Shown here: positions 1-64,000 of the stretch, piece after piece
Layout of the letters: the number at the start of each line of letters is the position of its first letter
Position numbering within the stretch: the stretch's first letter is position 1
DNA from: Spirochaetia bacterium
GTDB lineage: Bacteria; Spirochaetota; Spirochaetia; DSM-27196; Salinispiraceae
DNA: 64,000 bases
Assembly: GCA_038204425.1 (NCBI GenBank)
Contig: JBBRCZ010000002.1
Coordinates: 96,001 to 160,000, forward strand
Direction: 5' to 3'
Position numbers and translations under genes: made by a program
The notes under the pieces: model-generated
The model's database searches: none
Seen by the model: only the letters and a program-made list of their open reading frames with translations
Told to the model about the DNA's origin: nothing

Positions 1-403
1 CTTCAACCCACTGTAGTGCCGCGTTGGCTGTTATCAAGTCCAGGCCCTCTGGCACGGGGTTTGCTTGCCCTCGCAATGTCTGATAGCTTTCGAAATTGCT
101 AGCGTCGCCTTCTAAAAACTGGCTTATATAGGCTAGTGAATACAGATTTGGTGGAATCAACAAATCGTTTACGGCCAAAAATGCCGGTTGCAAGGCTTGC
201 TGGACAAGTTGCGTATAAAAACCAGTACCGCAGCCAAGCTCTAAGACCTTGAGCCCATGGGTTTTTAGGGCCAAGCTTGCCATACTTGTCAAAAGTAAGT
301 CCAACAAGTTTTGTGCCATAGTTTTTTGCACGCTGGCATGCTCGTCATAACTTTGCCAGCTCTTGCCAAAGCGTTGTTTTAATAGTTGTGTGTCAATTGG
401 CAA
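1..403 (-). CDS. bioC: Malonyl-ACP O-methyltransferase BioC (N-terminal part; runs off the window edge)
   Basis: Manual translation from TTG at 403: MPIDTQLLKQRFGKSWQSYDEHASVQKTMAQ...VLELGCGTG (SAM-binding motif I). Lies directly downstream of bioG. Confidence 0.85.
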   Translation of the reverse strand, partial: MPIDTQLLKQRFGKSWQSYDEHASVQKTMAQNLLDLLLTSMASLALKTHGLKVLELGCGTGFYTQLVQQALQPAFLAVNDLLIPPNLYSLAYISQFLEGDASNFESYQTLRGQANPVPEGLDLITANAALQWVE

Positions 404-1076
404 CGATGTCCCTCCAACAAGAAAGTACATCAAACAGATAGTGAGCACCCTCCACCTCTTGGATGGTTGTTAACCCCTGCCAGGCCAGTTTCTGGTTGCT
501 TGGTCGCACAATCTGGTCGCGTGTAGCAACAATGGCCTTGTCAAATAAGCCCCGTCCACGTTCTGGTGACACGTAATCGGCGCTGGATTGGTGTTTAAGA
601 ATTTGCTCTTGCAAATAGCAAAGCTCTTGGTGCTGCTCAATGCGCACTCGTTGTGGAAAAAGCCAAGGCCGTTCTGCAAATACATTTTGATAGAAGCCCG
701 CTTGACCTGCGCCGCTTGGATCTGCAAAAGCTGCTACCGTGGCCGCAAAAATGGGCAAGGCAATACCTCTTTGTCTGTCGATTGGAAACAATGTACCATT
801 GATGGCGACTCGCATGCCGCGTTTGGCCACAAAATGGTGCGCAAGTAGACTATAGACCCAGACACCAAGTGACCAGGCCAGAACATCAATGCTAGGATAG
901 CTGTTTATTTGCTCTAGCGTTTCTTGATCTAACTGCAATGATCGGTAGTCCTGCAGGATAACTAGGTCGTGCTCAGGTGCGCTTAGGCCCGAGAGCGACA
1001 CCTGATCCATGCCAAAACCGTTAAACACCACAAGTAGTGATCTTGCTCTACCTTTTGCAATCCAAACTGCCTTCAT
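393..1076 (-). CDS. bioG: Pimeloyl-ACP methyl ester esterase, BioG (DUF452) family
   Basis: FNGFG, DYR, AWSLG (nucleophile), AINGT and C-terminal HY motifs. ATG at 1076 overlaps the bioF stop (ATGA). Confidence 0.8.
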   Translation of the reverse strand: MKAVWIAKGRARSLLVVFNGFGMDQVSLSGLSAPEHDLVILQDYRSLQLDQETLEQINSYPSIDVLAWSLGVWVYSLLAHHFVAKRGMRVAINGTLFPIDRQRGIALPIFAATVAAFADPSGAGQAGFYQNVFAERPWLFPQRVRIEQHQELCYLQEQILKHQSSADYVSPERGRGLFDKAIVATRDQIVRPSNQKLAWQGLTTIQEVEGAHYLFDVLSCWRDIVAN

Positions 1077-2242
1077 CGTGCCAACCAATCCTTGGCCCAG
1101 CCGCACAATAGAGCAAGATCCGCGTCAGTCATGTCTGCCCGCAAAGAAAAGCGCAATCGACAAGTCCCCTCAAGAACCGTTGGTGGACGTACCGGCAAAG
1201 CCAGCATGCCAGCGTTCAGACAGTCCTGCCAGGCGAGTATGACCTGCTGCTCACTGCCGACGATTAAGGGAACAATCGGGCTTTGGCCTTGCTGCCCAAG
1301 GGCGCGTGCAAAACTTTGGGCCAGCTCTCTGACGCGCTGACGCAAGAGGCCAAAACGCCCTCGTTGCGCAAAAATAAAGCTGTTCCAAGCCACAGAAAAA
1401 GGCGGCAGACAAGTGCTGTAAATTAACGGTCTCGATCGATTGATTAGCAGATCTTTGATGCTTTGTTGAGCAATCACAAAAGCACCCATTGAGGCCCAAG
1501 CCTTGCCCCAGGTGCCTATCAGAAGGTCTACCTCTGAGACTAGTCCCAGTTCGCTTGCTAGACCAAGTCCCTCAGGGCCAAGCAATCCACAGGCATGGGC
1601 TTCGTCCAGATAAAGCAAGGCCTGATACTTGTTTTTGAGAGCAATCAAATCTGCTAGAGCGGCACGGTCGCCATCCATGCTAAAGATGCTTTCGGTCAGA
1701 ACAAAAGCGCGCTTAAACTTATGGCGATGTTTGGCTAGCAGTAAGTCAAGGTGGCATAGATCCGCATGATGATAGCGAAAAAATTGTGCGCCGCTCAGTT
1801 TGAGACCGTCAATCATACTAGCATGGATTAGTTTGTCAGCAAAGACAACGTCACCGACAGCACTCAAAGTTGGCAGTATACCAAGGTTGGCATGGTAGCC
1901 AGAATTAAACAGCAGCGCCGGTCGGCCGTAGGCTTGTTCTAGTTGATCTTCTAAGGCCAGCTGAGCTTGATCAGCGCCCGCCATGAGACGGCTGGCGGTA
2001 GAACCGGCCGCAATCTGCTCGATCTTGTCCTGATGTGTTGCCAAAAACTGTCTTTGCAAAGCTTGGTCAGTACCGAGTCCCAAATAGTCGTTGGAGCTGC
2101 AATTGAGGTAGTTCTTACCTTGCCAGCTGAGTTGACTGCCAGTACGCAGTCCAAAGTCTCGCAGTTGACGCTGTTTGCCTTGCTTTGCCAAATCGGCAAC
2201 TTGCATTTGGAATTCGTCCAAGGTTTCCTTAATGGTAATCAT
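1073..2242 (-). CDS. bioF: 8-amino-7-oxononanoate synthase
   Basis: SSNDYLGLG, SGYHAN, HASMIDG, ESIFSMDGD, DEAHA, GTWGKA (PLP Lys), RPPTV motifs. Confidence 0.95.
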   Translation of the reverse strand: MITIKETLDEFQMQVADLAKQGKQRQLRDFGLRTGSQLSWQGKNYLNCSSNDYLGLGTDQALQRQFLATHQDKIEQIAAGSTASRLMAGADQAQLALEDQLEQAYGRPALLFNSGYHANLGILPTLSAVGDVVFADKLIHASMIDGLKLSGAQFFRYHHADLCHLDLLLAKHRHKFKRAFVLTESIFSMDGDRAALADLIALKNKYQALLYLDEAHACGLLGPEGLGLASELGLVSEVDLLIGTWGKAWASMGAFVIAQQSIKDLLINRSRPLIYSTCLPPFSVAWNSFIFAQRGRFGLLRQRVRELAQSFARALGQQGQSPIVPLIVGSEQQVILAWQDCLNAGMLALPVRPPTVLEGTCRLRFSLRADMTDADLALLCGWAKDWLAR

Positions 2243-3606
2243 GCGTACTCGGCGACGGTGTGTCGAATTACATCAAGACTTCGCTTCATAATTTCTTTGA
2301 TTTGTTTTTTGTTGACCGAAAGCGGCAAAAACCAATAGATGCTGTCTCCCAACGGTCGCAAAACCAGGCCGTGTTTAAGTGACTTTCTATAAATTTTTTG
2401 GCCAATATGCACATCAGGCGCAAAACTCTGATTGCGCGACTTGGACTTTACAATATCTACAGCACCAATTAGACCAAGGTGGCGCACATCACCAATATGA
2501 TCTTCCTCGTAAGAGTGGGTAAGCAACTGGGCAAAGATCTTGGCAGGTTCAATCATTTGCTCCAGTGTATGTTCTTTGTCAAAGAGTTTTAGACTGGCAA
2601 GCGCCACGGCACACGAAATTGGATTGGCAGTGTAGCTGTGACCATGAAAAAATGTCTTGGTTGCTGCATCGCCCTCAAAGGCCTGAGCAACGCTTTTGCT
2701 GGTGATGGTTAGTGCCAGCGGCAGCAGGCCACCAGTTATGCCTTTAGAAACACACAAAAAATCTGGAGTCACGCCGCATTGGTTTAAAGCAAACATAGAA
2801 CCAGTGCGACCAAAGCCAGTGGCAACTTCATCAAAGATTACAAATACCTGGTGGGAGCGAGCTAACTGGGCCAGTTCTTGCAACCATGCAGCACAGTAGA
2901 CCTGCATGCCGCCAACACATTGAATCAAGGGTTCGACGATGACCGCACATAGGCTTGAGCCATGGATGAAAAAAAACTGTCTTAGTTTTTCTATTGATTC
3001 AGCGCTCGCGGGGGAGTTAACAACGTTGCCGGTGCTGCCATCAGGCTGACTTGGTGGAGTGGGGAAGTCCATTCTCTGAGCTGAGAATCGCAAAGCGTCG
3101 TAGACCTTATGAAATTGGTCTATGCCGCCAACGCTCATGGCACCCAACGTGTCTCCGTGGTAAGCATTGGTCAAGTAGGCAAAGCCGTGGCGGCCTTCTA
3201 TAGCTTGATTGGTAAAAAATTGAAAAGCCATCTTTAGCGCTACTTCAATTGCAGTCGATCCGTTGTCAGAAAAAAAGAACTTTTGGAGCTGGGGGGGGAG
3301 TTTTTGCATCAGCGCGTCAACAAGCTCGCAAGCTGGTCTATGGGTAAATCCAGAAAAATTGACATGATCTAGGCGGCGAGCTTGGCGCGACACAGCCCGA
3401 GTCAAAGTGGGATGGCCATGTCCGTGGACGTTGGTCCACCAGGAAGCAATAGTGTCGTAGTAGCGCTTGCCGCGCTTGTCGTAGAGAAAGATGCCACGTG
3501 CGCGTTCGATCACTAAGGGTTCTAAGTTTTCAAAGTCTTTATGTTGGGTAAAGGGATGCCAAATATGATTGCTGTCAATTGCTTGGATTTTTTTTGTGGT
3601 CATCAA
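2239..3606 (-). CDS. bioA: Adenosylmethionine-8-amino-7-oxononanoate aminotransferase
   Basis: IWHPFTQ, ASWW, SDNGSTAIEVALKMA, YHGDT, DEVATGFGRTG, SKGITGG, HGHSYTANP motifs. Confidence 0.95.
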   Translation of the reverse strand: MMTTKKIQAIDSNHIWHPFTQHKDFENLEPLVIERARGIFLYDKRGKRYYDTIASWWTNVHGHGHPTLTRAVSRQARRLDHVNFSGFTHRPACELVDALMQKLPPQLQKFFFSDNGSTAIEVALKMAFQFFTNQAIEGRHGFAYLTNAYHGDTLGAMSVGGIDQFHKVYDALRFSAQRMDFPTPPSQPDGSTGNVVNSPASAESIEKLRQFFFIHGSSLCAVIVEPLIQCVGGMQVYCAAWLQELAQLARSHQVFVIFDEVATGFGRTGSMFALNQCGVTPDFLCVSKGITGGLLPLALTITSKSVAQAFEGDAATKTFFHGHSYTANPISCAVALASLKLFDKEHTLEQMIEPAKIFAQLLTHSYEEDHIGDVRHLGLIGAVDIVKSKSRNQSFAPDVHIGQKIYRKSLKHGLVLRPLGDSIYWFLPLSVNKKQIKEIMKRSLDVIRHTVAEYA

Positions 3607-3612
3607 GCAGCG

Positions 3613-3641
3613 ATGCTATAGTCCAATTTAGTATTTGTCAA
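3613..3641 (-). promoter_or_regulatory. sigma70-like promoter of the bio operon, probably leaderless
   Basis: Minus strand TTGACA-N17-TAGCAT, 6 nt before the TTG/ATG start. No SD. Confidence 0.6.
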
Positions 3642-3792
3642 CAATCTGCTGGCTTGATTGGTTTGGCTTGAAAAATACTTGAAACAAAAATTGCCGCACA
3701 ACGACTAAAAATGCCCAAAAAAAAGACCCTTCCAAAATTAATTGAAAGGATCTATTTCTAAAAAGATAGAGACCGATGAGGGTCTTTATATT

Positions 3793-4086
3793 CTAGTAGC
3801 GACCACCACCGCCGCCGCCACCGCCACGGTTAAAACCACCACGGTCACTGCGCTCTGCACGAGGACGTGCTTCGTTAACAGTTAATGGACGACCATCAAC
3901 GTTCTTGCCATTGTTTTCATCAATAGCTGCCTGAAGGTTTTCTTCAGGAATCTCAACAAAGGCAAAACCCTTGTCACCGATAACGCGAACTTCGCCGATT
4001 GGGCCGTGTGCTGCAAAAAGTGACCTGATGGTACTTTCGGTTGTGCTATAGGCCATGTTGCCTACGTACATTGATTTATTTGCCAT
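3793..4086 (-). CDS. RRM (RNP-1) RNA-binding protein with Gly-rich tail
   Basis: MYVGNM (RNP2), KGFAFVEI (RNP1), LTVNEARPR, GGGGG tail. Confidence 0.92.
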   Translation of the reverse strand: MANKSMYVGNMAYSTTESTIRSLFAAHGPIGEVRVIGDKGFAFVEIPEENLQAAIDENNGKNVDGRPLTVNEARPRAERSDRGGFNRGGGGGGGGRY

Positions 4087-4415
4087 GATATATGACTTCC
4101 TTCCGGGACGAGCCCGACTACACTAACAACAGGACCAACATAGCTGCTGGCCTGCGGGGTTCGGTCAATCACTGTAGGAAGTTTTTTCTACGGGACGTAC
4201 GATAACACCGGTACTGAAGCTTGGTAGTACCTGCCACTGTTTAATTTTTGGTTTAGCAGGTGCTTCGAACATACTGCATTGCGTAGACTATGCCTACCGA
4301 TATTTGAAAAATAAACCTGAAAGTGAAGAAAAGTTAGAAAAAGCCCACCAAGTTTGCCATTTTTTGACAAATTGGGGCCCTTTTCGCGTAAAGCACAAGC
4401 TGATAGACTGCCGAC

Positions 4416-4982
4416 ATGGTCAAATTTCTTACGAGCGCTACCCGTCCCGAGCACTATCCAGCCACGGGTTTGCCTGAGATTGCTTTTTATGGCAAGTCAA
4501 ATACGGGCAAATCAACCCTCATTAATCAAGTTGTTAGGCGTAAGGATTTAGTTAAAACTGGTTCACGACCGGGCATGACCCAATTGATCAACTTCTTTCA
4601 AGTGGAAGAAGACTATGTCTTGGCCGACTTGCCAGGCTACGGATATGCCAAGGTACCAGAAGCAATACGCAAGGGTTTTAAACCCATGATAGATGAGTAC
4701 TTTTTGACTCGAGAGACATTAAAGCTCGTTTTGCTTTTGCTCGATGTTCGGCGAACTCCGGGTGACAGTGAGCGTGAGATTGTTGCTATGCTTGCAAGTA
4801 GGCATATAAAAACAGCCCTAGTTATTACCAAAGCCGACAAAGTCTCAGGCAACGAACTTGTCAAACAAGTCAAATTGATTGCTGCTGCCTTTGGCTTGCC
4901 AGCGGGTGACTTCGTTGTGACCTCTTCTTTGGCCAAAAAAGGAATTTCTGAGCTTCACACATTAATCCGCAGTTCTATTTGA
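4416..4982 (+). CDS. engB: Ribosome biogenesis GTP-binding protein YihA/YsxC
   Basis: GKSNTGKS, PGMTQ, DLPGYGYA, TKADK motifs. Confidence 0.93.
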   Translation: MVKFLTSATRPEHYPATGLPEIAFYGKSNTGKSTLINQVVRRKDLVKTGSRPGMTQLINFFQVEEDYVLADLPGYGYAKVPEAIRKGFKPMIDEYFLTRETLKLVLLLLDVRRTPGDSEREIVAMLASRHIKTALVITKADKVSGNELVKQVKLIAAAFGLPAGDFVVTSSLAKKGISELHTLIRSSI

Positions 4983-5006
4983 GCTGCGTACTATAAATCC
5001 TCTCAG

Positions 5007-5801
5007 TTAATCCGCTCTATCCATCAGGTCTATTGTGCGCATGTCGGCCTGACTGAGGTCAAAGTCAAAAATATCAAAGTTGTGCTCCAAGTGTGTCAGA
5101 TCGCTCGCTTTGGGGATGCTCACCAGGCCGCGCTGTATTTGCCAGCGAAGCACAACTTGTGAGGCAAGTTTTTGGTGCTTGTTGGCCACGCTTACGATAG
5201 CTGCTTCGTACAAACATTGGCCTCTTGCCAGCGGCGACCACGCACAAACTTTAATTTGATGGTCTTGACAAAATTTTAGCAACGCTGGTCGCTGCAGATA
5301 GGGGTTAAATTCTATCTGATTTATAAGTGGCATATGCTTGGCACTTGTCATAACTTGTTTAAGATCGTCTTGAGCAAAGTTAGAAACACCAATGCTCTTA
5401 AGTTGACCTGCCTCGTAAGCTTCTTCCAAAGCTCGCCAAGACTGGGTAAAAAGGCCACGTATCGGCCAGTGAATTAGATAAAGGTCTATAGCACCGAGTC
5501 CAAGTGCAGCTTGGCTTTTTTGAATGGCTAGCTTAGCTTGAGGGTAACCTTGCTCGCTATTCCATAGTTTGCTGACTACGAAGATCTCTTGGCGTTTGAC
5601 CAGACCTTGCGCAATTGCCTTGCGGATAGCTGCCCCCAAAATTGCTTCGTTTTGATAGAAGGCTGCCGTGTCAAAGTGTCGATAGCCAAGGGTTATGGCT
5701 CGCAAGACTACCGTCTCCATCTGCTCCGCATTGGTGATCTTATAAGTGCCAAGTCCCAGTTGTGGGATCTTGCTGCCGTTGCCGAGCTCGAGATGCTCCA
5801 T
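5007..5801 (-). CDS. Aldo/keto reductase
   Basis: LGLGTY, GYRHFDTAAFYQNE, SKLWN, DLYLIHWP, IGVSNF, WSPL, IPKAS motifs. Start trimmed to MEHLEL. Confidence 0.92.
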   Translation of the reverse strand: MEHLELGNGSKIPQLGLGTYKITNAEQMETVVLRAITLGYRHFDTAAFYQNEAILGAAIRKAIAQGLVKRQEIFVVSKLWNSEQGYPQAKLAIQKSQAALGLGAIDLYLIHWPIRGLFTQSWRALEEAYEAGQLKSIGVSNFAQDDLKQVMTSAKHMPLINQIEFNPYLQRPALLKFCQDHQIKVCAWSPLARGQCLYEAAIVSVANKHQKLASQVVLRWQIQRGLVSIPKASDLTHLEHNFDIFDFDLSQADMRTIDLMDRAD

Positions 5802-5802
5802 A

Positions 5803-6696
5803 CTATAAATACAGGCTTGAGACTCGGTGGCCGGGGCTGTGTTCTCGCAAGGCGGGATAGTCATCAGCTTGCTTAAGCTGGCTGCTTTGCCAATCGGGGC
5901 CAACTTTTGAGGCTTCGCTGAGCTTAGGAACACTGGCAAACAAATACTGAGTGTAGGGGTGCTGGGGATGCTTCCAGAGCTGCTCGGCGGGGGCTTCTTC
6001 CATCAAAAGACCTGCGTACATGACACCAACCCTGTCACACAGATAGTTGACTACGGCTAGGTCATGAGCAATAAAAATTATAGTCAGCTGCAACTCTTTG
6101 CGCAGCCGCATCAACAAGCTAAGGATTTGGCCTTGAATGCTGACGTCCAAGGCGCTTACAACTTCATCGCAGATCAAAATATCAGGACGGCTCATTATTG
6201 CCCGCGCAATGCTTATGCGCTGACGCTGCCCACCCGAAAAATCCCCGGGCCGTCGAGACAAGTCTTGGGCCCTGAGTCCAACCGCAGATAGCGCTTCCAG
6301 AGCTTGCTCTTTGAGTTCCTTTTTGGATTTGGCATCAGGTTCATAACGGGGACCACTAGTTAGAATGTCCAGAACGCTCATACGCGCATTGAGTGAACGC
6401 GCTGGATCTTGGAAGACATATCTAACCCTGCGGCGCCAGTTTTTAAGTTCTTCACCCTTTAATCGGCATATATCCACTTGGTCAAAAAAAATGCTGCCAG
6501 CGCTCGGTTCGACTAGTCTGACCAACATACGCGCTAAAGTTGTTTTTCCACATCCCGATTCGCCTACCAAGCCGTAGATTTCGCCTTTGTTAACGGTAAG
6601 GTCTATGCCACGCACTGCTTGTACCCATTCGCCAGCCCGTGCAAAAAATCCCGCTTGTAGCGGATACTGCTTCTTCAAGCCCTGCAGTTTAAGCAT
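5803..6696 (-). CDS. Oligopeptide/dipeptide ABC transporter ATP-binding protein (OppF-like)
   Basis: GESGCGKT, FSGGQRQR, ICDE, HPYT motifs. Start trimmed to MLKLQ. Confidence 0.9.
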   Translation of the reverse strand: MLKLQGLKKQYPLQAGFFARAGEWVQAVRGIDLTVNKGEIYGLVGESGCGKTTLARMLVRLVEPSAGSIFFDQVDICRLKGEELKNWRRRVRYVFQDPARSLNARMSVLDILTSGPRYEPDAKSKKELKEQALEALSAVGLRAQDLSRRPGDFSGGQRQRISIARAIMSRPDILICDEVVSALDVSIQGQILSLLMRLRKELQLTIIFIAHDLAVVNYLCDRVGVMYAGLLMEEAPAEQLWKHPQHPYTQYLFASVPKLSEASKVGPDWQSSQLKQADDYPALREHSPGHRVSSLYL

Positions 6697-7684
6697 TTTT
6701 AACTCCCCTATCTGACAGACCAAGATCGTTTGAAACAATAGGACAGCGCAGGCCATCGATCATCGCAGGTAGTTTTTGTGTGCAGCTTTCTTGGGCCAGC
6801 TCACAACGCGGCGCAAACGGGCAGCCCGGTTCTGGTCGCAGCGGATCCGGCGTGCGTCCGCTGACTTCGCGCAAAACCTTGTTGCTGGGACGATCACCCG
6901 GCTGGATAAGTGAGTTGAGTAAAAACCTACTATAGGGATGTTGAGGCGTATAAAGCAACTTTTGGGCCGGGGCGGATTCCATGCTAAGGGCAGAGTACAT
7001 AACCGTTATCTTATCGGCAAAGCCAGAAAGTAGCGCCAAATTGTGAGTGATAAAAAGCACCGACAATGAGCGGCTTTTGCGAAGGCTCTGAATCAGCTCA
7101 ACGATTTGAGCTTGGATAGTGACGTCCAAGGCAGTTGTGGGTTCGTCAGCAATAAGCAGACGAGGCTGATTAGCTAAAGCAAGAGCTATCATGATGCGCT
7201 GCAGCATACCGCCGGAAAACTGGTGAGGGTAGTTTTTGATACGACTAGCAGCCTGAGAAATAGCGACTTCGTCCATCAAAGCCAAGCTTTTGCTGCGAAC
7301 CTCTGCGTCAGTCATATGCTTGTCATGGGCGCGAAAAGTCTCCGCAAATGTCTTTTCTATAGTATAGAGTTGGTCAAAGCTGCGTCCGGGTTCTTGAAAA
7401 ATCATAGCTATTTCTTTGCCGCGCAAAGAGCGCATAGCTTCTTGGCCTAGACTGGCAAGATCCTTACCATCATAGACGATAGAACCACTGGCAATCCGTC
7501 CGTTGCTCGGCAATAGACCCATTATAGCCAGACTGGTCACGCTTTTTCCTGAGCCGCTTTCGCCGACTATGCCCAAGCATTCACCCTCTTGCATGGTCAA
7601 GTCAAGATTGCGCACCGCCTTGAGCGTCCCTTGGGAGGTGCTAAAGTCAACACTCAGGTCTTTGATTTCTAGTAGCAAGCTCAT
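6689..7684 (-). CDS. Oligopeptide/dipeptide ABC transporter ATP-binding protein (OppD-like)
   Basis: GESGSGKS, YPHQFSGGM, ADEPTTALD, GCPFAPRC motifs. Confidence 0.92.
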   Translation of the reverse strand: MSLLLEIKDLSVDFSTSQGTLKAVRNLDLTMQEGECLGIVGESGSGKSVTSLAIMGLLPSNGRIASGSIVYDGKDLASLGQEAMRSLRGKEIAMIFQEPGRSFDQLYTIEKTFAETFRAHDKHMTDAEVRSKSLALMDEVAISQAASRIKNYPHQFSGGMLQRIMIALALANQPRLLIADEPTTALDVTIQAQIVELIQSLRKSRSLSVLFITHNLALLSGFADKITVMYSALSMESAPAQKLLYTPQHPYSRFLLNSLIQPGDRPSNKVLREVSGRTPDPLRPEPGCPFAPRCELAQESCTQKLPAMIDGLRCPIVSNDLGLSDRGVKNA

Positions 7685-8751
7685 GCGTCTCGCCTCCCAA
7701 TGGCATGAAAAGGATCAAGATAATCGCGCATCCATTCGCCCAAAAAGGTAAAGCTGATGCTGACCAAAATCAAAACCACGCCCGGCCAAATGAGCCATGG
7801 AAAGCTGAGTAGGTTGGCCAAGGTGGTAAAGTCTCGGCTAATCATACTGCCCCAGCTAACTGCAGGGTCGGTTATACCCAATCCGAGGTAGGACAAGACC
7901 GTTTCACCCAGGATAAAGCCCGGGATAGAAAGGGCAAAGCTAACAATCAAAAGACTGCTCATTTGCGGCAAAATATGGCGCCAGAGAATAATGCGCGCCG
8001 GCACTCCCGACAGACGAGCTTCTTCGACAAACTCTTCATTTTTATAGGCATGCACCATACCGCGGATCATGCGGGCCGTGCCTGGCCAACCGACAAGACT
8101 CAGAACCACGGTTATTAAGGCGTAGCTTTGCCCAGGATCCAAGTCGCGGCTAATAATTGAGCGCAAAAATAATATCAAGTACAGCCCAGGAATCAGGATT
8201 ATAAACTCGCTAAAACGCATCATTCCAGCATCAAAAAGGCCACCACGGTAGCCTGCTAAGCCACCCAAAGTTATGGCGATAAACAAGGCAAAAAAGCTGG
8301 CAAAAAAACCAACAGTTAAACTTATCCTCGAGCCAAAAAGTAGTCGCGAAAATATGTCCCGCCCCATACCATCGGCACCCATCAAATAAACAGGCTCAGC
8401 TGAGCTCGAACCAAACAACTTTACAGTTAAAGGGATTATTCCCCATAGTTTGTACTCGTTTACTTTTGGCAACAAAACAACGCGGCTGTGTTGGCCCTTA
8501 ACGCGCACATACCTAAAGCTGACTTTGTCTACCAAACCTTGCCCTTGTACCTGCGGTCCAAAGCCAAGTTTCTCTGAATGCCAACTGAGATTGGGTGGCA
8601 AAAAAGAGCGTTTGGCATCCATACGATCGGGAGCATAAGGTGCGATAAAGTCGGCAAAAATCATTAAAAAGTACAATAGAGCCAGTAGAAAAAATCCAGC
8701 GCACGCCAGCTTTCGTTGCCTAAGGTTGGAGAACCAAGATGAATGCTTCAT
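7681..8751 (-). CDS. Peptide ABC transporter permease (OppC-like)
   Basis: GADGMGRDIFSRL, GSRISL, EAA-like loop (EEARLSG), LSYLGLG. Confidence 0.9.
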   Translation of the reverse strand: MKHSSWFSNLRQRKLACAGFFLLALLYFLMIFADFIAPYAPDRMDAKRSFLPPNLSWHSEKLGFGPQVQGQGLVDKVSFRYVRVKGQHSRVVLLPKVNEYKLWGIIPLTVKLFGSSSAEPVYLMGADGMGRDIFSRLLFGSRISLTVGFFASFFALFIAITLGGLAGYRGGLFDAGMMRFSEFIILIPGLYLILFLRSIISRDLDPGQSYALITVVLSLVGWPGTARMIRGMVHAYKNEEFVEEARLSGVPARIILWRHILPQMSSLLIVSFALSIPGFILGETVLSYLGLGITDPAVSWGSMISRDFTTLANLLSFPWLIWPGVVLILVSISFTFLGEWMRDYLDPFHAIGRRDA

Positions 8752-9854
8752 GCTTTGTTTACCTTGCCAAACTTGATGCGTGGGTCAACAATTGCTAAGA
8801 GAATATCAGAAATTAACATGCCAACCAAAACCAAAAAGCTAGTAAAAAATAAGCTGGAAACTACCAAATTGATGTCTTCCTGTTTGACTGCTTCAAACAT
8901 TAGCCTTCCGATGCCAGGATAACCAAATATGATTTCCAACAGTAAGTTGCCACTAAAAAGTGCAGCCAAAAGATTGGCGCTTGAGGTAATGTAAGGATTC
9001 ATTGTATTGCGAAAAGCGTGCGCCCAGGTGATGCGGTTTTCGCTGATGCCTCTTGAACGCAGTGCCGTAATATAAGGTTGGCCGAGTTGGTCGAGCATAG
9101 TTGCTCTGACCGTACGCATAGTTCCGCCAATGCCACCAATAAAGGCGCCCAGCAGGGGCAAAAAAATGTGATGCAAGTAGCTAAATACAAATGGAATTGG
9201 CGCTTGCGAAAAGGGAAAGTCAGGGTAGGCGGTTACCGGAAAGAGTCGCGTAGATGCTGCAAAGAGCTGCAAAAGAATCATCAAGAGCAGACCGGGGAAA
9301 GCATTTAGAAACATGCCAGTTAAACCGGCCGCCACGTCCAACTTGGTACCGGCCTTGGCCGACAACCAGACTGCCAGAGCAAAGCTTGCAACGGTCAAAA
9401 CCAAGAGCGAAATCAGGTTGAGTACAAAGGAGTTGAGCATGCGATCAAGCAGCAAAAAGCTAACGGGAGCTCGACTAATCAGCGTCTTACCCAAGTCTCC
9501 TTGGAAGACTTTGCCAAGCCAGTTTAAGTACTGCTGCCAAAATGGTTTATCCAGTCCGAGTCGTTCCTTAAAGGCTGCCACCGACGCTTCGGTGTACTGA
9601 TTGTCATCCGAAGAAAAGTCTTGGTTGGTAAACATTTGACTTTTGACGTAATTGTCTACAATGTCCCCTGGTGCCAGACTCATCAAGCCAAATGTGGCCA
9701 GCCCCAAGAAAAAGAGCAGTATGCCTATGCCAAATGTTCTAATGACGATAAAACTCGCCAAAGGAAAGCGCTGTTTTAAACCCAAGAGACTCTTTAATAT
9801 GCCAAGCGATGGCCTATCGTTCTTGCTAGGCGGCTTAGGGTTTGAGGAAGACAT
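8748..9854 (-). CDS. Peptide ABC transporter permease (OppB-like)
   Basis: APGD, LGLDKP, GDLG, YITALRSRG, HAFRN, FGYPGIG motifs. Confidence 0.9.
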   Translation of the reverse strand: MSSSNPKPPSKNDRPSLGILKSLLGLKQRFPLASFIVIRTFGIGILLFFLGLATFGLMSLAPGDIVDNYVKSQMFTNQDFSSDDNQYTEASVAAFKERLGLDKPFWQQYLNWLGKVFQGDLGKTLISRAPVSFLLLDRMLNSFVLNLISLLVLTVASFALAVWLSAKAGTKLDVAAGLTGMFLNAFPGLLLMILLQLFAASTRLFPVTAYPDFPFSQAPIPFVFSYLHHIFLPLLGAFIGGIGGTMRTVRATMLDQLGQPYITALRSRGISENRITWAHAFRNTMNPYITSSANLLAALFSGNLLLEIIFGYPGIGRLMFEAVKQEDINLVVSSLFFTSFLVLVGMLISDILLAIVDPRIKFGKVNKA

Positions 9855-11679
9855 TCTTTATATCCAAGCCGTCGAGATTGTCATAAAAAACATTGTCCCA
9901 CTTGTCGCGGACGGCCATAAAACTGAGTGGATGAACGATGTAAGTGATAGGAACCTGCTCCAGAATAAGCTTTTGGAACTCGTCGTAGACTTTCTTGCGC
10001 TTAGCCGTATCAAGCGTAAAACGCCCTTGGTTATAGAGCGTATCGAGTCTGGCCTCCCAGTCTGTGGCTGGTTTTTTTTGCAATGGATACCAGAGGTGGA
10101 AGTTGCCCTTTGATTGCCAGACATTGGATCCGGACTCTGGCCAGTAGTTGACGCCCAAGGACACGGTCGCAATTTCCCAGTCGTAGGTGTTAGTCAACAT
10201 TTCTACCAATTTTTGAAAGTCAATTGATCTAACGCGGGCGTCTATGCCGATTGCCTTGAGCTCATCGGCAAAAATATTCATCATGTCGACGCCAATGTTG
10301 TTCTCAGAACCAACCTGGATGTTGATCACTACGGCATTGCCCTTACGGTCACGCAAAACCCCTTGCTCGTCGCGTGCAAAGCCTTCTTCGGTAAGGAGCG
10401 CAAGTGCTCGCTCAGGATTGTAGGTGTAGGGCAGGCTTATGTCTTTGTCAAACATAGGATTAGCAAGTGCAAAGAAGTGGTGGGCTGGCACCGCCAGTCC
10501 ACGGTAAACCTGCTGCGCAATGCGTTCGCGGTTGAGCAGGCTGCTCAAGGCCTGTCTAAACTTGGTTAGGGAAAGCCAAGAGTAGACGAGTTTATTCATA
10601 TTGCTTGGATTCTGGTTAAAGGCAATCATGCTCGAACCCAAAGACCTGCCGCCGTTGTAGACCGTATAGTCTGTGTTTTTAGCACTTACTAGCTCGCTCA
10701 CGTCCTCGGGGCGCAAAATATAGTTGTCTTTTTTGCCTTCTTTAAAGACCAAAAACTCAGTGTTGCGATCAGGCACTATGCGGTAAATCAATTGGTCGAG
10801 ATAGGGCAGCTTTTGACCACTTTCGTCAAAGCGCCAGTTAAGCGGGTTACGCTGCAAAACTACTCTAACTCCGGGGCTATACTCCACAATATGGAACTGA
10901 CCGATGCTGGGTATGGTTCTTGGATCAGAATCAATAGCAAGTAGGTCGAGCATTGCAACAGCGCCACCCTTTTTCTTCTTGTCACTTGGATACTTGGCGG
11001 CGTGATAAATGTATCGTGGGCCAAACTCGGAATTAGTACTCAAAATTGGGTTGGCGACAATGCGTGGAAAGATAAAGCTAAAGCGACGCTCGTCAATCTT
11101 TTCTATTCGAATTTCTGCTTGGCTACCATCGTCCATCTCAATAAATCTGCCACTGTAGCCTGGCTGTTGAAGACTTTGGTCGCCCTCGACTTCATTATAC
11201 CAAAAAACCACATCGTCACTAGTAACTTTTACCGCTTGTTCCTTGCTTTGTCCTGGCAATGACCAATAGAGCTCGTCCCGCAAGGTGTAAGTCACCTTTA
11301 AAAAATCTTTGGCTTGGTCGCTTTCTATTTCAAAGCTCGCAAGGTTGGGCTCAAACTCTTTGGTATATGGATTGTAGTCAACCAAGTATTCAAAAAGTGC
11401 TCCGACTATAGTACCGGTGTCGCCGTCACGGGCTGTCAAAGTATTAAAACTTTTGGGGTCGTTGTTTATGGACGATGTCCACGTACCGCCAGGTTTACCT
11501 ATCGCAAAGTCACGTTTGCCTATTTTGCGTGTCATTTTGGACAAAAGCTCGTTCTCAGCAAACTGGCTTAGGTCCTCAAGCTCATCAAACGAAACCTCGT
11601 CTTGTTGTGAGCAGGCACTCAAACTCGCAAACAACAAAAAGACAACAAGCGTTGTGGCCAAAAAAAATAGGCGCTTCAT
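9835..11679 (-). CDS. ABC transporter substrate-binding lipoprotein (family 5, OppA/DppA-like)
   Basis: Lipobox-like LSAC; DPKSFN, PNLA, VTSDDVVF, LPYLD motifs; first gene of the operon. Confidence 0.9.
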   Translation of the reverse strand: MKRLFFLATTLVVFLLFASLSACSQQDEVSFDELEDLSQFAENELLSKMTRKIGKRDFAIGKPGGTWTSSINNDPKSFNTLTARDGDTGTIVGALFEYLVDYNPYTKEFEPNLASFEIESDQAKDFLKVTYTLRDELYWSLPGQSKEQAVKVTSDDVVFWYNEVEGDQSLQQPGYSGRFIEMDDGSQAEIRIEKIDERRFSFIFPRIVANPILSTNSEFGPRYIYHAAKYPSDKKKKGGAVAMLDLLAIDSDPRTIPSIGQFHIVEYSPGVRVVLQRNPLNWRFDESGQKLPYLDQLIYRIVPDRNTEFLVFKEGKKDNYILRPEDVSELVSAKNTDYTVYNGGRSLGSSMIAFNQNPSNMNKLVYSWLSLTKFRQALSSLLNRERIAQQVYRGLAVPAHHFFALANPMFDKDISLPYTYNPERALALLTEEGFARDEQGVLRDRKGNAVVINIQVGSENNIGVDMMNIFADELKAIGIDARVRSIDFQKLVEMLTNTYDWEIATVSLGVNYWPESGSNVWQSKGNFHLWYPLQKKPATDWEARLDTLYNQGRFTLDTAKRKKVYDEFQKLILEQVPITYIVHPLSFMAVRDKWDNVFYDNLDGLDIKNVFLKP

Positions 11680-11766
11680 GGAAACCTCCCAGAAAACAAT
11701 CGATTTAAGAATAATACCGACTGGCGCTGTCTTTGTCAGTAGGCAACATTTTTGTTTAAGTAATTC

Positions 11767-11795
11767 TTGACATGGTTTTGCACTAAGGGTAAGGT
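11767..11795 (+). promoter_or_regulatory. sigma70 promoter upstream of the TPP riboswitch
   Basis: TTGACA-N17-TAAGGT. Confidence 0.7.
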
Positions 11796-11802
11796 AGGCA
11801 CT

Positions 11803-11887
11803 GTGTCGTGGGGTGGTTCCTTAAGTGGTGCCTGAGATCATACCCGTTGAACCTGATCCGGATAATGCCGGCGAAGGGAGCAAGACA
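11803..11887 (+). ncRNA. TPP riboswitch
   Basis: GGGGTG...CTGAGA..TACCCGTTGAACCTGATCCGGATAATGCCGGCGAAGGGAG matches the THI-element core; upstream of a YkoE-like gene. Confidence 0.93.
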
Positions 11888-11974
11888 TGCTCAAGGTTAA
11901 ACCCTCTCAACACATTAATTTTTTGTAAGCGCTGCGATAGCTTTAAGTTATTGCCGCGGGCGTAGGAGAAGTAT

Positions 11975-12535
11975 ATGGCCAAAAAATCTGGCTGGAGTTT
12001 GCGTGACATTGTGGTCATGGCAGTAGTGGCAGTGTCGCTCGGTGTTTTGTGGTGGGCATGGACCGCCATTTACAGTCTAGCCGAAGGACCGCTCAAAGCA
12101 ATTCACCCCGGACTGAGTTATCTGCTTGTTGGGGTGTGGTTTACTGGCGGAACCATAATTCCATTTTTAATCAGAAGACCGGGGTCTGCCCTGCTAGGCG
12201 AGGTGCTCGCGGCCGGAGTTCAAGGGCTAATTACTCAATGGGGTTGGACCAGCTTGGTCTGGGGACTCGTGCAAGGAGGCGCAGCGGAACTAGCCTTTGC
12301 CAGCGGCTGCTACAAACACTACGGCTGGCCAACCTTTGCTTTTGCCGGGTTTCTTTCCGGCGCCGCAAGCTACACCATAGACTTCTTTTGGTATCGCTAT
12401 GGTGACACCTACAGTCTGGAAACCTGTCTCGTGCAGGCGCTGGCTTGTATGGTCTCGGGAATAGTCTTCGGTGGACTACTGGGTCGAACAGTTGGCCTTT
12501 CTCTATCAAAAACAGGTCTTGCTTCCAAGGCATGA
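11975..12535 (+). CDS. ECF transporter S component, YkoE-like (thiamine/HMP)
   Basis: W-x-LRDIVV start, IRRPGSALLGE and GLVQGGAAEL motifs; under a TPP riboswitch. Confidence 0.85.
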   Translation: MAKKSGWSLRDIVVMAVVAVSLGVLWWAWTAIYSLAEGPLKAIHPGLSYLLVGVWFTGGTIIPFLIRRPGSALLGEVLAAGVQGLITQWGWTSLVWGLVQGGAAELAFASGCYKHYGWPTFAFAGFLSGAASYTIDFFWYRYGDTYSLETCLVQALACMVSGIVFGGLLGRTVGLSLSKTGLASKA

Positions 12536-14649
12536 CTACCAAGCCCGTACTGCTGCTTACTGACGCGCAACTTAGCCGTTGCACACGGTCGCTGATTAGT
12601 GTCGATAAATTTAGTGTCGCCACTGGGGAGCGCGTGCTTGTGACGGGCCGCTCAGGTTGCGGCAAGTCGAGCTTTTTGCTGGCCTTGGCCGGCATGGTAC
12701 CGGAATATGTTGATGCCCAACTATCAGGTAGCTGGCAGCTTAGTTCGTCAGTTGGGCTAGTTTTTCAGAATCCTTGGTCTCAGATGGTGTGCCCGACAGT
12801 TGAGGACGAAATAGCCTTTGCCCTAGAAAACCGAGGAATGGATGTCAAGACCATACGCTTGCGAGTCGACTCGGTTTTGGAATCCTTGCACATGACCAAG
12901 CTTGCCCACAGGAAGCCTTGGACGCTTTCTGGCGGCGAATGCCAAAAGGTTGCAATTGCAGCCGCCATTGCTCAAGAACCGCAGCTGCTTTTGCTCGATG
13001 AGTGCCTCAGCTATCTAGACAGCCAAGCTGCGGAAGAACTTATAGAATTAGTTGCCAGTCTGCCAGCGCAGATGGCCATAGTGATTGTTGACCACCAACC
13101 TTGGCGCTGGAAGGCGATAGTACGCAAAAGCTATCAAATAGACCAAGACGGCGTCCTAAAAAGTGTCCCTAACTGGCAATCGGCACCGCAACAAGCACCA
13201 CATCACCATTTAGCAAGTCTTGTTCAAGGCCAGACTATGCTCGAGCTGCACGAGGTGGATGCTGTCTACAAGCGTCGTGAGCCAGGACAAGATGAGCAAA
13301 CTGGGCACGTCAACAACTTGGTTCTATCTAAATTCAATTTAAGCCTCAAACAAGGGCAAAGCCTCGCCATAACGGGGCCATCTGGATCGGGCAAAACCAC
13401 CGTACTGCGCCTGCTGACGGGTGTACTAAAACCACAGGCTGGCAACGTCAATGTCCCCAAGGCCATGATTTATGTGCCACAAAACCCCGAGCATTTTTTT
13501 GTTTATCAAAGCGCCGCTGAGGAATGGCAAGGTGCAGAAGATCTTGCTCAGACTTTTGGACTTACTGCACTGGCCAATCGCCACCCCTTTACGCTTAGTG
13601 AGGGCGAAAAAAGGCGACTTACGCTTTGTGCCGCGCTTTCTAGCGCTCGCAAACGGCAACAAGATCTAGTCTTGCTCTTGGACGAACCAAGTTACGGCCT
13701 TGACGCTGCCAGTCTCAATGCCTTTGTACAAGCTATTGAACAGCTGCAAGCAAACGGCTTGAGCATGATTATGGTCAGTCACGACCTATCATTGTGCAGA
13801 CGTTTGGCCGACCAGATTATTGATCTCAAAATTCGCAATCAACCTGCTGTCGACAGTCAAATCTCACTCAAGTCTTCTAGACAGGGCATCTGCAATTTGG
13901 GCGCCAAGATCAATCCCCTAGCGCTGTTTTTGGTAAATTTTTTCTCGCTGATGCCGGTTATGCTTTCACTTGATTACTATGTGCCTGTTTTGATGACCTG
14001 CTTGAGCGTGGTCACTATAGTAGTGTTTCGGCCGCGAGCACTATCGTCTTGGCTGGCGGCCTCGTCTCTGATTGTGCTGGCTAGCTTTTGGGTTTTTCTT
14101 GCCACCGCTGGCTATGGAACTAGCCAAACAGGCCAGATTGTTCAGTTTTTGTGGATTGTTAAACCCAGTAGTGCCTTTGACAAAGCCTTAGTGCTTGCCA
14201 TGCGTAGTGCCGCTATGGCCATGATTTCTTTTTCGTTTGTTTTGATCGTCGACTTAGCTGAGCTTACGCGCTCGCTTATGGTGCAATGGAGATTGTCGCC
14301 GCGTTTTGGCTTTGCGCTTTTTACGGCGCTCAATATTTTGCCGCGTTTGCGCCAAGAACAAAAAACTATCGCCGTTGTGCACCGCATGCGAAGTGGCAGA
14401 CGATTAAATAAGCTTTTGCCTCAAGCCATTGCTTTGTTGGCCGGTGCCATCCGGCATGCCGAGCGCGCAGCTCTTTCTATGGCGCAACGCGGTTTGGAGA
14501 AACAAGCCGACCTTGGACCGCAGCGCAGTTTTTTGTCGGCTAAGGATTGGTCAAGTATCGATACAAGTACAGTGATTGTAGCTCTCTCTTTGATTGCCAG
14601 CAGTGTTTCCATTCTGCTGGCATCGGGATTGTTTAGGTTTGCTTGGTAA
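12532..14649 (+). CDS. Fused ECF module: duplicated ATPase plus C-terminal T component (YkoD-YkoC-like)
   Basis: Two Walker A motifs (GRSGCGKS, GPSGSGKT), two signatures (LSGGE, LSEGE), then hydrophobic helices and SMAQRG. ATGA overlap with the S-component stop. Confidence 0.85.
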   Translation: MTTKPVLLLTDAQLSRCTRSLISVDKFSVATGERVLVTGRSGCGKSSFLLALAGMVPEYVDAQLSGSWQLSSSVGLVFQNPWSQMVCPTVEDEIAFALENRGMDVKTIRLRVDSVLESLHMTKLAHRKPWTLSGGECQKVAIAAAIAQEPQLLLLDECLSYLDSQAAEELIELVASLPAQMAIVIVDHQPWRWKAIVRKSYQIDQDGVLKSVPNWQSAPQQAPHHHLASLVQGQTMLELHEVDAVYKRREPGQDEQTGHVNNLVLSKFNLSLKQGQSLAITGPSGSGKTTVLRLLTGVLKPQAGNVNVPKAMIYVPQNPEHFFVYQSAAEEWQGAEDLAQTFGLTALANRHPFTLSEGEKRRLTLCAALSSARKRQQDLVLLLDEPSYGLDAASLNAFVQAIEQLQANGLSMIMVSHDLSLCRRLADQIIDLKIRNQPAVDSQISLKSSRQGICNLGAKINPLALFLVNFFSLMPVMLSLDYYVPVLMTCLSVVTIVVFRPRALSSWLAASSLIVLASFWVFLATAGYGTSQTGQIVQFLWIVKPSSAFDKALVLAMRSAAMAMISFSFVLIVDLAELTRSLMVQWRLSPRFGFALFTALNILPRLRQEQKTIAVVHRMRSGRRLNKLLPQAIALLAGAIRHAERAALSMAQRGLEKQADLGPQRSFLSAKDWSSIDTSTVIVALSLIASSVSILLASGLFRFAW

Positions 14650-14655
14650 GTGAGC

Positions 14656-15282
14656 CTAGAGATTAGGCTTGGGTGTTTTGACCAAGTAGATCGCTGGCAA
14701 GCTCAGCAAGGTAACGGCAAACTTTACAGCCAAATTGATCAAGAAAATCTGAGCAACTATTTCGAGTGGAAGACCTGGGCTTCCAGGGAGGTCAATTGCA
14801 AAGGCCAAGGTGCAAAAAATTAGATTATCCAGTGGAATTGCTACACTGTTTGAGGCAAGCACTCCTAACCATTGTCGCTTTTCGCCAAAGCGCGCCCTCA
14901 GGCGATGGTAGACCTCAGTGTCCGAGAGTTCAGCTACCAGTTCGGCAATGATGCTGGCAAGCACAATGCGCCAGACTGGTCCCAAAACCTTGTCCCATTC
15001 TGTACCAAGTCCCCACTGAGGATCGGAGCCGACCAAAGTCGTAAATCCTAGGTACAAGGCCATCAATAAATTTACGGCGGCGGCACTAATAATGAGGGTT
15101 TGAGCGGCCTTTTTTCCTAGTGCTTTATGAACCAGATCGCGCAGGGTAAAGGTAATTGGGTACAAAAATGTACCCAAGTCTACCGCCAAACCGGCAAGCA
15201 GGCCAATCTTTAAACTGGCAATATCGGAGACCATCTGAGCGCCCAAGTAGGCACTAATGAGAACAATAGCAGAAACTGACAT
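14656..15282 (-). CDS. Queuosine precursor transporter (YhhQ/Vut family)
   Basis: SDIASLKI, GTFLYPITFTLRDLVH, RIVLASIIA, SNSVAIPLDNLIF motifs; preQ1-like leader. Confidence 0.85.
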   Translation of the reverse strand: MSVSAIVLISAYLGAQMVSDIASLKIGLLAGLAVDLGTFLYPITFTLRDLVHKALGKKAAQTLIISAAAVNLLMALYLGFTTLVGSDPQWGLGTEWDKVLGPVWRIVLASIIAELVAELSDTEVYHRLRARFGEKRQWLGVLASNSVAIPLDNLIFCTLAFAIDLPGSPGLPLEIVAQIFLINLAVKFAVTLLSLPAIYLVKTPKPNL

Positions 15283-15289
15283 AAAGAGT

Positions 15290-15355
15290 CCTTGTTTTGT
15301 TGAGGCGGGTGGCAGCAGGCCAGATGACCGAGCATCAAGCCAAAAAACGACCGCC
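15290..15355 (-). ncRNA. preQ1-I-like riboswitch aptamer 2 (overlaps the SD)
   Basis: GGCGG-UCG...CAC-CCGCC-UCAACAAAACAAGG; the tail resembles the T. tengcongensis preQ1-I tail. Confidence 0.6.
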
Positions 15356-15403
15356 GCAGTTTTTTATCCGGGTGGCGACAAGCTGTCGCGCGCTGCTACC
15401 GGT
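15356..15403 (-). ncRNA. preQ1-I-like riboswitch aptamer 1
   Basis: CCGG-UAGCAG...CAC-CCGG-AUAAAAAA-CUGC; GCAG/CUGC can form the pseudoknot. Confidence 0.65.
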
Positions 15404-15530
15404 TGGTGGCTACTATAGCTAAAAGTGGTCAAACAAGACAAGCTCAAACAGCACAAAGCGGATTGTTTGCAAATTTATTCGAGGCTACTACACTTAAAGA
15501 ATCTCTGGTCCGTCGATAGTAGCGAGCATT

Positions 15531-16085
15531 ATGAGTAAACAAGAACAGGCAACAGAAATAAGCCAGCGGCAGCGCCTCAGCGAGGCTTATCAAAGCGAGA
15601 AGCCTCGCTTTTTGGCAAGACTCAAGAAAGCTGGCAAGACCTTAGAAGAGGCAGAAGACATGCTGCATGAGCTGTATGCCGAAACCATTGAGCGATTGCC
15701 GCTTATGACGGGGGTGCGAAACGTGCCAGCTTGGATTAACTCTCTGCTCAGTCGTCGTTTAATCGATGCCTGGCGACACCAGAAAGTGCGCCATGCCTCC
15801 GGCGAAACGGATGTTGCAGAAGACACCCTGCGTGAGATTATTGCCGGCGCCGGCCTTAATCCGCTGGATGCCTTCGTGCAAGAGAGCATACTTGACGCGC
15901 TCAACGACGCCTTGCGGGCCTTGCCGGATGCGCAGCGTCGCGTCATAGAAGCTCAAGTTTTTGGTGGCAAGAGCTTTAAGGATATCGCTCAAGCCAGCGG
16001 AGAAAGCATAGACACAATAAGTGCGCGTAAACGCTACGCGCTTCGCAACCTTTCACACGCTCTACGCGAGTGGATAGAAGATTAA
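15531..16085 (+). CDS. ECF-type RNA polymerase sigma factor
   Basis: EAEDMLHE (region 2), AWI...RLIDAWR, ALRALPDAQRRV...GKSFKDIA (region 4 HTH). Confidence 0.88.
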   Translation: MSKQEQATEISQRQRLSEAYQSEKPRFLARLKKAGKTLEEAEDMLHELYAETIERLPLMTGVRNVPAWINSLLSRRLIDAWRHQKVRHASGETDVAEDTLREIIAGAGLNPLDAFVQESILDALNDALRALPDAQRRVIEAQVFGGKSFKDIAQASGESIDTISARKRYALRNLSHALREWIED

Positions 16086-16086
16086 A

Positions 16087-16500
16087 GTGGGCCACAAGGG
16101 CCATAGGAGCAAGATTATGGGTGACGGAAGAAGCGAAAAAAGAGAAATGGAAGACTGGTGGGAAGACCGGAGCTTGCCACAAAAAATAGCAGCCGGCATA
16201 GCCTTGGGAATATTGGGCATAGCTTTTCTGGCCCTGTGTGGCTGGATGCTTATGTCACTGTGGAACTGGCTAATGCCCGATATCTTTGGTCTCAAGACCA
16301 TCGACTACTGGCAAGCCTGGGGACTGTTTATTCTGTCGATGATCTTTTTTCATGGTGGAAGCAGCTCTGGCTCAAATGGACGCCGCAGTGAGCGTAAACG
16401 CAAACGCCATCTGCGCCAAGCTATGCAGGATCCGGAGTCCATGCCAATCAATCTGCAAGAACCATTGGCGCAAGCACAAAGTGAGCCTAAGCCAGAATAA
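16087..16500 (+). CDS. Small membrane protein downstream of the ECF sigma factor
   Basis: Two hydrophobic segments with LWNWLMPDIFGL...YWQAWGL. Start codon uncertain. Confidence 0.7.
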   Translation: MGHKGHRSKIMGDGRSEKREMEDWWEDRSLPQKIAAGIALGILGIAFLALCGWMLMSLWNWLMPDIFGLKTIDYWQAWGLFILSMIFFHGGSSSGSNGRRSERKRKRHLRQAMQDPESMPINLQEPLAQAQSEPKPE

Positions 16501-16551
16501 GTGTGGGGGGGCACCAGCCCCCCAACCTTGCCAGTAAGTAAAGGAAAATTT

Positions 16552-17523
16552 ATGAAAGCGATAGTCTATAGTGCCTACGGGAGCCCCGAAGTACTAAAGC
16601 TCAAAGAACTTGAGAAGCCGGCACCCAATCAAGAGCAGGTATTGGTCAAAATTGCTTACGCCTCAATCAATTCAGCAGACGCCAAACTAATGAGGGGCAA
16701 GCCTTTTTTGGCCCGTATGGCAGTCGGTGGTTTGCGAAAACCAAAAAAACAGATACTTGGTTCTGACATGGCAGGAACCATAGAAGCGCTGGGCGCCAAG
16801 GTGAGCCAGTTTAAACTCGGCGATAAAGTCTTTGGTGATCTAAGCGCAGCTGGATTTGCAACCTTTGCCGAGTATATTTGTATAGATGCAAAGCACTTGT
16901 CGCTAATTCCTGCCGGTGTATCCATGCAAGAGGCTGCAGCGGCGCCCATGGCTGCAGTCTGCGCCCTACAGGCCCTCAAGAAAGCTGGTGTCAAACCCGG
17001 CGATATGGTCTTAATCAACGGTGCCTCTGGTGGCGTGGGCATGTACGCCGTCCAGATTGCCAAAACAATCGGTGCCAAGGTAACGGCCGTCGGCTCCAGC
17101 GCAAAACAGCCTTTCTTGCAAACTATCGGCGCTGACGCAACTATTGATTATCAGAAGCAAGATCTGTTTAGCGCTACTCAATCCTACAACCATATAATCG
17201 ATGCGGCAGCCTATTGGCCGTTCAAAAAGTTTGCACCCTTGTTAAAGCCCAAGGGGCGCTATGTCTTGGTGGGTGGCTCAACTGCACTGCTCTTTGCATG
17301 CATGCTCAAAGGACCTTTTTTCTCAATGTTTTCTGGCAAAAAATACCTGACGCTTATGGCCCAAGCAAAAAAACAAGACCTCAACTATGTAGCTGAGCTT
17401 TTGCAAGCCAAAAAAATCGCCGCCCATATTGATAAAGTTTACCCATTGGCTCAATTGCCACAGGCCATGCACGATTTAGAAGAACGCAAACACCGCGGAA
17501 AACTCTTGATAGAGATGGTTTAA
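16552..17523 (+). CDS. NAD(P)-dependent MDR-family oxidoreductase (quinone reductase/ADH-like)
   Basis: MKAIVY..YGSPEVL, GSDMAG, NGASGGVG, GKLLI motifs. Confidence 0.88.
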   Translation: MKAIVYSAYGSPEVLKLKELEKPAPNQEQVLVKIAYASINSADAKLMRGKPFLARMAVGGLRKPKKQILGSDMAGTIEALGAKVSQFKLGDKVFGDLSAAGFATFAEYICIDAKHLSLIPAGVSMQEAAAAPMAAVCALQALKKAGVKPGDMVLINGASGGVGMYAVQIAKTIGAKVTAVGSSAKQPFLQTIGADATIDYQKQDLFSATQSYNHIIDAAAYWPFKKFAPLLKPKGRYVLVGGSTALLFACMLKGPFFSMFSGKKYLTLMAQAKKQDLNYVAELLQAKKIAAHIDKVYPLAQLPQAMHDLEERKHRGKLLIEMV

Positions 17524-17556
17524 AAACGCAAGCAATCAAGCACCGTTAGCGCCGGG

Positions 17557-17967
17557 CTAGATTGCTTTGCCACATTGGAAGCATTCACGCCTATAACTAG
17601 AATTTTCTGCGCCGCATGAGGAACATTTTACGGCTGCAATACCGCTGACGGTTGATCTGGAGTTTGGTCTCGGCGCAGCAGGCACATGCGGCGCTCTGAC
17701 TGGTTCTTCTAACTTTATAGCTTCTGTACTATCTATACTGTCCTTAACTGAGTCTGGTTCTTGTTCCTTGTGAACGTTTGCAAGGCCGGTCGTGTCGGTG
17801 CTAACACCGCCTAGACCCACATTGACATTTATAGTTTGACGACCTGCTCGTTCATCTTCAGAAAACGACTGCCGACTCGATTGGGTAGGCTTTGTTCGCA
17901 GAAGTTGCAATTGCACGACAATAATTACGAGAAGTAAGAGGCAAGCGACCTGAAAAAACACATCCAT
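17557..17967 (-). CDS. Single-TM protein with C-terminal zinc ribbon
   Basis: N-terminal hydrophobic helix; CSSCG...CFQCG. Start trimmed to MDVFF, 7 nt after TATAAT. Confidence 0.7.
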   Translation of the reverse strand: MDVFFQVACLLLLVIIVVQLQLLRTKPTQSSRQSFSEDERAGRQTINVNVGLGGVSTDTTGLANVHKEQEPDSVKDSIDSTEAIKLEEPVRAPHVPAAPRPNSRSTVSGIAAVKCSSCGAENSSYRRECFQCGKAI

Positions 17968-18105
17968 AGCAGTCATTATAAGCCGGACATCGGGCTTTGT
18001 CTTAGTCAACTCTCATTTATTGCGCTTGGCAAACCGATAATATTTTTGGTAGACCAACACTTTGCTAGATCTACACTAAAGAGCACTGGAGACTATGTTT
18101 AAACT

Positions 18106-18864
18106 ATGAAGCCAAAGCAGCTCACCGAAATGTCTGATGAGGAAGTGCTCCTTCAAGAAAACATGAATCTTATCGCCACAGGACTCTTTGCCTGCCAAAC
18201 CGAAGAACAAGTAGATCTTGCGGTAAGTTTTGCTCGTTATCTTAGTTCCAACGGACTTACCCGCAGCAACTATTCTTTGTTTTTACGCTTGATTGCTAGC
18301 AACAACCATTGGGTAGTGGACAGTTTAATCGGTGAGCGCCAAGCTCGATTGATGTTTGCCTCTATTCCCCCCAGTACCTCTTTGATCAAAGACGCCTTTT
18401 CGGTGCTCTCCTTCTTTCATTCAGACATAATCTACCAAAAGACCCTTGAGGCGGCTTTGGGTGTCATTCAAATGGCTTACTACGACCCTGACGACGGCTA
18501 CAATATTTACAAACTGCGCATCTCAGATATCAATACCCTTGGAAAATACCTTGAGAAGGACAAAGAACAGGGCCAGCCCATTAACGCTCTAGTCTTGGAA
18601 ATTTTGGATAGATTGAGCGGAATTGGCGACTACAACAAAGTACCTGCTAAAAACGTCTTAGCGCGCCATTCGTTCTATGTTCGTATTGCATATTTTGACC
18701 ACAGAAAAAATCTCGAAGACGTAATTCCACAAGTTTTGCTCTATAATGCAAGTAGGCGTAAGGTAGTGACCAACCCAAGTCAAATCTATCGAGAAGCCCT
18801 CAAGCGCGAGCAAGCAGGTTCCGCCAAGGTTAAGGCAGGCACTGCGGGCACAAAGGAAGATTGA
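18106..18864 (+). CDS. Unknown-family helical protein, paralog 1 (most divergent copy)
   Basis: Shares ACQTEE, NY, NHWVVD, IYQKTL, DGYNIY, DINTLGKYL, ILD, IPQVLL blocks with the three ORFs at 21021-23223. Confidence 0.85.
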   Translation: MKPKQLTEMSDEEVLLQENMNLIATGLFACQTEEQVDLAVSFARYLSSNGLTRSNYSLFLRLIASNNHWVVDSLIGERQARLMFASIPPSTSLIKDAFSVLSFFHSDIIYQKTLEAALGVIQMAYYDPDDGYNIYKLRISDINTLGKYLEKDKEQGQPINALVLEILDRLSGIGDYNKVPAKNVLARHSFYVRIAYFDHRKNLEDVIPQVLLYNASRRKVVTNPSQIYREALKREQAGSAKVKAGTAGTKED

Positions 18865-19784
18865 TGAGCCAAGCAAGTGAGCAAGAACTACGATCCCTTG
18901 AAGCCGTTATAAAAAACATCCAAGACTATCCGTATCGCATCAAAACCAAAGATGGCAAGCCTGGCGGTCTAATTGAGCTGCCAGAAACGATAGTTCCGAT
19001 TGTAGTCGGTGACTTACATACCGCTCTGGACAATTTAAAAGCCATTTTGAAGCACGATGACAATCATGCCAAGGTTCGCTCTGGAGAACGTACGCTTGTT
19101 TTTATTGGTGACATTATCCACAGTGACCAAACCGGCTTTATGAAAGACATGACAAGTTCGGTAGAGATTTTTACCTATATAATTGAAATCATGGCCGAAC
19201 GCCCCAAGGGGTTTATCTATTTAAAAGGTAACCATGACACCTTTGACGATCGACTAGTCAAAAGCGGCATTCTGCAAGGCAAAGAGTTTCGCAAAACACT
19301 AATTGAACAAAAAGGTCAAGCTTACACCGAAGCCGTAGAACAGCTATTTGATACCTTGCCACTTTTTATCAAAGGCAACGGCTTCATAATTACGCACGCT
19401 GGCCCGATTCGTGGTGGCAGTACGCGCGACGAGTTGATCAATATAAGAGACTATCCCGACAAACTGCATCAGTTGCTTTGGAATCGCGCTCATGAATTTC
19501 GCGGAACGCCTAGTCCAAAAGAATATGATGGAAAGGATATTGACGCAACTCTTGCAAAGCTGGGCATGAAGGACGATACTTTGTTTATTGTTGGGCATAA
19601 TCCTTTGTGGGGCACCGGAGAAAAGACGGGCATTTGGATGAATGTGACTGATATTCTCAATCACCACATTATTGTATCTAGTCCGGGCACACTCGCACCG
19701 TATTTCCTAATCCAGGATCAAAAACTGGAAGCCCGTTTTGCTAATGGCATTCAGAAAGAGGAACGGTACCACTATGGTGAATGA
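18861..19784 (+). CDS. Calcineurin-like metallophosphoesterase (PPP-type protein phosphatase-like)
   Basis: GDLH, GDIIH, GNHD, THAG, LLWNR, GHN motifs. Confidence 0.88.
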   Translation: MMSQASEQELRSLEAVIKNIQDYPYRIKTKDGKPGGLIELPETIVPIVVGDLHTALDNLKAILKHDDNHAKVRSGERTLVFIGDIIHSDQTGFMKDMTSSVEIFTYIIEIMAERPKGFIYLKGNHDTFDDRLVKSGILQGKEFRKTLIEQKGQAYTEAVEQLFDTLPLFIKGNGFIITHAGPIRGGSTRDELINIRDYPDKLHQLLWNRAHEFRGTPSPKEYDGKDIDATLAKLGMKDDTLFIVGHNPLWGTGEKTGIWMNVTDILNHHIIVSSPGTLAPYFLIQDQKLEARFANGIQKEERYHYGE

Positions 19785-20697
19785 ACAGAGCAGCCTGATA
19801 TCGATTGTACATGACCAAGATCTGATAGACTATTTTTACTTACAAAAGCCACTCGATGAACTAGTCGACATAATTGAGGGTCTGACCTTTAGCAAGTGTG
19901 GCAACTGTCACGACATTCCTTTTAATGCCTCAGTCAAAGGCTACCTCGGTGCAGTGGACAATAATGACCAAGCCTGGATTGTTAAACCAATCATTGGCGA
20001 AAAAGACACACTTTATCATCGCATAACTCAATTGGTGTACCTGTTGGATTTTCAGATGGCCACCCTTTCAACCCCTACCATGGTGTTAACCATCGATGGA
20101 AAAAAATATCGCGGTGCCAAAGTAGTGCCTAACTGCATCCAAATTTCCAGCTATGATTATTTAAAACAACCTTTTCTAAACATACTTACCAAGGATCTGA
20201 TAAATCGATGGCTTCAGTTTGATGAAGACCGCAATCCCAACAACTACATGGTGCTCAGAAACTCCAAAGACTATCCTTTGGTGGTGGCAATCGATTTTGA
20301 CAAGTCCGACTTAGAAAGTGAAGAAAATAAAATCGTAGGCACCGATGACAAGTTTGGCTGGATTCGGCACGAAAAGAACCGCTATCTTACCATGCTTAAG
20401 ACAGAAAACTTTGATAGGGTACCGCTTTCCGTCTTCGAAAAAAGACTTGAGCTAATGATGGCAATCGACCTTACCAAATTTGGATCCATAGCCACACGAC
20501 TCTTAGAAGGCTATTGTCCAGACCCTAAGGCTAAGGCACAGCAGATTATGGCCAATATCAAAAAGCGTAGAGAGTACATAAATAGCTACTTCCGAAAGTG
20601 GTTTAACGACCAAGACCAAGGCGCCATAAAAAAAGAAGAAGACGCCTACTCAGAAATGGGCGCCACCTTTATGAAAATGTATCGCAACAGCAAATAA
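19774..20697 (+). CDS. HipA/PI3-4-kinase-like atypical kinase
   Basis: AWIVK (beta3 Lys), DEDRNPNNY (catalytic loop), AIDFD (Mg-binding loop). Start trimmed to MVNEQ after GAGGAA. Confidence 0.75.
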   Translation: MVNEQSSLISIVHDQDLIDYFYLQKPLDELVDIIEGLTFSKCGNCHDIPFNASVKGYLGAVDNNDQAWIVKPIIGEKDTLYHRITQLVYLLDFQMATLSTPTMVLTIDGKKYRGAKVVPNCIQISSYDYLKQPFLNILTKDLINRWLQFDEDRNPNNYMVLRNSKDYPLVVAIDFDKSDLESEENKIVGTDDKFGWIRHEKNRYLTMLKTENFDRVPLSVFEKRLELMMAIDLTKFGSIATRLLEGYCPDPKAKAQQIMANIKKRREYINSYFRKWFNDQDQGAIKKEEDAYSEMGATFMKMYRNSK

Positions 20698-20896
20698 ACC
20701 TTTAACTCAGTAGACATAGTTATCCTCAAAATTCTGCATAACTGTTGGTCTTTTTTGGCAGCCCGTTGTGAGACCTGGACTTTGGTTTTTTTTTCAATTT
20801 GGTCGTTAACTGATTTATAGGCAATAATTTACAAAATGATTTACTGCGCTAAATATGAGTGTTGTCGTCATGTATTATAACTTAATCAAAAAATAT

Positions 20897-20925
20897 TTGA
20901 CAAGCAGTTTTTGGAGCACTAAGCT
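20897..20925 (+). promoter_or_regulatory. sigma70 promoter of the three-paralog operon
   Basis: TTGACA-N17-TAAGCT preceded by an A-rich tract. Confidence 0.7.
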
Positions 20926-21020
20926 GGAGATATGCAGTACTTAAGCGAAGATATTGTTAACTCCTAGCTTGGCTAATGGAAAAAATACTTTCGCTCAACT
21001 ATCGTCACAAGGAGGAATAG

Positions 21021-21719
21021 ATGGACAAGCAGACAGAAAAAATTATCGAACTGCAATGGTCCAAAGAGTCGATCATGGAAGTCGAAATCCAAATATTGGA
21101 AAACATGATTGGATGTCGAACGGTCGAAGCAGTTGAGGCCGCGGTTAGTTATGCGCGTTTCTTACACCTTTCCGGTTTGAACAACGACAACTATCCGTTG
21201 TTTCTTAAACTTCTAGAAGTTGAGAACCATTGGGTCATCGATGCCATGCTCGGACAAAAAGACCCATTTTTGTTATTGAGCCCTATCCAGCCCAACAACT
21301 ACCTGATTCAGCAAGACTTTAAGTTGCTGACCAAGTGGCACCCCGGTGGAATATATCCTAAGACTCTTGCTATCGTTTTGGGTATATTGCAGGCTGCATA
21401 CGCCTCGGCTAAAGACGGTAACAAGATCTATAAGGTCAGTATCAATGATGCCAACAATCTAGCCAAACATCTCAACAAGGAAACTGGCCAAGAAGATCCC
21501 AATAATCGTTGTATCCTTGACATTTTGGACCGACTTGGTTCTTTGGCCGGTGCTACTACCGACAACGAGATAGAGCAAATGGCTCGTCAAACCAACAGTA
21601 TTAGAACATTCTTTTTTGATAAGCGAAAGAAAATGGAAGATATTATTCCTCAAGTTCTCTTGGTTAAGTCGGACTACATCGCCAAAGAAACAGTTCCTGA
21701 AAAACTATTTGTGAATTAA
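21021..21719 (+). CDS. Unknown-family helical protein, paralog 2
   Basis: SD AAGGAGG; GCRTVE, NYPLFL, NHWVID, IQPN, IYPKTL, KHL, ILDILD, IPQVLL. Confidence 0.88.
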   Translation: MDKQTEKIIELQWSKESIMEVEIQILENMIGCRTVEAVEAAVSYARFLHLSGLNNDNYPLFLKLLEVENHWVIDAMLGQKDPFLLLSPIQPNNYLIQQDFKLLTKWHPGGIYPKTLAIVLGILQAAYASAKDGNKIYKVSINDANNLAKHLNKETGQEDPNNRCILDILDRLGSLAGATTDNEIEQMARQTNSIRTFFFDKRKKMEDIIPQVLLVKSDYIAKETVPEKLFVN

Positions 21720-21734
21720 GAAAGGAGGTACAAA

Positions 21735-22451
21735 ATGGTTGAGCTTTACGAAAAAAAAGAATCGTGGAATAACGAACAGATCTTTCAGATTGAATACAGC
21801 CTGTTAAAAGGCATAATGGGTTGCCGAACTACCGAAGCGGTAGAGGCATCAATGACCTACTCCAGCTTTCTCAACAGTGTAGGTATCACCAATGCCAACT
21901 ACCCTATATTTCTGAAGGTACTCACAACTAGGAACCATCACGTCATAGATTCCCTGCTCGGAACCCGTGACCCGTTCTTGTTTATGAGCTCCATTCAGCC
22001 AAACTACTTTATTGTAGCCACCTGTTTTAGCATACTTGCCAAGTATCTTAAGGGCGAAATATACCCAAAAACGCTTGGAATCATCCTTGGCGTGTTTCAG
22101 GCAACTTTTAATACGCCCCTTGACGGCTACAAAATTTACCCGCCTACTATAGCTGATATTAATAGTCTGGGTAAACACTTGGTAGAAGAAAAGGGTCAAG
22201 ACGACCTACTCAATCGCAGTATTCTGGACATTCTCGACAAAATGAGTGCACTTGAAGGACTTAATGTTGACGAAGATATGGAAGATCTTGCGGTGCATAG
22301 CCACAACATCCGAAACAACTTTTTCGATTCGGCTAAGAGGCTAGTAGAGGTGATACCGGAAGTATTGTTGCGCACCGAGCCCAACATGGAAAAAGATGTT
22401 GAGCCACGACGACAGGTTCCGACAGCTGAAGCTGATAAAGTTGCTGAATAG
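21735..22451 (+). CDS. Unknown-family helical protein, paralog 3
   Basis: SD AAGGAGGT; GCRTTE, NYPIFL, NHHVID, IQPN, IYPKTL, LGKHL, ILDILD, IPEVLL. Confidence 0.88.
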   Translation: MVELYEKKESWNNEQIFQIEYSLLKGIMGCRTTEAVEASMTYSSFLNSVGITNANYPIFLKVLTTRNHHVIDSLLGTRDPFLFMSSIQPNYFIVATCFSILAKYLKGEIYPKTLGIILGVFQATFNTPLDGYKIYPPTIADINSLGKHLVEEKGQDDLLNRSILDILDKMSALEGLNVDEDMEDLAVHSHNIRNNFFDSAKRLVEVIPEVLLRTEPNMEKDVEPRRQVPTAEADKVAE

Positions 22452-22518
22452 GCAGTTTTGAGAGCACAGTGACCTGGCGGTCAAAACCGCCAGGCGGTAT
22501 CCCTTTCAGGAGATAGAT

Positions 22519-23223
22519 ATGGCTGTACCAAACAAAGAGTTAGACAGAAATGAGCACGGCTGGCCCAAGGAAGAGATTGATGCTCTCGAGCTGACTGTCT
22601 TGAAAGAGATAATTGCTTGCAAAGAAGGTTGGGGCGTTAGTGCTGCTATGCGCTTTGCTTCATATATGAGCAAAAAAGTTGGCTTAAACTCCGACAACTA
22701 CCCAATTTTCTTTGACCTCATTGAGACAGGAAACAAATTTGTAATTGATACGCTCACCAAAGATGCCGCCCCCGAAACCTATTTTAAGGCAATTCAACCA
22801 AACGGCTTTATGATAGGAGAGTGTCTGCGAATGCTAACGTATTGGCAGTCTGGGGCGGTCTATGCCAAGAGCCTTCAGATCATATTTGGAATCCTAAAGC
22901 AGACCTATGAGAGTGCCACTGACGGCTATCGCTTGTACAAAATCGATATTCCTGAGGTCAATAACCTTGGTAAGCATCTGGACAAAGAAAAAGATCAGCG
23001 TGATCCGGTAAACCGCATCATCTTGTATATTTTAGACAAGATTGCTGGTCTTGTTGAGCCAGGTCAAGAAATTAGTGATCAAGCCTTGCTGGATGTTGCT
23101 ACCCAAGCAAATCACATTCGGGGTAAGTTCTTGGATCTTGACAAGACTCTCAACGAAGCTATTCCAGACTTGCTCTTGATTAAGGGTGACCTTACTCGAG
23201 TAGATATTGCTCCCTTAGAATAA
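22519..23223 (+). CDS. Unknown-family helical protein, paralog 4
   Basis: SD AGGAG; IAC, NYPIF, NKFVID, IQPN, VYAKSL, DGYRLY, LGKHL, ILD, IPDLLL. Confidence 0.88.
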   Translation: MAVPNKELDRNEHGWPKEEIDALELTVLKEIIACKEGWGVSAAMRFASYMSKKVGLNSDNYPIFFDLIETGNKFVIDTLTKDAAPETYFKAIQPNGFMIGECLRMLTYWQSGAVYAKSLQIIFGILKQTYESATDGYRLYKIDIPEVNNLGKHLDKEKDQRDPVNRIILYILDKIAGLVEPGQEISDQALLDVATQANHIRGKFLDLDKTLNEAIPDLLLIKGDLTRVDIAPLE

Positions 23224-23255
23224 ACATTGCTACGATGGAACTACGCTCATTTATG

Positions 23256-23287
23256 AAAGCTGCTTACCAAGGTAGGCAGCTTTTTTT
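23256..23287 (+). terminator. Rho-independent terminator
   Basis: AAAGCTGCTTACC-AA-GGTAGGCAGCTTTTTTT hairpin plus U-tract. Confidence 0.8.
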
Positions 23288-23320
23288 GTCTGTAGTACTG
23301 GAGGTCTTTTAAAAACAGTT

Positions 23321-24994
23321 TTAGCGACTTATGAAAATATCGCGGCTTGGTTGAATAATATCTGGGCTGCTAAGTACTGGATTGAGAACAATAAGTTTTT
23401 TAATAAATGCCTGCCAGCCATCCGCAACAAGTTCTTGAGAACCGCTAAATTTTAGCTCACCTTTTTTAATTGCTTCAAAAAGCACCCACAGACTCTGGCC
23501 ACTTGCCGCCTGCCAAACTTGCCTGCCTTCTATGGTGGCTATCTTTGCTTGCGTGTCATTATCTGGTGGTACATTTTCTATAGTATCAACTTGGTAGTGT
23601 TGGCTAGTTGCCTTCTCCTGAGTGTGATTGTTAAATATAAGCAGTAAAATGAGCACTACAATTGCTGCGCCGACTATCCCCGTGACTAACCAATGCTTGC
23701 GAGAAAAGCGCTGCAAACCAAGGCTATGCGGCACATTGTTCTCAATTTGCTTGCTGCTCGCTATATTTTGCGGTGATTGTGAACGTGTATGTTCTAGAAC
23801 TTCCAAGAGATGGCTGAGTTCTTTGCTCTTGCGATTAAAACTGATCTGATAGCGCTGACGTGTTTTGTTGTCGCCTGGCACAAGTTCGCTTGCGGACAAA
23901 ATATTTGGCTCATTCGCTTGGCCTGGCTGGGCAGGTTCTACTTTCTCAAGTGATTTGTTCTCGGAATCAGTCGAGTCAGCTAGGGCAGAAGCACTGGCAC
24001 TGTCCTCTGACGTTTTGGGCACGTGCATTGATGGGGGCTCAACTTGCTTATCTGAGTTTACTGATAGCGCTGATTTCTTAGCAAGTGGCTCTTGTTGCTT
24101 AAAAGGGTCGAGCTCTGGTGGCAAAGTTTCTTTGATCTGCCCAAGCGCGGCGATGGCCTTATTGGGCGGGACGTGTTTCTTGTTTGATAAAGCACTCACG
24201 GCTCGCAGCAGAGCTTGTTGGGCCCAAAAGTCCTCTTGAGACTGAGCCTCAGCCTGTGGCAGCATGTTCTTCTCGGGGATTAAAGCTTTTTTTGTGCTCA
24301 CATCTTGGTTCCAATCAAAAGCATCTTTGTCTACTTCTTCGTCAACATGGCTGTCCGCCAAAACAGAGGCTTGACGCTTTTCTACGTCCTTAATAACATC
24401 GCTTAGCTCAAGCATTGCTTCCAAGGCAATTTTTTCTATAATCGGAGGTAGCGGTGCATCAATCCGGCTCAAAAGTAAGTAGATAATTGCTCGATTTTGA
24501 TCGTAGAGATTATTACGGCAAAGTAGCTGGATAAGAAACAAGACAACGTTTTCTTTGTCAAAATTTGACTCAAAGAGATTAATTTGCAAGGCCTGATAAA
24601 TTGCTCGGTGGTAAGTCAAAAAAACTCGATCGGTGATCTCTTGGCTGATTTCATAGGGTATAGGCAATTCACCAGAAAAGAAGTGTTTATCAATAAATGC
24701 TCTGTCCCGTTTGGTTAGTTTGCCCGCCAGATGGCTATAGAATAGTTCGGAAATTTCTAGGGCAGGCAGATTGAGGTTGCGAAGACAGACTAAGGAAATT
24801 AGCTTTTCTTCAAGCGTGTCCACTTTGCCAAGGTGCTCAAGTATAATAGTCCTTAGCTGGGCATTGTCTTCAGGGTGCAGTTTAATTTCCAATAAAATAC
24901 GCGACAGTTCGGCTTCGGTTTGGTCACACCACGAATGCAAGCGAGCAAAACGCAGGCATTGCTCGAGTTTGGTGACAAAGGAAGCTTGTTCCAT
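23321..24994 (-). CDS. Bitopic membrane protein: helical N-domain, low-complexity linker, TM, LysM-like C-terminus
   Basis: TM WLVTGIVGAAIVVLILLLIF; C-terminal GQSLW...LNPVLSSPDIIQP resembles LysM. Confidence 0.65.
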   Translation of the reverse strand: MEQASFVTKLEQCLRFARLHSWCDQTEAELSRILLEIKLHPEDNAQLRTIILEHLGKVDTLEEKLISLVCLRNLNLPALEISELFYSHLAGKLTKRDRAFIDKHFFSGELPIPYEISQEITDRVFLTYHRAIYQALQINLFESNFDKENVVLFLIQLLCRNNLYDQNRAIIYLLLSRIDAPLPPIIEKIALEAMLELSDVIKDVEKRQASVLADSHVDEEVDKDAFDWNQDVSTKKALIPEKNMLPQAEAQSQEDFWAQQALLRAVSALSNKKHVPPNKAIAALGQIKETLPPELDPFKQQEPLAKKSALSVNSDKQVEPPSMHVPKTSEDSASASALADSTDSENKSLEKVEPAQPGQANEPNILSASELVPGDNKTRQRYQISFNRKSKELSHLLEVLEHTRSQSPQNIASSKQIENNVPHSLGLQRFSRKHWLVTGIVGAAIVVLILLLIFNNHTQEKATSQHYQVDTIENVPPDNDTQAKIATIEGRQVWQAASGQSLWVLFEAIKKGELKFSGSQELVADGWQAFIKKLIVLNPVLSSPDIIQPSRDIFISR

Positions 24995-25232
24995 CTAGAT
25001 GATTCCCCTTAGTCTATAATCGGCATAACAATCGCCAAAGTAAGCTAAGTCACCTACAATTGCTTATAATTATGGAGCAAGTTAGGACAACGTTGGCGGC
25101 CATAGGCTAGTCAAAATGCGAGAATTGCGACCAAAACCAATTTGTTAAAGAAGACAACCTTGAATTCGCTCGTGGCAAAGGTTTTGATCACGACCAAGAA
25201 CCGAGCATCCAACCTTTAAAACTGCTTGAGGC

Positions 25233-26243
25233 TCAATAAAAACGGGCAAGGTCCCATGTCTTGGTGAGTGCATTTCCTTGCAGCATGTGGTTTGCCAATT
25301 CAAGAGCGCACGCTGGTGCATACATAAATCCACGCGCGCCGAGGCCATTTAAAACATACAAGCCACCGTGCTCCGGCACCTTGCCTATAATTGGATTTCT
25401 ATCATCACAAATGGGTCTAACAGCCGAAATGCTGCCTTGCGTTTGCCACGTGCTCTGGTGCTCGTTACCCAAAAGTTCGTCAAGCAATTGCTCTAGCGCA
25501 AGAGCCAAATCTGCGGTTACCTTGGCATCGTCTTGCAGCGACTGTGGCAGTGCCCACTGGTAGTTGGCCCCAAAGCGCCAATGTATGCCTTGTTCATCTT
25601 CAGGAAGCAAGAAATGCTGCAAAAAGACTCCGCCTGGCAAAGCAGCTAATGGTAAATTTGCATTAGTTATCGCAGGCTTGTGACTCGTAAAACCCTCGGG
25701 TCTGGGCTTGCCTGTTTTAATGAGCAGGTATGTGCCGCTGGCCGCCTTCCAGCGAATACGTGACAACAGTGGATCAAACTTGGCTGAGTAACCAGTACAG
25801 AGCACCAGCAAGGGTGCGCTCAGTCCTGCACATTGCCAGCTGCTGCTGTCGCTCACATAAGTGGCCTGCGCGGCCGTGTGCCAGTAACACAAGCGCTTCA
25901 GCTGAGAACGCAGCACGCGCATATTAACCCTTAGGCCCTCAGATTTGACTGACCAAGACTTGTCTTGTTTTGTAAGAAACTCCTGCGTCCTTATACACTC
26001 AGGACTGTGATGGAGATACCATTCACGCGCTTGCAAAAACAAACGTTGCACGAGGCTTTGGTCGCGAGCTTTGCCAAGCAAATAAGGGTGCATCATGGCC
26101 GATGCCACGTCGCTTGCTCCGAGATCTGGGGCACTATCGATAATTGCCACCCGTAGTCCGCGGGTGTTTAATTCCAATGCCAAGCTGCATGATGCAATGC
26201 CGGCGCCAAGAATTAGACAGTCAAACTGGGTTTCATGATTCAT
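25233..26243 (-). CDS. FAD-dependent oxidoreductase (DAO/MnmC C-terminal-like)
   Basis: LGAGIAS, GASDVAS, AVRPICDDRNPIIG, NGLGARG motifs; ATGA-coupled to the upstream gene. Confidence 0.8.
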   Translation of the reverse strand: MNHETQFDCLILGAGIASCSLALELNTRGLRVAIIDSAPDLGASDVASAMMHPYLLGKARDQSLVQRLFLQAREWYLHHSPECIRTQEFLTKQDKSWSVKSEGLRVNMRVLRSQLKRLCYWHTAAQATYVSDSSSWQCAGLSAPLLVLCTGYSAKFDPLLSRIRWKAASGTYLLIKTGKPRPEGFTSHKPAITNANLPLAALPGGVFLQHFLLPEDEQGIHWRFGANYQWALPQSLQDDAKVTADLALALEQLLDELLGNEHQSTWQTQGSISAVRPICDDRNPIIGKVPEHGGLYVLNGLGARGFMYAPACALELANHMLQGNALTKTWDLARFY

Positions 26244-28678
26244 TGCGAGCGATAAGCTTCTAGAGTTCGAGCGGCCTTTGCTAGCCAAGCATGGGCGTTG
26301 GAATTGCGATCCTCGTTTTGCCAGCCATCGTAGACAGCAATTAGTCTGGCGCTCATGGTTTTTTGCAGAACAGCAGACGGTGTGGTGCTCAAGAGCTCGG
26401 CACAGTTGTTCAAAAGGTGAGCCGCCCAGGCTCTCACACTTGTTGCTGGCGACTTTGCCAAGCTTTCTAGTGCTGGCACAAAGTCTAGACTCGCTTGTTT
26501 TATCATGCTGCTAATTAGCCAGTTTTGTGTTGCTGGAGCATAGGTCCGCATTCTGAGACTGAGAAACAATAGGCTTTGCAGATCCCATTGGCCATCGAGT
26601 AGGCGCGCGTACTCGATGACCCTGAGTTCAGGAGCAAAAAAGGTTTCGCGGTGTAGCTTGACAAAGTCAGCTATCAAAGATGAAGGGTTGGTTTGCTTGC
26701 GCAGCAGATACCAAGCTGCCAAGTAGCGCAGTTCAGAAAATTCCTCTTTTTGGGTGTTTAAAATCTTTTGAGATAAAACTATAACTAGTTGGTCATCGTA
26801 GTTAAATATCGCGCGCATGGCGGCAAGTTCGTTCTCTTCACTAAATTTGTTGCCAAGCCACAAGTCAAAAGATTTGATAAGCACGGGTAGCAGGGTCGCA
26901 TAGCCTTGCTGGACGTTTAGCCGTGCAAGTGCTTCTAAACAGGCATAGTTGAGACTGTCCTCGCGACTTGGATCAATGTTGGCAATTATGGCAGCTATGG
27001 CTGTTTTATCCGCAAATTGAGCCAGAGCGTTAACCGCAAAGAGACGCAAGCTATAGTCGTCGTTGTTGAGACTACGTGGCGTCAAGAGCAGCTCTTTGAG
27101 ATATTGGGTCATGCGCCGGTCACCTATTTGGCTTAGCGACTCAGCCGCTGCGATTCTCAGTGCGATGGGCTCTCGTGAGTTTTTTAGAATTGTAGCTAAA
27201 GCCAGCAATGCACGGGCGTCGCGAATTGTTCCCAATCCTCGGACTGCCAAGATTCTTATAATAGTGTCCTCGTCAGCAAGACCTTGGTTAAAATTGCTGT
27301 ACATAGTGCCTTGGGCAAATCGAACCAAACCTTCCATCACTAAGCGGCGAACCAAGCCGTTAGGGTGGGTGCTGAGGACAGCAATACTGCCAATACTGGT
27401 CTGCCCGCCAACTACAACCGTGGTCTTTATGCTGGGAATCAAACAGGCAATCTGATTGCTGTTTTGTAGCTCAAGGCAAGCCTGCAAAAATTTTTGCTCA
27501 AAAGCAAGACGGCTTGGATTGTTTTCGCTTGCATCGATTGGCAATGACTGTTGTTTGTTCTGGATTAAGTCTTTGTATGCAAAAAAATAGCGATCTTCAA
27601 GCACAGCCGCTGCAAGGCTCGGTCGCTTACTATCAATTGCTGAGAGAAACTCTTGCTCGCTAAGCTTCTCGCCACGTGCACTAGCGCAATAGTAAATCGA
27701 GTAGGCTTCCCAATCATTTGCTGTTTTCGAAAGCTGACTTAGCGGTGGAAACTGCAAGGATGCTTGTCGATTGTTGCCAGGCAATTTGGCCAAAAAAATT
27801 CGACTTATAGCCTTGAGTCTCAAGTTTGAGGAGACTGCCCAAGAGTGCAGATTGGGCTCAAGTCCTTGCCACAGTTTGTCGTTTACCGGACTAGTTTTGG
27901 TAAACGGATTAAATAGATTTGCTTTATCGCTTGCCAAAAGACCCATCAATAGAGTGCTAAATTCGTCCTCACTTGGATTTGCTTCCAAAAAGTCCTTCCA
28001 ATAGATGTCTTCCAACTTGCGAGATGTCCAAGGCAGCAGATTAAGCAGGGCAATCTCGCTTCCGAGAAACTTTTTTTGCAGAGCCCTCAGGCTGGCACTA
28101 TCGTGGTTCTTGTCTTTGATCCACAGTGGCCAACGCATGAGCTCACTAATTAGAAATGCGCGCCCCTCAAAATCAATAGTTTTGGATAGTTGTTCGCTGA
28201 TGGTAACTAGGACTTGCTCTCTATGGGTATTGAGGCCCAAGGGGTTGGTGCTTGTAAGGTTGAGGTGCCTATGCGGAGCGTTTAAATAATAGACAAGAGC
28301 TGATTCCGGATAGTCGCTGAGGCTGTCCAAGAGGGGGACAAGAGCTATGGTGTTGCTTATTTTTTTTGCCAAAGCTGCAACTAGGCTTTGAGCAAGGTTT
28401 TGCCTGATCCGCGGGTTGTCACGTAGATCTTGTACCCAATAAGGCTTGATAGTTTCGACTATCGGTGCCAGAAAATCTGCTCGGGCAAAGTAGCTCTGAT
28501 ACAAAGTCAGGCGCTCACTTGGCTGGGCCTTTTGCAGCCAGGCCGCAAGCTGGTCTTGCTTGTCAAAGGCAGGCAAAAGTGGCTGAGTTTGAGCGCTCAA
28601 TGGGACTATGATCGCCAAAGAAAGGATAACTATGCATGGGGTCAGGCACCGCTTTGCGATGGGTTTATTATTGTTCAT
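26240..28678 (-). CDS. Exported HEAT-repeat protein
   Basis: Signal-peptide-like N-terminus; repeats such as IRILAVRGLG, LRIAAAESLSQIGD, LRLFAVNALA. Confidence 0.75.
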   Translation of the reverse strand: MNNNKPIAKRCLTPCIVILSLAIIVPLSAQTQPLLPAFDKQDQLAAWLQKAQPSERLTLYQSYFARADFLAPIVETIKPYWVQDLRDNPRIRQNLAQSLVAALAKKISNTIALVPLLDSLSDYPESALVYYLNAPHRHLNLTSTNPLGLNTHREQVLVTISEQLSKTIDFEGRAFLISELMRWPLWIKDKNHDSASLRALQKKFLGSEIALLNLLPWTSRKLEDIYWKDFLEANPSEDEFSTLLMGLLASDKANLFNPFTKTSPVNDKLWQGLEPNLHSWAVSSNLRLKAISRIFLAKLPGNNRQASLQFPPLSQLSKTANDWEAYSIYYCASARGEKLSEQEFLSAIDSKRPSLAAAVLEDRYFFAYKDLIQNKQQSLPIDASENNPSRLAFEQKFLQACLELQNSNQIACLIPSIKTTVVVGGQTSIGSIAVLSTHPNGLVRRLVMEGLVRFAQGTMYSNFNQGLADEDTIIRILAVRGLGTIRDARALLALATILKNSREPIALRIAAAESLSQIGDRRMTQYLKELLLTPRSLNNDDYSLRLFAVNALAQFADKTAIAAIIANIDPSREDSLNYACLEALARLNVQQGYATLLPVLIKSFDLWLGNKFSEENELAAMRAIFNYDDQLVIVLSQKILNTQKEEFSELRYLAAWYLLRKQTNPSSLIADFVKLHRETFFAPELRVIEYARLLDGQWDLQSLLFLSLRMRTYAPATQNWLISSMIKQASLDFVPALESLAKSPATSVRAWAAHLLNNCAELLSTTPSAVLQKTMSARLIAVYDGWQNEDRNSNAHAWLAKAARTLEAYRSQ

Positions 28679-28779
28679 AGCAAATGCTCCTGTGAGACCA
28701 TTATAGGGTCATAATTTCATACTGCCAAGGCCATAGAATGTACTTGTCAAAGTCAGCATTGCGGTGTTTACTGCTTACA

Positions 28780-29691
28780 ATGAGCCTCGATGATGAAAAA
28801 ACCATTGTTCAAGTTCCCCAGTCCTTGCAAGCACATGAACTAGAAAAATCTCTACAAAAAATAACGGTAGAACTAATTGCTGCCCACAAGGCGGGCAATA
28901 AGCAAGTTCTCTCATTCTACAGTAACAAAGTAGGCATCGATCAAAACAAACTGGCAGAGCACCCTGGCAAACAGTTTATGGCTTTGGTTCAAGTCTATCA
29001 TCCAGACCGCCTGCAGTCGTTTCTCGACCAAATCGCTGTTTGCAGCAAAAATGCAGACCAACAGGGAGTAGAAAAAATTGCCCGGATGCTCAGTCCACGG
29101 GCAAGTAAGGCATCAATAGAATTTGACCCTGCTGACATGGATTTTGGCCCCGGCTATGTCTTTAGGCCAAGGGACTTTGGTTTTGCCGAAGACAAGTGGG
29201 AAGATTTTGATGATCAAGTTAAAGTGCGTACCGAGGCTGGCTATAGGACCAAAAAGACAGTCAGCTTTGTAGAAGCTATTAGACGGGAGTACTTTGGCAA
29301 CCTCGATTTGCAGTTGACCCGCCAGGATCTGGAAGAAATCGATGGCGAACTTGAGCTCTATGATTTAGGCATCGAGGACTTGGAGGGTATACAAATTTGT
29401 CGAAGACTTGAGGGGCTCAATCTATCTTGCAACCAGATTCATGACATCAATCCGCTGCGCTTTTTACGTCACCTTGTATCACTTGATCTCAGCTCCAACC
29501 AAATAGAAGACGCCGACTGCCTAGAGCGGCTAAGCAGGCTAGAAGAACTGGATCTTTCTGACAACTTTATAGACAATGTTGGCTTCCTCAACGAAATGCC
29601 CAAACTGCGCTGTGTTAATTTATCGGGAAACACTATAAAAGACAGCTCAGTTCTTGAGACTCTCAAACAACGCGGTGTTTTGATACTCTAG
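28780..29691 (+). CDS. Leucine-rich-repeat protein with an N-terminal HPD-motif region
   Basis: Four LxxLxLSxNxI repeats at the C-terminus; YHPDR near the N-terminus. Confidence 0.8.
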   Translation: MSLDDEKTIVQVPQSLQAHELEKSLQKITVELIAAHKAGNKQVLSFYSNKVGIDQNKLAEHPGKQFMALVQVYHPDRLQSFLDQIAVCSKNADQQGVEKIARMLSPRASKASIEFDPADMDFGPGYVFRPRDFGFAEDKWEDFDDQVKVRTEAGYRTKKTVSFVEAIRREYFGNLDLQLTRQDLEEIDGELELYDLGIEDLEGIQICRRLEGLNLSCNQIHDINPLRFLRHLVSLDLSSNQIEDADCLERLSRLEELDLSDNFIDNVGFLNEMPKLRCVNLSGNTIKDSSVLETLKQRGVLIL

Positions 29692-29811
29692 ATCTCTGCA
29701 GAGATCTGCAATAGGTGTACCAGCAGCAAGCAAAAACTAGCGCCGCCCAAAAAAGCATATTAAAATTGAACGAGGGGTACAGCTTGAGGTCAGTTTTGCC
29801 AAGGTCAGTCC

Positions 29812-30226
29812 ATGGGGAACGTTTTTTTAGTACTGTGCGGCCTTTGGATGCTCATTTTGTTGTATGCAAACAAAATTGCAGCCCAGATCCAGACTGGACA
29901 AGTTTCACCAGCAACAAGCCAAGAAAGTCCAAACTATGACAAGTTCAGTGGGACGGTAGTCAAGGTGGGTATCTACAACGGACTGCCCTTTGTAGGTTTG
30001 GAAAACCAAGTTCCGACTGGCCTGTTTGAGTGCAAAAATAGACCAGTGGATCCCGCTAGGACTTGTACTCAACCAGCTACTCATTAACAGTTTTAAGCTT
30101 TTAATTGCTGACGACGGGATAGGCGTGCCACAAGAGTTTGAGCCAGAGCAAAGTGCAAAACTTGCCTTATGCCTCAATCTGCTATTGAATTTCCAGTCTC
30201 ATAAACTAAACTTAAGATTAGTTTAG
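29812..30226 (+). pseudogene. Remnant of a sensor histidine kinase (SBP-like N-terminus joined to an HATPase fragment)
   Basis: One frame reads signal-like + VKVGIYNGLP...PTGLF; another reads IPLGLVLNQLLINSFK...IADDGIG (N and G1 boxes). Confidence 0.6.
30202..30225. promoter_or_regulatory. Near-perfect palindrome (candidate operator) upstream of the MCP
   Basis: TAAACTAA-A-CTTAAG-A-TTAGTTTA. Confidence 0.5.
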
Positions 30227-30262
30227 AAGTTCATTTTTTTTCTATTGAGAAGGGGTAAATCC

Positions 30263-32011
30263 ATGAAGATCGGACCAAAACTTATTGCGGGTTTTTGTAT
30301 AGTGGCCATTGTTGCGGCAATTGTTGGTGTGGTGGGTATTTTTAGTATCCGCAGCATCGACGAAGCAGATACTAAGTTGTTTATGGATGTTACCGTGCCA
30401 CTCGGGCAGCTAACAAATATTGCGGTGGCGTTTCAACGTACCCGTGTTGAAGTCAGAGATATGATTGCTGCTAATGATCCTGAGGAAATTGCTAGTTCCG
30501 CGAAACTGATTGATGAGCTCTACAATGAGATCAACGAGCAAGCAATTTTGTATGAAAAAACGCTACTTTCCGACGAAGGTCGCAAACTTTTTGCAAGCTT
30601 TGGCAAAACTCGAGAAGCCTACGGAGTCTTTCGCACCAGGGCCGAGCAAGCTGCGCTTATTAACGACGACACTGCTGCTCTTGAGGTCATAGTCCAAGGT
30701 GGCCAAGCCGCATTAGCTGAACGAGAAGCAATCGATGCCATGTTTCAACAAAAAGTAAAGTTGGGCCGAGAAATAGCTGCGGACAACACGGATCTTGCCA
30801 ATATGTCGACTCTGATTATGATAATCGTAATTTTGATTGGTGTAATAATCTCGGTTGTTTTAGGCTTGGTTTTGTCCAACTCAATCACCAAACCACTTGG
30901 CGTCGCGGTGGGCATCTCGACCGAGATAGCTCAAGGTGACTTGCGCCGTAATGTCGAGGTGGCCTATCTCAGTCGTAAAGACGAAATTGGCCAGTTAGCC
31001 AAAGCACTAGAAGAAATGATTACGCAGTTACGAAACATTACCATCAGCATCCAAACGTCGGCTGACACGGTTTCCAGCGGTTCTGGCGGTATTTCGTCAG
31101 CAGCACAACAACTGTCGCAAGGCAGCGCTGAGCAAGCCTCTGCTGTAGAAGAGGTCTCAGCCTCCATCGAAGAAATGGCCTCGTCAATAAAACAAAATTC
31201 GGAGAACGCCTTTACTACCGAAAAAATGGCTTCCAAATCTTCTGTTGAGGCAAGTGAGGGAGGTCAGGCGGTTAGTGAAACCGTAACAGCGATGAAGAAC
31301 ATAGCTGCCAAGATCACCATCATAGAAGAAATTGCACGCCAAACCAACTTGCTGGCTCTCAATGCTGCTATTGAAGCTGCACGGGCAGGTGAGGCAGGTA
31401 AAGGTTTTGCTGTAGTGGCAAGTGAAGTCAGAAAGCTGGCCGAACGCAGCCAAGTTGCTGCGCAAGAAATTAGTTCTTTGTCGAGTACCAGTGTAGCAAT
31501 TGCCGAAAAGGCAGGAACTTTGCTACTTAATATAGTACCTGCCATTCAGAAGACCTCAGAACTGGTGCAAGAAATTTCTGCAACCAGCAAAGAGCAAAGC
31601 ACCGGCAGTGAACAAATCTCTAAAGCAATTATGCAATTGGACTCGGTGGTGCAGCAAAACGCTTCGGCGGCAGAAGAAATGGCCTCTATGGCCGAGGAAC
31701 TTTCGTCTCAGTCTGAACACCTACAATCTACAATAGAGTTCTTCAAGGTGCCAGAAGACTTACGCCAATCAAGTGCCGGCGAAACAAGCAAGAAGGCACC
31801 CCTTACCAGTAAGAGGCTTGCAATCGCTCACAGTTCGTCTTCGAGTCGCAGTGGTTCTAGTTCTGTAGGTCCTGGTGCACGCTACGAGACCAGCAAACCT
31901 AAGGGCATTAAGCTAGCCTTTGGTCAAAACAATGAGGCTCAAAGTAGCAAGTCAACTGCTGCGCGCGCTGCACCTTCTGCTAACGTTGACGACGTGTTTG
32001 ACGAGTTTTAG
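30263..32011 (+). CDS. Methyl-accepting chemotaxis protein (2 TM, 4HB-type sensor, HAMP)
   Basis: [48 protein letters not shown]-terminal VFDEF. Confidence 0.95.
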
Positions 32012-32025
32012 CCATAAGCGCCGCG

Positions 32026-32232
32026 ATGAAAACTCCAACTATCTTGGGTGTTGAAGAGTTAGGCTCCCAAGTGGCTGCAAAAGCAAGTTCGGGAGATCTC
32101 GCTGTCGAGCTTGCTCGGACCGTCAAACAGGATTCAGTGTTTATGGATATTCGTTTGGCGGGCGCCATGGTTGGCATTGAAGCGGCTCGACAAATCTTGG
32201 CAGGCACTAAAGCTGCCAAGTGGTATTTATGA
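32026..32232 (+). pseudogene. Degenerate response-regulator receiver fragment
   Basis: DSVFMDIRLAGAMVGIEAARQI resembles DLVLMDI.L.G.MDGIEAA; only 68 aa. Confidence 0.55.
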
Positions 32233-32329
32233 CTGCTTGCACCGCTCATTTTTTTAGAAAAGCCTGTTCCCTCAGCCACTTTAAAATCTATTATGCAAGC
32301 CTATTTTGGTCTGAAGATGGAGAATCGCT

Positions 32330-33781
32330 ATGACTAGTTTGGTTGAAGGCCCGCAGACTCTTCCACTATGGAAAAAGTGGATGTACGCTCTGGGACAGTT
32401 TGGTTGGTCACTTGCTGGTTTTGGTGTTACCAACAAGCTTGTCTACTTTTATTTGCCGCCAGAACATGTGGCCATGGGCCCTTTTGTGCGACAAGACTAT
32501 GTTCTGCCCTTGATTAGTTGGCAAGGCATGGTGGTATTTGGCCTAACGGTGGTGGGCTTGGTTTTTGCTATTGGCCGCTTGTTTGATGGCATAACTGACC
32601 CCTTGGTTGCCGGGATGTCTGACCGGTCACAACTCAAGCTAGGCAAGCGGAGATCGTTTATGGCCATCTCTGTCTTGCCCTTTGCGGTGCTTTCGGTCTT
32701 GGTTTTCTTTCCCCCACAACCGGGCATTACGGTACTCAACACAGTTTGGCTCTTTGCAACTGTTCTTTTGTTCTATTGGTTTATGACCATGTACGTAACG
32801 CCTTTTTTTACCTTGTTGTCGGAACTCGGCCACAGTCCCAAAGAACGTTTACAACTATCAACGTTTATTTCAATAACCTGGGCCTTGGGCATGGTAGCAG
32901 GTTCTCAACTTGAACGGTTTCAATCCATTTTTGAGTCCTCAGGGATGTCTTCAACTCAGGCTTTTCAGACCAGCATGGTCATATTTGGCATAGTAGCCTT
33001 TGTCTTTATGCTATTGCCAATTATCTTTATAGACGAAAAAAAATACGCACGAGAAAATATATCCAAGGGAAGCATCTTTAAGTCGCTGGTAGCCGTATTT
33101 AAGAACCGCAACTTTTTGATGTTTACCTTGTCGGATCTGGCTTACTGGGCAACTATAACCATGATCAACTCAGTTTTGGTCTACTTTGTAACCGTGTTGC
33201 TCAAGCTACCTAAAGAGTTTAACTCCACACTAGTTATAATTATGTTTTTTGCTTCGTTTCTGTTCTATTTGCCTGTTAATTTTCTGGCAAGCAGATTCGG
33301 CAAAAAGCCGCTTTTGGTGGTCGGCTTTGTCTGGTTTACTGCAGTTTTTGTCTATTCAATTTTCTTGGGGCTGTATCCATTTTCTGCAGAAATGCAAGGT
33401 TATCTGATAGTGCTATTTGCCGCGGTTCCCCTGGCGATTTTTGGCATTGTTCAAAATGCAATAGTTGCAGACATAGCAGAATCTGATGGACTAGTGACTG
33501 GTAATTTCAAAGCCGGCATTTTTTTTGGCGCGCGAACTTTTATGTCCAAAATGGGCCAAACCATCGCTGGCTTGGTTATTCCATCATTATTGATTTTGGG
33601 TGCGGCACCTCCCGAGCATGGACTGAGTGTGGTTAAAGATATTGCGGCCGGTGAGGCTGTTTCTGGTGAGACTGGCGTTCGGCTGATTGCCTTAGTGGCG
33701 GCGGCCTTTTGTGTTATTGGGCTACTATTTTTTCTGTTCTACAAAGAAAAAGATGTGCTGCGTATTTTAGAGAAAAAATAG
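32330..33781 (+). CDS. MFS transporter, GPH (sugar-cation symporter) family
   Basis: GRLFDGITDPLVAGMSDR, GKRR, ADIAE, K-x-G motifs; about 12 TM segments. Confidence 0.88.
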   Translation: MTSLVEGPQTLPLWKKWMYALGQFGWSLAGFGVTNKLVYFYLPPEHVAMGPFVRQDYVLPLISWQGMVVFGLTVVGLVFAIGRLFDGITDPLVAGMSDRSQLKLGKRRSFMAISVLPFAVLSVLVFFPPQPGITVLNTVWLFATVLLFYWFMTMYVTPFFTLLSELGHSPKERLQLSTFISITWALGMVAGSQLERFQSIFESSGMSSTQAFQTSMVIFGIVAFVFMLLPIIFIDEKKYARENISKGSIFKSLVAVFKNRNFLMFTLSDLAYWATITMINSVLVYFVTVLLKLPKEFNSTLVIIMFFASFLFYLPVNFLASRFGKKPLLVVGFVWFTAVFVYSIFLGLYPFSAEMQGYLIVLFAAVPLAIFGIVQNAIVADIAESDGLVTGNFKAGIFFGARTFMSKMGQTIAGLVIPSLLILGAAPPEHGLSVVKDIAAGEAVSGETGVRLIALVAAAFCVIGLLFFLFYKEKDVLRILEKK

Positions 33782-33790
33782 GGGCAGACT

Positions 33791-35035
33791 CTGACACACA
33801 AAACTGACTCGCGCGACCGCAATTTTTACTCAATACTCGGCGAAGGAGCCTTTAATTCGTTTGGTTTGAGTATTCTTGGCTTGGGTAGTATCGTGCCTTT
33901 GTTCTTGCACGCCTACGGAGCAAGTATGGCCTTGGTTGGCTTAATTCCCACTATAATTACTGCTTTGACCTTAATTGTGCCGTTGGTCGGTGGCCATTTA
34001 GTTTCCAACGCACCAAGCAAAAAAAGACTCATAATTGTTGTCAATGCAGTCGGTAGGCCAGCGATTATGCTTATGGTTCCTATTCTTTTGTTTATTGGCG
34101 ACTCCAGTCTTGTGATCGTTGCCTTTGTGTTGCTGATTTCTCTTTTTAGCGCAAGCCAATCAATTAGTGGCCTTGCTTGGCAAGACCTGTTTGCTATGAC
34201 TATTGCAGAACGAGCGCGAGACAGGCTCTTAGGCACACTCCAAGTGGTCGCCGGCATCTGTAGCTTGGTGGCGAGCTTTTTTGTTAAAGCGCTTTTAGAT
34301 ACCGACTTGTTGGACAAGAAGCTGCGCTTTGCTTCTATTTTTTTGTTAGCAGGTTTTTTTCTCAGCTTATCGATCCCTGCTATGCTCGGCGTACGCGAGC
34401 AAGCGCGGGCTAGTGACGACTCTCAAGACCGAAGACTCAAAAGCTATCTCGCGTCACTTTTGGCATGTTTCGCTGACAAAACCCTCAGGAATCTAACTTT
34501 TGTAACTATCCTTGGCTTAGTAGCCGCCTCAGGTAGCGCATTTATCTATTTGTTTGCTAGTAATAACTTGGGTATGCAAGCTAATGAAATCTCTGTCTTA
34601 ATTGTAGTGCAAACAGTAGGTGCAATTAGCAGTGGTTTACTATGGCCACGGATAGCAAGAGCTTTTGGTAACAAGTACGTGATCGTCATCGCTGAGCTTC
34701 TAACCTTGGTCATGGCCGTTTTGTGTTTGCTGTCGCGCCAAGGATCCGGTGCCATCTGGCTAATGTCTTTAGTTGTTTTTCTATTTGGAATACGAATGGG
34801 TTCGTGGGTTGGCTATACCAACTATCTATTAGAATTTATCGATGCCAAGACGCGTATCCAGAGTCTTGTGTTTAAAAACACTTTGGTCTTTCCATTTTCA
34901 TTTGTTAGCGTCTTGGCTGGCATTTTGGTTGACAACGTTGGCATGGTGCCACTTTTAGTTGTGCAGATTTTTGCTTCTACCATTGCCGGACTCTGTGCTA
35001 TTACCCTGTTATTGGGCAAAGTAAAACTCGCATGA
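33791..35035 (+). CDS. MFS transporter (probable CTG start at 33791)
   Basis: About 12 TM segments. The open frame extends upstream of the TTG at 33866 through RNFYSILGEGAFNSFG. Confidence 0.75.
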   Translation: MTHKTDSRDRNFYSILGEGAFNSFGLSILGLGSIVPLFLHAYGASMALVGLIPTIITALTLIVPLVGGHLVSNAPSKKRLIIVVNAVGRPAIMLMVPILLFIGDSSLVIVAFVLLISLFSASQSISGLAWQDLFAMTIAERARDRLLGTLQVVAGICSLVASFFVKALLDTDLLDKKLRFASIFLLAGFFLSLSIPAMLGVREQARASDDSQDRRLKSYLASLLACFADKTLRNLTFVTILGLVAASGSAFIYLFASNNLGMQANEISVLIVVQTVGAISSGLLWPRIARAFGNKYVIVIAELLTLVMAVLCLLSRQGSGAIWLMSLVVFLFGIRMGSWVGYTNYLLEFIDAKTRIQSLVFKNTLVFPFSFVSVLAGILVDNVGMVPLLVVQIFASTIAGLCAITLLLGKVKLA

Positions 35036-35040
35036 AGTCC

Positions 35041-36174
35041 TTAAAGTCTTACCCCAATGCGCTGCCAGACTTCCCGCAAGTCAACAATCTTTTTGTCTCT
35101 ACGTGCGCTGTCGACGCAGATGCCAACCACGGCACTTAGTAGTCCCTCTTTGCCACTGCAGATTGGTTGGCTGCCATTGCACATCGAGTCCACAAGTTCG
35201 CAAATAATTTGCTCATCGCCACCACCATGACCATGTACGTCATTAGGGTACTTGAGGGTTTTTTCGGTGTCATCGTAGATAAGTTTGTAGACTATCGTGC
35301 CGGCGTAGAGGTTGACGATCAAAGTTCCCTTGGTGCAGCTAAAATACATGCGACGCTCGGCAATTGCGTTGCTCATGGTAGCTTGAAACTGCACACGCGT
35401 GCCGTTGGCATATTCAAGTATCGATACAACGTTGTCCTCAATCGACTTGTCCGAAGTAAAAGGGTTGTCGCAATCAACTTCAGGCGGGTACCAGGTGTTA
35501 AACAAGCTGGCTTGCTCGTTGAGTTGCTTGTTTTCTGGTACAAACATATTGTTGCCACCAAAGGCCGCAACGCTAACTGGCAATGACTCAATAAACCAAT
35601 TTAGTAGGTCAAAGTCATGAACGCATTTTTCTAAAATATGCGCCCCTGCAAGCTCTCGTTTGCGTCGCCAGTTGGTCATTATGTAGGCACCATGCGATGG
35701 AGTAATGTTTTCGTTGGCGTCCACGCTAATAATCTTGCCAAAGTCACCGCTAGCAAGCAGCTTTTTTACTTGACGATAGATGGGCGCGTAACGAAGCGTA
35801 AAACCAGTAGCAAAAAGCCTATCGCTCTCCTGATGTGCTCTTACGATTTGATAGCAGTCATTAATTTCGGTGGCGATAGGTTTTTCGGCAAAGACATGCT
35901 TCTTGGCACTTAGTGACGCGATAATTTGGTCTTTGTGAAAAATGTTGGGCGAGCCAATCAGCACCCAATCAATGCTTGGGTCCTCGAGTAATGACTCAAT
36001 CGTGCCAAATATTTTTCCGCTTGGGTTCTTGCCAGCCTCCAAGATAGCCTTGCAACGCGCAGGCTGCGGATCAAAGACACCATATAGTTTTACGTTCTCA
36101 TAAGCAGACAGGTATTTAAGCAGACCCTGCAAGCGGTATCCACACCCGATAATTGCATAGTTGACAGTATTCAT
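35041..36174 (-). CDS. Gfo/Idh/MocA family oxidoreductase
   Basis: IIGCG, IGSPN..H, HVFAEKP, GFTLRY, EKCVHDFD, HGGGD motifs. Confidence 0.9.
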   Translation of the reverse strand: MNTVNYAIIGCGYRLQGLLKYLSAYENVKLYGVFDPQPARCKAILEAGKNPSGKIFGTIESLLEDPSIDWVLIGSPNIFHKDQIIASLSAKKHVFAEKPIATEINDCYQIVRAHQESDRLFATGFTLRYAPIYRQVKKLLASGDFGKIISVDANENITPSHGAYIMTNWRRKRELAGAHILEKCVHDFDLLNWFIESLPVSVAAFGGNNMFVPENKQLNEQASLFNTWYPPEVDCDNPFTSDKSIEDNVVSILEYANGTRVQFQATMSNAIAERRMYFSCTKGTLIVNLYAGTIVYKLIYDDTEKTLKYPNDVHGHGGGDEQIICELVDSMCNGSQPICSGKEGLLSAVVGICVDSARRDKKIVDLREVWQRIGVRL

Positions 36175-36194
36175 TAGGAGCTCCACAAAGGCAA

Positions 36195-37172
36195 TTATTT
36201 GAGGTTGATAAACCCGCCAAAAATCCAGCCATTTTCTTCCTGGCTAAAGTACCAGTAGTCGCTTACACCTTCTACGGTGTATTGCTGATTGGTTCGTTTT
36301 TCAATTACCAGATATTGACTATCAGATAGTGTCGAAACTACCTTTCCATTGACTTCGTCAGGTAGGTCTCGCACGTTGACATTGTCACTATTGATGTTGC
36401 CGGTGGCGCTAAAGTCGGCAAAGCTTCTCTCGGTACTTGCGTCAGTGCTAACAGACTTGCCGTCGAGCTTGTCAATTGCGGCTTGAATCAGGTCGGTAAA
36501 GCGGCGACCACTTTCCAAAGCACTGCTTAGTAGTTCCCGCTTATTGACAGGGTTGGTCTGCGTAAGAGCAATAGAGTAAAGCTGTAGCGATCGCACTTCG
36601 TCAGTCTCGGTGCTTACTTGGGTGTTTTTGACATAGAGCCTTTGAATTACTGGCAGAGCCTTGTCGTTAGGCAAGTAGGCTGAGATTTGTGAGAAGACTC
36701 CCGTGGAACCGGCAGGGTGGACGGCGATCAAGGTGTTCTCAGGAAGGACCTTTCCTGCTGGACTGGCAAGGTCAGCCTTGCGATAGAGCACCGTGTCACT
36801 TCCAAGAATTATGCCTGGGACTGCTTTGTCTGCTACAAAAACATCTTGAATCCAATAGCTCTTTCCATCGCTGCTAACTATCTTGGCAAAATTGCGCTCT
36901 TTACCATCGCTTGCCCTGGTTGCAATCTTGGTCTCATTCAGCCATTGGACATTCTCTGCGATAGCTGCCTTGCTTGAGTAAACCATCTCATCGTCTTTCT
37001 CGACGTAAATGGCCGCATCCTGAAACAAAATTACAGCATTCTGGTTGGTATCACTTGCAGGCTGTGAGGCACTAATTCCCGAAGCATTGTTTTGTTCTTT
37101 TCCGCATGCAACGGCGAGTAAGCAAACCGTAGCAATAGTAATTGCAAGAAGCATTTTTGACCCTAATTTCAT
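36195..37172 (-). CDS. Lipoprotein with C-terminal SH3b-like domain
   Basis: LLAVAC lipobox-like; NVNVRDLP...DYWY...GWIFGGFI. Confidence 0.75.
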   Translation of the reverse strand: MKLGSKMLLAITIATVCLLAVACGKEQNNASGISASQPASDTNQNAVILFQDAAIYVEKDDEMVYSSKAAIAENVQWLNETKIATRASDGKERNFAKIVSSDGKSYWIQDVFVADKAVPGIILGSDTVLYRKADLASPAGKVLPENTLIAVHPAGSTGVFSQISAYLPNDKALPVIQRLYVKNTQVSTETDEVRSLQLYSIALTQTNPVNKRELLSSALESGRRFTDLIQAAIDKLDGKSVSTDASTERSFADFSATGNINSDNVNVRDLPDEVNGKVVSTLSDSQYLVIEKRTNQQYTVEGVSDYWYFSQEENGWIFGGFINLK

Positions 37173-37346
37173 CGGAATCTCCTAAAGGTTGGATATTTCT
37201 ATCTTATCGCGAGAATCCAAAAATTGGAATCTCATGGTTCAGCAATAGTCTAAGCCTAGAGTGCAAATAATTCCACTAAGTCTTATAAAAAATACTTGAC
37301 AGGCACGGTTCGTCAGCTCACTATCTGCACTAAGGAGTGTCTTCAT

Positions 37347-37736
37347 ATGAGTGATCAAATAACAAAAAACGGTGGTTCAAGTGGTCTGGAAGAAAATGTA
37401 GCGAGTGCATTGTCTTACGTATTTGGTTTTGTGACCGGTTTGATCTTTTTGGCAATAGAAAAGAACAATCAAACCGTCAGGTTTCACGCTACCCAAAGCA
37501 TTATAGTCTCAGTAGTTTTAATTGTCCTTAGTATCGTTTTGAGCATCGTTGGGATAATTTTGGCCTTTGTTCCTTATGTTGGATGGGCAATCGCGACCGT
37601 CTTAAGTCTGGTTGTGAGTTTGGGAAGCCTGGCGGTTATAGTGATACTTATTGTCTTTGCTGCACTTAACAAACGAGTAGAAATCCCGGTAATTAGCAAG
37701 TTGGCAGAAAAATACTCAAAGACTTTACTGGCCTAA
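37347..37736 (+). CDS. DUF4870-like membrane protein
   Basis: SGLEENVASALSY, IEK...VRFHATQS motifs; SD TAAGGAG. Confidence 0.75.
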   Translation: MSDQITKNGGSSGLEENVASALSYVFGFVTGLIFLAIEKNNQTVRFHATQSIIVSVVLIVLSIVLSIVGIILAFVPYVGWAIATVLSLVVSLGSLAVIVILIVFAALNKRVEIPVISKLAEKYSKTLLA

Positions 37737-37760
37737 AAAACCAACTGCCCAGCACGCCAA

Positions 37761-38411
37761 TCATACAAACCCAAACAAAGTGATAAACAAATCACTGATA
37801 GCCATGATAATTGGCCTAATAGGAAGGATTTCGACTTTAAACTGCATTTGCACAAAGACTATGATCAGCAGCGCTACGGTACCGTAACGGTACAGCTTGA
37901 TCATCAGCTCTGGATTAATGCTTCCTACAAAAGTTAGGTAGAGGTGAGAGCCGTCAAGTGGTGGTATTGGAATTAGGTTAAATACACATAGGCCGAGGTT
38001 GAGGATTGCACTGGAAATTATAATATTGATAGCGTCAATGCCGGCTACAGAGGTGTTGACCGCCTCAATCCCGTAGAGGATGCGTGCCAATCCAAAAAGC
38101 AAGAAGGCAAGTAGAAGGTTGGAGGCTGGGCCCGCCAATGAAATGAGTATTTCGTCGCGGTGAATTTTTTTGAGATTTCTCGGATCAAACTGGACAGGTT
38201 TGGCCCAACCAAAGCCCGCAACTACTATCAAAATAAAGCCAAGTGGATCGATGTGCTTGAGTGGGTTGAGGCTAAGTCTGCCCGCATCCTTGGCGGTATG
38301 GTCTCCAAGTCTGTAGGCCATCCAAGCGTGCGCAAATTCATGAAAGGTTAAGCCAACTATAATGGCCGGCAGAGTCCGTAGCATAGATAGTAGATCAAAT
38401 CCGCGCATCAT
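37761..38411 (-). CDS. Site-2 protease family (peptidase M50)
   Basis: HEFAH, GRLSLNPLKHID, FGWAKPV, NLIPIPPLDG motifs. Confidence 0.92.
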   Translation of the reverse strand: MMRGFDLLSMLRTLPAIIVGLTFHEFAHAWMAYRLGDHTAKDAGRLSLNPLKHIDPLGFILIVVAGFGWAKPVQFDPRNLKKIHRDEILISLAGPASNLLLAFLLFGLARILYGIEAVNTSVAGIDAINIIISSAILNLGLCVFNLIPIPPLDGSHLYLTFVGSINPELMIKLYRYGTVALLIIVFVQMQFKVEILPIRPIIMAISDLFITLFGFV

Positions 38412-38534
38412 AGTCTCCCTTTTTAGTAAGTTATAGTACGATGAGCTTTAACAACAATCAAGCTGGACAAACCAACATGGCAAGGCAAGGTCCAAAGTCA
38501 ACTGGGATTTTTTAGCCTTGCTGAGGCTGTTTTC

Positions 38535-38563
38535 TTGACATGGATGGCATGCTCTGATATGGT
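38535..38563 (+). promoter_or_regulatory. sigma70 promoter of the tRNA-secE-nusG operon
   Basis: TTGACA-N17-TATGGT with an extended -10 TG. Confidence 0.75.
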
Positions 38564-38579
38564 AAGCAAACTTTTGCGT

Positions 38580-38652
38580 GCCCTTGTAGCTCAGTTGGTA
38601 GAGCACCACCATGGTAAGGTGGGGGTCGCCGGTTCAAATCCGGCCGAGGGCT
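38580..38652 (+). tRNA. tRNA-Thr(GGT)
   Basis: Cloverleaf: acceptor GCCCTTG/CGAGGGC, anticodon stem CCACC/GGTGG, GGTTCAAATCC; CCA not encoded. Confidence 0.95.
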
Positions 38653-38667
38653 CACTTAAGATACCAT

Positions 38668-38740
38668 AGGCCAATAGCTCAATTGGTAGAGCATCGGTCT
38701 CCAAAACCGAGGGTTGAGGGTTCAATTCCTTCTTGGCCTG
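38668..38740 (+). tRNA. tRNA-Trp(CCA)
   Basis: Cloverleaf: acceptor AGGCCAA/TTGGCCT, loop CTCCAAA, GGTTCAATTCC; CCA not encoded. Confidence 0.95.
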
Positions 38741-38825
38741 TCAATTGAGACGAAGTGCAAAACGCCCCGACAAACGGGGTGTTTTTGTAATTACAACGCA
38801 TTATGATGCTGGGGGTACAGAACAT

Positions 38826-39005
38826 ATGTCCAAGGTAGTGGATTTTTTTAAGGATAGTTATTCTGAACTGAGGAAGGTTATTTGGCCTTCTCGTGACGAA
38901 GTAATTGCCAGCACCAAAGTTGTTATCATTTCTATGGTGATTATTGCAGCCATACTTGGCGCAGTCGACCTCGGTCTGGCTGCTCTGATTAATATTTTCT
39001 TTTAG
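38826..39005 (+). CDS. secE: Preprotein translocase subunit SecE
   Basis: ELRKVIWPSR motif plus one TM; lies between tRNA-Trp and nusG. Confidence 0.93.
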   Translation: MSKVVDFFKDSYSELRKVIWPSRDEVIASTKVVIISMVIIAAILGAVDLGLAALINIFF

Positions 39006-39019
39006 GGATCGGAGCAAGC

Positions 39020-39571
39020 ATGGCACGTGCATGGTATGTTTTACATACTTATTCGGGTTACGAGATGCGTATCGAAAAAACTATTCATCTAATGATGGAT
39101 GATGGTTCGCTTGGTGGAGCAGTTCTTGATGTAAAGGTTCCATCTGAACGGGTGGCCGAGGTCAAGGATGGCAAACGCAAAGAAAGAACCCAGCGGGTTT
39201 TGCCAGGGTACATCTTGATTGAGATGGATCTGCCATTGGCATGGAAAGACCCTTGTACCAAAGTGAGAAAGATTCATGGCGTGACCGGTTTTGTTGGTTC
39301 GGCACAGGATTCTCGTCCAAACCCGATCAGTGCTGAAGAAGCCAGGGGTTTGCTGCAGCGCATGGGAGAGATCAAAGGTGACGCGGCAGTTAGACCAAAG
39401 CAAAGTTATGTGCTCAATGAGCAGGTTTGCATCATTGAAGGTCCTTTTGCAGGATTTAATGGTACTGTTGAAGAAGTGTATGCCGATAAGTCGCGGCTAA
39501 AAGTTATGGTAGGGATATTTGGCCGCAACACTCCGGTTGAGGTTGAGTTTCTGCAAGTGGAAAAAGTTTAG
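39020..39571 (+). CDS. nusG: Transcription termination/antitermination factor NusG
   Basis: WYVLHTYSGYE, PGYILIEM, GPFAGFNG, IFGRNTPVE motifs. Confidence 0.97.
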   Translation: MARAWYVLHTYSGYEMRIEKTIHLMMDDGSLGGAVLDVKVPSERVAEVKDGKRKERTQRVLPGYILIEMDLPLAWKDPCTKVRKIHGVTGFVGSAQDSRPNPISAEEARGLLQRMGEIKGDAAVRPKQSYVLNEQVCIIEGPFAGFNGTVEEVYADKSRLKVMVGIFGRNTPVEVEFLQVEKV

Positions 39572-39650
39572 AAAACGATTAGAGAGTGATAATGTTCAGG
39601 TACTAACCGACGACTTACTCGTTAAGTCAATGTCGGCAGGTATCCTTAAC

Positions 39651-39702
39651 TGGGAGTTCCGGAACACTTGGCCAATGGCTTGGTCTAGGCCGGAACGCTA
39701 CC
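39651..39702 (+). promoter_or_regulatory. Candidate L1-binding autoregulatory leader of rplK-rplA
   Basis: GGGAG-TTCCGG...CCGGAA-CGCTACC stem upstream of rplK. Confidence 0.5.
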
Positions 39703-39775
39703 GTGCCGGGTCGTTGACCACAAAGCACGGCATGGGCGCCTTTTGGCGGCCATGACACCATACAGGAGCCCGTAC

Positions 39776-40207
39776 ATGGCCAAAAAAAAGATAGTAGCCA
39801 TAGTTAAGTTGCAAGTGCCCGCCCAAAAAGCGACACCTGCACCCCCGGTTGGACCCGCACTGGGACCACACGGAGTCAGCTCCCCGATGTTCGTGCAGCA
39901 GTTTAATGAGCGTTCCAAGCATTTGGAAGCCGGACTCACAATACCTGTTGTAATAACAATTTATGCCGACAAGAGTTTTACGTTTGAACTCAAAAGCCCT
40001 CCGGCTTCAGTTCTTATCAAAAAATATCTTGGTTTGGCCAAGGGATCTGCCATTGCCCACAAGGTCAAGGTAGGCAAGATTAGTCGCGCTCAATTGGAAG
40101 AGATAGCTAAGATCAAGATCAAAGATCTTAACTCCAATGACATTGAGGGTGCGGTTCGCATCATTGCCGGCACTGCCCGTTCTATGGGCGTGGAAGCGGA
40201 GCTTTAG
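39776..40207 (+). CDS. rplK: 50S ribosomal protein L11
   Basis: [19 protein letters not shown] motifs. Confidence 0.97.
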
Positions 40208-40209
40208 AC

Positions 40210-40893
40210 ATGAAGCGTGGAAAAAAATACGTAAACGCGGTCAAAGATTATGACCGAAGCAAGTCCTATACTGCCGTTGAGGCAGCCGAACTGGTAAAAA
40301 AATTCGCCTATGCCAAGTTTGATGAAACAGTTGAGTTGTCACTCAATCTCAATCTCAAAAAGGGTAACTCGGTTCGCGATACCTTGGTGCTTGCCCACCA
40401 GTTCCGTGGTGAGAAAAAGATCTTGGTTTTTGCAAAGGGTGATAAGGCCGACGAAGCCCGTGCCGCTGGTGCTGCTTTTGTTGGTGATGATGACTTGATT
40501 GCTAAAATCAAAGATGGCTGGTTGGACTTTGACGTCGCAGTTGCAACTCCTGATATGATGAAGGATGTGGGTAAGCTCGGTCAGGTCTTGGGTCGGCGCG
40601 GTTTGATGCCAAACCCAAAGACTCAGACGGTTACCTTGGATATCACGGGCGCTGTTAACGAACTCAAAAAGGGTCGAACAGAGTTTCGCAGTGACAAAAC
40701 TGGCTGTATTCACTTGGCAGTTGGCAAGGTCTCAATGAGTCCAGATCAGATTAAAGAAAACGTAGGTATCGTCGTTGGCGAGGTAGAACGTAAGCGTCCT
40801 TCCGACACCAAGGGTGATTTTATCAAAACTGCATTTATCGCTTCTACCATGGGCCCTGGCATTAAGCTGGCGCGCGATAGTGAAAAGGTCTAA
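40210..40893 (+). CDS. rplA: 50S ribosomal protein L1
   Basis: KFDETVE, ATPDMM, GLMPNPK, STMGPG motifs. Confidence 0.97.
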   Translation: MKRGKKYVNAVKDYDRSKSYTAVEAAELVKKFAYAKFDETVELSLNLNLKKGNSVRDTLVLAHQFRGEKKILVFAKGDKADEARAAGAAFVGDDDLIAKIKDGWLDFDVAVATPDMMKDVGKLGQVLGRRGLMPNPKTQTVTLDITGAVNELKKGRTEFRSDKTGCIHLAVGKVSMSPDQIKENVGIVVGEVERKRPSDTKGDFIKTAFIASTMGPGIKLARDSEKV

Positions 40894-40907
40894 AGAGGTC
40901 AATTAGT

Positions 40908-41447
40908 ATGGCATATCAACCAAAAATTAACCAAGCCAAGACTGAGGCAGTTGAAGACATAAAGGGTATTCTCGGCAATGCCGAAGATTTCTTCTTTACC
41001 AACTACCGAGGCCTTTCAGTGGCTCAAATTACTACCTTGCGCCATCGTCTACGTGAGCTTGGTGCTGACTATCATGTGGTCAAGAACAACTACGCCAACC
41101 TTGCTTTTCAACAGCTTGGCAAAAAAGACGTTAGTGACTTGCTGGCGGGGCCAACTGCAGTAGCAGTAGCTCGTCGCGACTCAGGCGCCGTTGCCAAAGC
41201 CTTGGTAGAACTTATTAAGGAACTGGGCGACAAGCTCGAAGTCAAGGGCGGTCTGGTTGGAGAGAGTGTTTTTGATGCAAATCAAGTAAATGCTTATTCC
41301 AAGTTACCAAGCAGACTCGAGCTCTACGCAATTTTGTTGGGTACCATGAAGGCGCCTGTACAAAACTTGGCAATTGCTCTCAATGGAGTAGCAAGCAAGT
41401 TGGTTAGGACTCTGCAAGCTGTAGCCGACCAAAAGGCCAGCGAATAA
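40908..41447 (+). CDS. rplJ: 50S ribosomal protein L10
   Basis: YRGLSV, VVKN, GPTA, LPSR motifs and synteny. Confidence 0.95.
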   Translation: MAYQPKINQAKTEAVEDIKGILGNAEDFFFTNYRGLSVAQITTLRHRLRELGADYHVVKNNYANLAFQQLGKKDVSDLLAGPTAVAVARRDSGAVAKALVELIKELGDKLEVKGGLVGESVFDANQVNAYSKLPSRLELYAILLGTMKAPVQNLAIALNGVASKLVRTLQAVADQKASE

Positions 41448-41568
41448 TTACGCATACCTTTCCGATCCACGTTGTGGCAATCGGGCTAGTATAAAAAAGT
41501 GGCTTCAGTCTTCCGCAAGGAAGTGCCGTGCTGTCGCTGCTAATGTTTAAAGAAAAGGAGAAGATAAT

Positions 41569-41949
41569 ATGGCACTTAGCAAAGAGGACATCCTCAACGC
41601 AATCGCTGGATTGACCGTGCTCGAAGTGAGCGAACTGGTCAAGATGTTGGAAGAAAAATTTGGGGTAACTGCTGCTGCGCCTGTTGCCGCCGCTGCTGCT
41701 GCTGCACCCGCTGCCGCTGCCGAAGCTGTTGAAGAACAGACCGAATTTACCGTAAAGATCGCCAGCGCTGGTGAAAAGAAGATCGATGTAATCAAGGCTG
41801 TACGTACAGTTGTTGCAGGTCTTGGTCTCAAAGAAGCAAAAGATTTGGTCGAAGCCAACGGCGTCGTCAAAGAAAACGTTTCCAAGGACGAAGCTGCCAA
41901 GATCAAAAAAGCTCTTGAAGATGCAGGCGCAAAAGTCGAAGTCAAGTAA
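41569..41949 (+). CDS. rplL: 50S ribosomal protein L7/L12
   Basis: [23 protein letters not shown] motifs. Confidence 0.97.
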
Positions 41950-41994
41950 TACGTGTTTTTGTATCGCGGCTCGGCAATCGAAAGATGATACTCA

Positions 41995-42030
41995 CCACAA
42001 GCCCGTGTTAGTTCACGGGCTTGTGGTTTT
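41995..42030 (+). terminator. Terminator/attenuator hairpin between rplL and rpoB
   Basis: CCACAAGCCCGTG-TTAGTT-CACGGGCTTGTGG-TTTT. Confidence 0.7.
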
Positions 42031-42108
42031 GCAGTAACTTTCGTTATATTCAGATATTGTAATACACGGAAGTGATAATTTCGTGTCCTTTCATCCTCGG
42101 AGGGGTTA

Positions 42109-45100
42109 ATGTTCGACAGAAGTATAGTGGTCAATAGACAGGAAGTAGGGCGTGCCCCAAGGCAGGTCATGGATCTTCCAAATCTCGTAGATATCCAGCT
42201 GACCAGTTATGAGCGCTTTCTGCAGCGCGAACGTCTCGCTCAGGGACAGAAGCCTGATTTACAAGGTCTCGAAGAAGTATTTCGTACGATTTTCCCAATA
42301 GAAAGTCAAAATGGTGATATGCGTCTTGAATACGATCATTACACGCTCGACGAAGCCGGTATAAAGTTTACCGAGTTGGAGTGTAAGTCAAAAGGGCACA
42401 CCTTTGCCTTGCCCATTAAGGCAAGAATTCGTTTGGTTTTTAACGAAACTGGCGAAATAAGGCAGAAAGACATCTATATTGGCGATATTCCAATCATGAC
42501 TGAGCGCGGTACCTTTGTAGTCAATGGTGCTGAACGAGTTGTGGTATCGCAAATTCACCGTTCACCTGGTGTAATTTTTAGCCACGAAAAAGGCATTTAC
42601 TCCTCACGCATCATTCCGTACCGAGGAAGCTGGCTTGAGTTTGAGATCGATCAGAAAAAAGATTTGATTTATGCAAAAATAGACCGCAAAAAGCGAATTT
42701 TGGGAACTTATTTCCTACGAGCGCTTGGATATAACACACGCGAAGAAATTATAAAACTATTCTATAAAACAGCAAAACTAACCCTATCTAACGATCAGCT
42801 CGCCAAGGACAATGCCAATGGACTGGTTTTGGCAGAGCCCGTTTGGATAGGCGAGGGTGAAAGCCGCCGCAAGCTCTATCGAGCAGGTGAGAAGTTGCAT
42901 CCTCATTATATTGACGACATGATTCACTCTGGAGTAACGGTAGTTACCGTTGTAGAAGAAGACAATGAGTCGAGTCTGCATTCCGAAATCATCCTTAACT
43001 GTTTTGAACGCGAAGAAGCTAAATTTGTTAAAGAAGAAGGCAAGGACGAGCCGTCGCACGAAGACGCCTTGGTTCAGGTCTATCAGGTTCTCAATCCTGG
43101 CGAAATGATGAGTGTTGAGCAGGCTGAGAAGGACTTTAATTCTATGTTCTTTGCCTCACGTCGCTACGATCTTGGTCGTGTCGGTAGGTACAAACTCAAC
43201 AAGAAGTTTGACTATCCGGAGCCAATCGTAGAACACATTCTAACCAAAGAAGATATCGTAAATACCATGCGTTACCTGATAAAGGTATACATTGGCGAGG
43301 CCAATGTTGATGATATTGACCACCTTGGAAATCGTAGAATTAGGTCGGTTGGTGAGCTATTGGCCAATCAAATGAAGACAGCTTTTAGCCGTATGGAACG
43401 TATTGCCAAAGAGCGCATGAGTCTAAAAGAAACCGATACTATCAAGCCGCAAGACTTGGTTTCTATTAAGCCAGTAGTGGCAGCAATCAAAGAGTTCTTT
43501 GGTTCGTCACAACTTTCGCAGTTTATGGATCAGGTTAACCCGCTGTCAGAGATCACGCATAAGCGTCGTCTCAACGCACTTGGCCCGGGTGGTTTGTCAC
43601 GTGATCGTGCCGGATTTGAAGTGCGAGACGTTCATTACACGCACTATGGCCGCATGTGTCCGATTGAAACACCAGAAGGTCCAAATATTGGTTTGATCGT
43701 TTCTTTGGCTATTTATACCCAAGTAAATGACTACGGATTTTTGGAAACACCGTATAGAAAAGTAGTTAAAGGCCAAGTCTCAGACAATATTGAGTACTTG
43801 TCAGCTATGGACGAAGAAAAATACGTTATTGCACAGGCCTCGGCCGAACTCAATAGCGATGGAACTTTTGTTTCGGGCCAAGTCCCCGTGCGCCGAGCAG
43901 GTGACTACACAACGCGACCGCCTGTTGATATTCATTACATGGACGTTTCACCTAAGCAGATCATTTCCGTTTCTTCTGCATTAATTCCTTTCTTGGAGCA
44001 CGATGACGCCAACCGAGCCTTGATGGGTTCCAACATGCAACGTCAGGCTGTGCCTTTGGTATTCCCAGAGCCACCACGAGTCGGAACCGGTATGGAAGCC
44101 AAAACAGCCTATGATTCGGGTGTTTTGATTAAGTCGCGCCGTGCAGGCGTGGTTAGCAACGTAACTAGCAACGAAGTTAGAGTAAAACCAGATGACGCCT
44201 TGTCGGATACCGAAGTTGACGTTTATCCGTTGATCAAGTATCAGCGTACTAACCAAGACACTTGTTATTTGCAGAAGCCTGTGGTTAGCCTCGGTCAAAA
44301 CCTTGCAAAGGGTGATGTTATTGCTGACGGTCCTGCTACCTACAAAGGTGAGTTGGCCTTGGGACGCAATATTTTGGTAGGATTCGTTCCTTGGAACGGT
44401 TACAACTACGAAGATGCTATTCTAATCTCCGAGAAGATCGTAAAAGAAGATATTTTTACTTCGATTCACTTAAAGGAATTTGTTACAGAAGTGCGCGAAA
44501 CCAAGCTGGGACCAGAAAAGCTTACGCGCGATATTCCAAACTGTTCCGACAAGACCCTAGAACACTTGGACGAAGAGGGCATTATCCTGATTGGTTCCAA
44601 AGTGCTATCGGGAGCAATCTTAGTAGGTAAGGTAACGCCAAAAAGCGAGACAGAAACCACGCCTGAGTTTAAGCTGCTCAATTCAATTTTTGGCGAAAAA
44701 GCCAAAGAAGTTCGTGACACATCCTTGCGTATACCACATGGTATCGAAGGTACCGTTATCGACGTGCAACGCCTTAAGCGAAGCGAGGGCGACGACTTGT
44801 CTCCCGGAGTTGATGAAGTAGTTAAAGTTATTATTGCCACCAAACGAAAGCTTCAAGAAGGTGACAAGATGGCAGGTCGTCACGGAAACAAGGGTATTAT
44901 TGCTCGCGTTTTGCCCGAAGAAGACATGCCCTACATGGCCGACGGAACTCCTCTGGAACTGTGTCTCAATCCACTCGGTGTTCCATCGCGAATGAACATT
45001 GGGCAGCTTTTGGAAACCATGCTTGGTTGGGCTGCTCTCGGTAACGACGAATGGTATGCAACACCTGTTTTTGAATCTGCAACTGGTCAACAGATCGAAG

Positions 45101-45606
45101 ATCTTTTGCACAAGGCAGGCAGACCAGCAAGTTCTAAGATTAAGTTGTTCGACGGAAGAACCGGCGAACCTTTTGAAAATGACGTTATGGTCGGTGTAAT
45201 GTATATGCTTAAACTTCATCACCTTGTCGACGACAAGATGCATGCTCGTTCGACTGGACCTTATAGTCTTGTCACCCAGCAACCATTGGGTGGTAAGGCA
45301 CAGTTTGGTGGACAGCGTTTGGGAGAAATGGAAGTTTGGGCATTGGAAGCTTATGGTGCTGCCAATACACTGCAAGAACTCCTAACGATTAAATCCGATG
45401 ATATGAACGGTCGTGCCAAGATTTACGAAAGTATAGTCAAGGGTGAGCCGTCAACAGCAGCTGGCGTACCAGAGTCTTTTAATGTTTTGGTGCAAGAGTT
45501 GCGGGGACTTGGTTTGGATATGTCCATATATGACAGCAAAGGCAAGCAGATTCCACTCACCGAGCGTGACGAGGAACTGATTAACCGCCAAGGCACAAAC
45601 TTCTAA
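42109..45606 (+). CDS. rpoB: RNA polymerase subunit beta
   Basis: [45 protein letters not shown] motifs. Confidence 0.99.
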
Positions 45607-45617
45607 CAGGAGGCACG

Positions 45618-48600
45618 ATGCGCGATATACAAGACTTTGACAGCATTATGATAAAGCTCGCCAGCCCAGAACAAATTCGTTCTTGGAGCTATGGCGAGGT
45701 CAAGAAACCCGAAACTATTAATTACCGTACACTCAGACCCGAGTTTGAGGGTCTGTTTTGTGAACGAATATTTGGTACTACCAAAGAGTGGGAGTGCTAC
45801 TGTGGTAAGTTTAAGTCCATACGTTATAAGGGCGTAATTTGCGATCGCTGTGGCGTCGAAGTAACCCACTTTAAGGTTCGTCGTGAACGTATGGGCCACA
45901 TTGAGCTCGCAAGTCCAGTCTCTCACATTTGGTACTACCGATCTGTTCCAAGTCGCATGGGACTGTTGTTGGACCTTTCGATTGCAGCATTACGCAGTAT
46001 CCTCTATTACGAAAAATATATCGTCATAGACGCTGGCGACTCTGACCTCAAAAAGATGCAACTGCTGAGTGAGGAAGAGTTTATTGATGCCAAAGAACGC
46101 TATGGCATGTCTTTTACGGCCGGTATTGGTGCCGAAGCAATCAGAAATCTCTTGCAAAACATGGATTTGGACGAACTTTCTGCCAGCTTGCGTGCCCACA
46201 TGATAGAAAAAGGCGTCAAGTCAGACAAGCGCTTACTCAAGCGTATTGAAATTGTAGAAAACTTCCGTGACTCAAAGAACAAACCTGAGTGGATGATACT
46301 TGATGTTATTCCTGTAATCCCTCCAGAACTTAGACCTATGGTTCAGCTCGATGGTGGCCGATTTGCAACTTCCGACCTTAACGATCTCTATCGCCGCGTA
46401 ATTAACCGAAACAATCGTCTTAAACGACTAATGAATCTCAATGCTCCTGACATCATTATCCGCAACGAAAAACGCATGCTTCAGGAAGCAGTTGACGCAC
46501 TTTTTGACAACAGCAAGAAGAAGCGGGTTGTTAAGGGTGCCTCCAACAGACCACTTAAATCACTTTCGGATATGCTCAAGGGCAAGCAAGGCCGGTTCCG
46601 CCAGAACTTGCTTGGCAAGCGCGTTGACTATTCGGGCCGTTCGGTTATTGTGGTTGGACCAGAGCTTAAGCTTCATCAATGTGGCCTACCAACCAAGATG
46701 GCATTGGAGCTTTTTAAACCTTTTATTATGAAGAAGTTGGTCGAACGCCAAGTTGTTTACAACATTAAAAAGGCTAAGACATTAGTGGAACAAGAAACAG
46801 CCGAAGTTTTTGCCGTCTTGGACGACGTTGTGCGCGAACATCCTGTAATGCTCAACAGAGCGCCAACCTTGCACCGCTTGGGTATCCAAGCATTTGAACC
46901 GGTTTTGGTGGGTGGTAAGGCAATTAAGCTCCATCCGTTGGTCTGTCATGCATATAACGCTGACTTTGACGGTGACCAAATGGCTGTCCACGTGCCTCTT
47001 ACTCAGGCAGCGCAGATCGAATGTTGGACACTTATGCTCTCTAGCCGTAACTTGCTTAACCCCGCCAACGGCAAACCGGTAGTTTTTCCTTCTCAGGACA
47101 TGGTTTTAGGTATCAACTATCTAACCAGACATAGAGAAAAAACAAAGGGTGAGGGACGCTACTATTCTGGCCTTGATGAGGTAATGTACGCAATTCAGGC
47201 CAGAAGTCTTGACTATCAAGCCGTCATCAAAGTTCGTATTACCAATGACCGAATAGAAACCAAACCTGGCCACATAATTGACAACGATGGCAAATACCAA
47301 GAAACAACGGCCGGACGCTTGATCTTAAACGATACCTTGCCTCCGGAAGTAGGTTACGTCAATTATGCTATGGGTGACAAAGAGTTGCGCGCGCTTATTT
47401 CTCGCGTTTATGCGAAAGAGCGAGCCCACATAACGGTACTCATGCTCGACGCCATTAAAAACATGGGTTACCGCTATGCAACCATTTTTGGTGCAACAAT
47501 AGGTATAGAAGACATCAAGATTCCTGGTGAAAAAGTTGAGATGATTAGCAAGGCCAACGCTGACGTCGAAGGCATTCAAAAGCAGTATTTGCAAGGTCAT
47601 ATTACCACAGAAGAACGTTATAACCGCGTAGTTGAAGTATGGTCAAAAACCAACGAAGACCTGACTAACGTGATGATGAAGAAGCTTCAAGACGACAAGG
47701 GTGGTTTTAACCCGGTTTACATGATGGCTAACTCTGGCGCCCGCGGTAGCCGAAGCCAGATCCGTCAGTTGGCAGGTATGCGCGGTTTGATGGCCAAGCC
47801 CAGTGGCGACATTATTGAGCTGCCAATTAGATCTAACTTTAAAGAAGGTCTGTCGGTAATTGAGTTCTTTATTTCTACCAACGGTGCTCGTAAGGGCCTG
47901 GCCGATACGGCTCTTAAAACTGCTGACGCTGGTTACCTAACTAGGCGTCTGGTTGATATTGCGCAGGACGTTGTAGTTAATGAAGAAGACTGCGGTACCA
48001 TTAACGGTATTGAATATGCTGCCCTCAAAGACGGCGAAGAAGTAGTTGAACCATTGACCGAGCGAATTATTGGTCGTTACACCATTGAACCAGTCAAGAA
48101 TCCAATTTCTGGAGAACTGATTGTCGATATCAACGAAGAAATTACCGAAGAAAAGGCACAGTCAATTGAAGAAGCAGGCATTGAAAAGGTTCGTATTCGT
48201 ACCGTTTTGACCTGTGAATCCAAGTATGGCGTTTGTCAAAAATGTTATGGACGCAACCTTGCAACCAATAGAACAGTAAATATCGGAGAAGCGGTTGGTA
48301 TTATTGCCGCACAGTCAATTGGACAGCCAGGTACACAACTTACCATGCGTACCTTCCATATTGGTGGTGCAGCAACCAAGAGTGCCGAAGAAAACCGTAC
48401 CTATCTCAAATATCCTGTTATTGTTAAGAGCTTGCCAGAGAACATTATGGTTGAACGTGACGGTGGTTTGGTCTTTACGCGAAAAGGTTATTTATCAGTT
48501 AGTCGAATCTTGGAGGCCATTGAGATTGGTGCCAAGGATAAGCTTCTGATTCAGGACAACGACCGAATTCTTAAAGGACAGCCAATCTACACCCATAATG

Positions 48601-49910
48601 GTGAAGAAGTTATAGCCCGTGAAAATGCTTTTGCGATTATTCATCCTGACAAAAAACTCTATCTGGTTGGACAAGATCAGCGTGTAGAAATCAGAAACGG
48701 TGCCGAACTAAAAGTCGCTCTTGGTCAGGTAGTACCTGCCGATGATTCTCTGGCGATTTTTGACCCTTTTAGTGAGCCAATTCTGGCAGAGCGTTCTGGT
48801 TTTATTCACTTTGAGCAAATTGACCTCAAGACTACTCTGCGCGAAGAAGTTAACGAAGATACCGGCAACATCGAAAAGAAGATTGCAGACTCCAATATTG
48901 AGCAGTATCAGCCACGTATCATTATCAGAGACAAGGACGGCAAAGATCTCGCCTCGTACTTCTTGCCTGGTGGCGCTTACTTGTCAGTAGAAGATGGAGA
49001 GGAAATTAAAGCTGGTTCACCATTGGCTAAGATTCTTAAAGAGTCGGTTAAGACTCGTGACATCACCGGTGGTCTACCCCGTGTTGGAGAGCTTTTTGAG
49101 GCTCGTCGACCAAAGATGGCAACGGTACTTTCTGCGGTTAGTGGCAAGGTTCACTTTAAGGGTATTGCTAAGTCAAAGCGTATTCTAGAAGTAGAAGATG
49201 ACTTTGGCGGTTTGCATAAGCACTTAATATCCATGAGCAGACATCTTTTGGTGCGTGATGGTGACAGTGTTGATGCTGGCGAACCACTCTGCGATGGAGC
49301 CAAAGACCCACATGACGTTTTGCAAATTGCTGGTGAAAATGCACTGCAAGCCTTCCTGGTAAACGAAGTTCAGGAAGTTTACCGCCTCCAAGGTGTAGAA
49401 ATTAACGATAAGCACATCGGCGTTATTATTCGTCAAATGATGCGTAAGGTTGAAATTATCCAAGTTGGAGACACCAACTTTATATTTGGTCAACAGATCG
49501 ACAAGTATCGTTTTATGGAAGAAAATCGACGAGTTGTCAAAGAAGGTGGTCAACCTGCTATCGGTCGTCCACTCTTGCTTGGTATCACTCGCGCCAGCTT
49601 AAATATTGACAGCTTTATCTCCGCAGCTTCCTTCCAAGAAACAACCCGTGTGCTTACCAACGCCGCTATCGCAGGTAGCGTCGACAATCTACGTGGTTTG
49701 AAAGAAAACGTCATCATTGGTCACTTGATACCGGCTGGAACAGGCATGAAGGCCTGTCGCACCGTCAAGCTCTATGATGATACTACTGAGGATCTTGATG
49801 CTCATGTACAACAAATCGTAGAACAACGTCAGAGAGAGCGCAAAGCAGAACCCGCAATGCAAATTGACGAGAACGATTACGAAGATTATGAATCGGATGG
49901 CGTTCGCTGA
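45618..49910 (+). CDS. rpoC: RNA polymerase subunit beta'
   Basis: NADFDGDQM catalytic motif, [18 protein letters not shown]. Confidence 0.99.
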
Positions 49911-49950
49911 TCGCCTACTTCCTGACAGCGCCGTATCATCCGATGCGGCG

Positions 49951-49980
49951 TTGACATGGAATGGACACCCGCTATATACT
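49951..49980 (+). promoter_or_regulatory. sigma70 promoter of rpsL-rpsG
   Basis: TTGACA-N18-TATACT. Confidence 0.7.
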
Positions 49981-50112
49981 TGGGTTTCTATCGGGAACAA
50001 CGTGCTGACTTTCTGAAAACTCCTCGGCGGTATGCCGGAGACGGAAAGGTTTTGTTACTGAGCCACCAAGAACCGCTTTTGCGGACTTATAAATTATAGG
50101 AGTCACTGGTAA

Positions 50113-50490
50113 ATGCCTACAATTAACCAGCTTATCCGACTTGGACGGAAGCGCACCGAAAATAAGACGAAATCTCCCGCCCTTCGTGGATGCCCTCAAC
50201 AACGTGGAGTTTGTACTCGCGTTATGACTGTAACACCAAAAAAACCTAACTCAGCTTTGAGAAAGGTAGCTCGTGTTCGCCTCGCTGCCAGTGGTATTGA
50301 AGTGACTGCCTACATCCCAGGTGTTGGCCATAATCTTCAGGAACACTCGGTGGTACTTATTCGCGGTGGTCGTGTAAAGGACCTTCCCGGTGTTCGTTAC
50401 CACATTGTTCGTGGTGCCAAGGATACCTTAGGTGTCGCAGACCGACGCAAGTCACGCTCCAAGTACGGAGCAAAACGGCCAAAGGCCTAA
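50113..50490 (+). CDS. rpsL: 30S ribosomal protein S12
   Basis: [30 protein letters not shown]. Confidence 0.99.
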
Positions 50491-50526
50491 AGTCCGTCTC
50501 GGAAGAAAGACTTAGAGGAAACGTAA

Positions 50527-50997
50527 ATGCCCAGAAGAAGAGTACCGACCCGCAAAGAAATATTACCCGATGCACGTTTTAATAGCGTGCTGGTTGCAAA
50601 ATTTATCAGTCGTATGATGCTTGATGGCAAGCGTACTACCTCAGCAGGCATTCTTTATGAAGCCCTTGAGGGAGTAGAAAAGAAGATTGATACTTCGGTT
50701 CTTGACGCTTTTGTCAAAGCCGTTGAAAATGTAAAGCCCTTGGTTGAAGTTAAGAGTCGCCGCGTTGGTGGTTCTACCTACCAAGTGCCTGTTGAGATTC
50801 GTGACAGCCGTAGAGAGGCTCTTTCTATGAGATGGTTGATCCAAGCTGCACGTAAGCGCTCAGGCAAGTCTATGGCAGCAAAGCTGTCTTTGGAAATCTA
50901 TGACGCCTTCAATAACACTGGAACAGCGTTTAAGAAAAAAGAAGATACTCACCGCATGGCTGAGGCTAACAAGGCTTTTGCACACTACCGCTGGTAG
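50527..50997 (+). CDS. rpsG: 30S ribosomal protein S7
   Basis: [27 protein letters not shown]. Confidence 0.99.
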
Positions 50998-51008
50998 TAA
51001 CCAAATAG

Positions 51009-51047
51009 AAATAAAAAAAGCTGCCCTTGAGGCAGCTTTTTTTATTT
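51009..51047. terminator. Bidirectional Rho-independent terminator
   Basis: AAATAAAAAAAGCTGCC-CTTGA-GGCAGCTTTTTTTATTT between convergent genes. Confidence 0.85.
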
Positions 51048-52975
51048 CATTGCTTCTTAGCTAGTAGTTCTTCTAAGCAGGCTTTGTTTTTTTGGTTAGT
51101 CGGACGTCTTCCTAGTCCATCATATTGATAGTCGATCAGGTCTTGATAGACCTTTAGAATTCCGTGTCGAACCATTTTAAGTGTAGAATTTATCATTCCC
51201 TCGGCCTCACTAAACGGTCGTGGAACAATGGCGAAAGTTACTGGACGCCACTGAGAAGGAAAGAGCTCTCGGTAGCTTGAGTCTTGATTGTACAGGCTAA
51301 ATTCTTTGATTATGAGCTCGAGTGCCGTCTCGGCATTTATGTCTTTGCTTTGGTCGGTGAGTTTTTCCACTATGGCTTCGATATCGACAGAAATCAGTGC
51401 GCTGGTATAGCGCTTGTGGTCACAGTAGAGCATACATTGGCTAATACAAGAACTTGTAGAAACCATTGCGTCTTCTATCTCTTCTGGACTATATTTTTCT
51501 CCATCTTCAAAGATGAGTAGCGCTTTTTCTCGACCTGAGACATGCAAAAAACCATCTTGGTCTACAAATCCAAGATCACCGGTATAGAGCCAATCGTCTC
51601 GGAGTGCCTGCTCAGTGGCTTGCTGATTGTAGAGGTAACCTTGCATTATGTTTTTGCCTCTCAAGCAAACCTGACCTTTTTTGCCTCTCTCAAGTATTTC
51701 TCCGGCATCGTTGCGAATCACACATTCAATTCCTGGCAGAATCATGCCCGAGGTTCCTAATTTATGCGCCCGGTGATTGTTGGTAGAAACCACAGGTGCA
51801 GCTTCGGTTAAGCCGTAGCCTTGGTAAACGGGTATCCCGATGGCCTTAAAAAACTCTTGTTGCTTTATGTCCAAGTGGGCGCCACCGCTTATACAAAAGC
51901 TAAGGTCTCCGCCAAAAATCGCGCGTACTTTTTTAAACACTAAGAGCTCAGCGATAGCAGCAGGAAACCAAGGCATAATTCTTTTGTACCAGATGGTTTT
52001 CTTAAAAACTGAGGCGTTCATGCGCACGCGAGCATCAATGCCGGCCCTAAAAAGCTTTAGCGCAAAGTTGCCTTTCTCTTTGACCCCGGCAACGATTCTG
52101 TTCATAAAATTGGCTGTTAGGGCCGGTACGGTTAACATCAGTTGAGGTTTGACTTCTTTCATGTTTATAGGAATATTGCGTAATAAACCCATCGCTCCGT
52201 TACGGGCGTCTACAAAACTTAACGAAAAATTTTTAATCAGGGCTGCATAGAGTGCTATGGTGTGTGCATAGGCATGATCAATCGGAAGAATTACAAACAT
52301 TCGAAGTCCACTACGAAGTGGAAAACCAGCAAGGCTAAAGTGCACGTCGTGAAAGTAATTTGCGTGGCTCAGCATAATGCCTTTTGGATTGCCCGTAGTG
52401 CCCGAGGTGTAGCTGACCGTCGCTGTATCACTTGGCTTTACCATGTCTGCGTAGCCCAGCACCGTGTTTATAGCTTCCGCAGAACTAAGAATTTCAAGAC
52501 CGTTTCTGAGCAGTTGATCGTAGCAATAGACACGTTCATACGATGCTTTCAGTTTTTCGAAGCCTTCATTTATTGGGTCTAGGTAAACGACAATCAAAGT
52601 TTTGCTCAGTTTGGCGGCGCTATGAATAACTTTATCAGCCGTTATCGCCGTACAAAAGACTATCTGCGCTTTTGAGTGTTGAAGCCTAAATGAGATTTCC
52701 TCGGCGCTCAGTTTAATTGACAAAGGAACAGAGAACTGGTGGCACAAGAACAACGCATTTTCGGCGATAACCCAAGCCGGCTTCCCTTCACTAACAATTG
52801 CTCCTGGGCCTTGCAGTCCGATGCTTCTGAGTGCAGCCGCAAGTTGCCGAACATGTGCTCTGGTCTGGCGATAACTTAAAGCTGTCCAACCATTGTCAAG
52901 TTTTTCTCGTAAATATGGTGCGTCTCCAAAATGTTGACAGGCGAAATCTAGCATTGCTGGGATTGTTTCGTTCAT
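51047..52975 (-). CDS. Long-chain fatty acid-CoA ligase (AMP-binding)
   Basis: YTSGTTGNPKG, QGYGLTE, TGDLG motifs. Start trimmed to MNETI. Confidence 0.92.
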   Translation of the reverse strand: MNETIPAMLDFACQHFGDAPYLREKLDNGWTALSYRQTRAHVRQLAAALRSIGLQGPGAIVSEGKPAWVIAENALFLCHQFSVPLSIKLSAEEISFRLQHSKAQIVFCTAITADKVIHSAAKLSKTLIVVYLDPINEGFEKLKASYERVYCYDQLLRNGLEILSSAEAINTVLGYADMVKPSDTATVSYTSGTTGNPKGIMLSHANYFHDVHFSLAGFPLRSGLRMFVILPIDHAYAHTIALYAALIKNFSLSFVDARNGAMGLLRNIPINMKEVKPQLMLTVPALTANFMNRIVAGVKEKGNFALKLFRAGIDARVRMNASVFKKTIWYKRIMPWFPAAIAELLVFKKVRAIFGGDLSFCISGGAHLDIKQQEFFKAIGIPVYQGYGLTEAAPVVSTNNHRAHKLGTSGMILPGIECVIRNDAGEILERGKKGQVCLRGKNIMQGYLYNQQATEQALRDDWLYTGDLGFVDQDGFLHVSGREKALLIFEDGEKYSPEEIEDAMVSTSSCISQCMLYCDHKRYTSALISVDIEAIVEKLTDQSKDINAETALELIIKEFSLYNQDSSYRELFPSQWRPVTFAIVPRPFSEAEGMINSTLKMVRHGILKVYQDLIDYQYDGLGRRPTNQKNKACLEELLAKKQ

Positions 52976-53096
52976 TAGTTTAGTATAGGCCGAGTTTCCT
53001 GCCTTGAGAACCCTCAACTTTTGTTGTTTTCACAATCTGCTTAGTAGGGGGCCGGCCGGCTTGTCTATTTTTTTTGGCTGCGTTAGTCTGCAAACT

Positions 53097-54095
53097 ATGA
53101 AGAAAGACTATGACTATGCATTGTTGATTGGACGTTTTCAACCTTTTCATCGGGGTCATTTTGCACTGTATCAGAAGGCCTGTTTACTTGCAGACAAAGT
53201 CATTGTTGTTATTGGGTCGCACCAACGAAGCAGCAGTCTTCTTGACCCTTGGACAAGTGAAGAACGCTGCAAGATGATAAGCCAACACTGCCGCACCATG
53301 CCACCTTCATTCCTGTTTATGCAGGATTCGGCCTACAATTTTCCTGAGTGGCGTCGGCGATTAAAAACTATGCTTAGAGCTCAGTTGCAATTAGATGGGG
53401 CTGACGAGAACGCCTCAGTTGTCGTACTCGGGCACCTTCGCGACCAGAGTAGCTACTATCTCAAATTTTTTGAACCCTGGCATTTCTACGCGGTCGCCGA
53501 GCAGGCTAACGGCTGCAACGCAAGTGACATAAGAAAAGCGCTTTTTGAAGCCAGGCTTGACGCTGTGGACTCAGAATTAGATGCAAACAATCTTGACTTT
53601 ATCAAACAATGGACCAACACAGACGCCTTTATGCGATTGGCCAATGAGTATCGAGATCTTGAAATAGCCAGCAGAAATCTACAAGCTAAAACAAGTGAGC
53701 AACGCTCGGTTTTGGCTTGCCTTGTCTATCGTGATTTTGTGGTCCTTGAGCATCGCGACACACACCCGGGCAAGGGGCAATTTGCCTTACCAGAAAAGAT
53801 CTTGGATGACACTCAAGAACCAAACCAAGAAGTGTCACAATTGTTCAAAGAACTGGACCAAGATGTTGGAGCAGCAGGCGTGCAACACTCCAATCACGCA
53901 GTTTTTGACCAGCTCAGGCGAGACCCGCGTGGCAAGTTAACGAGCTATGCTGATTGTTGGCTGCTAGAGGCTAGGCCGCAACTATCAAATCCCAAGTTTT
54001 TTTGCTATGATTTGGCGCTTTTGAACGAACAAACTGCGCTATTTGCGTCAGATCATGCCCAGATTATTCAGTATTTTCTTAATCGCCTAAGCTAG
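53097..54095 (+). CDS. nadM: NMN adenylyltransferase with C-terminal Nudix-like domain (NadM-Nudix)
   Basis: IGRFQPFHRGH, SSYYLKFF, ASDIR, RDPRG, DHAQII motifs. Confidence 0.8.
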   Translation: MKKDYDYALLIGRFQPFHRGHFALYQKACLLADKVIVVIGSHQRSSSLLDPWTSEERCKMISQHCRTMPPSFLFMQDSAYNFPEWRRRLKTMLRAQLQLDGADENASVVVLGHLRDQSSYYLKFFEPWHFYAVAEQANGCNASDIRKALFEARLDAVDSELDANNLDFIKQWTNTDAFMRLANEYRDLEIASRNLQAKTSEQRSVLACLVYRDFVVLEHRDTHPGKGQFALPEKILDDTQEPNQEVSQLFKELDQDVGAAGVQHSNHAVFDQLRRDPRGKLTSYADCWLLEARPQLSNPKFFCYDLALLNEQTALFASDHAQIIQYFLNRLS

Positions 54096-54123
54096 TAGCA
54101 AGACACTTTAAGGAGAAATATAG

Positions 54124-56127
54124 GTGGCAAAGCTCAAGATCATGTTGGCACAGATGCGGGTGGTTCCTGCTGATATAGAGGCCAATCTTAAACAGATGAA
54201 CAAGTACATCAACTTTGCCAAACATCATCGTGCTGATGCTCTAGTTTTCCCCGAGATGTGTGTTGCTGGCTACCTGCTGGGCGATAAGTGGGCTGATGAT
54301 GAGTTTTGCTTTGAATTGGAGCAAGCCAACCAGGTTATTCGTCAACAAAGCGACGGAATGTTATTGATCTGGGGTAACTTGCAGTTAGATCGGCAAAGGC
54401 GAAACCGTGATGGACGGGTGCGTAAGTACAATGCCTTACATGCCTACGTTAATCAGCAAGCACTAAAGCGTAGCTCTAATTATGGTCCTGACTTTGCTAT
54501 TAAAACCTTACAACCCAATTACCGCTTTTTTGATGATGATAGACATTTTTTTTCTCTTTTGGACCTTGCATTGGAAGAGGGTGTCGGGCTTGAACAAATT
54601 CTTAGCCCATTTATCTGGCACAGCAGATTGGGGCCCGTAGGGCTTGGGCTGGAAATTTGTGAAGACCTTTGGTCAAGCGACTACCGCAAGGACATGCAAG
54701 AACTCAGCATTAGCCGCTTGCTCAGAGACGCCGGCGCCGATTTGATTATCAATGCATCCGCAAGTCCCTGGACGCCCAATAAAAACGAAGCTAGACACCG
54801 ACACGTCGCCAGAACCTTTGAGCATGGTGGCATTCCCTTTTTGTACGTCAACAATGTTGGCACACAAAACAACGGCAAAAATATCATTACCTTTGATGGA
54901 TGCTCCGCAGTTTACGGCTACTCCGGGGATCTGGTTTTGCAAGCCCAAAATGCCTATCAAGAAGCCATATTGACGGTGGAATACCAAAAAAAAAATGATA
55001 GCCTAGCCGGAGCGTGTTTAACCACTTTTGAAGGACAAGAGCTTGATTTTGGACATGCGCAGACACAGCACGATGCGCAGCAGCAATCCCAACTGCGGCC
55101 AGCAGCAAATACCAATGACGATAGTCTAGACCCAGCAAGTGCTCATTTTTTGGCTGCCTTGGAAGCTATCAGAATGTTTGACACACTGATGGATTCGGCA
55201 AGTTTTCCTTGGATCATAGGCCTCTCAGGCGGTGTCGACAGTGCAGTTGTGGCCTGCCTCTTGCAGGCTGCGGTTGGACCAAAGAGGGTAATTGCTGTCA
55301 ATATGCCTAGCAAGTTTAATTCTAACACCAGCAAGGGTTTTGCGAAGAGCATCGCTCAATCGCTAGCTATTGAGCTGATTGAGCTGCCCATTGAGGCTTT
55401 GGTCTCGGCTAATTGCGACTCACTTATGCAATTTAAGCCAAGTTCGTTTGACCTTGAGAACCTACAGGCCAAAGTGAGGGGAACGTCAATTCTGTCAAAT
55501 ATTGCGGCCATACATGGTGGTTTGATGACCAACAATGGAAACAAAGTCGAGTTTGCCTTGGGCTATGCCACCTTGTATGGCGACGTCAATGGCGCACTAG
55601 CTCCTATTGGTGACCTTCTAAAGACCGAAGTATTCCAACTTGCACGTTACCTTAACAAAAAGGCCGCAAAGGCGGTCATTCCGCTCGAGATTCTGCCTGA
55701 CGAGCAGTTTAACTTTGCTTTTGCTCCAAGCGCGGAACTGAGATCCAATCAAGTTGATCCAATGAAATGGGGCTACCACGATCAACTTTTGCATGCCCTC
55801 TGTAAGTTCCAACGATTTTCTCCCGAAAAAGCGATAGAACGATGGCTGGACAATAGTCTGTGGGACTTTCTAGAGATTGACCCGGCCTTAGCCAAGCGCT
55901 ATCAGCTTGACCACGCACAGATTTTTGTCGACGATCTCGAATGGTTTATGAAACTATTTTACCGAGGTGTGTTTAAGAGAATACAAGCGCCACCAATTGT
56001 GGTTATGAGCAGGTCGGCCTTTGGCTTTGACTTTAGAGAGAGTCAGCTGCCTTGGCGTCCTAGCCAGCGCTACCAATTGTTAAAAAAAGCAGCTCTTGAT
56101 GAATCTTTGCACCAAATAGTCTTATAA
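54124..56127 (+). CDS. nadE: Glutamine-dependent NAD+ synthetase
   Basis: Nitrilase domain (FPEM, FDDDRHF, CEDLW) plus GLSGGVDS, GYATLYGD, PSAEL. Confidence 0.93.
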   Translation: MAKLKIMLAQMRVVPADIEANLKQMNKYINFAKHHRADALVFPEMCVAGYLLGDKWADDEFCFELEQANQVIRQQSDGMLLIWGNLQLDRQRRNRDGRVRKYNALHAYVNQQALKRSSNYGPDFAIKTLQPNYRFFDDDRHFFSLLDLALEEGVGLEQILSPFIWHSRLGPVGLGLEICEDLWSSDYRKDMQELSISRLLRDAGADLIINASASPWTPNKNEARHRHVARTFEHGGIPFLYVNNVGTQNNGKNIITFDGCSAVYGYSGDLVLQAQNAYQEAILTVEYQKKNDSLAGACLTTFEGQELDFGHAQTQHDAQQQSQLRPAANTNDDSLDPASAHFLAALEAIRMFDTLMDSASFPWIIGLSGGVDSAVVACLLQAAVGPKRVIAVNMPSKFNSNTSKGFAKSIAQSLAIELIELPIEALVSANCDSLMQFKPSSFDLENLQAKVRGTSILSNIAAIHGGLMTNNGNKVEFALGYATLYGDVNGALAPIGDLLKTEVFQLARYLNKKAAKAVIPLEILPDEQFNFAFAPSAELRSNQVDPMKWGYHDQLLHALCKFQRFSPEKAIERWLDNSLWDFLEIDPALAKRYQLDHAQIFVDDLEWFMKLFYRGVFKRIQAPPIVVMSRSAFGFDFRESQLPWRPSQRYQLLKKAALDESLHQIVL

Positions 56128-56134
56128 TAAAAGT

Positions 56135-56875
56135 ATGAAAAAGCGCCCATTGCTCATAATCTTTCTTTCTATTGCGATGTTTTTGTCTCCTTTGGGAGTG
56201 TTGCTGCAGCTTATTGTGCTATACAAGATACCGATTACCTATCTGCAGGCTGTTTTTACGCCTGAATTGTGGAACTGGCAAGTCGTCCTAGTAACGCTTG
56301 TCACGCCATTAGTTGGCCTGTGCGTCTGGTCAGTCAAGAAATGGGCCTACTATATTTTACTTGGATTCGCTGGGCTATCTTTACTCAATAACGTAATTTT
56401 GTACGCGAGTGGTGCAGGCTTTAAGAATTTGCTAATTAACGCTGCCTTTAACGCGGCCTTGATTGCTATAGTTTTGATCTTTGTGCGCAAAGAAGTCAGC
56501 GCACCCTATTTTAATCCCAATATGCGTTGGTGGGAGCAAGCACGCCGCTATGAGACTCATAATATTCGCATTGAGGCCCGCAAGCCAGACAGTCGACAAC
56601 TGCTCTTTGAGGCTCTTTCGTTTGATATTTCGGAACATGGTGCTTACGTGCTGTGCAGTCAGCAGGTCAAAAATGACGAAATATTTGACCTAGAAATGCA
56701 CAGTCAGCAAAGTCAAACCATTGGTCTCAAAGCAAAGATTGTTTGGGCACACACCGACAAAGACGGCTATCCAGAGGGCTTCGGCTGCCGATTTATATTT
56801 GACAAGCCAAATACCAAGCAACAAATTAGAACCTTAATCAAACAGGTTAAGGAAAAAGTTAGCAAGCATTCCTGA
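56135..56875 (+). CDS. Membrane protein with C-terminal PilZ domain
   Basis: About four TM segments; YFNPNMRWWEQARRY and DISEHG motifs. Confidence 0.8.
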   Translation: MKKRPLLIIFLSIAMFLSPLGVLLQLIVLYKIPITYLQAVFTPELWNWQVVLVTLVTPLVGLCVWSVKKWAYYILLGFAGLSLLNNVILYASGAGFKNLLINAAFNAALIAIVLIFVRKEVSAPYFNPNMRWWEQARRYETHNIRIEARKPDSRQLLFEALSFDISEHGAYVLCSQQVKNDEIFDLEMHSQQSQTIGLKAKIVWAHTDKDGYPEGFGCRFIFDKPNTKQQIRTLIKQVKEKVSKHS

Positions 56876-57011
56876 ACTGCTACGGTTTTGTGCCGATAAT
56901 TTTATGAGAAACAAAAGTGTCGATGCACCGACTCTGACGCAGACTTACGCTGATACCAACAGACCGTGAAGCAAGTTCGGAGAAAATTTTTGATCAAGTG
57001 ACGGTAATAAA

Positions 57012-59114
57012 ATGGCAAAGTCCAACAGCACAATCAGCAGAATGAAACTTAGCGTCAAAGAAAAGCTCAATCTACTTCTGCCTTATTTTCGCAAGAAAAT
57101 ATTAGAGCAAGTCAAGGCAGTTGCTTTGATTGTTGTCTACTTGGTAATTTTTCAGACGGTGATTCTAGGCATTGCAATCGCTGAAGCACTGATAATATCC
57201 CTTGGCATCAGCGTGATAGTCTTTGGTTTGGCCTTCTTTATGGAAGGTCTGTTTTTGGGTCTAATGCCGCTTGGAGAAGCAATTGGCATCAAGCTCCCTC
57301 AAAAAACTAAACTTCCTATAATACTTGGCTTTGCACTGATACTCGGGATTGGCGTGACGTTTGCAGAACCCGCTATCGGCGTGCTTCAGATGGCAGGTTC
57401 TTTTATTAAGGCCTGGGACGCGCCGCTGCTTTTTTTGATGCTCAACAAGCATGCTGGTATACTCAAGGCTGTAGTTGGCTTGGGGGTCGGACTAGCTGTC
57501 GTATTTGGAATGTTGCGTTTTATGTTTAACTGGTCACTCAAGCCATTCTTGTACATTGGTATCCCCGCTGCTCTTTTGTTCTCACTTTGGGCACAATTTG
57601 ATCCAAACATGAGTAAAGTGATTGGACTTGCTTGGGATAGTGGCGGAGTTACCACCGGTCCAGTTACCGTGCCTCTAGTTTTGGCCCTGGGGATTGGCGT
57701 CTGTAGAGTAGTAAGCAAAAATAGTACCGAGTCAGGCGGATTTGGTGTGGTTACGTTAGCGTCTCTTTTTCCTATCCTTGCAGTTCTTACCTTGGGGCTG
57801 GTCTTCTTGCCGTCGGTTCCCACGCCATCAAATCAAGCCGATTTTTTTGCCAAAGACAATCGTGAGCGCGTTGAGTCACTCTTTGAGTCCAAACAAGCAA
57901 TGATTGGCTACGCACTACGCAATGCAAGTGTAGAGGCTCAAACGAAGCTCTTTGATGGTGACCGTGTTACGGCCCTAGATTATATACGGTCACTCAAAAT
58001 AAACACCACTTTGCGTGAGCAAACACTTGCCTCAAGCGATCCAAAAGCCTTGGAGCGCTGGGCAATTAGCAATGGCGACTACGAGCAACGCTTGGTCGTT
58101 TTTGGCAGCGACCAAGCCATAAAACAGGCAGTTGAAGCATTCTCCACCAAACAGATTCAACAAGTAGATTTTGCTGACGTAAGTTTGCGCAACGGCTTAG
58201 CATCACTGCAAGCGATTTTGCCATTGGTTGCCTTTTTGTTGCTTGTCTTGTTCTTTTTGCTGCGAGAGCGACTACAACATCCTGACGAAATCCTGCTTGG
58301 CGTCTTTTTTGCAGTCTTTGGTATGTTTCTCTTCAACATTGGTATAGAGCTTGGCTTGTCTAAGCTAGGTAACCAAGTAGGTTCTGCATTGCCGGCGTCT
58401 TTTAAAAGAATTGACCTAAATGACCAACGACAAATCATTCCCAACTTTGACGAAAGTGTGGTTCTTACGGCAATTTCTGCCAACGGAGAAAAGACACGAT
58501 TCTTTTACACTAATCTAAATGGTGCTTACGTTCAGGTTCCTTATGACCAAGCCAAAAATGATAGCGATCAAAGGCGCTACAACTTTGTTCCAAGCAAAGG
58601 GCCTATGTTTGGGGCGGAGGGGAATGCAGGTGGCATAATGCTTGTGCTGTTGTTTGCCTTTATTATGGGCTACGCGGCCACACTTGCCGAGCCGGCCCTC
58701 AACGCCTTGGGTTCAACCGTAGAAACTTTGACAGTCGGATCTTTCAAAAAAAACTTACTCATGCAGTCCGTGGCCATAGGGGTAGGTGTGGGCATTTTGG
58801 TGGGAGTGCTCAAAATCATCTATGATATACCTCTAATCTGGCTTATCGGGCCGCCGTATTTGCTGCTTTTGCTACTGAGCAAAGTTTCTACCGAAGAGTT
58901 TGTGAATATTGGCTGGGACAGCGCTGGTGTAACTACCGGCCCGATAACGGTACCACTTGTTTTGGCAATGGGGCTCGGTTTGAGCTCGCAAGTCGGTGCG
59001 GTGGAGGGCTTTGGCATCCTTGCTTGTGCCTCAGTTTTTCCCATATTGAGTGTTCTTTCTGTAGGCTTGATTGTAAACATTAAGAAGAAGCGCACACTCA
59101 AAGTTGCGGCATAG
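57012..59114 (+). CDS. DUF1538 family membrane protein (duplicated domain)
   Basis: Two copies each of T.AEPA and WDS.GVTTGP.TVPLVLA.G. Confidence 0.85.
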   Translation: MAKSNSTISRMKLSVKEKLNLLLPYFRKKILEQVKAVALIVVYLVIFQTVILGIAIAEALIISLGISVIVFGLAFFMEGLFLGLMPLGEAIGIKLPQKTKLPIILGFALILGIGVTFAEPAIGVLQMAGSFIKAWDAPLLFLMLNKHAGILKAVVGLGVGLAVVFGMLRFMFNWSLKPFLYIGIPAALLFSLWAQFDPNMSKVIGLAWDSGGVTTGPVTVPLVLALGIGVCRVVSKNSTESGGFGVVTLASLFPILAVLTLGLVFLPSVPTPSNQADFFAKDNRERVESLFESKQAMIGYALRNASVEAQTKLFDGDRVTALDYIRSLKINTTLREQTLASSDPKALERWAISNGDYEQRLVVFGSDQAIKQAVEAFSTKQIQQVDFADVSLRNGLASLQAILPLVAFLLLVLFFLLRERLQHPDEILLGVFFAVFGMFLFNIGIELGLSKLGNQVGSALPASFKRIDLNDQRQIIPNFDESVVLTAISANGEKTRFFYTNLNGAYVQVPYDQAKNDSDQRRYNFVPSKGPMFGAEGNAGGIMLVLLFAFIMGYAATLAEPALNALGSTVETLTVGSFKKNLLMQSVAIGVGVGILVGVLKIIYDIPLIWLIGPPYLLLLLLSKVSTEEFVNIGWDSAGVTTGPITVPLVLAMGLGLSSQVGAVEGFGILACASVFPILSVLSVGLIVNIKKKRTLKVAA

Positions 59115-59127
59115 AGAAGGAAAAAAA

Positions 59128-60249
59128 ATGCAAAATTTAAGCAAACAAACCAAAATACACCTTCTGGTCGACCGTATTTATTCAAAAGCTGCTCTGGATG
59201 CACTAGCTGAGTTAGGGATTTCTGACCTGCATGTAGAAAACGGTCGAAGTCTACAACTGCTGCAAGAAGCTGACAAACAGGTTGCTTTTACTAGCAAGGC
59301 TCAGTTAAACGAAGAACAAGTATTGATGTTCTCGTTTGTAAGCAATAGAAGCTGGGCAAAAAAAATAGTCCAACATTTGACCGAAAAACTAAGTCTCAAT
59401 ATTCCTGGCAAGGGAAGTATCTATGCCAAAGACATTGAGCTTGCACTGCATACTTCTTCGCTTGAAATCAACGAGCCCAAAAACCTGATAGAAAGCGAGC
59501 ACTTGGTCTCAAGTGACCTAATTGGCATTGCCTGCGTCGTCCAGAAGGGCGAAGGCAATCATGTCGCTCAAATTGGTCTGAGTACAGGCACCGCAATGCC
59601 AGTAGTTTCTTATGGCATCGGAACAGGATTACGCAATCGCCTGGGTCTTTGGCGGATACTCATTCCAGCCGAAAAAGAAGTTTCTACGCTGGTTGTTAAT
59701 CGAGACGAAGCCGATACCGTTATGGATATGATGATAGACGTTGGGCAGCTCGACCAACCCGGAAAAGGGTTTATCTTTCAGTTTCCAATCGAACTTGGCG
59801 TACTAAATACTAAATTTAGCGTTGGTGAGAGCAAGCAGGCGGCCAGCATTGAACAAATAATCTCAGCTATAGATACCATACAAGGTAGCACTGAATGGCG
59901 TAGAAAATCATTTAGTAAACACTCTGAGGGAGAAAAGCAGCGTCGCTATTTGACGGGCTTGGTTGACTTTTCTTTGATCTGCAACGAAGGTTTTGGCGAA
60001 ACATTAACCCAGTGCGCCATGGAAGCCGGAGCGGCTGGGGCTACCATCCGACACTTAAAGTATATGTCTTTGCACGATAGAAAGTCATCTATTTCACCGG
60101 CGCGAGAGATTAGCGTAATGACTATTGGGCAGGCCCAGGTTGAGACTATCACTGAGGCCCTCAAATCCAATGGTCTATTGACCCCAGAGGTCTCCGGTGA
60201 GCTCCATATCAATCCAGTGCCAAAGGCCTGTACCTTTTTGGGCAAGTAG
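59128..60249 (+). CDS. Multi-domain PII-like regulator
   Basis: Repeated PII-like segments: LNIPGKGSIY; GIGTG...EKE...LDQPGKGFIF; AMEAGAAGAT. Confidence 0.7.
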   Translation: MQNLSKQTKIHLLVDRIYSKAALDALAELGISDLHVENGRSLQLLQEADKQVAFTSKAQLNEEQVLMFSFVSNRSWAKKIVQHLTEKLSLNIPGKGSIYAKDIELALHTSSLEINEPKNLIESEHLVSSDLIGIACVVQKGEGNHVAQIGLSTGTAMPVVSYGIGTGLRNRLGLWRILIPAEKEVSTLVVNRDEADTVMDMMIDVGQLDQPGKGFIFQFPIELGVLNTKFSVGESKQAASIEQIISAIDTIQGSTEWRRKSFSKHSEGEKQRRYLTGLVDFSLICNEGFGETLTQCAMEAGAAGATIRHLKYMSLHDRKSSISPAREISVMTIGQAQVETITEALKSNGLLTPEVSGELHINPVPKACTFLGK

Positions 60250-60275
60250 CCCAAAAAGGCTGTAGCAAACTAATG

Positions 60276-61220
60276 CTAGCGAAAAGTATAGGTGAAACGC
60301 ATAGTCACGGATCGACTCGAAGAATTAGAAAACGAACTACTTCGCAGGCCAGTTAAGATCGCTTCGTCGGCTTCGTTAGAACCACTTGATTGCTGCCGTT
60401 CGACGCTGAGTGGTTTGCCGCCGCCAACACCAACGCTAATGATAAAGCTTACTGGTCGCCTTATGTCTCGATAGAAATCAGTTTGATTTTGAAAGAGCTG
60501 GGCTTCGTTGAGTAATTGCCAAATAGATATTCTTGCACTAGTCGGTACTGGCTTCTTGGCCAATGAAAAATCACCTTGCTCGTTTTCTTGGTAATACCAA
60601 GCCAGATCAGCAAACCGGCCTTCTTGTTTGCGTTTGTTCTCAATGCGAGTCCAAATATGGGCACCAATGCGCTCCGGCACTGGTAAGTATTCGGTGAGTT
60701 CAAATCGACCTATCACGCCCGCTTCAGCCCCACCAGTATCCAAGACCCACTCATTGCCCTTGTCGTTGCCCCGTGGATTAGCTGCTACGCGACTCGTTGT
60801 ATCATTTCTTGGCTGTGGTACTGTACCTACTGGTCTACTTGCTTGAGTACTTTGGGTCCGGCGCGGCAAAGTTGTGCTGGTTTTACGTGTTTTGGCGACG
60901 GTAGTTGCCGGCACGGTTGCTAGTGTTGCCACCTGCGCCTCTTCTGGTTCTTGTGCAACTTGTGGCTCGGGGTTTGTTTGTTCAGGTTCGGGCTGTTCTT
61001 CTGCCGGCGCGGGAGCTTCTTCCACCTGGCGTTCTTGACTGTTGTCGATACCCTCAAGCCTGCCCAAGTTTATTTCTATTGCGCCAGCTTGGTCACTGAC
61101 TTGCTCAAAGTGTAAGAGCCCCGCCATCCAGAGTACAAGCAAGGCCAGAGCGTAGATCCCAAAAGTCAAACCAAAGGAGACTATGTTGCGCTTTCTGGCA
61201 TGACGTTCTCTGCCGGTCAT
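60276..61220 (-). CDS. TonB/TolA-like energy transducer
   Basis: N-terminal TM, Pro/Glu/Thr-rich linker, C-terminal QSSGSNEADEA...FTY; downstream of exbBD. Confidence 0.65.
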   Translation of the reverse strand: MTGRERHARKRNIVSFGLTFGIYALALLVLWMAGLLHFEQVSDQAGAIEINLGRLEGIDNSQERQVEEAPAPAEEQPEPEQTNPEPQVAQEPEEAQVATLATVPATTVAKTRKTSTTLPRRTQSTQASRPVGTVPQPRNDTTSRVAANPRGNDKGNEWVLDTGGAEAGVIGRFELTEYLPVPERIGAHIWTRIENKRKQEGRFADLAWYYQENEQGDFSLAKKPVPTSARISIWQLLNEAQLFQNQTDFYRDIRRPVSFIISVGVGGGKPLSVERQQSSGSNEADEAILTGLRSSSFSNSSSRSVTMRFTYTFR

Positions 61221-61222
61221 GA

Positions 61223-61633
61223 CTATTTGACCTCGCCACGGGTAAGCAAACTAACGCCTTGAATTTTGTTTTTGCGCATCACATCCAAGATAGAAACCAT
61301 CAATTGGTAACTTGCGCCTTTGTCACCTTCTACCAGTGTTTTTAACGCGCTTAAGTCTTTATCGGCTATTTCTGCCTGTATTAAAGTGTCCAAGCCCACT
61401 AGGTTGGTTCTTACCTTGCCAAGGTAAATCTCGTCTTCCGAAACAGCAATTACGTGCAACTCGCTCAAAGCGACGTTGGTGGCAGTAGCAGACTTAGGTA
61501 GGTCAATATCAATACCTGGTGCGGTTTTGAATACCGAGGTAATCATAAAAAAGATTACCAACATCAAGACCACGTCCACCAAAGGGGTCATGTTGAGCAG
61601 AACATTAGGTTTGAGTCGTCGTTCTAGTCTCAT
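61223..61633 (-). CDS. exbD: Biopolymer transporter ExbD/TolR
   Basis: NMTPLVDVVLMLVIFFMI, IDLPKS, GDK motifs. Confidence 0.9.
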   Translation of the reverse strand: MRLERRLKPNVLLNMTPLVDVVLMLVIFFMITSVFKTAPGIDIDLPKSATATNVALSELHVIAVSEDEIYLGKVRTNLVGLDTLIQAEIADKDLSALKTLVEGDKGASYQLMVSILDVMRKNKIQGVSLLTRGEVK

Positions 61634-61635
61634 GC

Positions 61636-62253
61636 TTAATGGACTCCCTTGCTGTCTTTGATCATCAAGATGAGCTGGTTAACTTGGTTTTCCATTTTAA
61701 TAAGGATTAGGTTTACTTTGTTGACCAAAGCGTTATAGAACACCACCGCAGGTACGGCTACGACGATGCCGGCAACGGTAGTAATTAGTGCCTCTGATAC
61801 GCCTTTTGCCAAAATAGAAGGATCACTAACACTTCCAAACTGCCCAAGTACGCCAAATGCCTGCATAATTCCTGTTACGGTGCCCAAAAGACCAAGCAGG
61901 GGGGCAATGTTGGATATAGTTCCAAGCATGGTCAAATTACGTTCCAAGTTGGGGACTTCTTGATTAGAAGTATCCTTTATTACATCTTTAAGGACTGATT
62001 CTGGGTGTTCGTGGTATTCAATACCAACTTTCATCAGAGCCGACATAGGCGAAACGTTGTTGTCGCAGATTGCTAAGGCCTCATCAAAATGCCTTTTTGC
62101 CAAAGCCATTTTTATGCGAGCAAACAGTTTGCTTTCATCGACGTTGATTTTGCGAAAGTACAACAACCGTTCTATGACGATGAAAATGGCCACAAAAGCC
62201 AAGACAATGATGACCCACAGCACCGGTCCACCTTTAACGAGAAAATCAAGCAT
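61636..62253 (-). CDS. exbB: MotA/TolQ/ExbB proton channel protein
   Basis: APLLGLLGTVTG, GVSEALITTVAG motifs. Confidence 0.9.
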   Translation of the reverse strand: MLDFLVKGGPVLWVIIVLAFVAIFIVIERLLYFRKINVDESKLFARIKMALAKRHFDEALAICDNNVSPMSALMKVGIEYHEHPESVLKDVIKDTSNQEVPNLERNLTMLGTISNIAPLLGLLGTVTGIMQAFGVLGQFGSVSDPSILAKGVSEALITTVAGIVVAVPAVVFYNALVNKVNLILIKMENQVNQLILMIKDSKGVH

Positions 62254-62514
62254 GCGAGCCTCCACCTTTATATACTACAAGTCGCTTAGCCTCTATCTAA
62301 GAAGAAACCGTTGTTAGCTCAATAAGGTAACGCCGATTTCCAAAGAAATAAAGTTTATACAGCAATTGGTCCAATTCACAACTACAATCAGCTTAACGAT
62401 TGCTAGCTCTTTTTGCCAGCCAGTGACACCAGCTCTCTATCAATGGACATTGCAGTCTTACTTGGATATCATACCACCAACAAACCAGTTAGCGCGAATT
62501 TTGGAAGGATTCCT

Positions 62515-62949
62515 ATGAAGAGTATTAGCGAATTAGTCAAAGAAAGCATGCAGATCCGCCTGAGTGATCCAAATAGATCTACCGTATACAAAATGTTGGT
62601 AGGTGAGGCCAAGAAAAATGCCAAGGAACAAAACAGAGAAGCCACACAAGATGATCTCGTAGCTAGTGCCAAAAGACAAGTAAAAGAGACAGAAAACGCA
62701 ATCGGTCTCATCAAAAAGGGCGGCGGAGATACCGGTAAGTACGAGGCGGAACTGCTGGTTTTGCGCGAGTTTTTGCCAACTTTACTTGACCAGCAGGCAA
62801 GCAAGGCTCACGTGGAACGGATTGTCGCTTTGTTGCCCGAAGACGAACGAAACAAAAAATCGATGGGCAAAATAATGGTCCAGCTTAGAACGATAGAAGG
62901 CTTGGATATGAAGCTGGCTCAAGAAATTCTAACGCAGTTATTGGCCTAG
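62515..62949 (+). CDS. GatB/YqeY domain protein
   Basis: AELLVLREFLP, KSMGKIM motifs; SD GAAGGA. Confidence 0.7.
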   Translation: MKSISELVKESMQIRLSDPNRSTVYKMLVGEAKKNAKEQNREATQDDLVASAKRQVKETENAIGLIKKGGGDTGKYEAELLVLREFLPTLLDQQASKAHVERIVALLPEDERNKKSMGKIMVQLRTIEGLDMKLAQEILTQLLA

Positions 62950-64000
62950 GTTTCTGCCGTAAGCAAGACAATTGCTTGATCCAGGCCAATGCCATCGTGC
63001 TGCGTGCGGCCTGCCAAATTTTTTAGATTGAGCGTTCCGTTTCGTTTCTCGCTTTCGCCAATAATTATGCCCCAAGGGATGCCTTTTTTTTCAGCATAGC
63101 CAAACTGGAGATTGAGTTTCTTGGCACTTGGGTAGACCTCGGTACTAAGTCCCTTTGATCGCAACGTTTCTGCCACCAAGTGGTAGTGGCTCAGTAGATT
63201 TTCGTCTTGGCAGAGCACTATGACGTCGGCTGCATATGCCTTGTTTTGCATGATATTTAGTTCTTCTAATGCAGCAATCAATCGGTCCAAACCGATGCTA
63301 GCTCCTACACCTGGCAATGGCTCGTTACTGTAGAGACTTGCAAGGTCGTTGTAACGTCCCCCAGAACAGACCGAGCCAATGCCCGGTAGCTCATCAAGAA
63401 AGGTTTCGTAGACAATGCCGGTGTAATAATCTAGTCCACGGGTTATGGACGCATCAAACACCAGCTTGTCAGCAATTCCCAGCTCATCAGCCATTTTTAG
63501 AATGCTCGTCATTCTTTGGCTTTCTGCTGACTCACCTCCGGATAGCTCTTGCAGATCTTGCAGGACTGCTAGGTTGTGCTGAGCAACAGTCTGTTCTTTT
63601 TGGGCAGCTGGCCCAGAAATGTAAGCAAGTATTTTTTGGGCGGCTTCCAAGCCAAGTAAGTCCGTCAACAGTTTTAAAGTTTCATCGCTACCAATTTTTC
63701 GCAGCTTATCTACCGTACGCAAAATTTCGGCACTGTGCTCGGAAATGCCCAAGTGGCTGAGGAATTTGTTAAAGATGCCACGGTGTGAAAGGTGAAAGTG
63801 AACCGCATTGATACCGAGGGCGGCAAAACAACGGTTCATCAACAAGAGAATTTCAAAATCAGCGCTTTCACTATCAAGACCGACAATGTCAAAGTCACAT
63901 TGCATAAACTCGCGATAGCGACCTTTTTGCGTGTTTTCTCCACGCCAAACTTTGCCAAAGTGAAATCTTTTAAAAGGCAAGTAGAGTTCGTTTTTGTGCA
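62946..64000 (-). CDS. hisS: Histidine--tRNA ligase (C-terminal part; 5' end outside the window)
   Basis: RGENTQKGRYREFMQCDFD, RGLDYYTG, SGGRYNDL, GLDRL motifs. Confidence 0.96.
   Translation of the reverse strand, partial: HKNELYLPFKRFHFGKVWRGENTQKGRYREFMQCDFDIVGLDSESADFEILLLMNRCFAALGINAVHFHLSHRGIFNKFLSHLGISEHSAEILRTVDKLRKIGSDETLKLLTDLLGLEAAQKILAYISGPAAQKEQTVAQHNLAVLQDLQELSGGESAESQRMTSILKMADELGIADKLVFDASITRGLDYYTGIVYETFLDELPGIGSVCSGGRYNDLASLYSNEPLPGVGASIGLDRLIAALEELNIMQNKAYAADVIVLCQDENLLSHYHLVAETLRSKGLSTEVYPSAKKLNLQFGYAEKKGIPWGIIIGESEKRNGTLNLKNLAGRTQHDGIGLDQAIVLLTAET

Follow-up and report, generated by a model that had tools for sequence, protein, structure and literature searches.

The closest described relatives of the leader analyzed here are the preQ1-I riboswitches. 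Those of type II (RF00522), represented by the translational switch of T. tengcongensis (Tte) and the transcriptional switch of B. subtilis (Bsu), are H-type pseudoknots associated with queuosine genes, and in the accessible text of a 2024 review their pocket consists of a G5-C16 floor pair, U6, an A-rich L3 ending in A, and AC before the 3' strand of P1 (PMC11625349). Type I, known from Carnobacterium antarcticum, binds two preQ1 molecules stacked in one pocket with possible cooperativity; its L1 contains UU, and P1' is preceded by UC, according to the available sections of PMC8752633. Type III, known from the E. coli yhhQ leader, is described in the available part of PMC10622847 as one compact aptamer that carries a UU motif, with AC at the specificity base. 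A 2022 survey of tandem riboswitches, carried out with Infernal on RefSeq 80 and environmental DNA, did not find preQ1-I, -II or -III in tandem according to its Table 3 (PMC9481103), and the accessible text of the 2024 review does not mention tandem preQ1 aptamers (PMC11625349). No report of a tandem preQ1-I was found in the available text of PMC8752633, PMC10622847, PMC3766115, PMC2258182, PMC11477304, PMC7641330, and PMC10702441, or in a literature search of mainly open-access sources; the alignments and supplements of McCown et al. 2014 and Roth et al. 2007 may hold tandem or loop-insert cases. The arrangement presented in this study is apparently a conserved, undescribed architecture of a known riboswitch class.

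The glycine, guanidine-II, and NAD+-I riboswitches are dual-aptamer classes in which the aptamers contact each other. In the accessible accounts of glycine and guanidine-II (PMC9481103, Table 1) and NAD+-I (PMC10702441), two homologous units share one leader and one platform, as do the two adjacent homologous aptamers studied here, and single-unit and degenerate forms occur among their relatives too. However, fold and ligand differ, and in the present case the units are end-to-end pseudoknots, in which coupling would be by stacking or strand competition.

The tandem lies in a 64,000-nt stretch of DNA from a Spirochaetia bacterium, analyzed at its full length and called the window below. It occupies the minus strand at 15402-15356 (unit 1) and 15355-15289 (unit 2), between a sigma-70-like promoter and a yhhQ gene. 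The features, with the evidence for each, are the following.

15412..15441, minus strand: sigma-70-like promoter, with the -35 box TTGTCT at 15441-15436, an 18-nt spacer and the -10 box TATAGT at 15417-15412 (promoter scan)
15356..15402, minus strand: unit 1, preQ1-I type II-like pseudoknot (sequence; P2 covariation in relatives)
15375..15389, minus strand: hairpin in L2 of unit 1, 6 bp with a 3-nt loop (sequence and folding; unrelated hairpins at the same place in many relatives)
15289..15355, minus strand: unit 2, preQ1-I type II-like pseudoknot, with no spacer after unit 1 (sequence; P1 covariation, GGUGG/CCACC)
15310..15347, minus strand: unit-2 loop insert, consisting of a run of six U at 15347-15342, a hairpin at 15341-15318 and then UGCUGCCA (folding, sequence)
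14656..15282, minus strand: YhhQ/Vut_1 queuosine-precursor transporter of 208 aa, the putative regulated gene (TIGR00697 and PF02592)

The transporter gene scores 99.8 bits against TIGR00697 (cut-off 50.95) and matches PF02592 with E=2.7e-37, and AAGGA at 15293-15289 lies six bases 5' of its ATG at 15282. The predicted promoter puts the transcript start a few bases from unit 1. The promoter scan found one site near the leader against a shuffle mean of 1.0, which is weak by itself, but among 28 distinct tandem leaders, 23 show a -10-like box 5-16 nt ahead of unit 1, compared with 12% of random positions, indicating that the transcript starts with unit 1. Scanning for terminators gave no site, neither between the units nor ahead of the yhhQ gene.

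The surroundings of the locus contain several other genes. A TPP riboswitch (window 11799-11897, plus strand, 60.6 bits) precedes an ECF-type transporter (11975-14649, plus strand), made up of a PF09819 membrane component and then a 734-aa open reading frame (ORF) with ECF ATPase matches, which terminates six bases from the yhhQ stop on the opposite strand. At 15531-16500 (plus strand), an ECF sigma factor (TIGR02937) and a 137-aa ORF, for which no Pfam or NCBIfam match was found, are transcribed divergently to the riboswitch leader, from which a short common intergenic region separates them. Two neighboring tRNA genes are located at 38580-38740 (plus strand).

The genome, which is 95.6% complete, carries two tgt genes, queA and queG. 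No match was found in it for queF or queH, and the QueC family is represented only by marginal partial matches of 70 residues. With tgt, queA, and queG present but queF absent, the gene content fits a cell that would have to salvage preQ1 through an importer. One tgt product is of ordinary size (374 aa), and the other, 665 aa long, also contains a fused PF05430 methyltransferase domain (L189:1486-3483, G000:C6).

A preliminary description of this locus had read two back-to-back preQ1-I-like aptamers from the sequence. All the segments it listed were recovered base for base on the minus strand, and, as it had stated, unit 2 begins with the very next base, 15355, and ends in the Shine-Dalgarno sequence of the YhhQ-family gene. 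Unit 1 has a P1 of 4 bp (CCGG 15402-15399 with CCGG 15371-15368), which has lost its outer pair (A opposite A), and a P2 of four Watson-Crick pairs between GCAG 15396-15393 and CUGC 15359-15356. Its pocket comprises the G5-C16 floor, U6 at 15398, the specificity C at 15372 after A, and the adenine 15360 that ends the A-rich L3 (15367-15360). The predicted pairing probability of its P1 in the absence of ligand is only 0.00-0.19. Unit 2 has a P1 of 5 bp (GGCGG 15355-15351 with CCGCC 15308-15304), the G5-C16 floor, U6 at 15350, C7, the specificity C at 15309 after A, and the adenine 15295 of L3 (15303-15295). The tail that follows, CAAGGA at 15294-15289, holds the Shine-Dalgarno sequence, which is contacted by unit 2 only. 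For P2 of unit 2 there are at least two possible registers, with the G after the U run or with the G of GCUG before CCA-C, and both duplexes are weak (−1.5 and −3.0 kcal/mol).

Both units share the H-type layout, the pocket bases, the A-rich L3, and the queuosine-gene context of preQ1-I type II. Unit 2 resembles the Tte aptamer in its C7 and in carrying the Shine-Dalgarno sequence in the tail, and unit 1 resembles the Bsu aptamer in its fully Watson-Crick P2, which also supplies the G11-C30-type ceiling and shows compensatory changes in relatives. In contrast to type II, two spacerless aptamers serve one Shine-Dalgarno sequence, the hairpin-bearing loops between the P1 strands are 26 and 41 nt rather than the compact 8-12 nt or so, position 7 of unit 1 is a purine instead of the C of Tte, and Rfam scores stay below the cut-off even without the inserts. 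Type I has UU atop P1 and UC ahead of the P1 3' strand; at these places the present units carry UA/UC and AC, and they form two separate pockets. Type III shares control of yhhQ, but neither unit has its UU motif, and of its short pyrimidine-rich loop pairing with AAGG only a U-rich stretch in the unit-2 insert is seen. The pyrimidine-rich unit-2 loops here and in the relatives L031 and L081 could nevertheless pair with more of the Shine-Dalgarno sequence in a type III-like manner.

The preliminary description had suggested that standard covariance models may miss the tandem with its loop insertions. The Rfam scan of the window indeed gave no preQ1 match, either at the gathering score (39 bits for RF00522) or up to E=10. 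However, the inserts do not account for this result, because insert-free relatives also score below 39 bits: 4 of 20 related loci scanned with RF00522 gave 20.8-23.7 bits, all by alignment of an insert-free unit 2, and the L137 region, scanned alone, gave a match for unit 2 and none for unit 1. We also used an independent covariance model built from 16 insert-free relatives, with the present sequence excluded. In the own genome, this model found the tandem with 43.3 bits (E=6.8e-9), agreed best with the unit 2 part, and showed stems and pocket bases to be intact despite diverged loops and flanks. The runner-up, at 20 bits, did not have the two-unit pattern when read and was rejected as a second tandem. 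A strict two-unit descriptor, written after the relatives had been seen, matched once on both strands of the 5.68-Mb genome, at the leader. The folding energy of the leader is ordinary (z = +0.74 and +0.12), and the two inserted hairpins are not significant singly (z = −1.1 and −0.7).

A search of 98 other genomes of the order at E<=1e-25 gave no close orthologue of the transporter, although distant YhhQ-family genes occur in 39 of 41 genomes searched, the own genome included. Close homologues (45-73% identity) occur in other Spirochaetia, on metagenome contigs, and in one family of the class to which an Anaerolineales-titled genome belongs, and the protein names of homologues suggest Promineifilaceae. 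The protein tree of the homologues was a quick version from which two short rows were excluded. We surveyed the 400 nt upstream of 116 distinct homologues with at least 44% identity, the own gene counted. The strict descriptor found 34 tandems, 32 with both specificity C and two (L126, L152) with a C-to-U change in unit 2. A loose descriptor, with a few parses corrected by eye, divided the remaining leaders into 47 with no aptamer, 16 with a single unit 2 and 19 with unit 1 only. The single unit-2 parses include the closest relatives L031 and L081, as well as L132; the loose parse of L146 was rejected by eye as a chance match.

The spacer between the units is zero in all 34 intact tandems, even though 0-40 nt were allowed. 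Most relatives are free of inserts and about 70 nt long, with loops of 10 and 8 nt between the P1 strands. In a set of 28 distinct elements, from which L129 was excluded as a mis-parse (its true unit 1 lies further upstream), all 364 cells of the 13 stem pairs can pair, a result that is partly circular in that the descriptor demanded the pairs. Compensatory changes occur in three of the 13 pairs, of which P2 of unit 1 contributes two and P1 of unit 2 the third. The covariation score was matched by none of 500 shuffles, with the covarying cells coming from about two lineages and the elements chosen by the pair-demanding descriptor. P2 of unit 1 occurs as GCAG/CUGC, ACAG/CUGU, and GCGG/CCGC, and ACAG/CUGU appears again in the separate locus L142. 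The G5-C16 floor pair is invariant (28/28), yet was required by the descriptor, whereas the A before the specificity C in unit 1 (28/28; 25/28 in unit 2) was not demanded. The homologous leaders are conserved and covarying, and the reading of two back-to-back aptamers in the preliminary description is supported.

Its other proposal, a hairpin in each loop, is correct for this leader, but the hairpins are lineage-specific additions rather than parts of the architecture. In many relatives, L2 of unit 1 likewise carries a hairpin and measures 19-30 nt, with hairpin sequences that are unrelated to each other. The unit-2 insert probably sits in L1, before the G that precedes CCA-C, because the two closest relatives place a small insert before the conserved G-CA-C; it is thus probably a different kind of insertion from the L2 hairpin of unit 1. 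A unit-2 loop longer than 10 nt was found in only 1 of 28 parsed tandems, namely the present leader, and this insert accordingly has no covariation support.

Could the leader be a non-functional relic or a chance likeness? The missing Rfam match and the ordinary folding energy would agree with this, as would the lack of a close orthologue in the 98 other genomes of the order, which suggests that the cassette may be a recent arrival. However, the score with the independent model, obtained with stems and pocket bases intact amid diverged loops and flanks, the intact transporter gene, and the fitting salvage pathway make such a reading scarcely credible. We regard it as close to certain that this is a real, conserved preQ1-type leader, and as highly probable that at least one of its pockets represses yhhQ.

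Searches with the RNA model, independent of the protein, covered 121 genomes of the order of genome G292, 54 of which held a total of 55 matches. Of these matches, 32 were yhhQ loci already found. Among 151 genomes of the own phylum, there were two matches beyond the own genome. The 25 new matches (23 and 2) lie upstream of yhhQ (12), queF (8), and queC (4), so that 24 of the 25 precede a queuosine gene; the ORF after the one remaining match is cut by a contig end. The junction pattern occurs in 1 of 301 genomes across the phylum of G292, namely in G292 itself, and the tandem is not phylum-wide in this sample. Among 55 viral stretches with the junction pattern, there was no full-length two-unit match (the best was partial, at 21.4 bits), and a loose unit-2 pattern, which matched at about the control level (29 of 401 genomes), was rejected as evidence, only context-checked matches being used.

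Most matches ahead of queC and queF represent unit-1-type aptamers that stand alone and bear a hairpin in L2 (L286, L289-L291, L294-L296, L298-L301). These lone hairpin-bearing copies support unit 1, including its L2 insert, as a working aptamer. In several of these leaders, a downstream helix overlaps CUGC by 2-4 nt and is likely to form a mutually exclusive switch with it. In nine yhhQ leaders (L096, L100, L104-L107, L113, L114, and L119), a GCGGG/CCCGC hairpin replaces unit 2 and overlaps P2 of unit 1, and a long region of hairpins extends between it and the start codon; the output of these leaders could be transcriptional. In another six (L115, L128, L130, L131, L139, and L140), unit 1 is joined with zero spacer to a plain hairpin, which differs in sequence between leaders and is followed by the Shine-Dalgarno sequence; L139 and L140, parsed as tandems, were rejected as such by eye. 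Tandems with 114-127 nt of repeat-like sequence inserted in L3 of unit 1 (L129, L132, and L285) retain all the pocket bases. Lone unit-2 copies precede yhhQ and queF; those of L052, L070, L012, L026, L254, and L255, in Anaerolineae-class and Spirochaetia genomes, stand before queF-yhhQ operons or distant yhhQ genes. Across all non-viral loci, there are 59 distinct unit-1 elements, 34 followed by an intact unit 2 and 25 not. These 25 and the common single aptamers argue against a strict need for two pockets.

In the present leader, preQ1 might be bound by one unit only. Unit 1 might be the sole binder, rearranging a unit 2 that has turned, with its 41-nt loop, into a ghost aptamer or an expression platform. 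This would be consistent with the decay of unit 2 in relatives, as in the C-to-U change of the specificity base in L126 and L152, with the plain hairpins that stand in its place, and with the lone unit-1 aptamers before queC and queF, and it has a precedent in the two-domain NAD+-I riboswitch, which binds one cofactor according to the accessible text of PMC10702441. However, unit 2 of the present leader has every pocket base, a consensus tail, and the closest agreement with the independent model, and we consider this possibility unlikely. The opposite arrangement, in which unit 2 alone binds and unit 1 is a structural helper or decaying relic whose P2 holds CUGC, gains from the closest relatives L031 and L081 (71-72% protein identity), which retain GCAG...CUGC and unit 2 and have lost the pocket of unit 1, from the missing outer P1 pair of unit 1 in the present leader, and from the 16 of 116 leaders parsed as single unit 2. 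Here, however, the pocket bases of unit 1 all survive around a 20-nt insertion, and they are kept in 59 distinct elements, including lone copies at biosynthesis genes, which makes this arrangement quite improbable. Among the Spirochaetia examined, both pockets are intact in the present genome only: L152 has lost the specificity C of unit 2, and unit 1 is decayed in L031 and L081. Weighing both sides, we think that both units probably bind preQ1.

A related question is whether the two units recognize the same ligand. Position 7 is a purine in 28/28 unit 1 and C in 28/28 unit 2, the latter not demanded by the descriptor, and this consistent difference, together with the lone unit-1 types before queC and queF, could point to a two-input switch in which one unit prefers preQ0 or queuine. 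The guanine-face pocket is the same in both units, however, and preQ0 would be of little use to a genome with no queF match, so that we give such a switch very little weight.

Taken together, the data slightly favor, to our minds, a dual-aptamer, single-platform translational OFF riboswitch for preQ1. By analogy with known preQ1-I structures, each unit would fold as an H-type pseudoknot around one preQ1. The most likely output is that preQ1 in unit 2 draws the 3' tail CAAGGA into P2 and thereby blocks ribosome loading, as in Tte. Unit 1 is too distant to hide the Shine-Dalgarno sequence and would have to work through unit 2, which is less firmly argued, or on the 5' end. In the bound state, its P2 helix would be flush with P1 of unit 2 and could stack on it, and the binding would remove CUGC and the A-rich tail from competing pairings.

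The unit-2 insert may add a further layer in the own genome. It is complementary to unit 1, and an alternative fold that disrupts both aptamers is predicted, which lies 1.4-2.2 kcal/mol below the ensemble with both P1 stems at four transcript ends up to 15270; at a fifth end, which extends the transcript by 30 coding bases, unit 1 is instead predicted to pair with the reading frame in the ligand-free state. The match of the insert to unit 1 was equalled in just 0.02% and 0.6% of 5000 shuffles, in a test chosen post hoc, when the fold had already been seen. The U run of the insert is also predicted to be able to pair with the Shine-Dalgarno sequence, CAAGGA. In the absence of ligand, the insert might thus trap unit 1 in a fold that disrupts both P1 stems; both ligands would then favor the same alternative conformer, giving a steeper response.

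We hold cooperativity between the units to be possible, yet rather doubtful, and the same applies to the specific model in which P2 of unit 1 stacks on and templates unit 2 and the loop insert provides a ligand-free fold broken by both ligands. The predicted secondary-structure coupling is weak: with unit 1 forced, the median change in the cost of unit-2 P1 over 28 elements is −0.16 kcal/mol, with 8 of 28 at or below −0.5 and the present leader at about zero. This median change does not support the idea that the units are generally coupled through a slippage of the unit-2 P1 pairing by 3 nt, and the idea was rejected. We also asked whether single aptamers substitute a hairpin flush with P1 for unit 1 and saw no excess at offset 0 (6 of 26, compared with 5-8 at offsets 1-10), in a blunt test whose set of 26 held some false parses.

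The near-zero predicted coupling would suit two aptamers that both bind but act independently, unit 2 by hiding the Shine-Dalgarno sequence and unit 1 by altering mRNA stability, polymerase pausing, or access to a ribosome standby site. The position of unit 1 a few bases after the predicted start site and the tolerance of L3 inserts of up to 127 nt would fit this as well, and preQ1-I aptamers can, according to the accessible text of PMC11625349, work without strong Shine-Dalgarno occlusion and affect pausing. However, the invariant zero spacer (34/34) would be needless for separate modules, although shared descent could explain it, and we judge independent outputs to be decidedly improbable. 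Whichever way unit 1 contributes, the net effect of the OFF switch would be that plentiful preQ1 leads to less translation of the importer in a salvage-dependent cell.

The tandem family is a direct counter-example to the preQ1-I entry of the 2022 survey, as given in its accessible tables (PMC9481103). It was probably overlooked because neither unit reaches the score required by the standard model. Its members show that preQ1-I loops tolerate entire hairpins, which is relevant to annotation and to aptamer engineering. Within one gene family, they form a natural series of two pockets, one pocket with a plain hairpin, and a single aptamer, with loops from 3 to 127 nt, which is useful for studying the origin, coupling, and decay of dual-aptamer switches. 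The fold is also small enough to be accessible to crystallography and single-molecule experiments. If the tandem is cooperative, its insert-free form of about 70 nt would rank with the smallest cooperative RNA switches that have two pockets, and would represent a second natural route to cooperative preQ1 sensing, beside the two-in-one-pocket solution of type I. For the organism, the tandem may give the transporter gene a sharper off-switch.

Follow-up and report, generated by a model that had tools for sequence, protein, structure and literature searches.

The described systems closest to the locus analyzed here are bacterial partner-switching modules, which combine an RsbW-type kinase, a STAS antagonist, and a SpoIIE/RsbU PP2C phosphatase, and operons of a eukaryote-like Ser/Thr kinase and a phosphatase, of which PknB/PstP is an example. 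Known outputs of partner switching and Ser/Thr signaling are mostly sigma factors, along with a few enzymes. Within a 64-kb window of a spirochaete genome (the whole stretch of DNA analyzed), a six-gene cluster has traits of both. As in partner switching, it contains an apparently dedicated Ser/Thr kinase-phosphatase pair and small non-enzymatic proteins that would bind different partners depending on phosphorylation; two of these proteins, the A-B pair, lie inside exactly such a partner-switching operon in related spirochaete loci. In contrast, Pfam searches of the window's cluster recovered no STAS, HATPase_c_2, or SpoIIE/PP2C domain, a PI4K/CtkA-type kinase and a PPP-like phosphatase being predicted instead, and the cluster encodes no sigma factor or known output. 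As in PknB/PstP-type operons, the genes for the kinase and the phosphatase lie next to each other and overlap, and 27 related loci also have a Hanks-type (pseudo)kinase with the module. However, the putatively active kinase of the module does not appear to be Hanks-type (no Pkinase match), the phosphatase is not a PP2C, and the four paralogous proteins have no counterpart in those operons. The interpretation preferred here, which is given about an even chance of being correct, is that the locus represents a conserved, previously undescribed phospho-signaling module acting as a phosphorylation-controlled hetero-oligomeric hub. A full-text literature search, judged by titles and the openings of abstracts, found no published description of it. 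The genes and associated features are listed below.

17557..18009, - strand: 150-aa protein, zinc-ribbon-like motif at the C-terminus; recurrent neighbor of the cluster
18106..18864, + strand: par1 (subfamily D), helical paralog; 252-aa ORF that aligns with par2-4
18861..19784, + strand: PPP-like calcineurin-type metallophosphoesterase, probably a protein Ser/Thr phosphatase (PF00149 match, motifs, profile matches)
19774..20697 (longest ORF from TTG 19738), + strand: putative atypical kinase with a protein-kinase-like fold (fold, invariant residues)
20698..21020, no strand: 324-bp gap between the two units, with an AAGGAGG ribosome-binding site ahead of par2
21021..21719, + strand: par2 (subfamily A), first gene of the ancestral A-B pair; 232 aa (tree, AF2)
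21735..22451, + strand: par3 (subfamily B), second gene of the ancestral pair; 238 aa (tree, complex score)
22519..23223, + strand: par4 (subfamily C), third gene of the trio, in spirochaete loci; 234 aa (clade membership)
23255..23284, + strand: terminator-like hairpin at the end of the par2-4 unit; 13-bp stem with 5 GC pairs and a T-rich tail
23321..24994, - strand: 557-aa protein with no known family; recurrent neighbor of the module

All six ORFs are present on the + strand where the original prediction had placed them, and the overlaps that it described in the first unit are real: the par1 stop codon overlaps the start of the phosphatase gene, and the phosphatase stop overlaps the start of the kinase gene, which the 307-aa database form implies to be ATG 19774. 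In 9 of the 25 relatives with the full six-gene set (from 79 fetched loci), the par2-4 trio is inverted with respect to this first unit, which supports the division into two separate units that had been proposed. The terminator assigned to the second unit was recovered as a strong terminator-like hairpin directly 3′ of par4, between par4 and the convergent 557-aa gene. The promoter assigned to it was not: a sigma-70 scan found no + strand sigma-70-like site in the 20698-21020 gap, with the overall count of such sites (18) near the shuffle expectation (12 +/- 3.5), and no conserved small ORF was found in the gap. Next to the cluster, 8 other spirochaete loci also carry homologs of the 557-aa protein, which matches no Pfam family and has a hydrophobic stretch near residue 430 of its translation; a relationship to the pseudokinase tail was rejected (best E 0.019 over 55 low-complexity residues). 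In 8 loci, homologs of the 150-aa protein, which has weak Pfam zinc-ribbon matches below cut-off, are encoded close to the cluster.

The four paralogs can be aligned over their full length, with par2-4 being 30-36% identical to par1, 43 invariant columns, and all nine of the motif blocks originally listed visible in the alignment. Each protein matches the joint profile of the four with an E value of 1e-106 to 1e-118, far past chance, and they are true paralogs. The original prediction did not recognize the family, and searches with par1-4 against Pfam, NCBIfam, PADLOC, and PDB sequences found no match. The family is compact, accounting for 217 clusters among 1.84 billion representatives; the members listed are stand-alone proteins, one of them labeled by its source as Spirochaeta cellobiosiphila, which is presumably a cultured species. 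No fused longer form of the paralog domain was found in 7999 scored candidates of 563-2000 aa (weak evidence according to the tool), the longest family match listed in an exhaustive search is 373 aa, and a 354-aa match with an epimerase C-terminus was set aside as a probable chimeric gene call. The AF2 model of par2 (pLDDT 93.5) has twelve helices in an all-helical solenoid resembling ARM/HEAT scaffolds, with VIA-align scores of Z 7.5-8.1 to CNOT9, the mDia1 inhibitory domain, and designed armadillo proteins. However, the best Z of 8.1 and the many ARM-like rows at Z 6.5-7.8 lie within the tool's stated helical-repeat background, and no Arm or HEAT Pfam model was matched at E ≤ 1 by any of 101 family members, among which the commonest weak Pfam match was ANTH (3/101). 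Foldseek returned no match to the par2 model at E ≤ 0.001 (TM only ~0.3), as was the case for BFVD viral structures at the same cut-off, and recognition of par2 in the ESM Atlas was below the tool's threshold, with only unnamed viral clusters (0.91-0.92).

Four ancient, position-fixed subfamilies were resolved in the tree, namely A (par2), B (par3), C (par4), and D (par1). The divergence of par1 claimed at the outset is seen in D, a distinct subfamily that unites all 26 of the 26 phosphatase-adjacent paralogs in a single clade (support 0.991). Each trio position has 34 of its 36 genes in one clade (support 0.937 for position 2; position 3 corresponds to C), and each position of the A-B pair has 32 of 34 (0.996 and 0.988). 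Subfamily A joins trio position 1 to pair position 1 (0.877), and B joins trio position 2 to pair position 2 (0.962). This A→B core is present in Spirochaetota, Acidobacteriota, Myxococcota, and Desulfobacterota, with A copies 55-58% identical between spirochaetes and non-spirochaetes. Modeling supports heterodimerization of A and B, in line with the hetero-oligomer originally envisaged: the par2+par3 complex reached ipSAE values of 0.87/0.87/0.85 against 0.00 for the best of 3 controls, on a scale whose mark was reached by 116/157 solved pairs and 2/215 mismatched pairs, a benchmark only roughly valid here because own alignments were used, and one unable to separate hetero- from homodimers of close paralogs. 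In these models of par2+par3, the single pairing modeled, at least 93% of contacts are shared and partner pLDDT is at least 89.

The kinase and phosphatase are tightly linked to the paralogs. Among 301 sampled genomes of the phylum, paralogs were found in 15 and the kinase in 11, and all 11 kinase-positive genomes carry paralogs on the same contig, ~0.05-1.2 kb from a paralog match; the co-occurrence on which the original prediction had hinged is thus observed, and the kinase-like gene never appears without paralogs in this sample. The kinase is present in 32 of the 79 fetched loci, and the phosphatase in 30 of those 32, the other two being cut at the locus edge. The module is kept together in many free-living spirochaetes. 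The A-B pair has other company as well: in spirochaete pair loci (e.g., L075) it lies beside an HATPase_c_2 kinase (RsbW), two STAS proteins, and SpoIIE, and in 19 non-spirochaete loci beside receiver-domain proteins. A 358-aa protein coupled to the pair in the partner-switching loci has no PDB sequence match and was rejected as a relative of the kinase or the paralogs (hhalign probabilities 0.2 and 0.1). A pseudokinase and a small third protein are frequent companions of the module elsewhere. One query found no such pseudokinase in the window's genome, where the sole Pkinase match is strong, canonical, and on another contig; the small third protein was found neither in the window (best E 0.2; absent from the 20698-21020 gap) nor in the genome with profile A8, in a search run without a positive control.

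Calcineurin-like phosphoesterases are characterized by the metal-binding motifs D-x-H, G-D, G-N-H-[DE], H, and G-H, and the PPP signature reads GDxHG / GDxVDRG / GNHE. Consistent with the metallophosphatase assignment made originally from GDLH, GD..H, and GNHD, the product of the second gene matches PF00149 Metallophos (41.5 bits versus a cut-off of 21.5; E 2.6e-10), and GDLH53, GD84..H87, GNHD126, H179, and GH246 are invariant in 31 orthologs. Profile matches to BSU1 (5.7e-7), PP5 (5.5e-4), ApaH-like proteins (2.4e-3), and calcineurin (0.027) place it in the same superfamily with all metal-binding motifs, although it is very divergent: its motifs read GDLHT / GDIIHSD / GNHD, the DRG of the second PPP motif is absent, and no NCBIfam equivalog was found (best 14.6 bits versus a cut-off of 150). 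It is probably a PPP-like protein Ser/Thr phosphatase.

PI3/PI4-kinases and HipA-like kinases carry a catalytic loop D-R-x-x-x-N, a later metal-binding Asp, and an ATP-binding Lys in a beta-strand. In the third gene product, D152-R-N-P-N-N157, D174, and K71 fit this pattern and would fill these roles; K71, DEDRNPNNY, and AID174 (AIDxD) are invariant in 63 orthologs, and K71 falls within predicted strand 67-72 of an AF2 model (pLDDT 88.3) with a two-lobed kinase fold. The kinase identity originally assigned holds at the level of structure, with 83 Foldseek matches at E ≤ 0.001 led by CtkA (3akj; E 2.1e-5, TM 0.47-0.52), PI4KIIIbeta, PI4KIIalpha, PI3K, and CotH, and with D-R-N-x-x-N followed by I-D. 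Unlike these families, it has no sequence match: Pfam and NCBIfam kinase families, including PF00454 and PF07804, gave none at E ≤ 1, a profile of the 63 orthologs gave none to PDB chains at E ≤ 10, and a Pfam domain was found in 0 of 120 listed proteins among its 179 relatives. Nor does the module resemble HipBA toxin-antitoxin systems in having HipA N- or C-terminal domains or an HTH antitoxin (HipB-like) neighbor, since none of the six proteins matched HipA or HTH models in Pfam at E ≤ 1. Given the invariant motifs, the kinase fold, and the PPP-type relatives, both enzymes look active.

Other explanations were weighed against this evidence. The paralogs might be regulatory or targeting subunits rather than substrates, holding the kinase and phosphatase and directing both to outside substrates, with parallels in eukaryotic PP2A, whose scaffold subunits are helical, and in the solenoid partners of PI4KA. 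Such a role would suit their helical-repeat fold, the overlap of the par1 stop with the phosphatase start, and their very strong conservation, as is usual for scaffolds with several partners. It would also suit a finding that weighs against the preferred interpretation, namely that no conserved phospho-acceptor is specific to D, in which the sole Ser/Thr/Tyr conserved at ≥90% is a Tyr common to all four subfamilies. However, the A-B pair occurs in at least 26 loci without these enzymes, and serving them therefore cannot be its core function, making this explanation unlikely. There is only a small chance that the paralogs act as enzymes or as receptors for a small ligand (e.g., a nucleotide second messenger), with the kinase acting on a small molecule or lipid. 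The 101-member alignment does retain 15 invariant columns, mostly polar (N, K, Q, D) and many of them outside the predicted par2-par3 interface, GGDEF, PilZ, and HDOD genes lie near some pair loci, and the kinase has among its closest folds the lipid kinases PI4K and PI3K, so that a non-protein substrate is possible. Yet neither structure nor sequence searches matched the paralogs to an enzyme fold, three of the conserved Asn residues (57, 69, and 92) each precede a helix start by one residue in the par2 model, suggesting helix capping rather than catalysis, and the partner phosphatase resembles protein phosphatases.

Assembly into a filament, lattice, or shell gated by phosphorylation, in keeping with the filament, scaffold polymer, or shell of the original prediction, would account for the fixed order of several paralogs that are not interchangeable, for arrays of 4-5 paralogs in some genomes, and for ParA/MinD and coiled-coil neighbors in other lineages. 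It is nevertheless improbable, because A and B are predicted to pair as a closed, pseudo-symmetric dimer via N-terminal helices plus tails rather than by a head-to-tail contact, and the paralog model matched no known cytoskeletal or shell fold. The defence or toxin module offered at the outset as an alternative, in which a HipA-like kinase would be the toxin and the phosphatase its antidote, found no support and is very improbable: the kinase fold is closest to HipA-like CtkA and the distribution is patchy (15/301 genomes), but PADLOC-DB 2.0 gave only chance-level matches (Cas2_II, E 0.04; PDC-S27, best E 0.0062, 13.4 bits), HipA domains are lacking, the A-B core is also found without the kinase, and the flanking genes (an ABC transporter, a vitamin uptake transporter, an ECF sigma factor, and a dehydrogenase) are housekeeping or regulatory. 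Moreover, the cross-phylum identity of the A copies is unlike that of defence genes, which are fast-evolving.

Under the preferred interpretation of a phosphorylation-controlled hub, the heart of the module would be an ancient heterodimer of the ARM/HEAT-like paralogs A and B, to which spirochaetes would have added a third subunit, C, and a fourth paralog, D. The kinase and phosphatase would reversibly set the phosphorylation of a component of the complex, either a paralog itself or a held client, and the phosphorylation state would switch the binding partners of the complex, as in partner-switching modules, with D possibly acting as the adaptor that brings both enzymes to the paralog complex. 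The output may be control of polarity, motility, or surface lifestyle, an idea drawn only from loosely linked neighbors in other lineages. A bolder and decidedly tentative proposal is that the A-B heterodimer is the hub of a new class of bacterial phospho-switch governing a decision of this type, for which three unrelated toolkits (a PI4K/CtkA-fold kinase with a PPP-like phosphatase, RsbW/STAS/SpoIIE, and receiver-domain coiled-coil proteins) have been recruited by lineage, with C and D enlarging the hetero-oligomer and D docking the enzymes.

Since the module is small, its core dimer is confidently predicted, and a homolog is present in a presumably cultured species, the hypothesis is directly testable. 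If it is correct, several different phosphorylation toolkits would converge on a widespread and strongly conserved protein family, named in no database, as their common target, providing a new output for bacterial Ser/Thr signaling and partner switching, as well as a first role for the eukaryote-like PI4K/CtkA-fold kinase family in free-living spirochaetes.

The original prediction divided the six genes of the cluster into unit 1, comprising par1, a metallophosphoesterase (phosphatase) and a kinase-like gene, and a trio, par2-par3-par4, with its own promoter and terminator. All six plus-strand ORFs were found exactly at the positions it had proposed, with the par1 stop overlapping the phosphatase start and the phosphatase stop overlapping the kinase start. 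The main features of the locus are as follows:

15531-16500: ECF-type sigma factor gene (Sigma70_r4 and Sigma70_ECF matches) and the 137-aa ORF behind it, around 1.6 kb before the start of par1
18106-23287, + strand: par1, phosphatase, kinase-like gene, par2, par3 and par4
19774, + strand: ATG read as the kinase start, based on the 307-aa database form of the protein
20874-20903, - strand: sigma-70-like match in the kinase/par2 gap
23255-23284: terminator-like element after par4, a 13-bp-stem hairpin with a T tail
26240-28678, - strand: gene for a protein of 812 aa with HEAT repeats (HEAT_2, 2.1e-17) and repeats of the PBS-lyase type, 3 kb downstream

A terminator-like hairpin thus lies at the predicted place, but the separate promoter was not found: the 324-bp gap between the kinase gene and par2, which ends in AAGGAGG just before par2, contains no plus-strand sigma-70-like site. 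The whole scanned region holds 18 sigma-70-like sites, close to the 12 +/- 3.5 expected from shuffling. Its top match (11/12; TTGTCA, 18 nt, TATAAT) is the minus-strand site within this gap, reading towards the kinase gene, in which no gene on the minus strand can be seen; the match could be due to chance or mark an antisense promoter. Among the neighbors, a 137-aa ORF without a Pfam family begins one base after the ECF-type sigma factor gene and may encode its anti-sigma factor. The 812-aa protein, whose N-terminus resembles a signal sequence, is likewise made of helical repeats but is unrelated to the paralogs.

The four paralogs (232-252 aa) align over their full length with 43 invariant columns, par1 being 30-36% identical to the other three; every motif block described from the sequence is visible in this alignment, and a joint profile recovers each paralog at E 1e-106 to 1e-118. 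No further copies were detected in the genome of the window (2.84 Mb, 24 contigs, 95.6% complete). The family, which had not been recognized by eye, also lacked matches in Pfam, NCBIfam, PADLOC and PDB sequences, and 101 members scanned singly gave no consistent weak match (the commonest, ANTH, in 3/101). A word-indexed search returned 361 family proteins at E<=0.001, every named one being "hypothetical". Among 1.84 billion representatives the family makes up 217 clusters (50% identity), the longest listed match being 373 aa; no fused form of the domain was found among the longer proteins, which is weak evidence. A more distant subgroup (P0323-P0360, about 185-191 aa, without a Pfam domain) aligns to positions 20-214 of the profile (E 1e-20 to 1e-28) and is a branch of shorter members. 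The structural model built from 101 sequences (pLDDT 93.5, pTM 0.87) has twelve helices. Foldseek returned nothing at E<=0.001, its top rows (TM about 0.3) being TOG, armadillo and designed helical-repeat proteins, and a Foldseek-independent search gave a best Z of 8.1 and many ARM/HEAT-like rows at 6.5-7.8, values inside the background that the tool states for helical repeats. BFVD and ESM Atlas added no information on the fold, which is predicted to be a generic alpha-solenoid without a specific relative.

Both enzyme identities proposed for unit 1 held. The 307-aa phosphatase is a calcineurin-like metallophosphoesterase (PF00149, 41.5 bits; cut-off 21.5), and the profile of its orthologs best matches PPP-type protein phosphatases (BSU1, 5.7e-7; PP5, 5.5e-4), followed by an ApaH-like enzyme (2.4e-3) and calcineurin (0.027). 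The kinase-like protein has no match in Pfam, NCBIfam or PDB sequences, and its 179 relatives are all uncharacterized. Its model (pLDDT 88.3) has 83 Foldseek matches at E<=0.001, led by Helicobacter pylori CtkA (2.1e-5) and followed by PI4KIIIbeta, PI4KIIalpha, PI3K and CotH; it is a member of this fold class that belongs to no named sequence family. Both enzymes look active, because their catalytic and metal-binding motif positions are invariant: GDLH, GD..H, GNHD, H179 and GH246 in 31 phosphatase orthologs, and K71, DEDRNPNNY and AID174 in 63 kinase sequences, which in this fold correspond to the lysine that binds ATP, the catalytic loop and the aspartate that binds metal, respectively.

A scan of one genome per species gave 153 confirmed matches, and 79 loci were kept, which by record title comprise 53 from Spirochaetota, 12 from Acidobacteriota, 6 from Myxococcota, 5 from Desulfobacterota and 3 unlabelled; ORFs of >=70 aa were extracted, and those of >=90 aa clustered. 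The kinase is present in 32 of the 79 loci (31 spirochaete-labelled, 1 unlabelled), and the phosphatase accompanies it in 30, the remaining two being cut at the locus edge. Unit 1 and the trio occur together in 25 loci. Nine of these have the trio in the opposite orientation to unit 1, which means that the linked units are transcribed independently, as originally proposed. When 301 genomes were sampled evenly across the phylum, 15 of them, from 13 of 126 genera, had paralogs. Eleven of these 15, and no other sampled genome, had the kinase, in every case sharing a contig with a paralog match about 0.05-1.2 kb away, in line with the predicted co-occurrence; two of the four genomes with paralogs and no kinase are 83-85% complete. 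Besides the six-gene and pair types there is another architecture in some spirochaetes (loci L034, L065 and L082; genomes G230, G155, G106 and G176): four or five paralogs in tandem and, in the opposite orientation, a kinase that is more divergent (E about 1e-70).

In a tree of 228 profile-trimmed paralogs (FastTree LG+gamma, midpoint root), which omits those of the 317 cluster members that are partial, poorly covered or unmatched ORFs, genes group by locus position.

Grouping of paralogs by locus position (members in best clade; support)
Phosphatase-adjacent (D): 26/26; 0.991
Trio position 1: 34/36; 0.336
Trio position 2: 34/36; 0.937
Trio position 3 (C): 34/36; 0.619
Pair position 1: 32/34; 0.996
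Pair position 2: 32/34; 0.988

The first trio position clusters with the first pair position (subfamily A, support 0.877) and the second with the second (subfamily B, 0.962), indicating that A followed by B forms the ancestral core across the four phyla. A copies from spirochaetes and non-spirochaetes are 55-58% identical, and C and D were seen in spirochaete-type loci only, among the loci examined. In the window, par2 is A, par3 is B, par4 is C and par1 is D. Binding between par2 and par3 is supported by modelling from paired 70-sequence alignments (67 rows used), with ipSAE of 0.87, 0.87 and 0.85 versus 0.00 for the best control, although the tool warns that, for close paralogs, such scores do not discriminate between a hetero- and a homodimer. 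The score mark is reached by 116/157 solved complexes and 2/215 mismatched pairs, approximate counts with custom alignments. The runs share >=93% of contacts at partner pLDDT >=89, and the predicted interface is pseudo-symmetric, formed by N-terminal helices (about residues 13-63 and 8-61) and both C-terminal tails.

Elsewhere, the A-B pair has other companions. In spirochaetes, 11 pair loci have an RsbW-like HATPase_c_2 kinase ahead of the pair and 11 have a 358-aa protein behind it, nine being common to both sets; in L075, two STAS proteins come next, and divergent genes encode a SpoIIE phosphatase, a ParA/MinD ATPase and an HDOD protein. The 358-aa protein (cluster 10; L075:9425-10498 and 10 other loci), which in the partner-switching loci begins 1-4 bp after the pair, has no Pfam or PDB sequence match and contains two copies of a ...GRYYAY...LKG...RPE.E.[FY]PSY... 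unit. In 19 non-spirochaete loci, the pair is followed by a receiver-domain protein with a long tail (in L020, about 550 residues, repetitive, E/K-rich and resembling a coiled coil), a domain plan also seen in Myxococcus FrzS and AglZ; GGDEF (11 loci) and PilZ proteins are also nearby.

In 26 loci, and in 5 more by profile, the pair is joined by a small, conserved third protein (median 78 aa, core LLKAC.KYR..IP.YL.S), with no overlap with the kinase loci. Cluster 7 (L075:5478-5927 and L072:307-771, both - strand, and relatives), roughly 150 aa and encoded beside the ParA/MinD gene, contains two such domains, which thus exist singly and in tandem. A Hanks-type neighbor in 27 loci is a probable pseudokinase, the VAIK lysine, HRD aspartate and DFG not being conserved in 20 full-length sequences. 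The third protein is absent from the window, and neither it nor the pseudokinase was found in the genome with the queries used; the window thus holds a reduced six-gene form. This genome (G000) has a single Pkinase-family match (190.8 bits, 669-aa ORF; contig C3:104359-105114, - strand), a canonical Hanks-type kinase that lies on a different contig from the module and is not linked to it.

The strongest inference from these gene neighborhoods is that one conserved helical heterodimer sits, lineage by lineage, in three non-homologous phospho-signalling toolkits, making A-B a likely object or organizer of reversible phosphorylation. D would be the best candidate dock for the enzymes, because its gene overlaps that of the phosphatase, which in turn overlaps that of the kinase. 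Two observations count against the simplest version of this proposal: D has no subfamily-specific conserved Ser/Thr/Tyr, and the kinase fold is common to lipid kinases. Rival readings would make the paralogs targeting subunits, enzymes or ligand receptors, or a polymer. The reading as a toxin or defence module is weak, since there is no significant PADLOC match, the flanking genes are housekeeping or regulatory, and paralog conservation is unusually high.

No description of the module appeared in the titles and abstract openings returned by full-text searching. The module is best read as a dedicated kinase-phosphatase switch, a known sort of system, with an undescribed family at its center; the idea that the A-B hub stands for a new class of output of such switches is tentative and less likely than not. 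The enzyme pair in the window would act by setting the state of the par complex or a client held by it.
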